A DNA stretch of 39,915 nucleotides from a virus (Duplodnaviria > Caudoviricetes). The stretch lies in the IMG/VR virus record IMGVR_UViG_3300042516_001025, positions 1 to 39,915 of that record; one strand, written 5' to 3'. This document shows, one piece after another, positions 1 to 39,915 of this stretch. Below the pieces are notes generated by a model, which did no database searches, was not told where the DNA came from, and worked only from the letters and a program-made list of their open reading frames with translations. The position numbers and the translations under genes are program-made. Position 1 is the stretch's first letter. The number at the start of each line of letters is the position of its first letter.

Positions 1-421
1 TCACATTCACATTCACAGTCACAGACCCCCCCTCCCGGGGGGGTTGAAGGGGGGGATCGCCTAGGACGGCTTCTGCGGCCTTGGCTGGCTTGGACGACCC
101 GAGGTAGCACCCGACCTCTTCGCACGCCTTGGAGCGCCTCCTAGCCGCCTTCCTGTCGATGCTGGCGAGCCACTCCGCCTCCTCCCACGCAACCCGTGCG
201 GAGTGGGCTGCGATCCGCCCTTCCCGGAGCCGGACGGCCACTGGGTGGCGGGACCGAACCGCGTCGGCCACGTCACGGGGGCAGGTCAGGCTGGCCGTCC
301 CGGGACGGTCGTCGAAATCCTGACACGGATATCCGTCATCGTTGACCCGGCACAGGTAGGCGTGGAACTGTGCCTTCCCTCGACGCTTCCGGTTACGGCC
401 CCGACCTCGCTGCCTATTCAT
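1..421 (-). CDS. 5' part of Arg-rich hypothetical protein (full copy at 39043-39651)
   Basis: ATG at 421 overlaps the end of the lysozyme gene. Reads MNRQRGRGRNRKRRGKAQF... and stays open to the window edge. Confidence 0.7.
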   Translation of the reverse strand, partial: MNRQRGRGRNRKRRGKAQFHAYLCRVNDDGYPCQDFDDRPGTASLTCPRDVADAVRSRHPVAVRLREGRIAAHSARVAWEEAEWLASIDRKAARRRSKACEEVGCYLGSSKPAKAAEAVLGDPPLQPPREGGSVTVNVNV

Positions 422-685
422 CGCTGCGCTCCCATGCTGCGCGGGCCTTCGCCCGGTATCCCTTGGTCGCCGACTTGCGGTGGCCCTTCGGCCCGCCATT
501 CCACACCCCGGCGACGGTCTCGATGTCCCACGACGGAGCGTACCTGCTGACGTACGCCACGAACACAGCCTCCGCGTACTCGCGATCGTGGACATCGAGG
601 TACTCGCGCTTGCCCAGCGCGGGGCTGTAGGCGACGGCATCGACCCACGCACATCGGTGGATCTGCAACCTGCCACGCGCCTTGC
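1..685. repeat. Terminal direct repeat, left copy (matches 39231-39915)
   Basis: Colinear with 39231-39915 at offset 39230 with no indels. I counted 33 substitutions by hand, all between positions 114 and 558. Confidence 0.95.
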
Positions 686-821
686 CACCGTCCCCGACGG
701 CGGCGTCGGGGTTGCGGTGGCCGCCAGTCTCGACGGCCTCGATGGCATCGAGGATCCGGCGCACGTCGGTACCCGGCGGGGGCGGAACGACGAGCGCCAC
801 GGCGACGATCGCGGCGATCAT
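414..821 (-). CDS. Lysozyme-like / lytic transglycosylase with N-terminal hydrophobic signal
   Basis: MIAAIVAVALVV followed by LDAIEAVETGG...GDGGKARGRLQI...WNGGPKG, a lysozyme-superfamily pattern (catalytic E, GxxQI, WNGG). ATGA overlap with the upstream gene. Confidence 0.75.
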   Translation of the reverse strand: MIAAIVAVALVVPPPPGTDVRRILDAIEAVETGGHRNPDAAVGDGGKARGRLQIHRCAWVDAVAYSPALGKREYLDVHDREYAEAVFVAYVSRYAPSWDIETVAGVWNGGPKGHRKSATKGYRAKARAAWERSDE

Positions 822-1165
822 GCCACACCCCGCGCACTGTGGAACTCGATGCGCGGACCCTGCATCGAGCAGTGACGCACCGCACCAAGGTGCGCGGCCA
901 GCAGGTTGCGGACGGCACCGCGCAGGGTGCGATCGCTCGCCATCGCAAGGGTCTCCCACTCCACCCGGCGGGTGGACTGGTTGGGGCAGCCGCATGAGTC
1001 GAGGTCCATGTGGGTCACGGGGATCCCAGCCAGCACGGTCACGCACTGCGCCTCATACAGGACGCGCACGTTGGCACGGCGCAGGAGGGCGGTCAGGTAC
1101 TGGTCGTCGCGGGCGACCACGCGGGCGCGGAGTTCGCGCTTGATCAGGCGGATCGAGTCGGTCAT
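818..1165 (-). CDS. Hypothetical early protein
   Basis: RBS GGAGACACACCC before ATG; MTDSIRLIKREL... Confidence 0.7.
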   Translation of the reverse strand: MTDSIRLIKRELRARVVARDDQYLTALLRRANVRVLYEAQCVTVLAGIPVTHMDLDSCGCPNQSTRRVEWETLAMASDRTLRGAVRNLLAAHLGAVRHCSMQGPRIEFHSARGVA

Positions 1166-1187
1166 GGGTGTGTCTCCGGGTTGGGGT

Positions 1188-1376
1188 TCAGGCATTGCCG
1201 CCACGCTGGCGGCGCTCATGGTTGGCGTGGTCGGTCGCGATGCGGAGGATGTCCGCCCACTGATCACCGGCGAGCATGATCAGGTCTGCGACGATGTCGG
1301 TCGCAGCCTCGACAGAGGCGTCGTCCAGCCCGGTTGCGGATTTGTGAAGTTCGATTGCGAACAGGTGTCGAGCCAT
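1188..1376 (-). CDS. Hypothetical early protein
   Basis: RBS ACATGGAGAGA; MARHLFAIEL...; follows a twin-hairpin element. Confidence 0.7.
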   Translation of the reverse strand: MARHLFAIELHKSATGLDDASVEAATDIVADLIMLAGDQWADILRIATDHANHERRQRGGNA

Positions 1377-1456
1377 AGGTCTCTCCATGTGTGAGTGAGT
1401 GAATCCTGCACAGTGCAGGGCAAGGCACCCCGTAGGGTGCCGAGCCGCGTACTGGG
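1377..1456 (-). promoter_or_regulatory. Twin-hairpin intergenic element, copy 5
   Basis: Minus strand: GGCACCC-TACG-GGGTGCC (1424-1441), 4 nt, CCTGCAC-T-GTGCAGG (1405-1419), AC-rich spacer, ACATGGAGA. Confidence 0.85.
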
Positions 1457-1705
1457 TCAGACCCATTCTTCCAGCGCGGACTGGACCTGCGTCCAGTCAA
1501 CATCGGCGAGGCGGTCGCCGTCCGGCGTCACAGGCTCGCCGTCGAGCGTGTCGAACAGCGCCTCGATGTCACGCCGCAGGTCGGTCGTCGTCGTCGTGCG
1601 GCGGGCGATCCGGCGGGCGCTGGACTCCAGCCCCTCGTCGTTGCCCAACCACAGCATCAGGTTCCACGTTGCGCGGTTCGTCCAGCCGTTGTAGGTCTCG
1701 TCCAT
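1457..1705 (-). CDS. Conserved small phage protein (YNGWTN..TW...W..ND type)
   Basis: MDETYNGWTNRATWNLMLWLGNDEGL, a motif I recognise from small early phage proteins; RBS GGAGACACACAC. Confidence 0.8.
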   Translation of the reverse strand: MDETYNGWTNRATWNLMLWLGNDEGLESSARRIARRTTTTTDLRRDIEALFDTLDGEPVTPDGDRLADVDWTQVQSALEEWV

Positions 1706-1731
1706 GTGTGTGTCTCCGTTTGAGGGTTGAA

Positions 1732-2115
1732 TCAGCCCCACAGCCACTGCTGCTGGGGATACAGGATCGTGACATCGGACAGCGCATCCGCCGAGATGGG
1801 CAGGTACGGGCGCTGCTTGACTTCCGCCGTACCGGCCAGCACGGCAGCGCCGATGTCGGCCAGCACAGCACGGGTCCGGTCGGTCACCGCGTGGCTGTCT
1901 GCCTTGCGGACCTGCACGGTGTACCGGACGCTGGTCCGGCCACCGACGAACCACACGCCGCCAGTGCCACGGATGCGCCAGCGGCGGGTGCCGCTGGTGA
2001 TCTCCGTGGTCACGTTCGGCGAGGTGAACGCCACGAAGTCGCTGCGGGGGATGCGCTGCCCGTCACCGCACAGTGCGGTGAGCGCGGCGATGTATCGATC
2101 GCGAAGGGTTGCCAT
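1732..2115 (-). CDS. Hypothetical early protein
   Basis: 127-aa ORF with RBS ACATGGAGAGACACAC. Confidence 0.75.
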   Translation of the reverse strand: MATLRDRYIAALTALCGDGQRIPRSDFVAFTSPNVTTEITSGTRRWRIRGTGGVWFVGGRTSVRYTVQVRKADSHAVTDRTRAVLADIGAAVLAGTAEVKQRPYLPISADALSDVTILYPQQQWLWG

Positions 2116-2199
2116 GTGTGTCTCTCCATGTTGGGGGAATCGAGTTCCTGCACGGTGCAGGGGATGCCGCCCCCGTAGGGGCGGTCACCCGCGCATCGG
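2116..2199 (-). promoter_or_regulatory. Twin-hairpin intergenic element, copy 4
   Basis: CCGCCCC-TACG-GGGGCGG (within 2166-2185), CCTGCAC-C-GTGCAGG (2147-2161), ACATGGAGA. Confidence 0.85.
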
Positions 2200-2442
2200 T
2201 CAGCATCGGGCCGTGTGGCCCTCGCGAAGTCCATCGACGAACTGGACCACGTCACGCGCCGCACTGCGGATGATCATTGTGCGGCCCTCGCCTCGACGGC
2301 GGTACACCGCGTAGATGAACGGGAGGTGTTCCTCCGCCGTGTAGTGGCCGTCGTCGTGCGGGCCGCAGCCTGTGTGTGCGTTGATCCGGTCGAGGGTGCG
2401 CTGTACGCGCTGGAGGCTGAATATGAGTGGCTTGCGGTACAT
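2200..2442 (-). CDS. Hypothetical early protein
   Basis: 80-aa ORF MYRKPLIFSLQ... with RBS ACATGGAGAGA. Confidence 0.75.
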   Translation of the reverse strand: MYRKPLIFSLQRVQRTLDRINAHTGCGPHDDGHYTAEEHLPFIYAVYRRRGEGRTMIIRSAARDVVQFVDGLREGHTARC

Positions 2443-2533
2443 CGGGGTCTCTCCATGTTGTGGTTGCTGAATCCCGGACAGTCCGGGCCACGCCGCCCCC
2501 GTAGGGGCGGCTAGGCCAGTGCTGGAAGGTCGG
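2443..2533 (-). promoter_or_regulatory. Twin-hairpin intergenic element, copy 3 (compensatory variant)
   Basis: GCCGCCCC-TACG-GGGGCGGC (2492-2511), 4 nt, CCCGGAC-T-GTCCGGG (2473-2487), ACATGGAGA. Confidence 0.85.
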
Positions 2534-2998
2534 TCACTTGACGCGGTGCAGGTGGAAACTCACGCCCGTGGCCGAACGCAATGCCTGTGCAGCCAGTCCC
2601 GGGCGAGCGATCGAGCGGTGGTGACGCTCGTCGTTGGCGTTGCCCGTCCGGCTGTGGGCGATGACGTGCGCGGCCACGTCGGTCTCCCATTCCTCGATCG
2701 GCGGGATCGCGGCCAGCGCATCCGCACGGGACGCGAACCAGTGCGCCGTCGCGGGGCTGTTGGCGTAGACCACGCCGACGATCCAGTACGGGGTGTGGAT
2801 CTGCGGCACCGCGTCGCCACGGCGGCGCAGCGTCGGCTCGACGACCTCGCGGACGGCTTCGGCGGTCAGTTCGGTGTCGCACTCCCCGGCGGCGAGCCGG
2901 AGGGCTTCGGTCAGGACATCGACCAGCGCGGCCTTGGACAGGCGGGCAAGGTAGGCGGCGTCAGCGCCGCTAACGGTGCGGAGTTTCTTCAGGCTCAT
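2534..2998 (-). CDS. Hypothetical early protein
   Basis: MSLKKLRTVSG... downstream of RBS ACATGGAGAC. Confidence 0.75.
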   Translation of the reverse strand: MSLKKLRTVSGADAAYLARLSKAALVDVLTEALRLAAGECDTELTAEAVREVVEPTLRRRGDAVPQIHTPYWIVGVVYANSPATAHWFASRADALAAIPPIEEWETDVAAHVIAHSRTGNANDERHHRSIARPGLAAQALRSATGVSFHLHRVK

Positions 2999-3079
2999 GA
3001 TGCGTGTCTCCATGTGTGAGGTGTGTGAGTTTCCTGCACGGTGCAGGGCAGGTCGCCCCGGAGGGCGACGAGCCGCGCA
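2999..3079 (-). promoter_or_regulatory. Twin-hairpin intergenic element, copy 2
   Basis: GTCGCCC-TCCG-GGGCGAC (3052-3069), 4 nt, CCTGCAC-C-GTGCAGG (3033-3047), ACATGGAGA. Confidence 0.85.
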
Positions 3080-3346
3080 TCAGGCGGGTCGGGGGGCGGG
3101 CGTGAAGTCGATGTGATTGTCGTCGATGTCATCGGCGATGCGGGCGGTGGCACCGTCGGGCATTGTCCAGTACCACGACTTGCCGACGCGGCTCATGCTG
3201 GTCCCGCCAGCGAGGCGGACGAAGTTGAGCGCCTCGCGGTGGCTGCTGAAGGCGGCAGACCACGGCTCTTCCATGCCATGCGCCATGCGGCGGTAGCAGT
3301 CGGCTGGGGTTTCCGGCTTGACGGTGATCAGGTTGTGGTTTGGCAT
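3080..3346 (-). CDS. Hypothetical early protein
   Basis: MPNHNLITVKPETP..., RBS GAGGA. Confidence 0.7.
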   Translation of the reverse strand: MPNHNLITVKPETPADCYRRMAHGMEEPWSAAFSSHREALNFVRLAGGTSMSRVGKSWYWTMPDGATARIADDIDDNHIDFTPAPRPA

Positions 3347-3354
3347 GGTGGTCC

Positions 3355-3435
3355 TCAATCGACGAACAGGGCTGCGATGGCGAACGGGACGATCGCGAGG
3401 GCGATCACGCATTGCAAGGCGAAGGTGGCGTCCAT
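3355..3435 (-). CDS. 26-aa single-pass membrane microprotein
   Basis: MDATFALQCVIALAIVPFAIAALFVD with RBS GGAGCCACAC; fills the gap between its neighbours. Confidence 0.6.
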   Translation of the reverse strand: MDATFALQCVIALAIVPFAIAALFVD

Positions 3436-3448
3436 GTGTGGCTCCGGG

Positions 3449-3661
3449 TTAGCGTCCATTCTCGATGGACTGGTAGCGGTTGGTCAGGGTGATCATCGTC
3501 TCGCGGGCAGCCGCATAGGTCGTGTGGACCTTCGGCTGGCGTTCGCCGTCACACAGGCGTCCATCGGCGTCCAGCGGCAGTCCGGAGACTTCGCTGTACA
3601 CGATCCAGCCCCCGCAGGGCTGCTTCTCCATCGACGCGAAACGGTTGCGGTAGGTCTTCAT
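3449..3661 (-). CDS. First gene of the early operon, hypothetical
   Basis: MKTYRNRFASMEKQPCGGW..., RBS ACATGGAGAG. Confidence 0.75.
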   Translation of the reverse strand: MKTYRNRFASMEKQPCGGWIVYSEVSGLPLDADGRLCDGERQPKVHTTYAAARETMITLTNRYQSIENGR

Positions 3662-3730
3662 GTCAAGGCTCTCCATGTGTGGTGTGAATCCTGCACGGTG
3701 CAGGCCATGCGCCCCGGTCCGGGGCGGCAG
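3662..3730 (-). promoter_or_regulatory. Twin-hairpin intergenic element, copy 1
   Basis: CGCCCCG-GAC-CGGGGCG (3710-3726), CCTGCAC-C-GTGCAGG (3690-3704), ACATGGAGA. Confidence 0.8.
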
Positions 3731-3758
3731 GCTCAAACCGTGGGGCTTGAGGGCTGAC

Positions 3759-3790
3759 TTGTCAAAGAGCGACCGATCAGCAGGTGATCG
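3759..3790 (-). promoter_or_regulatory. boxB-like hairpin plus boxA antitermination signal
   Basis: CGATCA-CCTGC-TGATCG hairpin (3774-3790) followed by CGCTCTTTGACAA (3759-3771), close to rrn boxA TGCTCTTTAACAA. Confidence 0.65.
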
Positions 3791-3798
3791 ATGCACAC

Positions 3799-3826
3799 AC
3801 AGTAATGCACGGTACTGCACGGTCAA
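3799..3826 (-). promoter_or_regulatory. sigma70-like leftward early promoter
   Basis: TTGACC-16 nt-TACTGT; spacer region carries a tandem ACCGTGCA repeat. Confidence 0.65.
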
Positions 3827-3907
3827 GGGGGTAGAGGGCAGATTCTGAAGATTTTTTCGCGAGGCTACAGATGATCAGGGAATCGGGGCTGTGCAATGCG
3901 GGGCAGC

Positions 3908-4396
3908 ATGGCACTACCGCAACGAACGAAGAGGGGCGGGCCAAGCCTTGAGGAGGCTGGCGAGATCGAGTCGAGGAAACTCGCCTTCCTCGCCGCGCTG
4001 CCATCGCTGGGTGTCACCGCTGCTGCTCGCGAGGCTGGCGTGGCGGAGTTCACGCCGTGCAAGTGGTACGCGAACGACGCCAAGTTCCGCGCTGCTTGGG
4101 ATGCGCTGGAGCCGCTGACCGCGAGGCGGTTGGAGGCCATCGCCGACGCCGTTGTAAACGGCGAGCGAGAGTTGAACAGCAGCGCCGCGCAGATCCTGAT
4201 GTTCCGGCTCAAGGGGCTGCGCCCGTCGGTCTACCGCGAGCGGTCCAGCGTCGAACACACCGGGGCCAACGGCGGGCCGATCGCGATCGAGAACGGCGAG
4301 GCCAGCCGGGGCGCGATGATGCTCGCCGAATGGAGCGCCGCCATGCTGCCCGCCCCGCTGCCAGCCATCGAGGCCAAGCCGGAGGGCGACGAGTGA
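3908..4396 (+). CDS. terS: Terminase small subunit
   Basis: HTH-like FLAAL..LGVTAAAREAGV, then LMFRLKGLRPSVYRER and VEHTGANGGPI; just upstream of terL. Confidence 0.8.
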   Translation: MALPQRTKRGGPSLEEAGEIESRKLAFLAALPSLGVTAAAREAGVAEFTPCKWYANDAKFRAAWDALEPLTARRLEAIADAVVNGERELNSSAAQILMFRLKGLRPSVYRERSSVEHTGANGGPIAIENGEASRGAMMLAEWSAAMLPAPLPAIEAKPEGDE

Positions 4397-4467
4397 GCGA
4401 GGCCGCAGCCTTCGCCGTCGCGCTCGCCGTCGTGTGGGCGCTGACCGCAGGGCAGCGGCGTGACTGA
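4393..4467 (+). CDS. 24-aa hydrophobic microprotein
   Basis: GTGA-coupled start; MSEAAAFAVALAVVWALTAGQRRD bridges terS and terL. Confidence 0.4.
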   Translation: MSEAAAFAVALAVVWALTAGQRRD

Positions 4468-6181
4468 CCCGCTCGCCATCGTTCAGTTCCGGCAGCGCAT
4501 CCTGAAAGCGACGGCGGACGAGCGACCGCACCTGCGGGCCGCCTTCGCCAGCGACTTCGCCGCGTGGTGCGACGCCACCGCGTGGACCTTCCGCGTCAAG
4601 GAAGTCGGCGACGATGGGCGCGAGCGCCCGGTGCGCCAGCCCCACGTCCCGTTCATGCTGTGGCCTTGCCAACGCCGCGCAGCCCGCGAGGTGATCGAGG
4701 GCATCGAGGCTGGCCGCGACGTGGTGATCCGCAAGTCCCGCGACATGGGAGCATCGTGGCTGGTCTCCGCGATCGCCGTGTGGGGCTGGATGTTCAAGGG
4801 CTGGCAGTCGCTGCTGGTCAGCCGCGTCGAGGATCTCGTCGATCGCAGCGGCGACCCCGACTCGCTCTTCTGGAAACTCGACTACCTGCTGGAGTCGCAG
4901 CCGACGTGGCTGCTGCCCTGCGCCCCGGACGCGCTCGCCAAGGGCGGGCAGTTCCGCCAGCACATGGTGCTGCGCCACCCGACCAGCGGGGCCACGATCA
5001 CCGGCCAAGCCAGCACCGAACACATCGGGCGCGGTGGTCGCCGCACGTTCGTCCTCTTCGACGAGTTCGCGGCCCTCGACAACGCCGCCGCAGCGTGGCG
5101 CTCCGCAGCCGACTGCACGTCGTGCCGCGTCGCCAACAGCACGCCCATCGGCGCGGGCAGCGAGTACTCGCGGCTGGTCAGCACGGCACGCACGCGGGGC
5201 GAGCCACGGCTGGTCGAGTTGATGTACCACGATCACCCGGAGAAGGGGGCCGGGTCGCAGCACCGCATCGACGACGACGGGTCGGTGACCGGGTTCGCCG
5301 GGTCGCCGTTCGTGTGGACCCCGTGGCTGGCGGAGCAGGTGCGCCGCCGTGACCGGGTGGACCTCGCGCAGAACGTCTTCGCGGAGAGCGTCGGCAGCGG
5401 GGCCGCGTTCTTCCCGTCGCACATCGTCACGGCCCACCGCGACCAGCACGGGGCGGAGCCGCGACGGTGCGAGGTCCGCCGCGATCGGCTGGTGCCGGAG
5501 CCGCAGGGGCGGTGGCGGGTGTGGGGGGAGCCGTCGCGCACGGCGGAGTACGTCGCCTTCATCGACCCGTCGCACGGCACGGGCAGCGCCAACAGCGCCG
5601 TCTGCGTCATGGACGCGCTGGCTCGCCGGGTGGTGGCGGAGTTCGTGGACCCCAACATCGCGACGTACGACCTCGCGCTGGAGGTGGCGAACGCCATGCG
5701 CCGGGTGTGGCGGGGCAAGCGGGCCACGCTGGTGGGTTGGGAGACCAACGGCCCGGGCGCGGCGTTGCAGCACGACTTCGACCGGGCGCAGTACCCGGCG
5801 ATCTACCGCCAGCGGCAGACGGGGACGACCAGCGAGCGGGCCACGCGGCGTGTGGGGTGGACCAGCACCAAGCGTGCCAAGCGTGCGCTGCTTGGGGACT
5901 TGAGCCGTGCGATCGCGCAGGGCGAGGTGGAGATCCCCAGCATGGACTCGCTCGACGAGATGCTGGAGTACGTCATCCTCGACGACGGAAGCATCGAGGC
6001 CGGGTCTCGCCGTGACGAGTCGAGCGGTGCGCGTGAGGCGCACGGTGACCGCGTGATTGCGCTGGCCGGGGCGTTGATGCTGTGCGCGGAGGTGGGCGGT
6101 CCGGTCGAGGACGAGCCGCAGTACAGCCCGGACACTTTGGGGTCAATCTTGCGTCACGACGACGTGATGCGCGAGTGGTGA
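4460..6181 (+). CDS. terL: Terminase large subunit
   Basis: Walker A-like KSRDMGASW, Walker B VLFDEFA, NSTP motif, nuclease IDPSHG and C-terminal HGDRVIA. Confidence 0.92.
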   Translation: MTDPLAIVQFRQRILKATADERPHLRAAFASDFAAWCDATAWTFRVKEVGDDGRERPVRQPHVPFMLWPCQRRAAREVIEGIEAGRDVVIRKSRDMGASWLVSAIAVWGWMFKGWQSLLVSRVEDLVDRSGDPDSLFWKLDYLLESQPTWLLPCAPDALAKGGQFRQHMVLRHPTSGATITGQASTEHIGRGGRRTFVLFDEFAALDNAAAAWRSAADCTSCRVANSTPIGAGSEYSRLVSTARTRGEPRLVELMYHDHPEKGAGSQHRIDDDGSVTGFAGSPFVWTPWLAEQVRRRDRVDLAQNVFAESVGSGAAFFPSHIVTAHRDQHGAEPRRCEVRRDRLVPEPQGRWRVWGEPSRTAEYVAFIDPSHGTGSANSAVCVMDALARRVVAEFVDPNIATYDLALEVANAMRRVWRGKRATLVGWETNGPGAALQHDFDRAQYPAIYRQRQTGTTSERATRRVGWTSTKRAKRALLGDLSRAIAQGEVEIPSMDSLDEMLEYVILDDGSIEAGSRRDESSGAREAHGDRVIALAGALMLCAEVGGPVEDEPQYSPDTLGSILRHDDVMREW

Positions 6182-6197
6182 CGGTACGGTGGTGTGC

Positions 6198-6428
6198 ATG
6201 GCGAAGAAGACGGTCAAGTTGAGTGTCGGTCGCGGCGAGAAGTTGCCCGTGTCGCGTGGTGCCGGGTTGACGGCGAAGGGCCGTGCCAAGCACAACCGTG
6301 CGACGGGCAGCAACCTCAAGGCACCGACGAAGGACAAGGACAACCCGCGCCACAAGTCGTTCTGCGCCCGCAGTCGGTCGTGGACTGGCGAGCGCGGCAA
6401 GGCTGCCCGTCGAAGGTGGGGGTGCTGA
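6198..6428 (+). CDS. Basic small protein (GLTAKGR...SFCAR...RRW-C type, DUF6321-like)
   Basis: Lys/Arg-rich 76 aa with a motif I recognise from aquatic phages. Confidence 0.8.
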   Translation: MAKKTVKLSVGRGEKLPVSRGAGLTAKGRAKHNRATGSNLKAPTKDKDNPRHKSFCARSRSWTGERGKAARRRWGC

Positions 6429-6429
6429 C

Positions 6430-6558
6430 ATGGCAAAGCGTTCACTCGTCGCGAACATCAACCGTCGCAAGCGCCTTGGGATCTCGCGCCCCAAGTCGAA
6501 GTCAACCGTGAGCGCGAAGTCATACGCCGCCATGAAGCGCGGCTGGAAGGGCAAGTGA
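6430..6558 (+). CDS. Basic microprotein
   Basis: MAKRSLVANINRRKRLGISRPKSKSTVSAKSYAAMKRGWKGK. Confidence 0.75.
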   Translation: MAKRSLVANINRRKRLGISRPKSKSTVSAKSYAAMKRGWKGK

Positions 6559-6668
6559 TGCCGAAGGTCGGAAAGAAGAAGTTCCCGTACACCGCGAAGG
6601 GCAAGAAGGCCGCTGCGTCATACGCGAAGAAGACTGGCAAGGCCGTGAAGAAGATGAAGGGCTACTGA
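6558..6668 (+). CDS. Basic microprotein
   Basis: MPKVGKKKFPYTAKGKKAAASYAKKTGKAVKKMKGY; TGATG coupling on both sides. Confidence 0.75.
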   Translation: MPKVGKKKFPYTAKGKKAAASYAKKTGKAVKKMKGY

Positions 6669-6796
6669 TGCCGTTCAAGAGCGAGCGCCAGCGTCGGTTC
6701 ATGTACGCGAAGCATCCGAAGATCGCTGCCCGCTGGACGCGTGAAGACAAGGCTGCGAAGCGAGCGCCCGTGAAGAAGAAGCGGAGCAAGCGGTGA
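6668..6796 (+). CDS. Basic microprotein (MPFKS..QRRFMYA.HP.IA.RW type)
   Basis: MPFKSERQRRFMYAKHPKIAARWTREDKAAKRAPVKKKRSKR; coupled start. Confidence 0.75.
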   Translation: MPFKSERQRRFMYAKHPKIAARWTREDKAAKRAPVKKKRSKR

Positions 6797-6873
6797 TCGC
6801 TGCGTGGCTGGTCCTGATCGGGTTCCAGTTGCTGATGATCGGCATGGTGGTTCGCGAGATTTGCAAGGACTGA
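6793..6873 (+). CDS. 26-aa membrane microprotein
   Basis: GTGA-coupled start; MIAAWLVLIGFQLLMIGMVVREICKD. Confidence 0.5.
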   Translation: MIAAWLVLIGFQLLMIGMVVREICKD

Positions 6874-6875
6874 CG

Positions 6876-7769
6876 ATGCCCCACGACTGGAAGGTCCACC
6901 ACAAGACCCGGAACATCCACGTCGTGGAGATCGAGGGCGTACGCCCGTCGGAGTTTGAGCATTGGGTGTTGCTGTCGAGCGACCGTCACCACGACTCGAC
7001 CCACGCGGACTGGGATTTGGAACGCAAGCACCTTGAGGAGGCCGTCGAGCGCAATGCGACGGTGCTTGACTGCGGTGACCTGTTCGACTGCATGGGTGGG
7101 CGTTGGGATCCGAGAAGTTCAAAAGGCGAGGTTCGCGCTGAATATGCGCTCGCCCCGGACTACCTTGATGCGATCGTGCGTGACGCTGCCCGGTTCTACG
7201 CGCCGTACGCGAAGCAGTTCGCGTGCATCGGGCGTGGCAACCATGAGACTGCGATCACCAAGCGCCATGAAGTGGACCTGACGGAGCGGCTATGCGGTGC
7301 CATGTCGCAGATCAGCGGCGTCCCTGTGGTTGCGAGCGGGTACGGCGGGTGGGTGGTGTTCCGCGTCCGGGTGTGGGGTACGACGGAGATCCCGTTGCGG
7401 CTGCGCTGGTTCCACGGCAGCGGTGGTGGCGGGCCGATGAGCCACGGGGTGTTGACCACCCGGCGGATGGCGTCGTGGCTGCCTGATGCTGACGTGGTGG
7501 TGAGCGGCCACACGCACGACCACTGGCACGTCAAGTTGATGCGGGAGAGGCTGGTCACTGTGAAGGGTGACTACCGGATTGGTCTGACGGAGCAGCACCA
7601 TGTGCGGACCCCCTCCTACAAGCAGGAGTGGAACGACGGCTGGGGTGGCTGGCACGTCGAGACCGGGAAGCCGCCGAAGCCGCAGGGTGCGATGTGGATG
7701 AAGTTGACGATGGCCGACACCAAGCACGATGGGATGCGGCTGATCGCGACCTTCACGGAGGCGAACTAA
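6876..7769 (+). CDS. Calcineurin-like metallophosphoesterase
   Basis: Motifs DxH (SDRH), GDLFD, GNHE, HG and GHTH in the expected order. Confidence 0.88.
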   Translation: MPHDWKVHHKTRNIHVVEIEGVRPSEFEHWVLLSSDRHHDSTHADWDLERKHLEEAVERNATVLDCGDLFDCMGGRWDPRSSKGEVRAEYALAPDYLDAIVRDAARFYAPYAKQFACIGRGNHETAITKRHEVDLTERLCGAMSQISGVPVVASGYGGWVVFRVRVWGTTEIPLRLRWFHGSGGGGPMSHGVLTTRRMASWLPDADVVVSGHTHDHWHVKLMRERLVTVKGDYRIGLTEQHHVRTPSYKQEWNDGWGGWHVETGKPPKPQGAMWMKLTMADTKHDGMRLIATFTEAN

Positions 7770-7866
7770 ATCCATGTTGCGGCGTGGGGCCGTGGCGTGG
7801 CGTTTGTAGAGTGATTCGGCCCACGACGGGCGACCGCAAGCCGACGGGATCGGCGCAAGGAATGCG

Positions 7867-8037
7867 ATGAAGAAGAAGACCGGATCGAAGAGTCGGATGA
7901 CGAAGAAGGTTGCTGGCAAGCGTGGCGTCCTCGCGACGGCCAAGCGCACCGGCAGCAGCAAGGCCATGAAGGCGACCCGCGCTGCGGCGATGCTGGCCGG
8001 TGATGGTGAACTTCAGGTTGGTGGCGGTAAGAAGTGA
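7867..8037 (+). CDS. Basic microprotein
   Basis: MKKKTGSKSRMTKKVAGKRG...GGGKK with RBS AAGGA. Confidence 0.7.
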   Translation: MKKKTGSKSRMTKKVAGKRGVLATAKRTGSSKAMKATRAAAMLAGDGELQVGGGKK

Positions 8038-8246
8038 TCGTCAAGGTTGGCTGTGTCTACCTTCCCGTCGATGCGATCGACCGCATCGAGGGCAATGACG
8101 AACGGATGACCGTTTGGTCTTCCGGCAAGGCGTTCTATGTTGCAGGCGTTGACCGTGATGTGCTGATGGAGCAGATCAATGCGTTGATGCCTAGGATCGG
8201 AGAGTCCAAGGATTTCGCGCCCGTGAAGGGCAGGAGGAAGTCGTGA
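8034..8246 (+). CDS. Hypothetical protein
   Basis: 70-aa ORF translationally coupled at both ends. Confidence 0.7.
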   Translation: MIVKVGCVYLPVDAIDRIEGNDERMTVWSSGKAFYVAGVDRDVLMEQINALMPRIGESKDFAPVKGRRKS

Positions 8247-8380
8247 TGTACGGCAAGAAGAGTGGTGGATGCGCGTCGAGCCGCCGTGGCAAGAACGGTG
8301 GCCGTGACGGCGCGAAGGGCGGCGGTTACGGCGGAGCCAAGGGTGGCGGCAAGGGTGGACCGAAGGGCAAGAAGCGATGA
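8246..8380 (+). CDS. Gly/Lys-rich microprotein
   Basis: MYGKKSGGCASSRRGKNGGRDGAKGGGYGGAKGGGKGGPKGKKR; RBS AGGAGG. Confidence 0.7.
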   Translation: MYGKKSGGCASSRRGKNGGRDGAKGGGYGGAKGGGKGGPKGKKR

Positions 8381-10119
8381 TGAAGTTCGATCTGGCTTCT
8401 CTGGTGCGCGAGATCGAGAGCGCGGAATCATTCCGCGACACCCATCTTGTGGAGTGGAAGAGCCTGATCGAGCGTTTCCACGGGCCGTCCTACCGCGAGT
8501 CGCGGGAGCAGATGGACGACCCGGAGAACTTCATCCTTGAGTACATCGCCCTGTTGCTGCCCCGGATCGTGCATGACAACCCGACGGTTCGCGTGAAGAG
8601 CGCGAGGCCGGTCAGCCAGTCGGAGGCTGCCGGGGTGTTGCAGATCGGGATCAACCGGTGGTGCAAGATGGTCGGCGTGCGGAACACCCTTGAGCGGATT
8701 GCGACGGACATGCTGCTGGCCTACGGGGTGGCGCTGACCGTGAACGAGCCGCGCAAGGGCTATGTGACGAGCCTGACGACCGATCCGTACCTGCCCCGGG
8801 TGTACCGGATCAGCCCGGATCGGTTCTTCGTTGACCCTGCTGCAACGCACTTGGACGAGGCCCGTTACATGGGCCACTGCTGGATCACCGATCGGGACGA
8901 CCTGCTGGCAAGTGCCGAGTCTGACAAGACTTGGGACACTGACGTGATCGAGCGTGTTGCCGCCAACACCGGGGTCAGCGATGTCCGTGACGACACCGAC
9001 ATCGACCGCAACATCCCCGACCGCAAGGAGTTGGTGGTGTACGAGGTGTGGGTGCCTGAACTGCACGACGAGGCTGCGGAGTTGATCGACGCCGTGACGG
9101 ATCGTGCGATGTTCAACGGCACGATCTACACGGTGGTGAAGGGTCAGGCCGAGAGCGGCAAGAAGGCGAACATGGGTATGGCGCGTGCGCCCCGTCCGTA
9201 CTACGGGCCGAGGACCGGGCCGTATACGGTATTCGGTGCGTATACGGTGCCTGACGATCCGTACCCGTTGTCGCCGATCATGGCCCTGATGCCGCAGATC
9301 GACGACGTGAACATGCACCTGCGGAACATGCGGTACAGCGCCAGCGCGTACAAGCGCCTGCTGGCGGTGGACGCACGCAACGCCAAGATGGCACAGGACA
9401 TCCGCGACCGCGAGGATCTCTATGTGGTGCTGGCGGACAACCTTGATCCTGATGCGCTCCGCACGATCGAGGTCGGCGGGATCACGGCTCAGCAGGTTCA
9501 GTATGCTTCGATGGCTCAGGACCGTCTGGACCGCGTGTCCGGCATCCACGACGCCATGCGCGGCAATGTGAGCGGGAATGCCACGGCTACCGAGGTGCAG
9601 GTGGCGGAGAGTTCCAGCGGCCTTCGGATCAGCCACCTGAAGCGACAGTTTCAGGAGTCTGTGAATCGGTGCCTCCGGTCGGTGGGCTGGTTCATGTTCT
9701 ACGACGAGAAGGTGGTGTTCCCGGTCGGCGAGGACGGGATTGCCATCATGGGCGAGCCGGAGCCGATCTTCTCGTCGCTGGCGATGGTTGGTGTGTTCGA
9801 CGACCTCGACATCGACGTGGAGGCGTACAGCATGGAGCGGGTCAGCGAAGGGCTGCTCCAGCGCCGATCGGTCGAGTTGCTTCAGGTCATCGGCAACATC
9901 AGTCAGGCGGTGGTGGCTGCCCCGCATGTGGACTGGAAGCAGGTGCTGTCGGTGGTCGGCAACGCGATGAATATGCCCAATCTGGGCGACATGATCGACC
10001 TGCGTGCCGTGCAGCAGATGCGGGCGCAGGCCCAGCAGGCCGCCGCCGGCGCTCAGGGTGGGGCGTCCAAGCCCCGATCCATGCAAGAAATTATTTCAGA
10101 AGTTGAGGGCCGGCGCTGA
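8377..10119 (+). CDS. Portal protein
   Basis: 580 aa, between terminase and scaffold/capsid; RISPDRFFVDP, VYEVW and ATATEVQ motifs typical of podovirus portals. Confidence 0.85.
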   Translation: MMKFDLASLVREIESAESFRDTHLVEWKSLIERFHGPSYRESREQMDDPENFILEYIALLLPRIVHDNPTVRVKSARPVSQSEAAGVLQIGINRWCKMVGVRNTLERIATDMLLAYGVALTVNEPRKGYVTSLTTDPYLPRVYRISPDRFFVDPAATHLDEARYMGHCWITDRDDLLASAESDKTWDTDVIERVAANTGVSDVRDDTDIDRNIPDRKELVVYEVWVPELHDEAAELIDAVTDRAMFNGTIYTVVKGQAESGKKANMGMARAPRPYYGPRTGPYTVFGAYTVPDDPYPLSPIMALMPQIDDVNMHLRNMRYSASAYKRLLAVDARNAKMAQDIRDREDLYVVLADNLDPDALRTIEVGGITAQQVQYASMAQDRLDRVSGIHDAMRGNVSGNATATEVQVAESSSGLRISHLKRQFQESVNRCLRSVGWFMFYDEKVVFPVGEDGIAIMGEPEPIFSSLAMVGVFDDLDIDVEAYSMERVSEGLLQRRSVELLQVIGNISQAVVAAPHVDWKQVLSVVGNAMNMPNLGDMIDLRAVQQMRAQAQQAAAGAQGGASKPRSMQEIISEVEGRR

Positions 10120-10415
10120 TGCCCATGTACCCTTTCATCGACGAGGCCACTGGCGAGACTGTCGAGTTGATGTACTCGATGTCTGAGGCTCCCAGCATTG
10201 GCACAACCGTCGAGGTGGATGGCCGTGTGTTGACGAGGGTGGTCGCTGACTACCAGATCGACCCAGCCACGAACCGCTCCCAGTACCCGTATGTGTCGGC
10301 GTCGCTTCCTCGCAACCTTGAGGGATGCACGACGAACAGCCAAGGCAAGCCAGTGATCATGTCTCGTAGGCATGAACGTGAGGTGATGGCGAGGCACGGG
10401 TATGCGAAGGAGTAG
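10119..10415 (+). CDS. FmdB-like small protein lacking the Zn cysteines
   Basis: MPMYPF..G...E...SMSE pattern at the usual post-portal position. Confidence 0.55.
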   Translation: MPMYPFIDEATGETVELMYSMSEAPSIGTTVEVDGRVLTRVVADYQIDPATNRSQYPYVSASLPRNLEGCTTNSQGKPVIMSRRHEREVMARHGYAKE

Positions 10416-10421
10416 GACAGC

Positions 10422-11324
10422 GTGGCTGAACCCAAGGACGGCGTGACCGAGGCAGAAGAGCCGAAGGTCGAGGCAGAGATCGAGAATCCAGTCGAGGCAG
10501 CGGCGGAAGAGCCTGTTGCTGATCCCGTGACGAGCGAACCCCTTGGTAGGGACGCAGACGACGAGGTCTTGGATCGACTGTTCGGTGAGTCGGAGCAGAA
10601 GGAGGAACCTGCTCCGGTCAAGCCAGATGCTGATCTCGATCGGGCATACCAGATTCTCAAGCGCGATGGTGTGCCTGATGACATCCTCAAGTCCGTGTCC
10701 AAGGACACTCTGATGGCGTGGGCCGGCAAGGCCGGCAAGCGTCAGACCGACGTGGACGGATACGGCAAGAGGATGAAGGCGCTTGAAGCCGAGAACGCCC
10801 AGTTGAAGTCCGGGCGCAAGGCTGGCGACGAGGAACTGGAATCCTTCGACGAGGAATCCGACAACCCCCGTGGCAAGCCGGATACGGACGACGACGATGC
10901 GGGATCGGACGAGACCACGGCGGATCCGCGCTATACGGCGCTGTCCGAAGAGGTCTCAAAGTTGCGCCTGCAACAGCAGGAGCAGCAGTTGCGTGGGCTG
11001 CAAACCCAAGTCGAGCAGGCCATCACGTTCGTTCAGGGTCAATACGGGAACCCGGTTGACGCGAACGCGGTGCTGGCCGAAATGGATCGTCTTGGGCGAA
11101 GCAAGCCCGGTACCTACCCAACCATGATTCACTTGGCGCAGGAGGCTTTCGCCAACATTGCAGGTCCGGCCCGGGATCCCCGGCGCGTAGGACAGCCGAC
11201 AGCACGACCGGCCGTAGGCAGGAACGAGCGTCCCACGACGCCCGCCGACGCCGAGGACGCAGTTCTGGAAGCACTGCTTGAAGGGCGAAGCCTTTCCGAA
11301 GCCAAGCGACTGACACGAAAGTGA
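10422..11324 (+). CDS. Capsid scaffolding protein
   Basis: Acidic and coiled-coil, 300 aa, directly before the major capsid gene. Confidence 0.75.
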   Translation: MAEPKDGVTEAEEPKVEAEIENPVEAAAEEPVADPVTSEPLGRDADDEVLDRLFGESEQKEEPAPVKPDADLDRAYQILKRDGVPDDILKSVSKDTLMAWAGKAGKRQTDVDGYGKRMKALEAENAQLKSGRKAGDEELESFDEESDNPRGKPDTDDDDAGSDETTADPRYTALSEEVSKLRLQQQEQQLRGLQTQVEQAITFVQGQYGNPVDANAVLAEMDRLGRSKPGTYPTMIHLAQEAFANIAGPARDPRRVGQPTARPAVGRNERPTTPADAEDAVLEALLEGRSLSEAKRLTRK

Positions 11325-11331
11325 GCAAGTA

Positions 11332-12621
11332 ATGCCCGGAACCCCGATTCAGACCTTCAACGACTTCATGAATGCGACTGGTCCGACGTATCTGACCAGC
11401 GCCGATCAGGTGATCAACGAGGCCGTCAAGAACACCTACGCCTTCAGCCGCCTTCTCAAGGAGAAGACCAGCGAGGCGACGGTGCAGGGCGGCAACGAGA
11501 TCCGCGACGTGATCATGTTCGATGACGCATCGACCTACGATCACTACCTCCCCAACGACACGTTCTCATGGCGCAACGCCAACGTGACCGACACGGTGCG
11601 TGCGCCGTGGCGCTTCTCGATCGACCACATGGCGTGGACCGATCACGAAGTGGAACTCAACAGCGGCTCCGGCTCGACCCGCGATTACGTCAAGGCGCAG
11701 TACAAGCGCCTGAAGCGGATCAAGGAGCAGCGCATGTGGACCTCGCTGACCAACGGGTTTGAGAACGACCTGTGGGCCACGACGCTCAACAACAACGCCG
11801 AAATGGAAGGCAACGCCGGCAAACTGCCGTACAGCCTTCCGGCGTTCATCACTGAGATCCCGATGACCGGCAGCCCGTTCGGTGCTGATCAGCGCGGTGA
11901 CGCTCCGTTCGGTTGGACGAACGTGATGAACCTCGCTCCATCGTCGGAGACCCGATGGTCGAACCAGATCTCGTACTACGACCCGGCTCCAGCGAGTGCC
12001 GATCCCAACGCTCCGCTCGCTCTGACGGCCAACATCGAGAATGTCCGCACTGGTTCAGATACCTACTCTGCGTACATCGGCGGTCTTCTGACGGCGTTCG
12101 ACGAGATGTTCCTCAAGTTGGACTTCCGTACTCCCAGCACCCGCGCCGAGTACTTTGAGAAGCCCTCGATGAACCGGCAGATGATCCTCTGCTCGCGTCT
12201 GGGCATCAACCAGTACAAGCAGGTTCTGCGTGCCAGCAATGACACGCTGGTGTCGTATCAGGATCCGGCGTACAACGCTCCGACCTACAGCGGCATCGAA
12301 CTGATGTACTGCTCCAACCTCGACACGGCGGCTCTGTTCCCGAGCGGTGGCGGTACTCGCACCACTGCTGCCCAAAACCTTGCCGCGATGACCGGATACG
12401 CAACCGAGGCTTCGGCGACCGATCCCGGTCCTCGTTACTGGTGGGTCAACGGCAACTACCTGACGCCGATCTTCCACAATCGCCGCTACTTCGAGAAGCA
12501 CGAAGTGCTGCGTCACCCCAACCAGCCGTTCACCTACGTTCAGGTGGTGGACTGCTGGTGGAACCTGTTCTGCAACAGCCGTCAGCGTCAGGGCATCGTC
12601 GCTCCGATCAGCGTGTCCTGA
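11332..12621 (+). CDS. Major capsid protein
   Basis: 429 aa with strong codon bias, positioned after the scaffold and followed by a GC hairpin. Confidence 0.85.
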   Translation: MPGTPIQTFNDFMNATGPTYLTSADQVINEAVKNTYAFSRLLKEKTSEATVQGGNEIRDVIMFDDASTYDHYLPNDTFSWRNANVTDTVRAPWRFSIDHMAWTDHEVELNSGSGSTRDYVKAQYKRLKRIKEQRMWTSLTNGFENDLWATTLNNNAEMEGNAGKLPYSLPAFITEIPMTGSPFGADQRGDAPFGWTNVMNLAPSSETRWSNQISYYDPAPASADPNAPLALTANIENVRTGSDTYSAYIGGLLTAFDEMFLKLDFRTPSTRAEYFEKPSMNRQMILCSRLGINQYKQVLRASNDTLVSYQDPAYNAPTYSGIELMYCSNLDTAALFPSGGGTRTTAAQNLAAMTGYATEASATDPGPRYWWVNGNYLTPIFHNRRYFEKHEVLRHPNQPFTYVQVVDCWWNLFCNSRQRQGIVAPISVS

Positions 12622-12642
12622 TCGAAGTCAACTCACTCACAA

Positions 12643-12668
12643 GGGGGGGCTGGACAACCAGCCCCCCC
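12643..12668 (+). terminator. Strong hairpin after capsid gene (terminator or mRNA stabiliser)
   Basis: GGGGGGGCTGG-ACAA-CCAGCCCCCCC; no U-tract. Confidence 0.45.
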
Positions 12669-12696
12669 ATAACTCCAACACAAGGAATCAACACAC

Positions 12697-13206
12697 ATGC
12701 TTTTTGCTCCCAGCAACAGTGACATCGGCGTTCAGCCCCACGGCCACACTGCCCGTGTCATCAACCGCAGCGGCGGCGCTCTCGTCGTCGGCGACCTCGT
12801 CGTGACCTCGTTCGCTCACAGCGGCGTTGTGTACCCCGCTACTACCATCGCCCAGTCCCGTCTCACCCCGTTCGCCAACGTGGTCAAGGCGGACGGCAAT
12901 TCCAGCACCCCGGGATACCTTGGTGCTGTCGTTGACGTTGGCTCTTCGTCGGGTGCCAACAACACCGAAGTGGTCGTTCAGTTTGGTGGGGCCGCGAAGG
13001 TGAAGACCACTGCCACTGGTGCGGTTTCGATCGGTAGCGTCCTTGGCATCGCCGATGCCTCCGGAGCCCTTATTGACGGGACTGGTGCAGCGACCTCTTC
13101 CTATCCCGCTGGCATCGCCTTGCAGGCTCTGGGAGCGGGCAACACGGCTGTTATTGACGTGCTTCTGCCCCACGACATCTGGATGTACGCTGACATCCCC
13201 GCCTGA
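12697..13206 (+). CDS. Capsid decoration/cement-like protein
   Basis: Small Gly/Ala/Val-rich beta-type protein directly after the major capsid gene. Confidence 0.6.
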   Translation: MLFAPSNSDIGVQPHGHTARVINRSGGALVVGDLVVTSFAHSGVVYPATTIAQSRLTPFANVVKADGNSSTPGYLGAVVDVGSSSGANNTEVVVQFGGAAKVKTTATGAVSIGSVLGIADASGALIDGTGAATSSYPAGIALQALGAGNTAVIDVLLPHDIWMYADIPA

Positions 13207-13228
13207 TCGGTTCTGATCCCAACAATCC

Positions 13229-13258
13229 CGGCTGGCTGGGGGAAACCTCAGCCAGCCG
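13229..13258 (+). terminator. 13-bp hairpin with GAAA loop
   Basis: CGGCTGGCTGGGG-GAAA-CCTCAGCCAGCCG followed by only CTT. Confidence 0.45.
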
Positions 13259-13264
13259 CTTCCC

Positions 13265-13999
13265 ATGCCCACCTTCGCACAGGTCAAGCGTCACGTCCTG
13301 CTCGCCGTCGGCGGGTACCCCAGCCTTGCGGCTGGTCAGACCAACGCCGAACGTCTGGCAGAAGTCGTCAACCAAGCCGGCCAGTACCTGTTCCAGCGCC
13401 CGTGGCGGTTCAGGGAACGGACCAGCACGCTCATCAGCCTCGTCGCCAATCAGGACTATGTAGCCCTCCCGTCAGACGTTGAGGAGATCATCAGCCTGAT
13501 CAACCGCGAGAACATCGGGTTCAACATCGAGTTGGTCACGCCGGACCACCTACAGAACCTGCGGGAGATCGGCATCGACAGCGGGGGCCACGGCGTCACC
13601 TATGCGTGCCTGTCCCGTGTCGCCAACGCTGCCGGTTCTGCCCTGAACCCGGCACGACTTGAACTCTTCCCGACCCCGACCGCTGCTGCGACCGACGCTT
13701 TGGCCGTGCGATACCGCGCAGGATGGGTTGAGATTGCCAGCGGCGCTGTCGATTCATACGAGATCCCGATCCCAAAGTACTGCGACTCGCTCTTCATTCA
13801 GTACTGCCGAGCCTTCGGCATGGCGTATGAAGACGAGGGACTGTCACAGCGTCTGGTCGAGATCGACGCCGGACCAATCTTGGCCGGCGCGTTGACCAAG
13901 GACGGGATTCTTCAACGAGACATAGGTCGTCTGCGCCCGTCATATGAGATTGGGTATGGCGTGAGCATCCTTCCTAGGTTCACCCAGAACCCGTCTTGA
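13265..13999 (+). CDS. Head-tail adaptor / tail tubular protein A-like
   Basis: VNQA...PWRF...Y.LPSD...LFPTP pattern and genomic position. Confidence 0.7.
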   Translation: MPTFAQVKRHVLLAVGGYPSLAAGQTNAERLAEVVNQAGQYLFQRPWRFRERTSTLISLVANQDYVALPSDVEEIISLINRENIGFNIELVTPDHLQNLREIGIDSGGHGVTYACLSRVANAAGSALNPARLELFPTPTAAATDALAVRYRAGWVEIASGAVDSYEIPIPKYCDSLFIQYCRAFGMAYEDEGLSQRLVEIDAGPILAGALTKDGILQRDIGRLRPSYEIGYGVSILPRFTQNPS

Positions 14000-14007
14000 G
14001 TTGACCA

Positions 14008-14667
14008 ATGGGCGTATCCGTCACACCATCAGCAGCACAGCAGATCGAGTGGCAAGTCCATCCGACTGTTGTTTCGCAGGCTGGATCTGGTGCTGGGGTG
14101 ATTGGACAGACCGTTGTCGATTTCCACATGAAGGACGCTGTGTTCCAGTCCTTGATCAGTGGTGGCGCTGGTCTTCAGCCAACAATCTGTATTGACTGCG
14201 AAAACGCTGGTCGAACGCTCATCATGCCGTTGGTGCAGTTCACCGGGTCGGCTACGTTCCAGTTTCAGGTACTTGGATGGTCCTTTAGCCGTCCTGCCGA
14301 GTCGTGGATCTGCCAAGCGATAACGCATAGCCCTACGGCTGTGAATGCCACAAACACCTCTGATTCCGGTGGTGGCATAGCCCTTGATGGGATTACCTAT
14401 AAGGCTTTTGGTTTGCTTGGCGTTACAGCAACTACAGCAAGCGATGGTGACGGAGGAGTTGTCCCGCTTCCGTCCCATTACGAGTACTTGCCTGTCGAAG
14501 GTCTTCGGGCCGCCAATGCCTCAATACTTGCGGCGTCAAGCGCCGTCCTTCAGGTCAACAATTATGGGTGGAAGTATCTGACTCTCCATCTTCGGCAGGC
14601 GGCCACTACGGCGTACACATGCAATTTCCGTTGCTTTTACGCCAACACAAACCAAATCATCAGGTGA
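14008..14667 (+). CDS. Putative virion protein, paralog A
   Basis: Shares ASDGDGG..VPLP.HY..P.EGL and NYGWKY..LH with the next gene. Confidence 0.75.
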   Translation: MGVSVTPSAAQQIEWQVHPTVVSQAGSGAGVIGQTVVDFHMKDAVFQSLISGGAGLQPTICIDCENAGRTLIMPLVQFTGSATFQFQVLGWSFSRPAESWICQAITHSPTAVNATNTSDSGGGIALDGITYKAFGLLGVTATTASDGDGGVVPLPSHYEYLPVEGLRAANASILAASSAVLQVNNYGWKYLTLHLRQAATTAYTCNFRCFYANTNQIIR

Positions 14668-14670
14668 ATC

Positions 14671-15351
14671 ATGGGATTGTCTATCACTCCAGATTCGCCG
14701 GTGCTACGAGACTGGGAGTTTCACCCAACGGTGATGACGAGGAGCGTAAGTACGATCGTATCGTTGTCGCTTGTTGTCCCATCGTTCGCTTTGAGCGACG
14801 CCGATTTTCAGTCCAAGGTCATTCTTGGACGAAACGATCCAGACATTCCGTATCCATCTATCGTAATTGACACTCTGGATTGCGCCCAGATGTCGATCAT
14901 TCCGTTCATTTCAACGGCTTCCATTCTAGGTGATTTGAAGTTTCAGTTGATTGGATGGAACTGGAGCGTCAGCGCAAATGCATGGATCGGAATGGCGATT
15001 ACTCATTACCAGTCCGCCCGTGCTGGCATGAGCGTGATGCAATATGCGTCTGTGATAGAGCATCCGCTGTTGCCCGGAACATTGTTCAAGCCGATGGAGC
15101 GAATCGGCGTCACGACTGCATCTGATGGAGATGGCGGGCTTGGAATTGTTCCGCTGCCAAAGCACTACGACGTGATGCCGGCGGAGGGGTTGGTTTCAAG
15201 CACGACCTCATCACACGCTTCGCCTGCGACCATCTTGGTTAGGAATTACGGATGGAAGTATGTCAGCCTTCATATTGCTGCTGGCGCTGCGGGTCTCGCA
15301 AACGTCAGTGCGATGTGCATGTACAAGAGGGAGTCTGGAGTTTTCAAATGA
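14671..15351 (+). CDS. Putative virion protein, paralog B
   Basis: Full-length similarity to 14008-14667. Confidence 0.75.
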   Translation: MGLSITPDSPVLRDWEFHPTVMTRSVSTIVSLSLVVPSFALSDADFQSKVILGRNDPDIPYPSIVIDTLDCAQMSIIPFISTASILGDLKFQLIGWNWSVSANAWIGMAITHYQSARAGMSVMQYASVIEHPLLPGTLFKPMERIGVTTASDGDGGLGIVPLPKHYDVMPAEGLVSSTTSSHASPATILVRNYGWKYVSLHIAAGAAGLANVSAMCMYKRESGVFK

Positions 15352-15605
15352 CCATCAAGTCGGAACACAACATTCGGTTCTACAGCACCTTGGCGACACT
15401 GGTCACTGGTTTCGCCAGCGTGTGCATCATGCTTGGCCGGCGTGACGAGTCGTTCTCCCGGGCGCAGGCTGACATCGTCGAGTTGCGGCAGATCACCGGT
15501 GATCTCGCCAAGACGGTTGCGGCCAGCGCCCAGACGAGCCTCCACCACGCCGAGAAGATCGCAGAACTCCGAGAGAGGATCGACCGTCTGGAGGAGCGCC
15601 AGTGA
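15348..15605 (+). CDS. Membrane-anchored coiled-coil protein (lysis cassette candidate)
   Basis: One hydrophobic segment, then a coiled coil ending RIDRLEERQ. Confidence 0.6.
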   Translation: MTIKSEHNIRFYSTLATLVTGFASVCIMLGRRDESFSRAQADIVELRQITGDLAKTVAASAQTSLHHAEKIAELRERIDRLEERQ

Positions 15606-16087
15606 GGTTCCTGCTTCTGGCATTCCTGCTCTGCTCCTGCTCCAGCGGCACGCAGGAGATTGCCGACAGCGCGTCGGCCATCAGCAGTCAGGCCCAGTCG
15701 ATCACCGACAAGGCCCGTGAACTGACCGTCTTGGCCGGACAGATTGACGAGAATCTGGCTGCCGCACACGGCTACTTGGCCGGCGAGCAGCAGGATCCGG
15801 GCAAGGCCGTCGAGCGCATCGAGGCGTCCCGTCTGGTGGTGTCCGATGTCACCGGCAAGGCGGACGAGATCATGGTGTTGTCCAGCGAGATCCACGCCGA
15901 GACCACGGACATCGTTGGCAGCCTGCCGTCCGTGAAGGACACCACGCCTTGGTGGGCAAGTCTGATCAGTCTTGTGGTCGGTTTGGGGCTGATGGCCCTT
16001 GCCGCGTTTATGCTGGTGCATACGGGGATCGGAACATCTCTGGGCGCGTTGCTCAGGAGTCTGATCCCGAAGCGTAGGAGCAAGTGA
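15602..16087 (+). CDS. Lipoprotein with C-terminal TM helix (unimolecular-spanin-like topology)
   Basis: MRFLLLAFLLCSC lipobox-like signal, helical middle, hydrophobic WWASLISLVVGLGLMALAAFMLV, basic tail. Confidence 0.6.
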   Translation: MRFLLLAFLLCSCSSGTQEIADSASAISSQAQSITDKARELTVLAGQIDENLAAAHGYLAGEQQDPGKAVERIEASRLVVSDVTGKADEIMVLSSEIHAETTDIVGSLPSVKDTTPWWASLISLVVGLGLMALAAFMLVHTGIGTSLGALLRSLIPKRRSK

Positions 16088-16206
16088 TGATGATCATTGG
16101 CAGCATCGAGAGCCTTCTGGGCTCAATCTGGTTCGCAGGCTTGACGTTCTGTGCCGGCTATCTGCTGGCGCACATCTGGCCGGTCAACGCGTTCAAGAAG
16201 AAGTGA
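16087..16206 (+). CDS. Small membrane protein (holin candidate)
   Basis: MMIIGSIESLLGSIWFAGLTFCAGYLLAHIWPVNAFKKK. Confidence 0.5.
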   Translation: MMIIGSIESLLGSIWFAGLTFCAGYLLAHIWPVNAFKKK

Positions 16207-16268
16207 GAACCCCCGTTCTGCCCTGCTCCCCCCGTACACGGGGGTGAGCGGGGTTCTAGGAGATAGGC

Positions 16269-18470
16269 ATGGCAACCCGTATTCAGGTCCGTCGAGACAC
16301 CGCAGCAAACTGGACAACTTCAGGCACGACCGTGCTTGCGGCTGGCGAGATCGGCTTTGAGACCGACACGCTGCTGTTCAAGATCGGCGACGGCTCCCAG
16401 CAGTGGCAGAACCTTGAGTACGCAGGCGGCACCGAGCCGATTCGAAACAACCCTAGCGGCACGTCGGTCACTGATCTCAACGCTGCTGCTCTTCGTAACA
16501 ACGGCAACGGCAAGTACCTGATCTCTGGTGCTGATATCGTCGCTAACGAACCGTCCAGCCTGACTACGGCGACCGACGGCCAGTTGATGGTGACGGTTGC
16601 CAAGTTCGACTACACCGGCGCTAGCGGCTCAGGAAACGAGCGTTTCCTAATGACGCTCCAGACGCTGACGACGAACAAGTGGTTCACCAGAGTCTGGTCT
16701 GGTAGCGCATGGTCCTCTTGGGTTGAGGTTATCCAGACGCCATTCACTGGCAATATGACCCTTTCCGGCGACATCGCCGTGAATGGCGGCGACATCACGA
16801 CGAGCAGCGCGACGGCAACGGTGTTCGATACCACCGCGACCACGTTGAATGTCGGCGGCGCTGCTACGACTCTCAATGTCGCGGATGATGTGACTGCTGC
16901 TCAAACGATCAACATCGGTACTGGGGCGACCGGAAACGGCCTTACCAAGACGATCAACATCGGCACTGGTGGTGCTACCGGCTCCACGACGAACGTCAAC
17001 ATTGGCGATGCGGATGGTGGCACGGTTGCTGTAGGGAAGGACATGACGGTCGGTGGGACGTTGGCCGTAACCGGGAACTCGACATTGACCGGCGACCTCG
17101 CGGTCAACGGGGGCGACATCACGACGAGCAGCGCGACGGCAACGGTGTTCAACGCTACCGCCACCACGCTCAATGTCGGTCAGGCTGCTACGGCTATCAA
17201 TGTCGGAGCCGGTGCCGGCACGGTAACTGTTGCTGGCGACCTCGCGGTCAACGGGGGCGACATCACGACGAACCAGACGACAGCGTCGGTGTTCAACGCT
17301 ACCGCCACCACGCTCAATGTCGGTCAGGCTGCGACTGCGGTCAGCATTGGCGCTACGACTGGCACGGCGACGATTCGCAACGCCACGACGGCGATCACCG
17401 GAAACGCCACTGTTGGCGGAACGCTTGCGGTCACCAGCAACACCACGCTGACCGGCGATCTCGCGGTCAATGGTGGCGACATCACGACGACCAGCACCGG
17501 CACGGCAACGGTGTTCAACACCAATGCGACCACACTCAATGTTGGTCAGGCGGCGACTACGGTCAGCATCGGCGCTACGACTGGCACGGCGACGATTCGC
17601 AATGCCACGACAGCGATCACCGGAAACGCCACTGTTGGCGGAACGCTTGCGGTCACCAGCAACACCACGCTGACCGGCGATCTCGCCGTCAACGGAGGCG
17701 ACATCACGACCACCAGCGCAACTGGCAACGTGTTTGAAGCCACTGCCACCACGGTCACGCTTGGCAGAGCGGCTACGACGGTGTGCATTGCAGACAACGC
17801 AACTGCTGCTCAGACGATCGACATTGGTACTGGGGCGACCGGAAACGGCCTTACCAAGACGATCAACATCGGCACTGGCGGCGCTGCTGGTTCCACGACA
17901 AACGTCAACATTGGTGATGCGGATGGTGGAACGGTTTCTATCGCACGCGACCTTGCTGTTGACACCAATGTTCTCAAGGTCGATGCCACGAACAACCGCG
18001 TTGGAATCAACGTGACATCTCCGACTCAAGCCTTGGATGTCGTTGGGAATCTGCTGGTCAGCGGAACTGCAAGTATCAACGCAATCACTCTTGCCAATAT
18101 GTCCGGCGAGACAAAGACCAACTATCTGCACTTCAACCCAGCAACATCAGGAACAAGTCAGGTCGGATCAGTTGCAGTTCTGGTAACAAAAGCGGGCGCA
18201 GCGGATTTGGATAACGCCTTTTCATATTCAAATACTGCGACAGGACTGACGAGTAGCAATAGCGTGGTGGTAACACAGGCTCTTGGTACAGAGGGAAACA
18301 ATTTCACTGTCGTTTTGGGTGGCGGCACAACTTGGACTGCAGTGGGGGTTAGTGGCGGCTATGCAATCAGACCCGGTGCTGGAACTTGGACCGCTGCTTG
18401 GATAACCGTTTACAAAGCCGGTATCGACGATGACACTGCGTTGTTGTACATCGCGTTTAGGACCGCCTAA
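16269..18470 (+). CDS. Tail fibre with Mtd/hyaluronidase-type N-terminal domain
   Basis: RIQVRRDTAANW...LAAGEIGFETDT..FKIGDG...W..L.Y; five GD(L/I)AVNGGDITT repeats; NNRVGIN motif. Confidence 0.85.
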   Translation: MATRIQVRRDTAANWTTSGTTVLAAGEIGFETDTLLFKIGDGSQQWQNLEYAGGTEPIRNNPSGTSVTDLNAAALRNNGNGKYLISGADIVANEPSSLTTATDGQLMVTVAKFDYTGASGSGNERFLMTLQTLTTNKWFTRVWSGSAWSSWVEVIQTPFTGNMTLSGDIAVNGGDITTSSATATVFDTTATTLNVGGAATTLNVADDVTAAQTINIGTGATGNGLTKTINIGTGGATGSTTNVNIGDADGGTVAVGKDMTVGGTLAVTGNSTLTGDLAVNGGDITTSSATATVFNATATTLNVGQAATAINVGAGAGTVTVAGDLAVNGGDITTNQTTASVFNATATTLNVGQAATAVSIGATTGTATIRNATTAITGNATVGGTLAVTSNTTLTGDLAVNGGDITTTSTGTATVFNTNATTLNVGQAATTVSIGATTGTATIRNATTAITGNATVGGTLAVTSNTTLTGDLAVNGGDITTTSATGNVFEATATTVTLGRAATTVCIADNATAAQTIDIGTGATGNGLTKTINIGTGGAAGSTTNVNIGDADGGTVSIARDLAVDTNVLKVDATNNRVGINVTSPTQALDVVGNLLVSGTASINAITLANMSGETKTNYLHFNPATSGTSQVGSVAVLVTKAGAADLDNAFSYSNTATGLTSSNSVVVTQALGTEGNNFTVVLGGGTTWTAVGVSGGYAIRPGAGTWTAAWITVYKAGIDDDTALLYIAFRTA

Positions 18471-20623
18471 TGCCATACATCGGAGCCAACCTCCCGTACA
18501 AGGGCTGGACGACTGACACTCAGTTCTCGTCCGTCCCCCCGGGGTTTTCGCAGGACATCCTCAATGTGATGCCCGTGGACCAAGGGCGTCGGAGGATGCG
18601 GCTCTCGTCACGCGCTGGCTTCAACCCGATCTACGCATTTGAAACCGCCGGACCGGTCCAGTGCATGGTGCGCTGTGTTGCGTACACGGGCGCGTCTGGC
18701 GCACTCAAGACGGTGATCAAGGACCGGACGATCATCGTCAAGGCTGGCGTGGTGTACTACCTTGAGCAGGGCGGCGTGCCGACGGTCTGCTCGATCGCCG
18801 GCGGTGCATCGGCACCAGTGAACACGCCGGCGCTGAATGCGAGCGTTCGCACGGTCGAAGGTGTGCAGTTCAACGACTACGTTTACCTGTGCGACGGCAT
18901 CAACTACGTCAAGGTTGACATCAGCCTGACGGTGCCGGAAGTGCAGAAGTGGTCTGATCCGTACAACCACATCAAGGTCACGGTCAGCGGCACCAGTAAC
19001 TACGCCACTCTAGTAGCGCGGTATGGCGCACGCATCGTGTTGGCCGGCGTGGCTGACGCAGAAACCAACTGGTTCATGTCCCGCATCGACGAGCCAGAAG
19101 ACTGGAATCCAACTTCTGGCAGCGTCACGGATTCCATCGCTGGCGGCGGTTCAGACTACGGCACGCTTGGCGACCGAATCGTGGCACTGATCCCGCTTGG
19201 CAATACTGGCCTCCTGTTCGCCGGCCAGCGGTCGATGTCCTACCTGACGGTTGACCCTGCGCTTGGCGACCCGCAGATCATCACGTTGTCAAGGAACATC
19301 GGCATCGTTGGCCCGCGTGCGTTCTGCTACGGGCCTGAGAAGATCGCCTACATCCTTGGGTACGAGGGGCTGTACCGGGTCACGCCAAACGACTTCAGCC
19401 TCGACCGGGCGCAGTTGATCAGCCTGAACGTGCTGGATGCCTTCTTCAGCAAGACCCAGTGGGAGGATCTGGATGTCCTGCTGACGTATGACGTTGAGTT
19501 GCGCGGGGTCTGGATCTGGCTGACCCGTCGCGACCAGCCATCGGTCAGCGTCCACCTGTTCTACAGCGAGCAGACCGGCGGGTTTTTTCCGCAGCGTCTG
19601 TATGAGCCGGCGTTCTATGGCGCACTTACGACGTGTCAGGCGGTCGTGGCTGACGGTCGCACGCCCGTGGCCCTGATGGGCAGCGCCGAGGGGAAGATTG
19701 GGTACTTTGACTACCGGATCATCTCTGGCATCGACGGCTACCCAGCCAGCGGATACAACAGCAATGAGGGTGGCACCTACACCCCTCCGACGGCTGCCCA
19801 GTCGGTCGATCGCCGAGTGCTGTCCAACCTGACGCTTGGTCCGGTCATTGGCGACCTTGGCACCCGGGTCATGGTCAGGGACGTTCTGGTCGAGTTGAAC
19901 AGCGAAGAACACCTGCCAGACTTGGACGTAAAGGGCAACCTGCCCCGCCCGACGTTGGCCCTGAGTTACGGCGATACGGCTGAGAAGGCGATCGCTGCAA
20001 GCCTGACGACCGTCCGGGTGGTCCTTGGCGACGAGCCGATCGTGGACGGCGGCGCGGCTTCCACCTCGTCGTTCGCATCGACAATCGACGGCGACGACGC
20101 CACGCCAGCGTCGATCACCGACTACACGGATGGTGCCTACGCCCCGTCTGAGTTTGGCCTGTACGAGGCACGCAGCACGTTCGTTGACCCAGAGAGCCGG
20201 GTGTATGACGGTGCTTCGCCTGATGCCGAGTACTACCTGAAGCGTGACACCTTTGACAGCGCCGAGCGTTGGCTGATCTACCACACAGATACAAACAGCC
20301 GGATCTACGCTCAACAGGCCATCAGTGGGGTGTACAGTACAGACCCGACGGTCGGTGAGTATTTCTTCGTCCCAGACGGAGTTACGACCGCAGCAGGACT
20401 CCAGTCAGATGACACGGCCACCATTGCTGGCGTGTTGATCGAGGCCGAGAACCTTGCTCTAGGCGAGTTGTATGAGGGCAACAACAATCACTTCCGGTGC
20501 CGCGTGCGTGCCGGTGCGCTCTACATGCAGATTGCCAGTCAGGGCTACCCGTGGGCGCTTGAGCGTGCGTCCGTGTTGGTTGACGCTGTTGGCATGAGGC
20601 GAAACGTGAGAGAGGTAACCTGA
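18470..20623 (+). CDS. Tail tubular protein B / DNA stabilisation (nozzle) protein
   Basis: 717 aa of beta-propeller-like sequence (WFMSRIDEPEDW, IGIVGPRA), located before the ejection genes. Confidence 0.7.
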   Translation: MPYIGANLPYKGWTTDTQFSSVPPGFSQDILNVMPVDQGRRRMRLSSRAGFNPIYAFETAGPVQCMVRCVAYTGASGALKTVIKDRTIIVKAGVVYYLEQGGVPTVCSIAGGASAPVNTPALNASVRTVEGVQFNDYVYLCDGINYVKVDISLTVPEVQKWSDPYNHIKVTVSGTSNYATLVARYGARIVLAGVADAETNWFMSRIDEPEDWNPTSGSVTDSIAGGGSDYGTLGDRIVALIPLGNTGLLFAGQRSMSYLTVDPALGDPQIITLSRNIGIVGPRAFCYGPEKIAYILGYEGLYRVTPNDFSLDRAQLISLNVLDAFFSKTQWEDLDVLLTYDVELRGVWIWLTRRDQPSVSVHLFYSEQTGGFFPQRLYEPAFYGALTTCQAVVADGRTPVALMGSAEGKIGYFDYRIISGIDGYPASGYNSNEGGTYTPPTAAQSVDRRVLSNLTLGPVIGDLGTRVMVRDVLVELNSEEHLPDLDVKGNLPRPTLALSYGDTAEKAIAASLTTVRVVLGDEPIVDGGAASTSSFASTIDGDDATPASITDYTDGAYAPSEFGLYEARSTFVDPESRVYDGASPDAEYYLKRDTFDSAERWLIYHTDTNSRIYAQQAISGVYSTDPTVGEYFFVPDGVTTAAGLQSDDTATIAGVLIEAENLALGELYEGNNNHFRCRVRAGALYMQIASQGYPWALERASVLVDAVGMRRNVREVT

Positions 20624-22116
20624 TGGTATTCCAAGCGATTGCTGCGGCGCTAGGCATCGGAGGCGGTGGCGCTCTGTCGTATGCGGGCCAGAAAAAGTCC
20701 CGCAAGGCGATGGAGTCGCAGATCCGTCAGTTGCAATCTGGTTTGCGAGGGATTGGCACTCAGGTCGGCGCTGCTTACGGAACCCTTGGAAGTGAGACGG
20801 CGGGCTTCTACCAGCCTCTCCTCGATTACCAGCAGCAGTCGAGCGACCAGATCCTCAATCGTTTCATCGCCGATCGGCAGGCCAACACCGATCAGTACCG
20901 TCAGGGATACGAGCAGAACATCTCGCAATTTCAGGGGGCATACGACAGCATTCGGTCTTCATACCTGTCGCAAATGCAGCAGGGCGCATCGGAGTTCGGT
21001 GCTGGGATGCAGGGTCTGCGTGAGTCATATCGCCGAGACATGCAGGCTGCTCTCGATCCTTTGTCCGCTTCATACGCGGCAATGCGCGGCCAGTACCGAT
21101 CGGATATGGAGGCGAACCTTGCGGCAACGCAGGGAGAGTACGGCGGGCTGCGAGATCAGTACCGGACTGGCATGGAGCGGGCTAGGACAGACTTTGAGGG
21201 TCGGTATGGCTCGATGATTGACCAATATCGAGCCGGCATGGACGAGGTGTATCGCGAGGCTGCAACCGGTCGCGAGAACATGCTTGCCAGCGTCGATCAG
21301 GCGACGGCTGAGAATGTAGCCAGACAGCAGGCTGCGAATGCATTCAGCGGTCTTGGACTCACTTCATTCGGACAAGGTGTTGTTGCGGCTCGCCAATCGG
21401 AGGGCGCACGGCAGCGTGGCGTGATTCAAGAGCAGTATGCGAGCCAGTTGGCTGCGATCCGGCAGGCTCAAACGCAGGGCGTCACGTCCCTTGGTCAAGC
21501 GCAGGCCGCTGGCATCTCTGAAATCCTTCAGCGCATGTCTCAGGGCGATATCAGCCTTGGCGAGGCGCAGGCTCAGGCTGCAATGGCGTTGCGCGGCCAA
21601 ATGGCTCAGGGCGATGTTTCGCTTGCACAGTCGCAGACATCTGCTGAAGCGGCGCTGAGGGAGCGCATGGCGCAGGGCGACATGACTCTTGGTCAAATGC
21701 AGGTCCAAGGGTTGTCTGACTACCAGAATCAGATTGCATCTGGCAGCACGGCTTTGGCGCAGGCTCAGGCAAGTGGAGTTAGCGATCTCCGGCAGAGAAT
21801 GACAACTGGACTGGCAGAGATGGGTACGTCGTATGCTAGTGCGTTGGCCGGAATGCAGCAGGGCTTCGCTGGTCAGCGGCTTGGCCTCATGTCGTCGATG
21901 CAATCCAATCTCATGGGCTATCGCCAGAGCCAACTGATTTCTCCGTTTGAGTATCAGGAGGCTGCCCTGACCATCCCGTTCAATGCCCAGATGAACATTG
22001 CCCAGAACCGTGGTGCATTCCACCAGCAGATTGGCAATGCCCTGATGGGTGCTGGAATGGGAATGATGGGCGGCGGATTCGGAGGAATGGGCGGCATGGG
22101 TGGTGGTGGTGGATAA
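20623..22116 (+). CDS. Internal virion / DNA ejection protein
   Basis: Hydrophobic Gly-rich N-terminus, Gln/Ala-rich helical body with 22-aa repeats, Gly/Met-rich tail. Confidence 0.65.
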   Translation: MVFQAIAAALGIGGGGALSYAGQKKSRKAMESQIRQLQSGLRGIGTQVGAAYGTLGSETAGFYQPLLDYQQQSSDQILNRFIADRQANTDQYRQGYEQNISQFQGAYDSIRSSYLSQMQQGASEFGAGMQGLRESYRRDMQAALDPLSASYAAMRGQYRSDMEANLAATQGEYGGLRDQYRTGMERARTDFEGRYGSMIDQYRAGMDEVYREAATGRENMLASVDQATAENVARQQAANAFSGLGLTSFGQGVVAARQSEGARQRGVIQEQYASQLAAIRQAQTQGVTSLGQAQAAGISEILQRMSQGDISLGEAQAQAAMALRGQMAQGDVSLAQSQTSAEAALRERMAQGDMTLGQMQVQGLSDYQNQIASGSTALAQAQASGVSDLRQRMTTGLAEMGTSYASALAGMQQGFAGQRLGLMSSMQSNLMGYRQSQLISPFEYQEAALTIPFNAQMNIAQNRGAFHQQIGNALMGAGMGMMGGGFGGMGGMGGGGG

Positions 22117-22131
22117 ACAGAGGAGAACAAC

Positions 22132-22755
22132 ATGGCCTACGTCAATCCAGCAATGATCAGCAAGATGGCTTCGGCTTCCATGACAGGCAAGCGATTCCAG
22201 TCTCAACTGACTCAGGTTCCATACCAAGACTTCCTTCTTCCGGAGGATCGCGAGGGGAACCCGAGTGATCGCGCAGCGGCACGCGCATCATCTCAGCCGT
22301 CACCGGGTGCAACATCGCCGTCGTTCATGTCGCAACTTGGTGATGCATACAACAAGGTCGCGCCCGACATGTTCCGTGGCATCGCCGCTGGCCTCGCGTC
22401 CTATCAGGGCGACCCAAGCCGGCCACTGAGCGGTGTTGGCGAGGCGATGGCTGCAACCATGCAGCGCGGAGAACAGACCCGCGAGGCGCGACGCAAGATG
22501 AGCCTCATGCCGGAAGAGGCTGCCGCTGTTGCGAAGTCAGAAATCACCTACGAGAAGATCAAGTACGAAGATGACAAGGATGCGTTCCGTGCGCTTCGCG
22601 AGATGGAGGGCTTCCGCATGGGAGTCCCGACCGACTCTGTCAGCAAGGGTCTGATGGCTTACACCGCAGCCAATCCGTTCAGCGCCGTGGAACGACGACG
22701 CATGGACGATGATCTGCGCCAGCGTCTTACGGCGGCACTCCGTATTTCTTTCTGA
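22132..22755 (+). CDS. Putative internal virion protein
   Basis: 207 aa, RBS AGGAG, within the ejection cluster. Confidence 0.6.
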   Translation: MAYVNPAMISKMASASMTGKRFQSQLTQVPYQDFLLPEDREGNPSDRAAARASSQPSPGATSPSFMSQLGDAYNKVAPDMFRGIAAGLASYQGDPSRPLSGVGEAMAATMQRGEQTREARRKMSLMPEEAAAVAKSEITYEKIKYEDDKDAFRALREMEGFRMGVPTDSVSKGLMAYTAANPFSAVERRRMDDDLRQRLTAALRISF

Positions 22756-22761
22756 GGCACC

Positions 22762-24105
22762 ATGAAACTCGTACCAAACCAGATCGGACAGGACGGAATG
22801 TTTCAGGGCGGGCCATCGTCGCAGCCGCCTCAGCAGTCATTCGAAGAGAAGAACCGCGAGTTCATGGATCGCATTGACGAGGCGATGAACCGCATGAACC
22901 GCAATCCGACTTGGGCGGTCGGTGATCCGAACATTGCCGGCGCACCGTCGTTTGGAAAGGCTGTCGCGGGCATCGAGAATGGCGATGTTCAGGGGCTGGA
23001 AATGTTGCGGTTTGGCACTGTGCGTGGAACGCCAGCCGTTTCGTTCACCGACGAGGATGGTCAGGAGCAGGTCATCAAGGTCACTTTCCCGCAGTGGATG
23101 GGAATGATCCAGAGCCGAGACGACGCCCGCCAGCAACTTCGTGAACAGCGTGAACTTGATGCCAAGAAGCAGGCGTTCGCCGGCCAGTTCCGCGCACTCT
23201 CGTCGCGTGTGTCTGAAAGTCAGGATCCGATCGTCGGCGAATACCTGACCCTTCTGTACGACATGGACCCCGGCATGGCTATGAGCGGCCTGCAATCGTT
23301 CATCAAGGCACGCGCTGGGCGCGAGGACTACACCGTCTACCGTGGTCAGGAAGTGCCGTCGTCGTTTGCCGAGGCCATGTCTGCCCTCGACGACGCTCAG
23401 GCTGATGGTCGCACCATGACCTTTGGAAGGCACGCTGCTGCCTTGTCAGAGCAGGGCAACCAGAACGCGGCCAATGCCGTGAATATGGCGATGTTGATGA
23501 TGCGCCCCAAGGGCGACCGGATCACGCCGCGCTCGATGACGATGCCGATGTGGGCCATGCAGCAGCAGAACCCGATGGCTTTGGCAATGGTCGTCGATGG
23601 GATGCGTCAGGGCTTGCTACCGGGTATGACCCGCCCGGTCGCCCTGCCGTCTGTCAACAACGGATCGACTGATGCCGCCACGTTTGAGCAGTTCATGCAG
23701 CGGTTCAACGAGGTGTCCGGCTCAATGGGCTGGGCTCCGGCTGGTGAACAGGACATTCGCGTCATCATGGATGCCATTGCTCGCGTGCGTGGTGGCCTGA
23801 TGATCGACCAGCAGGTTGTTGCTCCGACTGCTTCGGCCAAGACATCGAGCGGCAAGCCGTCGCAGCCAGCCCCCGCTGACGTGCGCGGACTGTCGAGCCG
23901 CACCCGCAACGCACTGGAAGTAATCGCACAGAACCCGTACTTCTCACGTCTTCGCAGCAGCGACCAGAATGAGCGTGCAGCGGGGTTCAAGATGATTGAA
24001 CGTCTATACAATGAGATGCAGACGAACGGGCCTGAGCATCTTGGGAAGTACGGCGTCGATCCTGCATTGATCGAAGAGGCATACGCGGCAATCTCTGGAA
24101 ACTGA
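22762..24105 (+). CDS. Putative internal virion protein
   Basis: 447-aa helical protein directly before the giant protein. Confidence 0.6.
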   Translation: MKLVPNQIGQDGMFQGGPSSQPPQQSFEEKNREFMDRIDEAMNRMNRNPTWAVGDPNIAGAPSFGKAVAGIENGDVQGLEMLRFGTVRGTPAVSFTDEDGQEQVIKVTFPQWMGMIQSRDDARQQLREQRELDAKKQAFAGQFRALSSRVSESQDPIVGEYLTLLYDMDPGMAMSGLQSFIKARAGREDYTVYRGQEVPSSFAEAMSALDDAQADGRTMTFGRHAAALSEQGNQNAANAVNMAMLMMRPKGDRITPRSMTMPMWAMQQQNPMALAMVVDGMRQGLLPGMTRPVALPSVNNGSTDAATFEQFMQRFNEVSGSMGWAPAGEQDIRVIMDAIARVRGGLMIDQQVVAPTASAKTSSGKPSQPAPADVRGLSSRTRNALEVIAQNPYFSRLRSSDQNERAAGFKMIERLYNEMQTNGPEHLGKYGVDPALIEEAYAAISGN

Positions 24106-24107
24106 AC

Positions 24108-27100
24108 ATGAGCCAATTCTCGTTCTTCCCGCAGCCTGACGGCACTGACCCACTGGCCGATTCGCTGACGCAGTACAGGAGGAGCAAGAAGGCGCTGGGC
24201 CAGCGTTCGCCTGAAGACAAGCGGTTCATGGATCTTGGTCGTGCGTTTGCTGACATGATCGGCAGCGTCGAGCCAACGAATCTCCTGTCCATTGGCGGGA
24301 TCGCTGAAGAGTTCGGCGATGTCACCAAGTTCATCGACCGTGCGAAGACGATCAACACGCGAAGTGATCTGGAAGAGGAACTGTCTTCCGGGATCCTCAG
24401 CCCACAGGAGGCTGAACTCAAGCAGCAGCAGATCGACTTCCTCGACAAGTTGGTGCAGCGCGAGTCGGAGCAACAGGATGTTGCCCGCGATGCGGAGATC
24501 GCAGAGACCGGCGTCGTCGGCATGTTCGGCGAGGGTGTCAAGGCAGGCGTAACGCAGGGCGTTATCAGCACCCTTCGCGGCATCAACAACCTGACCCCGT
24601 TCGACGGGGATGCGTTCTGGAGCGGGGCGCAGCGCGAGTCTGGCAAGGCGATTCCCGAGGGAAGCATTGCCGGCAACATCGGTCAAGCGGTCGGCAGCGG
24701 CGCGTACAGCGCGGCTGCGTTCGCGGCCAGCCCGTATGTCGGCATTGCTGCGATGGGCTTGCAGGGCTACGGCGGTGGCATCGACGAGTACGAGCAGGCG
24801 TTCGCTGCTGGCCTGACGACTGGCGACTACAGCAAGTTTGAGAAGGTCACAGCCGGTCTGACCAGCGCGGCGATCGAGGCGGTGACCGAACGGATCGGCG
24901 CTGGTGTCGCTCAGAAACTCGCCAAGACCGGTGTCGCGCAATGGTTCGCGCAGCCGGGGGCGCGGGCAATCGTCAAGACTGTTGGTGGAATGTATGGGGC
25001 CGAGGCGCTTGAGGAAGGTCTTGTCCCGATCTTGCAGGCTGGCGTCAAGGCGACTGGCATCACTGGGATGCAGGTTGAGTCGTGGGGCGATGTGTTCTCG
25101 CAGGCTGCGACGGACGCTCTCTACGGCGGGTTCGGTGGCTTCGGCGCTGCCGGTGTCAATATCCCTGTTGAACTGTCCCGTCGCCGCGAGACCAACCGTC
25201 TGCTTCGCGAGGCCGGCAGCAAGTACGCCGATCCCGACTACATCCGCGAGATTCTCCCGCAGCGTGCAGCCGCTCTCGACGCGATGACGCCACAGGAACG
25301 TCTTGCAGAAGAGCAGCGATCCCAGCAGGCTCTGATGCAGGCAGGCGCTGACCTCGCACGATCCAAGGAGGCGGTAGCCAATTCCAGCGCGGAAGTCACG
25401 CAGAAGCGCAAGGAACTGGAGCGATCACGCCGAGGCAAGGATCAGCAGCGCACTCAGGCTCTTGAAAACGAAGTATCTACGCTGGAGGCAGCACTGGAGA
25501 ATGCGCGGCGGGTTGCCGCGACAACGGCTGCCGATTACTCAGCGTCGCAACTGAACTATCTCAGTGCTGCGAGTATTGCGTCGAGCGCCCGCCCGACGAG
25601 CCAGATGTCCTCCGCCGACATCCTCGCCAGCATGAACTACCAGCCGGCGTCTGCTGCGACAAAGCAGCAGAAGGCAGCGCAGGCACAGATCGAGAAGTTG
25701 GGCTTCAAGGTCCAGTGGTACGACGGCACTGATGCAAAGCCTGCATTCTTCAGCGGCCAGACGCCGGACACGGTGTTCCTTCGCGCCGATGGCAACAGCA
25801 CGTTCGCTGGCATCATGGGACTCGCGTTCCATGAGATCACGCACTGGGCGCAGTTCAGCGACAGTGGCCTGTGGGCTGCCCTTCGCAGCACAGTGGACGA
25901 CAAGTCAATGCTGGAGGCGGCGGCCAACTACTGGTCGCAGCAGGCCGGCATCGACCCGGTCGTCCGGCGTTCTATTGCTGAGATCATTGCCCAGTCGCAG
26001 GGCAAGGCCGGGTCCACCGAAGCGGTTGACCAGATCGAGCAGCGCATGGCTGGCACGATGGCCGAGGTCGAGGGCGTCGCCCAGTTGATCCAGAACGGAA
26101 CGGAGGCTCTGTTCCGTGGCGACGCCGTACCCGGCTGGTTCAACCAGATGTTGATCCGCGCTGGCGTCCGTGGTCGTTCGGCGATGAGTGCGCTCAAGTT
26201 GTACCGTGGCCTGCAAGAGGCAGCCAAGAACAACAAGGCGTACAGCCCGGGCAAGTTCGGGTTCACGATCGAGGCCGCGCAGCGTGGCCTTGAGGTCATG
26301 CGTGCCGCACGGGAGGCGGCCATGTCCCAGCCGCAACCGGCCCAGCCGGCCCCCGCGTCCACTGCGACGCCCACCCCTCAGCCCGCGCCTGCGCCTGCTG
26401 CCGCAACACCTGCGGCTCCGGCTCCGGCCCCGGCTGCTGGTCAACCCGCGCCAGCCCCGGCACCTGCTCCGGCTCCCGCGCCCGCTCCTGCCCCAGCGCC
26501 AGCCCAACCGGCAGGCCAAGTTGACCGTGATACCGCCCTGCGCGACATCTTGAACAGCGGCGGTCTCAGGGTTCAGCCGACCGCCCGCGACATCATCGGA
26601 CCGGTCACGCCAGAGTCGGAGGCCGCGATGACTCGCGCCGTGTCCACGCTTGGGCCGCAGGGCTACCGCGATGCCGTTGCCGCGATCGACCTTGCGCTTG
26701 CCGAGGTGAAGCGCGAGGACGAAGCCGCTGGTCGCCCGTACTCCTTCGATGGCGTCAGCCGCGAGGAGGTTCTGTCGCTGCTGAATCAGACTGCTCTCGC
26801 CGACGAGGGCGCGACCCTGCCAGACGGCAAGCCAGTCACGGTCACGCCGGAGCAGCGTGAACTCGCGAAGAAGGTGCGTCGTAAGGTCCGCCGCACGGTT
26901 GGCGACGACGTGGTTCTGTTCGCCCGTGGCAAGGCTGTGCCGTCAACCATTGACGCCGCTGCTTTCATCGAGAGCGCACTTGAACTGGCGAACTCCCAGA
27001 AGTGGAAGAACCAGAAACTGTTCAAGGCCGCGTTGCAGAAGATGGTCAAGGCCGTTGCTTCCAAGGAGGGGATCGACCTCACCAAGGACAGCGAGCGAGT

Positions 27101-30100
27101 CAACGACTACATCTCCCGCATGGTGGTCCGCGAGGTTCGTCGCGCACTGTCTCAGTCTGCGAACGCTGTCGGCTGGTACGACGAGAAGGTCCGCAAGGCT
27201 CTCGCTGTCGTCAGCCTGATCCACCCTGAACTCGCCGACGACAAGATGGCGCAGTTCGCGTTCAAGTGGGCGCTTGCCGTCACCAGCAACGGTGCCAAGG
27301 TCACCGACAACTTCAAGGCGGCAGAGCGTGCGTATCGCTTCTACAAGGAGAACGGCAGGCTCCCGATTGATCAGGGTACCGGCACTCCTTCTGAGGCGAT
27401 CAACGAAGCGATGGAACTGTTCAACGACCTCGTCGCCAAGTATGGCATCGAGGATGTCGAGCGGTTCATGTCCACGAAGCACACGGTGCGCGAGATCAGG
27501 AAGTACACTGGGGTCAAGCCGGGTGGTGAGTACGTTGACACCATCCTGTACGGCGCTTCGGTTGTCGGTCCAAAGATCGGCAATGGGTTCTTCGCGAACC
27601 TGTACGGCAACTTTGAACAGTTGACGATGGACCGATGGTTCATGCGGACGATTGGCCGCCTGACCGGGACGCTGATCATTCCGAAGCCGGAGGTTGTTGC
27701 CAAGCGCCGGACGCAGTTGCGTCGCATTCTCGCGGTGATGAGCGACGAACAGCGTGCGGAACTGTTCTCGACCATTGGTGTCAAGGCACCCAAACTCAAG
27801 TTGGCCGACGCCGTCGAGGGCCAGCCGGCAGAGTTCGCCATGTCGAACGACATGACGGACAAGATTGCTGAGGCGATCAAGAAGCACGTCACCGACAAGG
27901 CGACTCGCAACGTCTTCAACACGTTGTTCCCGATCGGGGATGCGTCTGCTCTGCTGCCGATTCTTGGCAAGGCCAAGGAAGGGACCGTTCGCGAAGCCTA
28001 CGGCAACGAGATCCGCAAGATCGCCAATGGCCTGTGGACTGCGAAGGACGGGCAGAAGGAGATCCCGGACGGTCCTGCCGAGCGCAACCGCCTGCGTGCG
28101 ATCTTCGCAGATGCCCTCGACGAGTTGCGTCAGGATTACCCGGACCTGACGATGGCCGATCTTCAGGCTGTTATCTGGTATCCAGAGAAGCGCCTGTACG
28201 ACGCCAGCAAGACCAAGGAGAAGAGCGAGGGTCTTGAGTACGAAGACGGCGCACCGGATTACGAAACCGCAGCCATCGAACTTGCCAAGGGTCTTGGCGT
28301 GAGCGATACTGCTATCTCAGCAGCAACGAAGGGAATCGACGATGACATATCCGCAAAGCGAGCAGCAGGAGCAGGACGAGTATCTGGTGGAACAGATGCG
28401 GGCGCTGCGGTCCAAGTCCAGTCAGCCAGAGATGTCGGAGAGCGAATCACCGGAGACCGAGGAGGGGTCCGAGCGATTGGAGCAACTACGCCGCTTGAAG
28501 GTGCGCCGGTTGTCGCAGGCGCGACCGGACCAGATCCAAGGATCGTCGCAGTCGCCGAGCGTTACGCCCAAGCCAATGGCATAAACCTCCGCCGGCAGGC
28601 GTACTACGCCACGGTTGACGAGGATCGGGCGCAGCGCATCGCCGCTGCGTATGACGCGATGCCGCACGCTCCGACTGACCCGGCTGTCGTCGAGGCGTAC
28701 CAGAACCTGATCGACCAGACGCTCGCCCAGTACCGTGCGCTTGAGGAAGCCGGCTACCAGTTCTACTTCTACGACGAGACCACCGACCCCTACGACGGCA
28801 AGCCGTGGCGTGCGCTCCGAGACCTGCGTGCGAACCAGCGCATGGCTGTGTTCGCCACGGAGGCTGGATTCGGCACCGAGCCTCTCGATGTCAGCGACAA
28901 CCCGCTGCTGGCAGACACCGGCTTGCGCTGGGCGTATGGAACGCCAGACGGCCCCACGCGCCGCGTGCTGGCGAACGACCTGTTCCGCGCTGTGCATGAT
29001 GCGTTCGGCCACAGCATGGAGGGTGCCGGCTTCCGCGCAGACGGCGAGGAGAACGCATGGCAGGCGCATGTCCGCCTGTTCACCGGCAGCGCGGTTGCCG
29101 CGCTCACATCGGAGACTCGCGGACAGAACAGTTGGCTGAACTTCGGCCCATACGGTGAGCGCAACCGCACGGCTGCCGTGCAGGACACGGTGTTTGCGCC
29201 GCAGAAGAGTGGCCTCATGCCGGCGTTCACTTGGGAAGAAGGCCGTGTACCCGACATGCCGGAGCCGACCGGCCCCGGCGGTGGCGTGACTCCGCAGCCA
29301 TCGGTGGTGTCCGCCCGCCAGCCGTCGCGTGGCATCTTCGACGTACGAAACCCACCAGTGGAATCGAAATCGAAAAGGGGTGGTGGGGCCATCATGGCGG
29401 TGATGGATTCTGACGGCGTTGTGTATTACGACGTTGATGCCAACATGCACGGCGATGTCGTCGATTCGTTCCCCGGCATCGAGGACTACATCATCGACGG
29501 TGGGTTCATCAAGGACGGCAAGTACATCATGGGTACGTCCGATGGTGGATACTCCGCATACGAGGGCGTGCCTGAGCAGATTGCTCAGGTGCGCGAGTTC
29601 ACCAAGCGGGTGAACGATCCGTCGATTCTCTCCGCCCGCCAGCCGGCACGTCCGCTTGAATCATTCACTCCAGAGTTCCGGGCTTGGTTCGGCGACAGCA
29701 AGGTTGTGGACGAACAGGGCAGGCCGATGGTTGTGTACCACGCAACATCTAACGTCATCAACGAACGCAACGAAGTTCAGCGCATGGCGAGTTTCGGGTT
29801 TGGAACTGAGTTCCGAGAGTTCGACGAGTTCATTCCAATGTCGCACTTCGGAACTGCCAAGGCGGCACGCGATCGTGCGATTTCGCGTGGCCTTCTTTCC
29901 GTCGAACCATCTTGGAAACGCCCGTTTCATCATCCGGGATCGAGGACATACCCGGTCTACCTATCGATCAAGAATCCGCTACGAGTTACTGATGCAATGG
30001 CATCCGACGAAGCGTCGATGCTTGGCGCGTTGATTCAGTTGCAGCGTGAGCGAGGCGAATACATGGACATCGACATCGATGTCGCACGATCTGAGGGTGC

Positions 30101-33100
30101 ATATGAGGCCGTTCGACGCGCCGGATACGACGGTCTCGTCTATGAGAATCGAATCGAGGACAAGGGCAATGATAGTTGGGTCATCTTTGATCCCAATCAG
30201 GCCAAGTCCATCTTCAATGAACGCCCAACGCAAGACCCACGACTGTTGGCTGCCCGGGATCCCGGCCAGCGCCGTATCGACCTTGCGTATGGGATGGGCC
30301 GTCGATCCGGCCAGCAGGCTGGTGTAGCCCGTGGGCGACAGGAGTTGCTCCCCGGCCTGATGTCTGCCGAAGAGCAGGTCGAGCGGCTCCAGCGTGCCAG
30401 AGAGGAAGTTCGCGCTCGCCGCAAGGAGGATCGCCTGCGCGAGCGTGCGAAGCGCACCGCTCTCGCTGGCCGGATGCAGGCCCGCATCGGCAGGATCATG
30501 GCTGCCGTCGAGGCGATGCGCCAGAGCGCAGACGAGGACGCCGACACCCTTATGCGCCGTGCGCTGCGCGAGATGCTGCGCCGCGAGGCCGCCGGCAGCC
30601 GCACTGGGTACGAGTTCGCTCGCCGTGAACTGACTGCGTTGAAGAGAGAAGCAGCAGACGCCGTGCGCCTGTTGCCCGCGAACATGCGCGGCAAGTACCT
30701 GAATCGCATCGCGTCAGTCCGGTCTGCCGTTGGGGTTCTTCGCATCAGCGACGCCGTCGTGCGCGACCTTGCACGGTACGAGGCTCGATCGTCCTTCAAT
30801 CGGCTGCGTCGGTTGGAGCGTCGATATGCCAGCCCACAGACCGGCATGACCAACGAACTGCGCGACCAGATCCTGCCGATCGTTCGCGCTGGTATGGCAC
30901 TGCTGGGCGGCCAGCGCCTGATGCAGTACACCGACGTGAACGACATGAGCCAGCGCATCGCTGCTGCCAATCAGTTGGCCGCACAGGCGCGTGGGATGTA
31001 CGAGCAGGAGCGCGAGAACTGGCGTGCCGATCGCGAGATGCGCCGCGAGGGCTACGCCGACGCGGCAGAGGCTCTAGCCGGGAACATCAGCCAGATGCCT
31101 GAACTCCCTCCGTCGAGGCTGTGGAGCGAGGGGCGTACCGCCGGCATGGTCGGTGCGCTGGCAATCAAGAACAGCGACATCCACACGATCGCTGCGCTCA
31201 TTGACGGGGCGATCGACGGCCCGATCCACGACATGATCCACCGGCTGTCAGCCGGCAAGGATGCCATGTACAACGATCGCCGTCGCATTGACCAGCAGAT
31301 CGACGGTCTGCTTCGTCAGGCTGGGTTCACTGGCATCGACGACTACGTCCAGCGAGGTGCCGGATACGGCGGAACTGCCGCCGCTGATGTCATCGACGTG
31401 GTGCTTGGTGGCACCGCTCGCCGTATCACGATCGGTGAGGCCATGTCTCTTGCTGCGATGGACGACACCACGCTCGCGCTGCTGGCCGACGAGAACGATC
31501 CCGAGCAGCCCGGTAGCCCGATCACGTTCAGCCGTGACGGTGGCAAGTTGCCGATTCCCGTGACCCAGCAGGAAGTCTTGGCCCTGCGTGGCCGGCTGTC
31601 TCCCGGCCAGTTGGCGCTCATCGATGGACTCAAGGGTCTGATCGACACCGAGATTCGCGAGCGTTCGTTTGAGGTGGCGTACCGAATCAACGGTCGTATG
31701 CCCGAGGCTGTCCCGGGCTACTACCCGCGCCGCCGGCTCAGTGATGCAATTGCCGGAGACACGGTGGACGTGAACGCCAATCCCGGCAACGTCGTGATGA
31801 CGATGCTCGACAACGCCGGGTTCCTCCAGCGCCGCGTCGCTAGCACCAGCCCGCTGGTGGTTGACGACCTCGTCCGCACGATCGACGGCCACGTCGATGA
31901 GGGTCTCCGGCTGATCCACATGAGCGAGCCGCTGCGCCACAGCATCACCGTGCTGCGGTCCTCCGGCGTGAAGGATGCGATGGAATCCCGGTTCGGCAGC
32001 AATTTCAACGACCAGATGCGTAAGGTCGTGTTCAACGCCGTCGGGTTGAGCGGTCGCCCGACTGGTGACCTGATCGACCGTATCAACGGGAACATCAGCG
32101 GCGCTCTCCTGATGCTGAACCCGAAGACATGGTTCCGTCAGTTGGGCGGCATCTTCCGCCTCGCCAGCGAGTTCGATACTGGAGACTGGGCAGCCGGCAG
32201 CCGGCGTTCCATCGCCTTGGCTCCGTCGCAGCGTACCGCTATGATCGATCGGATCGAGGAGACCAGCGGGTACTTCTTCGACCGCCACCGCCGTTCGCAG
32301 GTCGGGTTGTTCGCAGGTGTCATCGGTGACCCCCGTCAGAACCGTGAACGCATCGCGTCGATGCTACGGTCTCTGGCTTCTAACCTGCGTTCGGCTGTGG
32401 ATGAGGCCACGCAGGGGAACATCCAGCGCATGTTGGCGGACCTCTCTGCTGGCCGCACGAATGCGCTCACGATCCTGCGGTCGGTTGACTTCGCCCTTCG
32501 CGGCATCGACCGTCAGGTCATGCTGGCCGCGTACATGACTGCGCGTCAGTCTCTGTCGAGAACCGACCCGTCAATGGCCGAGGACGAAGCGCACGCATCG
32601 GCGTGCGTGATGGCCGAGCAGGCGTTCCGCCGCACGCAGAACGTCAGCGATCCGCTGGACGACACGGTGTTTGCTGCCGAGCAGAAGTTCTCCAAGGGCT
32701 ATGGTCGCCTGCTGTTCCCGTTCTCCAGCGATCCGCTGAAGGGCTGGAATCAGGCTCGTCGCGCAACGCTGAATCCGCAGAACGCAGGACGCACCGCATT
32801 CGCCATCGGCGCGAACATGCTGTGGAGTGCAGCCGCGAACCCGTTGAGCCTTGGACTTGCGGCCATCGGAACCGGACTGGCTGCGAGCGAGGACGAGGAT
32901 GACGAACTGCTGAAGCGTGCGCTCATGGAGAAGCAGCGCGAGGGCGCGATGCGGCGCATCGCCAACGAACTGGTCGCGAGCGCCGGCGGTTACGCTGGCA
33001 TCATTGCCGGCGACATCTACACGGCGTACCGCGCCATGAGCGACGGCTACGCGCCAGACCAGACGATCCAGTTGATGCCGCTTCAGGTTGCGAACGAGGT

Positions 33101-33350
33101 CATCCGCAGCGCATCGATGGGTGACTACGGCGCAATGGCTGGCGATCTCGCGATGATGGCTGGAATCCCGGTCACGATGCCGATCGAGTCGATCGCTCGC
33201 GATGTCGAGAAGACCATCGCCACGCCGGACTCCATCCGCAAGATCCTGCTGGCTCGCAAGCAGTCGGTCGGCCTGACCCCCGCCGAGGAGCAGCGTCTGC
33301 GCGAGGTGCAAGCCGAGATCAGGGCGCTGAAAGCACTACAAACACAGTGA
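24108..33350 (+). CDS. Large polyvalent (injected) protein with zincin HExxH, glycosylase-like, HDxxGH and ADP-ribosyltransferase-like modules
   Basis: 3080 aa. HEITH at 25830-25844; GWYD...TSNG...GPKIG.FF.NL...TMDRW...LQAVIW; VHDAFGH; FRAWFGDSKVVD..G.PMVVYH...YPVYLSIKNPL...GYDG...FDPNQ.KS. Confidence 0.85.
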   Translation: MSQFSFFPQPDGTDPLADSLTQYRRSKKALGQRSPEDKRFMDLGRAFADMIGSVEPTNLLSIGGIAEEFGDVTKFIDRAKTINTRSDLEEELSSGILSPQEAELKQQQIDFLDKLVQRESEQQDVARDAEIAETGVVGMFGEGVKAGVTQGVISTLRGINNLTPFDGDAFWSGAQRESGKAIPEGSIAGNIGQAVGSGAYSAAAFAASPYVGIAAMGLQGYGGGIDEYEQAFAAGLTTGDYSKFEKVTAGLTSAAIEAVTERIGAGVAQKLAKTGVAQWFAQPGARAIVKTVGGMYGAEALEEGLVPILQAGVKATGITGMQVESWGDVFSQAATDALYGGFGGFGAAGVNIPVELSRRRETNRLLREAGSKYADPDYIREILPQRAAALDAMTPQERLAEEQRSQQALMQAGADLARSKEAVANSSAEVTQKRKELERSRRGKDQQRTQALENEVSTLEAALENARRVAATTAADYSASQLNYLSAASIASSARPTSQMSSADILASMNYQPASAATKQQKAAQAQIEKLGFKVQWYDGTDAKPAFFSGQTPDTVFLRADGNSTFAGIMGLAFHEITHWAQFSDSGLWAALRSTVDDKSMLEAAANYWSQQAGIDPVVRRSIAEIIAQSQGKAGSTEAVDQIEQRMAGTMAEVEGVAQLIQNGTEALFRGDAVPGWFNQMLIRAGVRGRSAMSALKLYRGLQEAAKNNKAYSPGKFGFTIEAAQRGLEVMRAAREAAMSQPQPAQPAPASTATPTPQPAPAPAAATPAAPAPAPAAGQPAPAPAPAPAPAPAPAPAPAQPAGQVDRDTALRDILNSGGLRVQPTARDIIGPVTPESEAAMTRAVSTLGPQGYRDAVAAIDLALAEVKREDEAAGRPYSFDGVSREEVLSLLNQTALADEGATLPDGKPVTVTPEQRELAKKVRRKVRRTVGDDVVLFARGKAVPSTIDAAAFIESALELANSQKWKNQKLFKAALQKMVKAVASKEGIDLTKDSERVNDYISRMVVREVRRALSQSANAVGWYDEKVRKALAVVSLIHPELADDKMAQFAFKWALAVTSNGAKVTDNFKAAERAYRFYKENGRLPIDQGTGTPSEAINEAMELFNDLVAKYGIEDVERFMSTKHTVREIRKYTGVKPGGEYVDTILYGASVVGPKIGNGFFANLYGNFEQLTMDRWFMRTIGRLTGTLIIPKPEVVAKRRTQLRRILAVMSDEQRAELFSTIGVKAPKLKLADAVEGQPAEFAMSNDMTDKIAEAIKKHVTDKATRNVFNTLFPIGDASALLPILGKAKEGTVREAYGNEIRKIANGLWTAKDGQKEIPDGPAERNRLRAIFADALDELRQDYPDLTMADLQAVIWYPEKRLYDASKTKEKSEGLEYEDGAPDYETAAIELAKGLGVSDTAISAATKGIDDDISAKRAAGAGRVSGGTDAGAAVQVQSARDVGERITGDRGGVRAIGATTPLEGAPVVAGATGPDPRIVAVAERYAQANGINLRRQAYYATVDEDRAQRIAAAYDAMPHAPTDPAVVEAYQNLIDQTLAQYRALEEAGYQFYFYDETTDPYDGKPWRALRDLRANQRMAVFATEAGFGTEPLDVSDNPLLADTGLRWAYGTPDGPTRRVLANDLFRAVHDAFGHSMEGAGFRADGEENAWQAHVRLFTGSAVAALTSETRGQNSWLNFGPYGERNRTAAVQDTVFAPQKSGLMPAFTWEEGRVPDMPEPTGPGGGVTPQPSVVSARQPSRGIFDVRNPPVESKSKRGGGAIMAVMDSDGVVYYDVDANMHGDVVDSFPGIEDYIIDGGFIKDGKYIMGTSDGGYSAYEGVPEQIAQVREFTKRVNDPSILSARQPARPLESFTPEFRAWFGDSKVVDEQGRPMVVYHATSNVINERNEVQRMASFGFGTEFREFDEFIPMSHFGTAKAARDRAISRGLLSVEPSWKRPFHHPGSRTYPVYLSIKNPLRVTDAMASDEASMLGALIQLQRERGEYMDIDIDVARSEGAYEAVRRAGYDGLVYENRIEDKGNDSWVIFDPNQAKSIFNERPTQDPRLLAARDPGQRRIDLAYGMGRRSGQQAGVARGRQELLPGLMSAEEQVERLQRAREEVRARRKEDRLRERAKRTALAGRMQARIGRIMAAVEAMRQSADEDADTLMRRALREMLRREAAGSRTGYEFARRELTALKREAADAVRLLPANMRGKYLNRIASVRSAVGVLRISDAVVRDLARYEARSSFNRLRRLERRYASPQTGMTNELRDQILPIVRAGMALLGGQRLMQYTDVNDMSQRIAAANQLAAQARGMYEQERENWRADREMRREGYADAAEALAGNISQMPELPPSRLWSEGRTAGMVGALAIKNSDIHTIAALIDGAIDGPIHDMIHRLSAGKDAMYNDRRRIDQQIDGLLRQAGFTGIDDYVQRGAGYGGTAAADVIDVVLGGTARRITIGEAMSLAAMDDTTLALLADENDPEQPGSPITFSRDGGKLPIPVTQQEVLALRGRLSPGQLALIDGLKGLIDTEIRERSFEVAYRINGRMPEAVPGYYPRRRLSDAIAGDTVDVNANPGNVVMTMLDNAGFLQRRVASTSPLVVDDLVRTIDGHVDEGLRLIHMSEPLRHSITVLRSSGVKDAMESRFGSNFNDQMRKVVFNAVGLSGRPTGDLIDRINGNISGALLMLNPKTWFRQLGGIFRLASEFDTGDWAAGSRRSIALAPSQRTAMIDRIEETSGYFFDRHRRSQVGLFAGVIGDPRQNRERIASMLRSLASNLRSAVDEATQGNIQRMLADLSAGRTNALTILRSVDFALRGIDRQVMLAAYMTARQSLSRTDPSMAEDEAHASACVMAEQAFRRTQNVSDPLDDTVFAAEQKFSKGYGRLLFPFSSDPLKGWNQARRATLNPQNAGRTAFAIGANMLWSAAANPLSLGLAAIGTGLAASEDEDDELLKRALMEKQREGAMRRIANELVASAGGYAGIIAGDIYTAYRAMSDGYAPDQTIQLMPLQVANEVIRSASMGDYGAMAGDLAMMAGIPVTMPIESIARDVEKTIATPDSIRKILLARKQSVGLTPAEEQRLREVQAEIRALKALQTQ
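28342..28584 (+). CDS. Overprinted +1-frame gene nested in the polyvalent protein gene
   Basis: AAGGGA upstream of the ATG; codon bias locally switches to this frame. Confidence 0.55.
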   Translation: MTYPQSEQQEQDEYLVEQMRALRSKSSQPEMSESESPETEEGSERLEQLRRLKVRRLSQARPDQIQGSSQSPSVTPKPMA

Positions 33351-33351
33351 C

Positions 33352-33380
33352 TTGACAGCATACTGTTCGTGCAGTACTGT
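33352..33380 (+). promoter_or_regulatory. sigma70-like rightward promoter
   Basis: TTGACA-17 nt-TACTGT, overlapped by direct repeat TACTGTTC(G/C)TGCA x2. Confidence 0.75.
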
Positions 33381-33427
33381 TCCTGCATCGGACCACATTG
33401 TGTGGTTCGTTCGCAGAACGGAGATCT

Positions 33428-33742
33428 ATGCCACGCAAGAAACGACCACGCCCTCCGCGTTCGGAGAGGTATCGCACTCTCACGATTCGCAAGAGTGACT
33501 ACGACACTCTCCAGACCATCCAAGCCAATACCGGATGGTCGATGCTCCTGATCCTTCACTTCATCATCGAGCATCACCGACAGAAACTTCCAACGTCACT
33601 GACCGACGTTGGCTACGTTCGACTTGGCAACACCGTCATCCGCATGGATGAGAACAACAACATCCTTTCAATCACTGAGGAACCGAAGAATGACGACAAC
33701 CCCGACAGCATCACCGTCACGAATCCTGCACGATATGAGTGA
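33428..33742 (+). CDS. Putative ribbon-helix-helix DNA-binding regulator
   Basis: YRTLTIRKSDYDTLQTIQANTGWSMLLILHFII fits a strand-helix-G-helix pattern; first gene after the promoter. Confidence 0.55.
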   Translation: MPRKKRPRPPRSERYRTLTIRKSDYDTLQTIQANTGWSMLLILHFIIEHHRQKLPTSLTDVGYVRLGNTVIRMDENNNILSITEEPKNDDNPDSITVTNPARYE

Positions 33743-34508
33743 GCGCGAGTACCACCAGACCGCTGGTGCCTCTGCCTCTCGCCTGAAGAGTTTGCTCACC
33801 AAGACCCCGGCGCACCTGCGTTGGGAACTGGACAACCCGCCTGCTGACACCGCTGCGTTCCGGGTCGGTCGCCTGCTGCACTGCATGGCGCTCACCCCCG
33901 ATCTTGTCCGTGCGAACTTCATGCCAGCGCCGGATGTTGATCGCCGTACGAAGGCCGGCAAGGAACTGTACGAGCAGGCTCTGTTGCAGGCCGGCAACCG
34001 CACCCTCATCAGCACCGAGGAGTGGGACCAGTGTGACAACATGGCGCAGGCTGTTCGCGCTACCGGCCTGTTGGAGAAGGGCCAGCCCGAGATCAGCCTC
34101 TTCTCCGAGATCAACGGCGTCAAGTCAAAGGCTCGATTCGACTGGTGGAACGAGGGCCAGATCATCGACGTGAAGACGACGGCCACCGTCGGCAGTCCGC
34201 GTGACTTCCAGCGCACGGTGTGGAACTTCGGCTACGGATTGCAGGCCGCGTGGTACACACGCATGGCGCGGGCTTGCGGCCTGAACCCGACTGGCTTCAC
34301 GTTCATCGTGGTCGAGAAGGACGAGCCGCACGTCACTGGGGTCTACGACCTCGACGAGGCTGTGATCCACCTGTTCGACAAGCAGATCGACGACCTGCTC
34401 GTCGAGTACAAGGCATCGCTGGCGGACGTTCCGCCGGCTGCAACATGGGGTCGGCACACCATCAAGGTGCCGACGTGGGCCATGGCGGCCCTTGAGGACG
34501 AAGTCTGA
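33690..34508 (+). CDS. RecE/exonuclease VIII-like PD-(D/E)XK nuclease (DUF3799-like)
   Basis: EYH...SASRLK, G.LLH, DRRTKAGK, KARFD, IIDVKT, YGLQAAWY, FIVVEK. Confidence 0.88.
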   Translation: MTTTPTASPSRILHDMSEREYHQTAGASASRLKSLLTKTPAHLRWELDNPPADTAAFRVGRLLHCMALTPDLVRANFMPAPDVDRRTKAGKELYEQALLQAGNRTLISTEEWDQCDNMAQAVRATGLLEKGQPEISLFSEINGVKSKARFDWWNEGQIIDVKTTATVGSPRDFQRTVWNFGYGLQAAWYTRMARACGLNPTGFTFIVVEKDEPHVTGVYDLDEAVIHLFDKQIDDLLVEYKASLADVPPAATWGRHTIKVPTWAMAALEDEV

Positions 34509-34526
34509 TACGAAAGGAACAAGCAC

Positions 34527-35333
34527 ATGAAGACATCTGAAACCATCGGCTCGCTCATCACCGCTCTTGCTGCCGCGCAGAAGAGCATCACCAACCCGGC
34601 GTTCGACAAGGTGAACCCGCACTTCAAGTCGAGGTACGCCACCTTGGCGGCTCACCTCGACGCGATCAGGTTGCCGTTCGCTGCGGAGGGGCTGTTCATC
34701 ATGCAGCCCATCTCCAGCGACCGCGACACGATCACCGTCACCACGCGCATCGCGCACAAGAGCGGCGAGTGGATCGAGGAGTCGGCTACGGAGCCGCGCC
34801 CGGAACGCTGCACGATCCAGCAGTTCGGATCGATCTGCTCGTACCTGCGTCGCTACACCTTGGCGAGCATGGTCTCGATCACTGGGGAGGACGACCTCGA
34901 CGGCGAGGAAGTCGTCGCACCGACCCGCCAGCAGGCACGGTACGAGCCGCACCCCAGCCAGTCTGCCCCGGCCCGCACGTTCCAGCCACGCGCCCCCGAG
35001 CGTGAGCCGGATCCGCACCCCAGTCAGACCCCTCCGGCACCCAAGCCGGCCCCGGCCCCGGCTCCTGCGCCCGCTGCGGCACCCGCTGCGGAGGCAGACC
35101 AGCATGGGGAGTGGATCTGGATTCAGGTCCGGTTCTGCGACGAGAAGCAGTCGCAGGGTAAGACGGCCAGCCCATACCTCGCCGTCAAGACCGCCGACGA
35201 CCAGCGCCTCACCTGCTGGGACACCGACCTGTTCGACGTGATCAAGGCTGCTCACCGCGACCGCTCGACCATCGGCGTCATCGTGGACACCAGCAGCAAG
35301 TTCCCGAAGATCGTCGAGGTCAAGCGTGGCTGA
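34527..35333 (+). CDS. erf: ERF-family ssDNA annealing protein
   Basis: NPHFKSRYATL, HKSGEWIE, GSICSYLRRYTL, EDDLDG; Pro/Ala linker and C-terminal domain. Confidence 0.88.
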   Translation: MKTSETIGSLITALAAAQKSITNPAFDKVNPHFKSRYATLAAHLDAIRLPFAAEGLFIMQPISSDRDTITVTTRIAHKSGEWIEESATEPRPERCTIQQFGSICSYLRRYTLASMVSITGEDDLDGEEVVAPTRQQARYEPHPSQSAPARTFQPRAPEREPDPHPSQTPPAPKPAPAPAPAPAAAPAAEADQHGEWIWIQVRFCDEKQSQGKTASPYLAVKTADDQRLTCWDTDLFDVIKAAHRDRSTIGVIVDTSSKFPKIVEVKRG

Positions 35334-35646
35334 CAACCTGTGGGATCTCTCCGAGGGAGAGCGCCGGCGCGATCGAGGGATCGCGCTGGCCTCGATCCCC
35401 CGGGCTGACCTGCTGGAGCGGGCTAGGGTCGCGGCGGTGGCCGTGGCCCAGTCCCGCTCAAGCCGGGAGGCCAGCATTGACGATGTCAAGAGGCGTATGG
35501 AGGACGACGGCATCGACCCATCGGCGCTGGAGAACGCGGCAGGATCCGTGTTCCGAGGCTCGATGTGGTCGGACACCGGCAAGCGCGTTCGGTCAGAGCG
35601 GACGGCGGCCAGAGCGCGGGAGATCCGCATCTGGAGGCTGGTGTGA
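35326..35646 (+). CDS. Hypothetical protein, possibly winged-helix DNA-binding
   Basis: NAAGSVFR...S.R..AR.R.IRIW pattern. Confidence 0.65.
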   Translation: MADNLWDLSEGERRRDRGIALASIPRADLLERARVAAVAVAQSRSSREASIDDVKRRMEDDGIDPSALENAAGSVFRGSMWSDTGKRVRSERTAARAREIRIWRLV

Positions 35647-36011
35647 GGAAAGCCCCGTGGTTCCCCATGTACACGCAGGACTTCGTGTCGGCAACGATGG
35701 CGATGAGCAGCGCGGAGGTTGGCTGCTACATCAGGCTGCTGTGCTTCCAGTGGTCGAACGGTGGAATCCCGGACGACTACGAGGCTGCGAAGCGGATCTG
35801 CGGAGACCTGACGCAGGCCATGTGGAAGGTGTTGCGTTGCCGGTTTGAAGATCACGACGGCCTGCTGGTCCATCCCCGGCTGGAGTCGGAACGTGTCAGG
35901 ATGGAGAGTGTTTCGACTCGACGCGCAGCCGCAGCGCGTAGAGTGAACGAGCAGAGGCGGCGAGTGGAAGACCCAGTTCAGCAACTCAAGCGAATCAGGA
36001 AAGACCAATGA
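35643..36011 (+). CDS. YdaU/DUF1376-like replication initiator, N-terminal domain only
   Basis: PWFPMY..DF...T..MS..EVGCYIRLLC.QW..G.IPDD...L.HPRLE.E. Confidence 0.8.
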   Translation: MRKAPWFPMYTQDFVSATMAMSSAEVGCYIRLLCFQWSNGGIPDDYEAAKRICGDLTQAMWKVLRCRFEDHDGLLVHPRLESERVRMESVSTRRAAAARRVNEQRRRVEDPVQQLKRIRKDQ

Positions 36012-36190
36012 CGGACGAACCCAAGCCCGAACTCAACAAGCCCACCCGGCACTGCTACTGCCGGATGTGCGGACAGGTCTGGCAACACGCTCGCATCGGC
36101 GAGGTGCTTGCCGACGTGGCGTACTGCGGCGGATGCGCCACAGAGATGTACGACGACGAGACCTACGCAAGGAGCGACGACGATGAGTGA
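36008..36190 (+). CDS. Small zinc-finger protein
   Basis: CRMC and CGGC pairs. Confidence 0.6.
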   Translation: MTDEPKPELNKPTRHCYCRMCGQVWQHARIGEVLADVAYCGGCATEMYDDETYARSDDDE

Positions 36191-36389
36191 TGACATCACA
36201 GTACGTCTGCGCCGCGACTGCATGAGTCTGATCGCAGATGAGGCAGCCGACACAATCGACCGCCTCCGCGTAGAGCGCGACGAGGCGAGGCGCGAGGTGT
36301 GCGAATGGGTTGAGATGGACGGAGCAACGACTGCCAAGGAGGAGGCCGAGTTGCGCGGCTGGGATTGCTACAAGGAGAACGTCAAGTGA
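36183..36389 (+). CDS. Hypothetical protein (ERDEARR...RGWDC motif)
   Basis: MSDDITVRLR...EAADTIDRLRVERDEARREVC...RGWDCYK. Confidence 0.7.
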   Translation: MSDDITVRLRRDCMSLIADEAADTIDRLRVERDEARREVCEWVEMDGATTAKEEAELRGWDCYKENVK

Positions 36390-36736
36390 GCAATCTTGAA
36401 TGGGATGCCTACATGGCAATCCTCCGTGACAGGTCTGATGACCCATCAGTTTGGGTGTGCAAGAAACTTCAGCAAATGGCAGACCGCATTCATTCACTCG
36501 CCGCCGAGCGCGACGAGGCGAGGCGGATAGTGTGTTCTCTTGAGGCAGACATCATGGAGGATCAGATCGAGTACGCAAGACATCGCGGCTGGGACTGCTT
36601 CAAGCAGGACGGGATGACCGACGCCGAGTTCCTCCGCTATCTCGCGCAGAACGACTACAACATCGACGGCGGCCTGCTGGCCGATGCCGTCAGGCTCAAC
36701 GAGATCGCAGACAGGATCGAGAAAGGACACCGATGA
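36386..36736 (+). CDS. Hypothetical protein (second ERDEARR...RGWDC motif)
   Basis: GTGA-coupled start; ERDEARRIVC...RGWDCFK. Confidence 0.7.
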   Translation: MSNLEWDAYMAILRDRSDDPSVWVCKKLQQMADRIHSLAAERDEARRIVCSLEADIMEDQIEYARHRGWDCFKQDGMTDAEFLRYLAQNDYNIDGGLLADAVRLNEIADRIEKGHR

Positions 36737-37218
36737 ACGACAACACCAACGAACTGAACCGCCTCGCCCAGCGCAACACTGCGCTTGTCATCGAGATCGA
36801 CGCGCTGAAGGAGCAGTTGACCCGGCTGCGCTCGATGAACACCATGCTGTACAAGGACCGCGACGAACTCCGGCTCCAGTTGCACCAGTACATCGACGCC
36901 GAGCGCGACGTTGCGGTGGCGCGGCAGGAGGCTGGTGACGACGACGAGCGTGATGATGGCGACGAGCGTGACACCGGCGACGAGCATGACGGCGACACGC
37001 TCATGGCGATCGACGGGAAGAACGAGTGCATCATGGGCGTCGGCAGGCGGTGTGGCAAGCCCGATGTCCTCGTCTACAGCCACGCGATGCTGGTGGCTTC
37101 ATACGTCAAGCAGGGCATGACGGAGACCGAGGCGCACGAATGGGTGGAGTTCAACATCGTGGGCGCTTGGCTTGGCGAGCAGACGCCGATGGTGATCTAC
37201 CCCAGCACAGAGGGCTGA
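36733..37218 (+). CDS. Hypothetical protein (coiled coil plus conserved phage domain)
   Basis: DG..ECIMGV...VYS...GM...EA.EW.EFNI.GAW.GE.TP motif. Confidence 0.75.
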   Translation: MNDNTNELNRLAQRNTALVIEIDALKEQLTRLRSMNTMLYKDRDELRLQLHQYIDAERDVAVARQEAGDDDERDDGDERDTGDEHDGDTLMAIDGKNECIMGVGRRCGKPDVLVYSHAMLVASYVKQGMTETEAHEWVEFNIVGAWLGEQTPMVIYPSTEG

Positions 37219-37249
37219 CGCCCCTCGCAACACGGAAGGAGACTGACAC

Positions 37250-37690
37250 ATGGAAGTGCGAACCTACCCCCTGAACTACGCGATGATGCGCGAACTGTGG
37301 CCGGACTGGAATGCGACCGACGCCAGTGCTGGACTGTTCGCGGAGCGGTGCGCTGACCTGAACCAGCGCGTCCTGATGGATGTCATCAAGCGGCATCGGT
37401 GCGAGCCTGCGGGTCAGTACAAGGAGCCGAAAATCCACAGAGTGCTGGAGATGTACGGCGAGGTCATGCGCGAGAGCAGTGTCCGCGCACAGTTCTCCTC
37501 GCAGGTGGTGTCCACCGACCTGACGGCGGAGGAGGCCGCCGAGTTGGACATCGAGGCCGACGAGATCATATCGACGGCTACCGACGAGGAGGTGCGTGCG
37601 GCCCGGGCGCTGTACCCAATCAATCCAGACCTGCCGGGTGGCAAGCGGATGCTGGCCGCAGCCCTGCGGAGAATGCGTGGTCGGCGATGA
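37250..37690 (+). CDS. Hypothetical protein, possible helicase loader
   Basis: 146-aa helical protein in the replication block; only loose resemblance to phage loader/inhibitor proteins. Confidence 0.45.
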   Translation: MEVRTYPLNYAMMRELWPDWNATDASAGLFAERCADLNQRVLMDVIKRHRCEPAGQYKEPKIHRVLEMYGEVMRESSVRAQFSSQVVSTDLTAEEAAELDIEADEIISTATDEEVRAARALYPINPDLPGGKRMLAAALRRMRGRR

Positions 37691-37977
37691 CCAAGGACCA
37701 TGTACCCATCGACGTGCTGCTGCGCGAGGAGCAGGCCAAGAGGGCGGCGGCAGAGGATCGCGAGAGTCGCCACGCGGTGGTGGCGTCGGCCCTCGACGAG
37801 GCGTTGGTCGAGTTGCTGTCGGCGATGATCAGGGCCAGCAAGAGTTGTTCGTGCAGCAAGGGAATGCGCCGTCATCTTGTCGCGATCGTCGAGCGGTTCG
37901 GTAGGATTCGCGAGGAGGCTCTCGATGGCAGGAACTGTTTCGATCTCCCTCCCTCTCCCGAGGAGCAAGGGCAGTAA
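37687..37977 (+). CDS. Hypothetical protein
   Basis: ATGA-coupled start; MTKDHVPIDVLL... Confidence 0.6.
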   Translation: MTKDHVPIDVLLREEQAKRAAAEDRESRHAVVASALDEALVELLSAMIRASKSCSCSKGMRRHLVAIVERFGRIREEALDGRNCFDLPPSPEEQGQ

Positions 37978-38296
37978 CGGCAGAGATCACTGGGCTGCGC
38001 GAGCCAAACTCGTCAAGGCAGACCGGGCATTGGCGTTCACGGCGGGGTCCACAGTGGCCCCGCCGATGCCATTCAGGGATGTCAGCCTGACGATCGCGTA
38101 CCGCACGAAGGGGGCGCAGGCACCCGACTGCGACAACGCCATCAGCCGGTGCAAGGCGTACATCGATGGGCTGACTGACGCTGGCTGGTGGGTTGACGAC
38201 CGGCGGCTGGTCGAGATCAAGGCGGCGGTGTTCCGTGGCACTGGTCAGGACGCTGGCGTCACGATCACGGCCCGTTGCGTGAACCCGCCCGAGTGA
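37925..38296 (+). CDS. rusA: RusA-like Holliday junction resolvase
   Basis: LP.P...SN...HW, PDCDN...K..IDGL..AG...DD. Confidence 0.75.
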   Translation: MAGTVSISLPLPRSKGSNGRDHWAARAKLVKADRALAFTAGSTVAPPMPFRDVSLTIAYRTKGAQAPDCDNAISRCKAYIDGLTDAGWWVDDRRLVEIKAAVFRGTGQDAGVTITARCVNPPE

Positions 38297-38302
38297 CTGG
38301 CC

Positions 38303-38749
38303 GTGCGTCCGGTGTATGAGACCAGCGCAGACCGGCGGGCGCAGGCCGAGGCCATCGGCTGGCTGGCTGCTGCGACTGGCAGTACGCCGGTGGAGATGCC
38401 AGCGTTGGCACCGTGGGACTACGAGATGGTGCGCGATGGACTGGCCGTGGCGATCGTCGAGGTCAAGGTCCGGCGCTGCACGATGCGCGAGTACCCGACC
38501 TACATGGTGAGCGAGGCGAAGGTGCGTGGTCTTCGCGATGCTGCCATCGAGCGTGGCATTGCCGGAGTGCTGCTGGTCCGCTGGTCTGACGCCGCCGGGT
38601 GGTTGCGATTGGACGCTGGTCAGACCGTCAAATGGACGGTCGGCCTTGGTGGCCGGGTTGACCGGGGCGATCCTGCGGACATCGAGCGTGTGGTGCTGCT
38701 TCCGATTGCGTGGTTCGGGCTACTGGCTGTGCCAAGGTTCGGCAAATGA
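38303..38749 (+). CDS. PD-(D/E)XK-like nuclease domain protein
   Basis: WDY...IVEVKVR...YPTYMVS..K...GGRVDRGD..D.E. Confidence 0.65.
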   Translation: MRPVYETSADRRAQAEAIGWLAAATGSTPVEMPALAPWDYEMVRDGLAVAIVEVKVRRCTMREYPTYMVSEAKVRGLRDAAIERGIAGVLLVRWSDAAGWLRLDAGQTVKWTVGLGGRVDRGDPADIERVVLLPIAWFGLLAVPRFGK

Positions 38750-38782
38750 AAAAGCCCCCCGAGCGCATTGCGCTGGGGGGGC
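38749..38782 (-). terminator. Intrinsic terminator for the leftward operon at the convergence point
   Basis: GC-rich stem (38754-38782) followed by TTTTT on the minus strand. Confidence 0.7.
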
Positions 38783-38809
38783 CGCACATGGAAAGACTGG
38801 GTGATTCTA

Positions 38810-39046
38810 CTACTGGGGTTCGCCGTAGACGGCACCCGTCGCAGGATCCCTGTCTCCGTCGTCTGGGAATCCGTCGGGCTGGCGGTTGGGCAGGTCCATG
38901 AGGACGCCGGTCACCGTGAACCGCATCAGGTCACGGTGCAGGATGCGGATGATCTCGCTGCGGGAGGATGCGACCCACGCCCTGCGCCCGCTGTGGGCGA
39001 CCCAGTACTGGCCGTCGGGTGATCGATGCAGACAGATGGGTGTCAC
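38810..39046 (-). CDS. Hypothetical protein, last gene of the early operon
   Basis: 78 aa with ATGA overlap to the upstream gene. Confidence 0.6.
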   Translation of the reverse strand: MTPICLHRSPDGQYWVAHSGRRAWVASSRSEIIRILHRDLMRFTVTGVLMDLPNRQPDGFPDDGDRDPATGAVYGEPQ

Positions 39047-39651
39047 AGGCGGTCCTCCTGATCAGAGATTACCCCGGGCAGGTCGGGTTCCTGCCAGTAG
39101 TCCGGGGATCGGTAGTAGGTCGGTTGCACACGGTCACCGCTACGGTCACCGCCCCGTTGACCGCCCCGGTCACCGCTACGTTGACCGCTACGTTCACCGC
39201 CCCGGTCACCGTGGCGCAAATCGAGGGTATTCACATTCACATTCACAGTCACAGACCCCCCCTCCCGGGGGGGTTGAAGGGGGGGATCGCCTAGGACGGC
39301 TTCTGCGGCCTTGGCTGGCTTGGACGACCCGAGGTAGCACCCGCCCTCTGCGGACGCCTTGGAGCGCCTCCTAGCCGCCTTCCTGTCGATGCTGGCGAGC
39401 CACTCCGCCTCCTCCCATGCAACCCGGGCGGAGTGGGCTGCGATGCGCCCTTCCCGGAGCCTGACGGCCACGGGGTGGCGGGACCGTACGGCGTCGGCCA
39501 CGTCCCGTGGGCAGGTCAGGCTGGCCGCCCCGGGACGGTCGTCGAAATCCTGACATGGATATCCGTCATCGTTGACCCGGCACAGGTAGGCGTGGAACTG
39601 CGCCTTCCCTCGACGCCGCCGGTTGCGTCCCCGACCTTGTTGCTTATTCAT
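39043..39651 (-). CDS. Arg-rich N-terminus protein spanning the iteron array
   Basis: 202 aa, MNKQQGRGRNRRRRGKAQF...; differences between the two copies are largely synonymous or conservative in this frame. Confidence 0.7.
   Translation of the reverse strand: MNKQQGRGRNRRRRGKAQFHAYLCRVNDDGYPCQDFDDRPGAASLTCPRDVADAVRSRHPVAVRLREGRIAAHSARVAWEEAEWLASIDRKAARRRSKASAEGGCYLGSSKPAKAAEAVLGDPPLQPPREGGSVTVNVNVNTLDLRHGDRGGERSGQRSGDRGGQRGGDRSGDRVQPTYYRSPDYWQEPDLPGVISDQEDRL
39131..39275. repeat. Seven 12-bp tandem repeats, (ATTCAC)3 and a C/G-run palindrome: putative replication origin
   Basis: CG(G/T)T(C/G)ACCGnnn x7 at 39131-39214; ATTCAC x3 plus AGTCAC at 39229-39252. Confidence 0.7.
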
Positions 39652-39915
39652 CGCTGCGCTCCCATGCTGCGCGGGCCTTCGCCCGGTATCCCTTGGTCGC
39701 CGACTTGCGGTGGCCCTTCGGCCCGCCGTTCCACACTCCGGCGACGGTCTCGATCGACCAGTCGGGAGCGTACCTGCTGATGTACGCGACGAACACAGCC
39801 TCCGCGTACTCGCGATCGTGGACATCGAGGTACTCGCGCTTGCCCAGCGCGGGGCTGTAGGCGACGGCATCGACCCACGCACATCGGTGGATCTGCAACC
39901 TGCCACGCGCCTTGC
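39231..39915. repeat. Terminal direct repeat, right copy (includes the 3' part of a second lysozyme allele, 39644-39915)
   Basis: Matches 1-685 at ~95% identity. Confidence 0.95.

Follow-up and report, generated by a model that had tools for sequence, protein, structure and literature searches.

Layout of the locus and its two flanking modules

The stretch of DNA analyzed here (39,915 nucleotides, hereafter the window) is a phage contig with 63% G+C, and near-identical DNA is present in lake and freshwater metagenomes. It carries a long ORF that encodes a 3080-aa multi-domain protein and is the last gene of the virion structural cluster: matches to terminase, portal, major head, adaptor, and tail-fibre proteins were found upstream of this ORF, and exonuclease and Erf genes downstream. 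Because it contains an ART-PolyVal domain and a HEXXH motif (at aa 575), the host protein fits the polyvalent proteins, virion-injected enzymes treated in passages of PMC5512222, which it also resembles in lying in a virion gene cluster. From this position we infer that the polyprotein is packaged and injected with the genome. The features of the locus, all on the + strand, are the following:

24108..33350 (+): host ORF, a 3080-aa phage polyvalent (DarB-like) protein with an ART-PolyVal match; last gene of the virion structural cluster
27084..28322 (+): module with a predicted HhH-GPD DNA glycosylase fold; pLDDT 91; K164 and D183 (module numbering) invariant
28282..28310 (+): sigma-70-like site (9/12), a weak lead; 1 found versus 0.1 expected
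28329..28334 (+): Shine-Dalgarno-like (SD) AAGGGA of the nested ORF; −5.3 kcal/mol
28342..28584 (+): nested ORF of 80 aa, pI 4.97, in the +1 frame of ORF 24108–33350; MTYPQSEQQEQDEYLVEQM...
28348..28398 (+): peptide 1, glycosylase-tail peptide (aa 3–19); motif P-x-S-x-Q-(E/Q)-x-(H/Q)-(N/D)-E-x-(L/M)
28432..28434 (+): second in-frame ATG (M31) where the two peptides meet, over the main-frame S-A-R-D junction motif, without SD
28450..28512 (+): peptide 2, HDxxGH-head peptide (aa 37–57); motif P-E-T-E-E-x-G-x-R-x-E-x-L-R-R-L-x-x-R-R-L
28479..29246 (+): HDxxGH module; HDAFGH at 28995–29012, then EE and H; pLDDT 89
28522..28584 (+): nested codons 61–80; no selection in the +1 frame, main frame constrained
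29709..30230 (+): ART-PolyVal ADP-ribosyltransferase domain of the host protein (aa 1868–2041); PF18760, E 7e-12

The upstream module had been called glycosylase-like in the initial annotation, and structure comparison with its predicted model agreed: the best match was 3n0u (Z 10.6, rmsd 4.3, 199 aligned residues), and ranks 1–23 were all glycosylases or relatives of that fold. For a helical model such a Z is only moderate, and with Foldseek the same top protein scored E 0.38. On this model, the upstream module has the HhH-GPD fold. Residues K164 and D183 are invariant in 55 glycosylase-module sequences and may be the catalytic pair of HhH-GPD enzymes, which consists of a Lys in the HhH and an Asp downstream of it. 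The downstream module is also predicted to be well folded, with no clear structural relative (best Z 2.9). The H-D-x-x-G-H motif is present in all 33 aligned sequences of this module, in which the E-E and the following H are invariant as well. A zincin-like MPTase variant with a HEXXXH motif is described in a passage of PMC5512222, but the HEXXXH motif with its catalytic Glu is not found in any of these 33 sequences, and comparison with the zincin fold of PprI gave only Z 2.1 (rmsd 4.6, 84 aligned). That the HDxxGH module could be a metallopeptidase variant is a guess. Foldseek returned no match at E 0.001 for either module, and PDB sequence searches with the 2 alignments (A1 and A2) returned nothing significant. 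An HDxxGH module with 100% identity was found on a contig (L166) that is binned in a Pirellulales genome, a weak hint at the host.

An 80-aa ORF in the +1 frame, preceded by AAGGGA and situated between the 2 modules, had been reported from the sequence, and its coordinates and frame were confirmed. It lies wholly inside the host ORF and spans host codons 1412–1493 in the other frame. The initial annotation had also drawn on G+C at the third codon position (GC3) of the first 30 nested codons, counting 23/30 for the nested and 10/30 for the main frame. Both counts are correct, and the drop in the main frame is informative: this is the lowest stretch of the gene (gene mean 0.759; P 1e-6), and A occupies main-frame position 3 in 31/81 codons versus a gene rate of 0.077 (P 1e-14). 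The nested count, however, is ordinary, since the nested third position is equal to main-frame position 1 (gene mean 0.659; P 0.15). Moreover, a Gly/Ala/Arg linker leaves the +1 frame open, since a stop in +1 arises only over Leu, Ile, Val, or Met codons, and 70% of the synonymous recodings of the window's linker yield an open +1 ORF. We therefore rejected the 23/30 statistic and the open frame alone as evidence and consider this locus by itself suggestive, not decisive. Both observations agree with there being no gene at all, the +1 frame staying open through a linker poor in Leu, Ile, Val, and Met, and the codon skew being an RNA or DNA signal. By synonymous-codon preference, the nested ORF ranked 2 among the 41 nested ATG ORFs of at least 30 codons in 16 genes of the window; the top-ranked ORF belongs to a gene at 33609 whose start is probably misassigned. 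Among the variants listed for 3 metagenomes, 6 fall in the nested ORF; with codon effects assigned by hand, none introduces a stop and one abolishes the internal Met19. RNA runs contained at most 16% of the sequence words searched, and the RNA contig aligned to the locus does not cover the nested ORF. Searches of Pfam, PHROGs, and NCBIfam with the nested peptide gave no match.

A second in-frame ATG had been noted at the module junction. This ATG is indeed present at the seam of the 2 peptides but is not supported as an independent start here: its SD reaches −0.1 kcal/mol, versus −5.3 for the ATG at 28342, and the codon is missing in the homologous loci L055 and L057. The sigma-70-like site is kept in 3/19 loci, namely the window and its 2 closest relatives, and an internal promoter was therefore rejected as a general feature.

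Conservation and selection of the nested frame in homologues

On the glycosylase side we collected 80 viral loci; 75 of them, plus the window, offered an anchor at the module end, and removal of redundancy left 57 loci. A +1 ATG ORF was present at the junction in 47/57 of them, versus 17.8 expected from synonymous recoding, and a +2 frame ORF in 0/57. Because the search windows had been chosen after the first loci were inspected and the loci are related by descent, we repeated the test unchanged, with the same windows, on held-out loci (80 metagenome loci, 24 non-redundant, 22 testable). The ORF was found in 20/22 (6.9 expected), in 17 with an SD (3.3 expected); the glycosylase partner gene is thus nearly always present in both sets. 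At control positions inside the module, the held-out loci gave 0/24 (1.1 expected) and 4/23 (1.9 expected). Within the window's clade (at least 40% identity), the ORF occurs in 25/26 loci, with an SD of −5 kcal/mol or stronger in 21/26 and the ATG exactly 19 nt after the module end in 14/26. In this clade the tail peptides have a P-x-S-x-Q-E-x-H-N-E-like motif in common, whereas main-frame residues vary. Beyond the clade, the ORF keeps a fixed position across 27% to 60% module identity. Tail peptides persist before many different downstream domains, and where the glycosylase ends the gene the +1 ORF extends 118–223 nt past the stop in 10/10 loci (of 76 anchored), a set that is partly redundant with several near-duplicates.

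These start signals also bear on programmed frameshifting where the glycosylase ends, which would produce a shortened polyprotein with a peptide tail and no separate protein. Already before the nested ATG, from 28303 on, the +1 frame is free of stops, and frameshifting would account for the fixed position at the module end. It would leave unexplained why the ATG position and the SD are conserved, and why the +1 ORFs of phage genome MW202722 form stop-start trains, each ORF with its own SD; we hold a frameshift to be extremely improbable.

For the HDxxGH side, 53 viral loci and the window were reduced to 32 non-redundant loci, in 27 of which a +1 ATG ORF reaches the module (12.6 expected). The head motif is present in 26/32 and missing from the other 6, and 19 of the loci that carry it have no glycosylase motif in the 600 nt upstream. 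Main-frame four-fold sites are locked at the junction (entropy 0.87 over 14 columns versus 1.56 over 93 columns, 29 sequences), with A in 13/13 and 19/22 Gly codons and G in 19/19 Ala codons as examples, and in several columns of the alignment the +1 residue is better kept than the main-frame residue. Where part of the head motif covers PLEGAP, a structured stretch of the main frame, constraint is stronger on the main frame (0.55 versus 0.85). Held-out genome contigs gave no excess on this side (11/36 testable loci versus 9.1 expected). The head profile, whose score comes partly from codons overlapping the conserved domain start, was found in 11/13 loci at 63% identity or more and in 0/36 others. 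In the loci compared, the head peptide is clade-limited and confined to close relatives. Octadecabacter virus BD1, Mel-JY33, and gp103 of mycophage Astraea have no such peptide, so that an HDxxGH domain can exist without it; in Astraea gp103 the HDxxGH motif is intact. Four distant loci (L138, L153, L163, and L169) have a different acidic peptide at the same place. The expectation that homologues would keep the ribosome-binding site, ATG, and open +1 frame is therefore borne out on the glycosylase side, and on the HDxxGH side the peptide is not universal.

We then compared pN/pS by frame, as uncorrected proportions from 3 sequences (the window, L055, and L057). Over nested codons 1–30 the ratio was 0.53 in the +1 frame and 0.99 in the main frame, and over codons 31–60 it was 0.62 and 1.19, respectively. 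Codons 61–80 showed the opposite (main 0.43, +1 1.35), as did the cores of the 2 modules, which had the normal pattern (main 0.50 and 0.23, +1 1.0 and 2.0). By this measure the nested +1 frame is under purifying selection over codons 1–60 and the main frame is not. Since codons 61–80 are constrained in the main frame and not in the +1 frame, the functional peptide would consist of aa 1–60 and the rest would be read-through. The excess over the recoding null, the locked four-fold sites, and the frame-specific pN/pS together support the earlier proposal of a nested gene, the ORF behaving as one under selection.

The absence of a gene is hard to reconcile with these data. The recoding null fails across homologues as well as for the held-out glycosylase loci, +1 pN/pS is below main-frame pN/pS, the start region of the nested ORF is less folded than its shuffles (z 1.37), and relatives of the nested peptide have been called as proteins independently by gene callers. 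We consider it very improbable that no gene is present. Because the +1 frame is conserved and selected at the edges of both domains, the nested ORF very probably encodes a real small protein.

Fused and separate forms of the two peptides

The initial annotation had raised the possibility of 2 fused small proteins, and the homologues support it, with each peptide belonging to one of the adjoining modules. MW202722 encodes the tail peptide (SD −11.0) and the head peptide (SD −12.2, profile E 1e-18) in ORFs of their own; another +1 ORF lies between these, and none of the 3 is annotated. The fused form is also found in L006, L008, L055, L057, L212, and L268. The profiles of head and tail peptides are unrelated to each other, and each motif follows its own module. 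By comparison of these loci, the nested ORF is a fusion of 2 module-borne peptides. A protein search with the nested peptide retrieved a single relative (P0001), which has the first 36 residues in common with it and then diverges; as the change comes after residue 36 of the window's peptide, we place the swap at the seam of the 2 peptides. The automatic name of P0001 (PDCD5/TFAR19 family) was rejected, because it is a single member on a 1015-nt contig without Pfam support.

Outside the window's clade, the sequence of the tail peptide is far less well kept than its position. A profile built on 33 nested tail peptides, taken from clades farther away, did not match the window's peptide 1. Against free-standing ORFs it recovered 3 at E 0.17–0.56 and one at E 18 (21,992 pieces), the other 6 not being in the top 85; this weak recovery indicates that position is conserved far better than sequence. 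Against 1.84 billion proteins the same profile gave 12 matches, 11 of which are small, separately called, unnamed proteins. Among cultured phages, Limnohabitans phage DC33 (PQ492659) has an unannotated 71-aa +1 ORF with an SD of −8.3 after its glycosylase module, at positions 3651–3866 of locus L134. None of the 6 GenBank stretches examined has the nested ORF annotated.

Possible function of the nested peptides

Our working interpretation of these sequence patterns, to which we give about an even chance, is that the peptides are cognate inhibitors of the neighboring enzyme domains that were buried when the modules were fused. Originally, each module would have been an enzyme gene accompanied by a small partner gene that overlapped it at the end or at the start. 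On fusion of modules into a single long ORF, these partner genes would have remained in the +1 frame, and the main frame would have read through them as a Gly/Ala/Arg linker, which is how acidic helical peptides of this kind read when the frame is moved back by one base. The glycosylase-tail and HDxxGH-head peptides would in this lineage have fused into one 80-aa ORF with one start. The peptide would be translated from the same late mRNA as the polyprotein, bind the enzyme domains, and inhibit them during synthesis; the DNA cleft of the glycosylase would be a suitable site for its acidic helix 1. If the polyprotein is packaged and injected without the peptide, the enzymes would be active only in the newly infected cell.

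Two points make us favor inhibition: in the free-standing loci the small gene follows the enzyme, and a DNA glycosylase has to be restrained. Enzyme followed by small gene is the usual toxin-immunity order: in polymorphic toxin cassettes, an enzyme domain is followed by a small downstream immunity gene. Where the glycosylase ends the gene, a small gene likewise lies directly downstream (the 10/10 partly redundant loci described above). Lambda Rz1 is embedded in the +1 frame within Rz, a phage gene. The locus resembles both arrangements, with an enzyme domain and then a small overlapping partner gene in the first case and +1 embedding in a phage gene in the second, and it differs from toxin-immunity cassettes in that the partner gene is buried inside a continuing ORF. 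No relation of the peptide to known immunity families was found in Pfam, PHROGs, or NCBIfam. A simple antidote rule is disfavored because the head peptide is dispensable and the tail peptides are diverse. When the glycosylase and HDxxGH modules and peptide aa 1–62 were co-folded in one job, the scores were 0.81, 0.80, and 0.83, versus 0.00 and 0.00 with unrelated partners; replacing the glycosylase while keeping the peptide gave 0.71, a difference under the required margin, and these scores speak neither for nor against binding.

The nested ORFs may instead be real small genes with a job of their own, such as host takeover, counter-defence, or regulation, that lie in linkers because only these tolerate overprinting and follow a module only because recombination moves domain and linker together. 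Hitch-hiking in such a shuffled unit would also yield linkage to a module. HDxxGH domains that occur without the head peptide, linkers with trains of several unrelated +1 ORFs (L137 and the L005 type), tail peptides too diverse for one profile, and the sigma-70-like site before the ORF in the window and its 2 closest relatives all agree with such genes. They account less well for a tail ORF fixed in position across 27% to 60% module identity and kept beyond the stop where no linker is needed (10/10), and for a head motif that accompanies its module behind varying upstream domains (19 loci). We regard this explanation as unlikely, though it deserves serious weight.

Somewhat less likely still is that the peptide binds the neighboring domains as a chaperone, a packaging or ejection adaptor, or an activator. 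The same linkage of each peptide to its module is expected here, and it is the enzyme-then-small-gene order of the free-standing loci, usual for toxin and immunity genes, that speaks against it. Such a role would be like that of TraH for TraI and GndA for Gnd: in the sections consulted, the acidic TraH, encoded in the other frame of traI of the IncP plasmid RP4, stabilizes the relaxosome (PMC7314908), and GndA relocalizes the product of its host ORF (10.64898/2026.10.22.760973). The traH/traI pair belongs to a plasmid relaxosome and has a stabilizing role with one fixed partner, whereas the genes described here lie in a phage virion polyprotein with shuffled modules, each with its own peptide.

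Inhibition by a protein made from within an enzyme gene has a counterpart in the Rpn host defence system, in which, according to the sections consulted, the small protein RpnS is produced from inside the gene of RpnL as an intragenic antitoxin (10.1101/2023.05.02.539157); here the small protein is likewise encoded inside an enzyme gene and is proposed to block the neighboring enzyme. RpnS is in frame and equals the C-terminal domain of the toxin, whereas the nested ORF uses another frame, has no sequence relation to the enzyme, and comes from a phage. Being in the +1 frame, it is not a member of the Rpn type, though it may work alike. As same-strand, fully nested small genes in another frame, comS in srfA (PMC11230408) and gndA in gnd (10.64898/2026.10.22.760973) are a further likeness, and in the accounts consulted their function is linked to the pathway of the host gene. 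The nested ORF has in common with traH, comS, and gndA its full nesting, a conserved start and ribosome-binding site of its own, and selection (codons 1–60). In contrast to it, comS and gndA are described there as chromosomal, single, and experimentally shown, and neither is module-borne or fused and split between genomes; the nested ORF is known from sequence. Out-of-frame nested genes and in-frame intragenic antitoxins are thus already known. This locus adds peptides assigned to 2 named modules, a free-standing state, and a pair of fused and split forms. The main text of PMC5512222 contains neither 'glycosylase' nor 'linker', and its passages on polyvalent proteins mention no nested genes. 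A literature search, with most subscription journals outside its coverage, found no report of nested genes in phage polyvalent proteins.

Virions with polyvalent proteins contain several enzymes that could do harm, which raises the question of how the producing cell and the phage's own DNA are spared. More tentatively, we propose that polyvalent proteins could be fossil operons of effector-antidote pairs, in which every module would have a +1 inhibitor gene at its edge, the low-complexity linkers would be the read-through shadow of these genes, and fusion of modules could fuse antidotes into one multivalent inhibitor. A conserved, unannotated peptide at module edges would also mean that gene callers overlook a class of proteins in polyvalent-protein genes, and that an apparent linker may arise as the by-product of a different gene. 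Limnohabitans phage DC33 provides a cultured system with an unannotated relative of the nested ORF. If polyvalent proteins are indeed fossil operons, the hidden peptides would amount to an extensive, unannotated collection of inhibitors, among them a new class directed at HhH glycosylases.

Further predicted peptides in the +1 frame

At three homologous phage loci (L005, L007 and L020), the head peptide, encoded in the +1 frame before the HDxxGH module, is fused to a different +1 peptide of approximately 60 amino acids upstream of this module. This peptide belongs with another upstream module and is a third module-borne family. In phage locus MW202722 (L137), a domain separates the glycosylase module from the HDxxGH module. 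A third +1 ORF, identified by sequence reading, comes after this domain, and its end adjoins the head-peptide start. The distant loci L138, L153, L163, L169 and L040 have in common a different acidic +1 peptide, which lies upstream of their HDxxGH domain. Cyanophage Pag-Yong1 is among these distant loci, several of which have a strong Shine-Dalgarno-like site (SD).

L137:4386-4592, third +1 ORF with SD, unannotated
L138:1103-1312, acidic +1 peptide of a distant HDxxGH locus

Several tail peptides, encoded in the +1 frame after the HhH glycosylase-fold module, have the same helix pattern at their C-terminus, closing with an aromatic residue and Gly (as in ...AEKFGF; loci L088, L106, L123, L125, L221, L250, L251 and L134, the last being Limnohabitans phage DC33, PQ492659). 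This common ending suggests another family of fused peptides.

A recurrent motif in the giant protein

A motif scan of the 3080-aa polyvalent protein in its main frame gave 6 matches to the pattern (S/A)-A-R-(P/D/Q):

Window 25584, 28422, 29310, 29631 and 30249, matches at domain borders
Window 29862, match within the ART domain (29709-30230)

One copy coincides exactly with the seam between the two nested peptides. The motif is possibly a processing site of the giant protein.

Separately, the window-wide codon-preference ranking drew attention to the start region of the exonuclease VIII-like gene (window 33609-33742), where a 32-codon ORF lies in another frame with better codon use; the listed TTG start is probably too early.

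Structure and spread of the HDxxGH domain

The structure of the HDxxGH module (window 28479-29246) was predicted with high confidence, and its comparison with 48,161 chains gave no match above Z 2.9. The domain is present in 199 Mycobacterium phage records. In mycobacteriophage Astraea, it stands at the start of a 433-aa gene, and a coupled acidic gene of 70 aa comes after this gene:

L135:1261-2774, gp103-gp104 of Astraea, HDxxGH domain gene and acidic gene

This pair offers a tractable system for the function of the HDxxGH domain.
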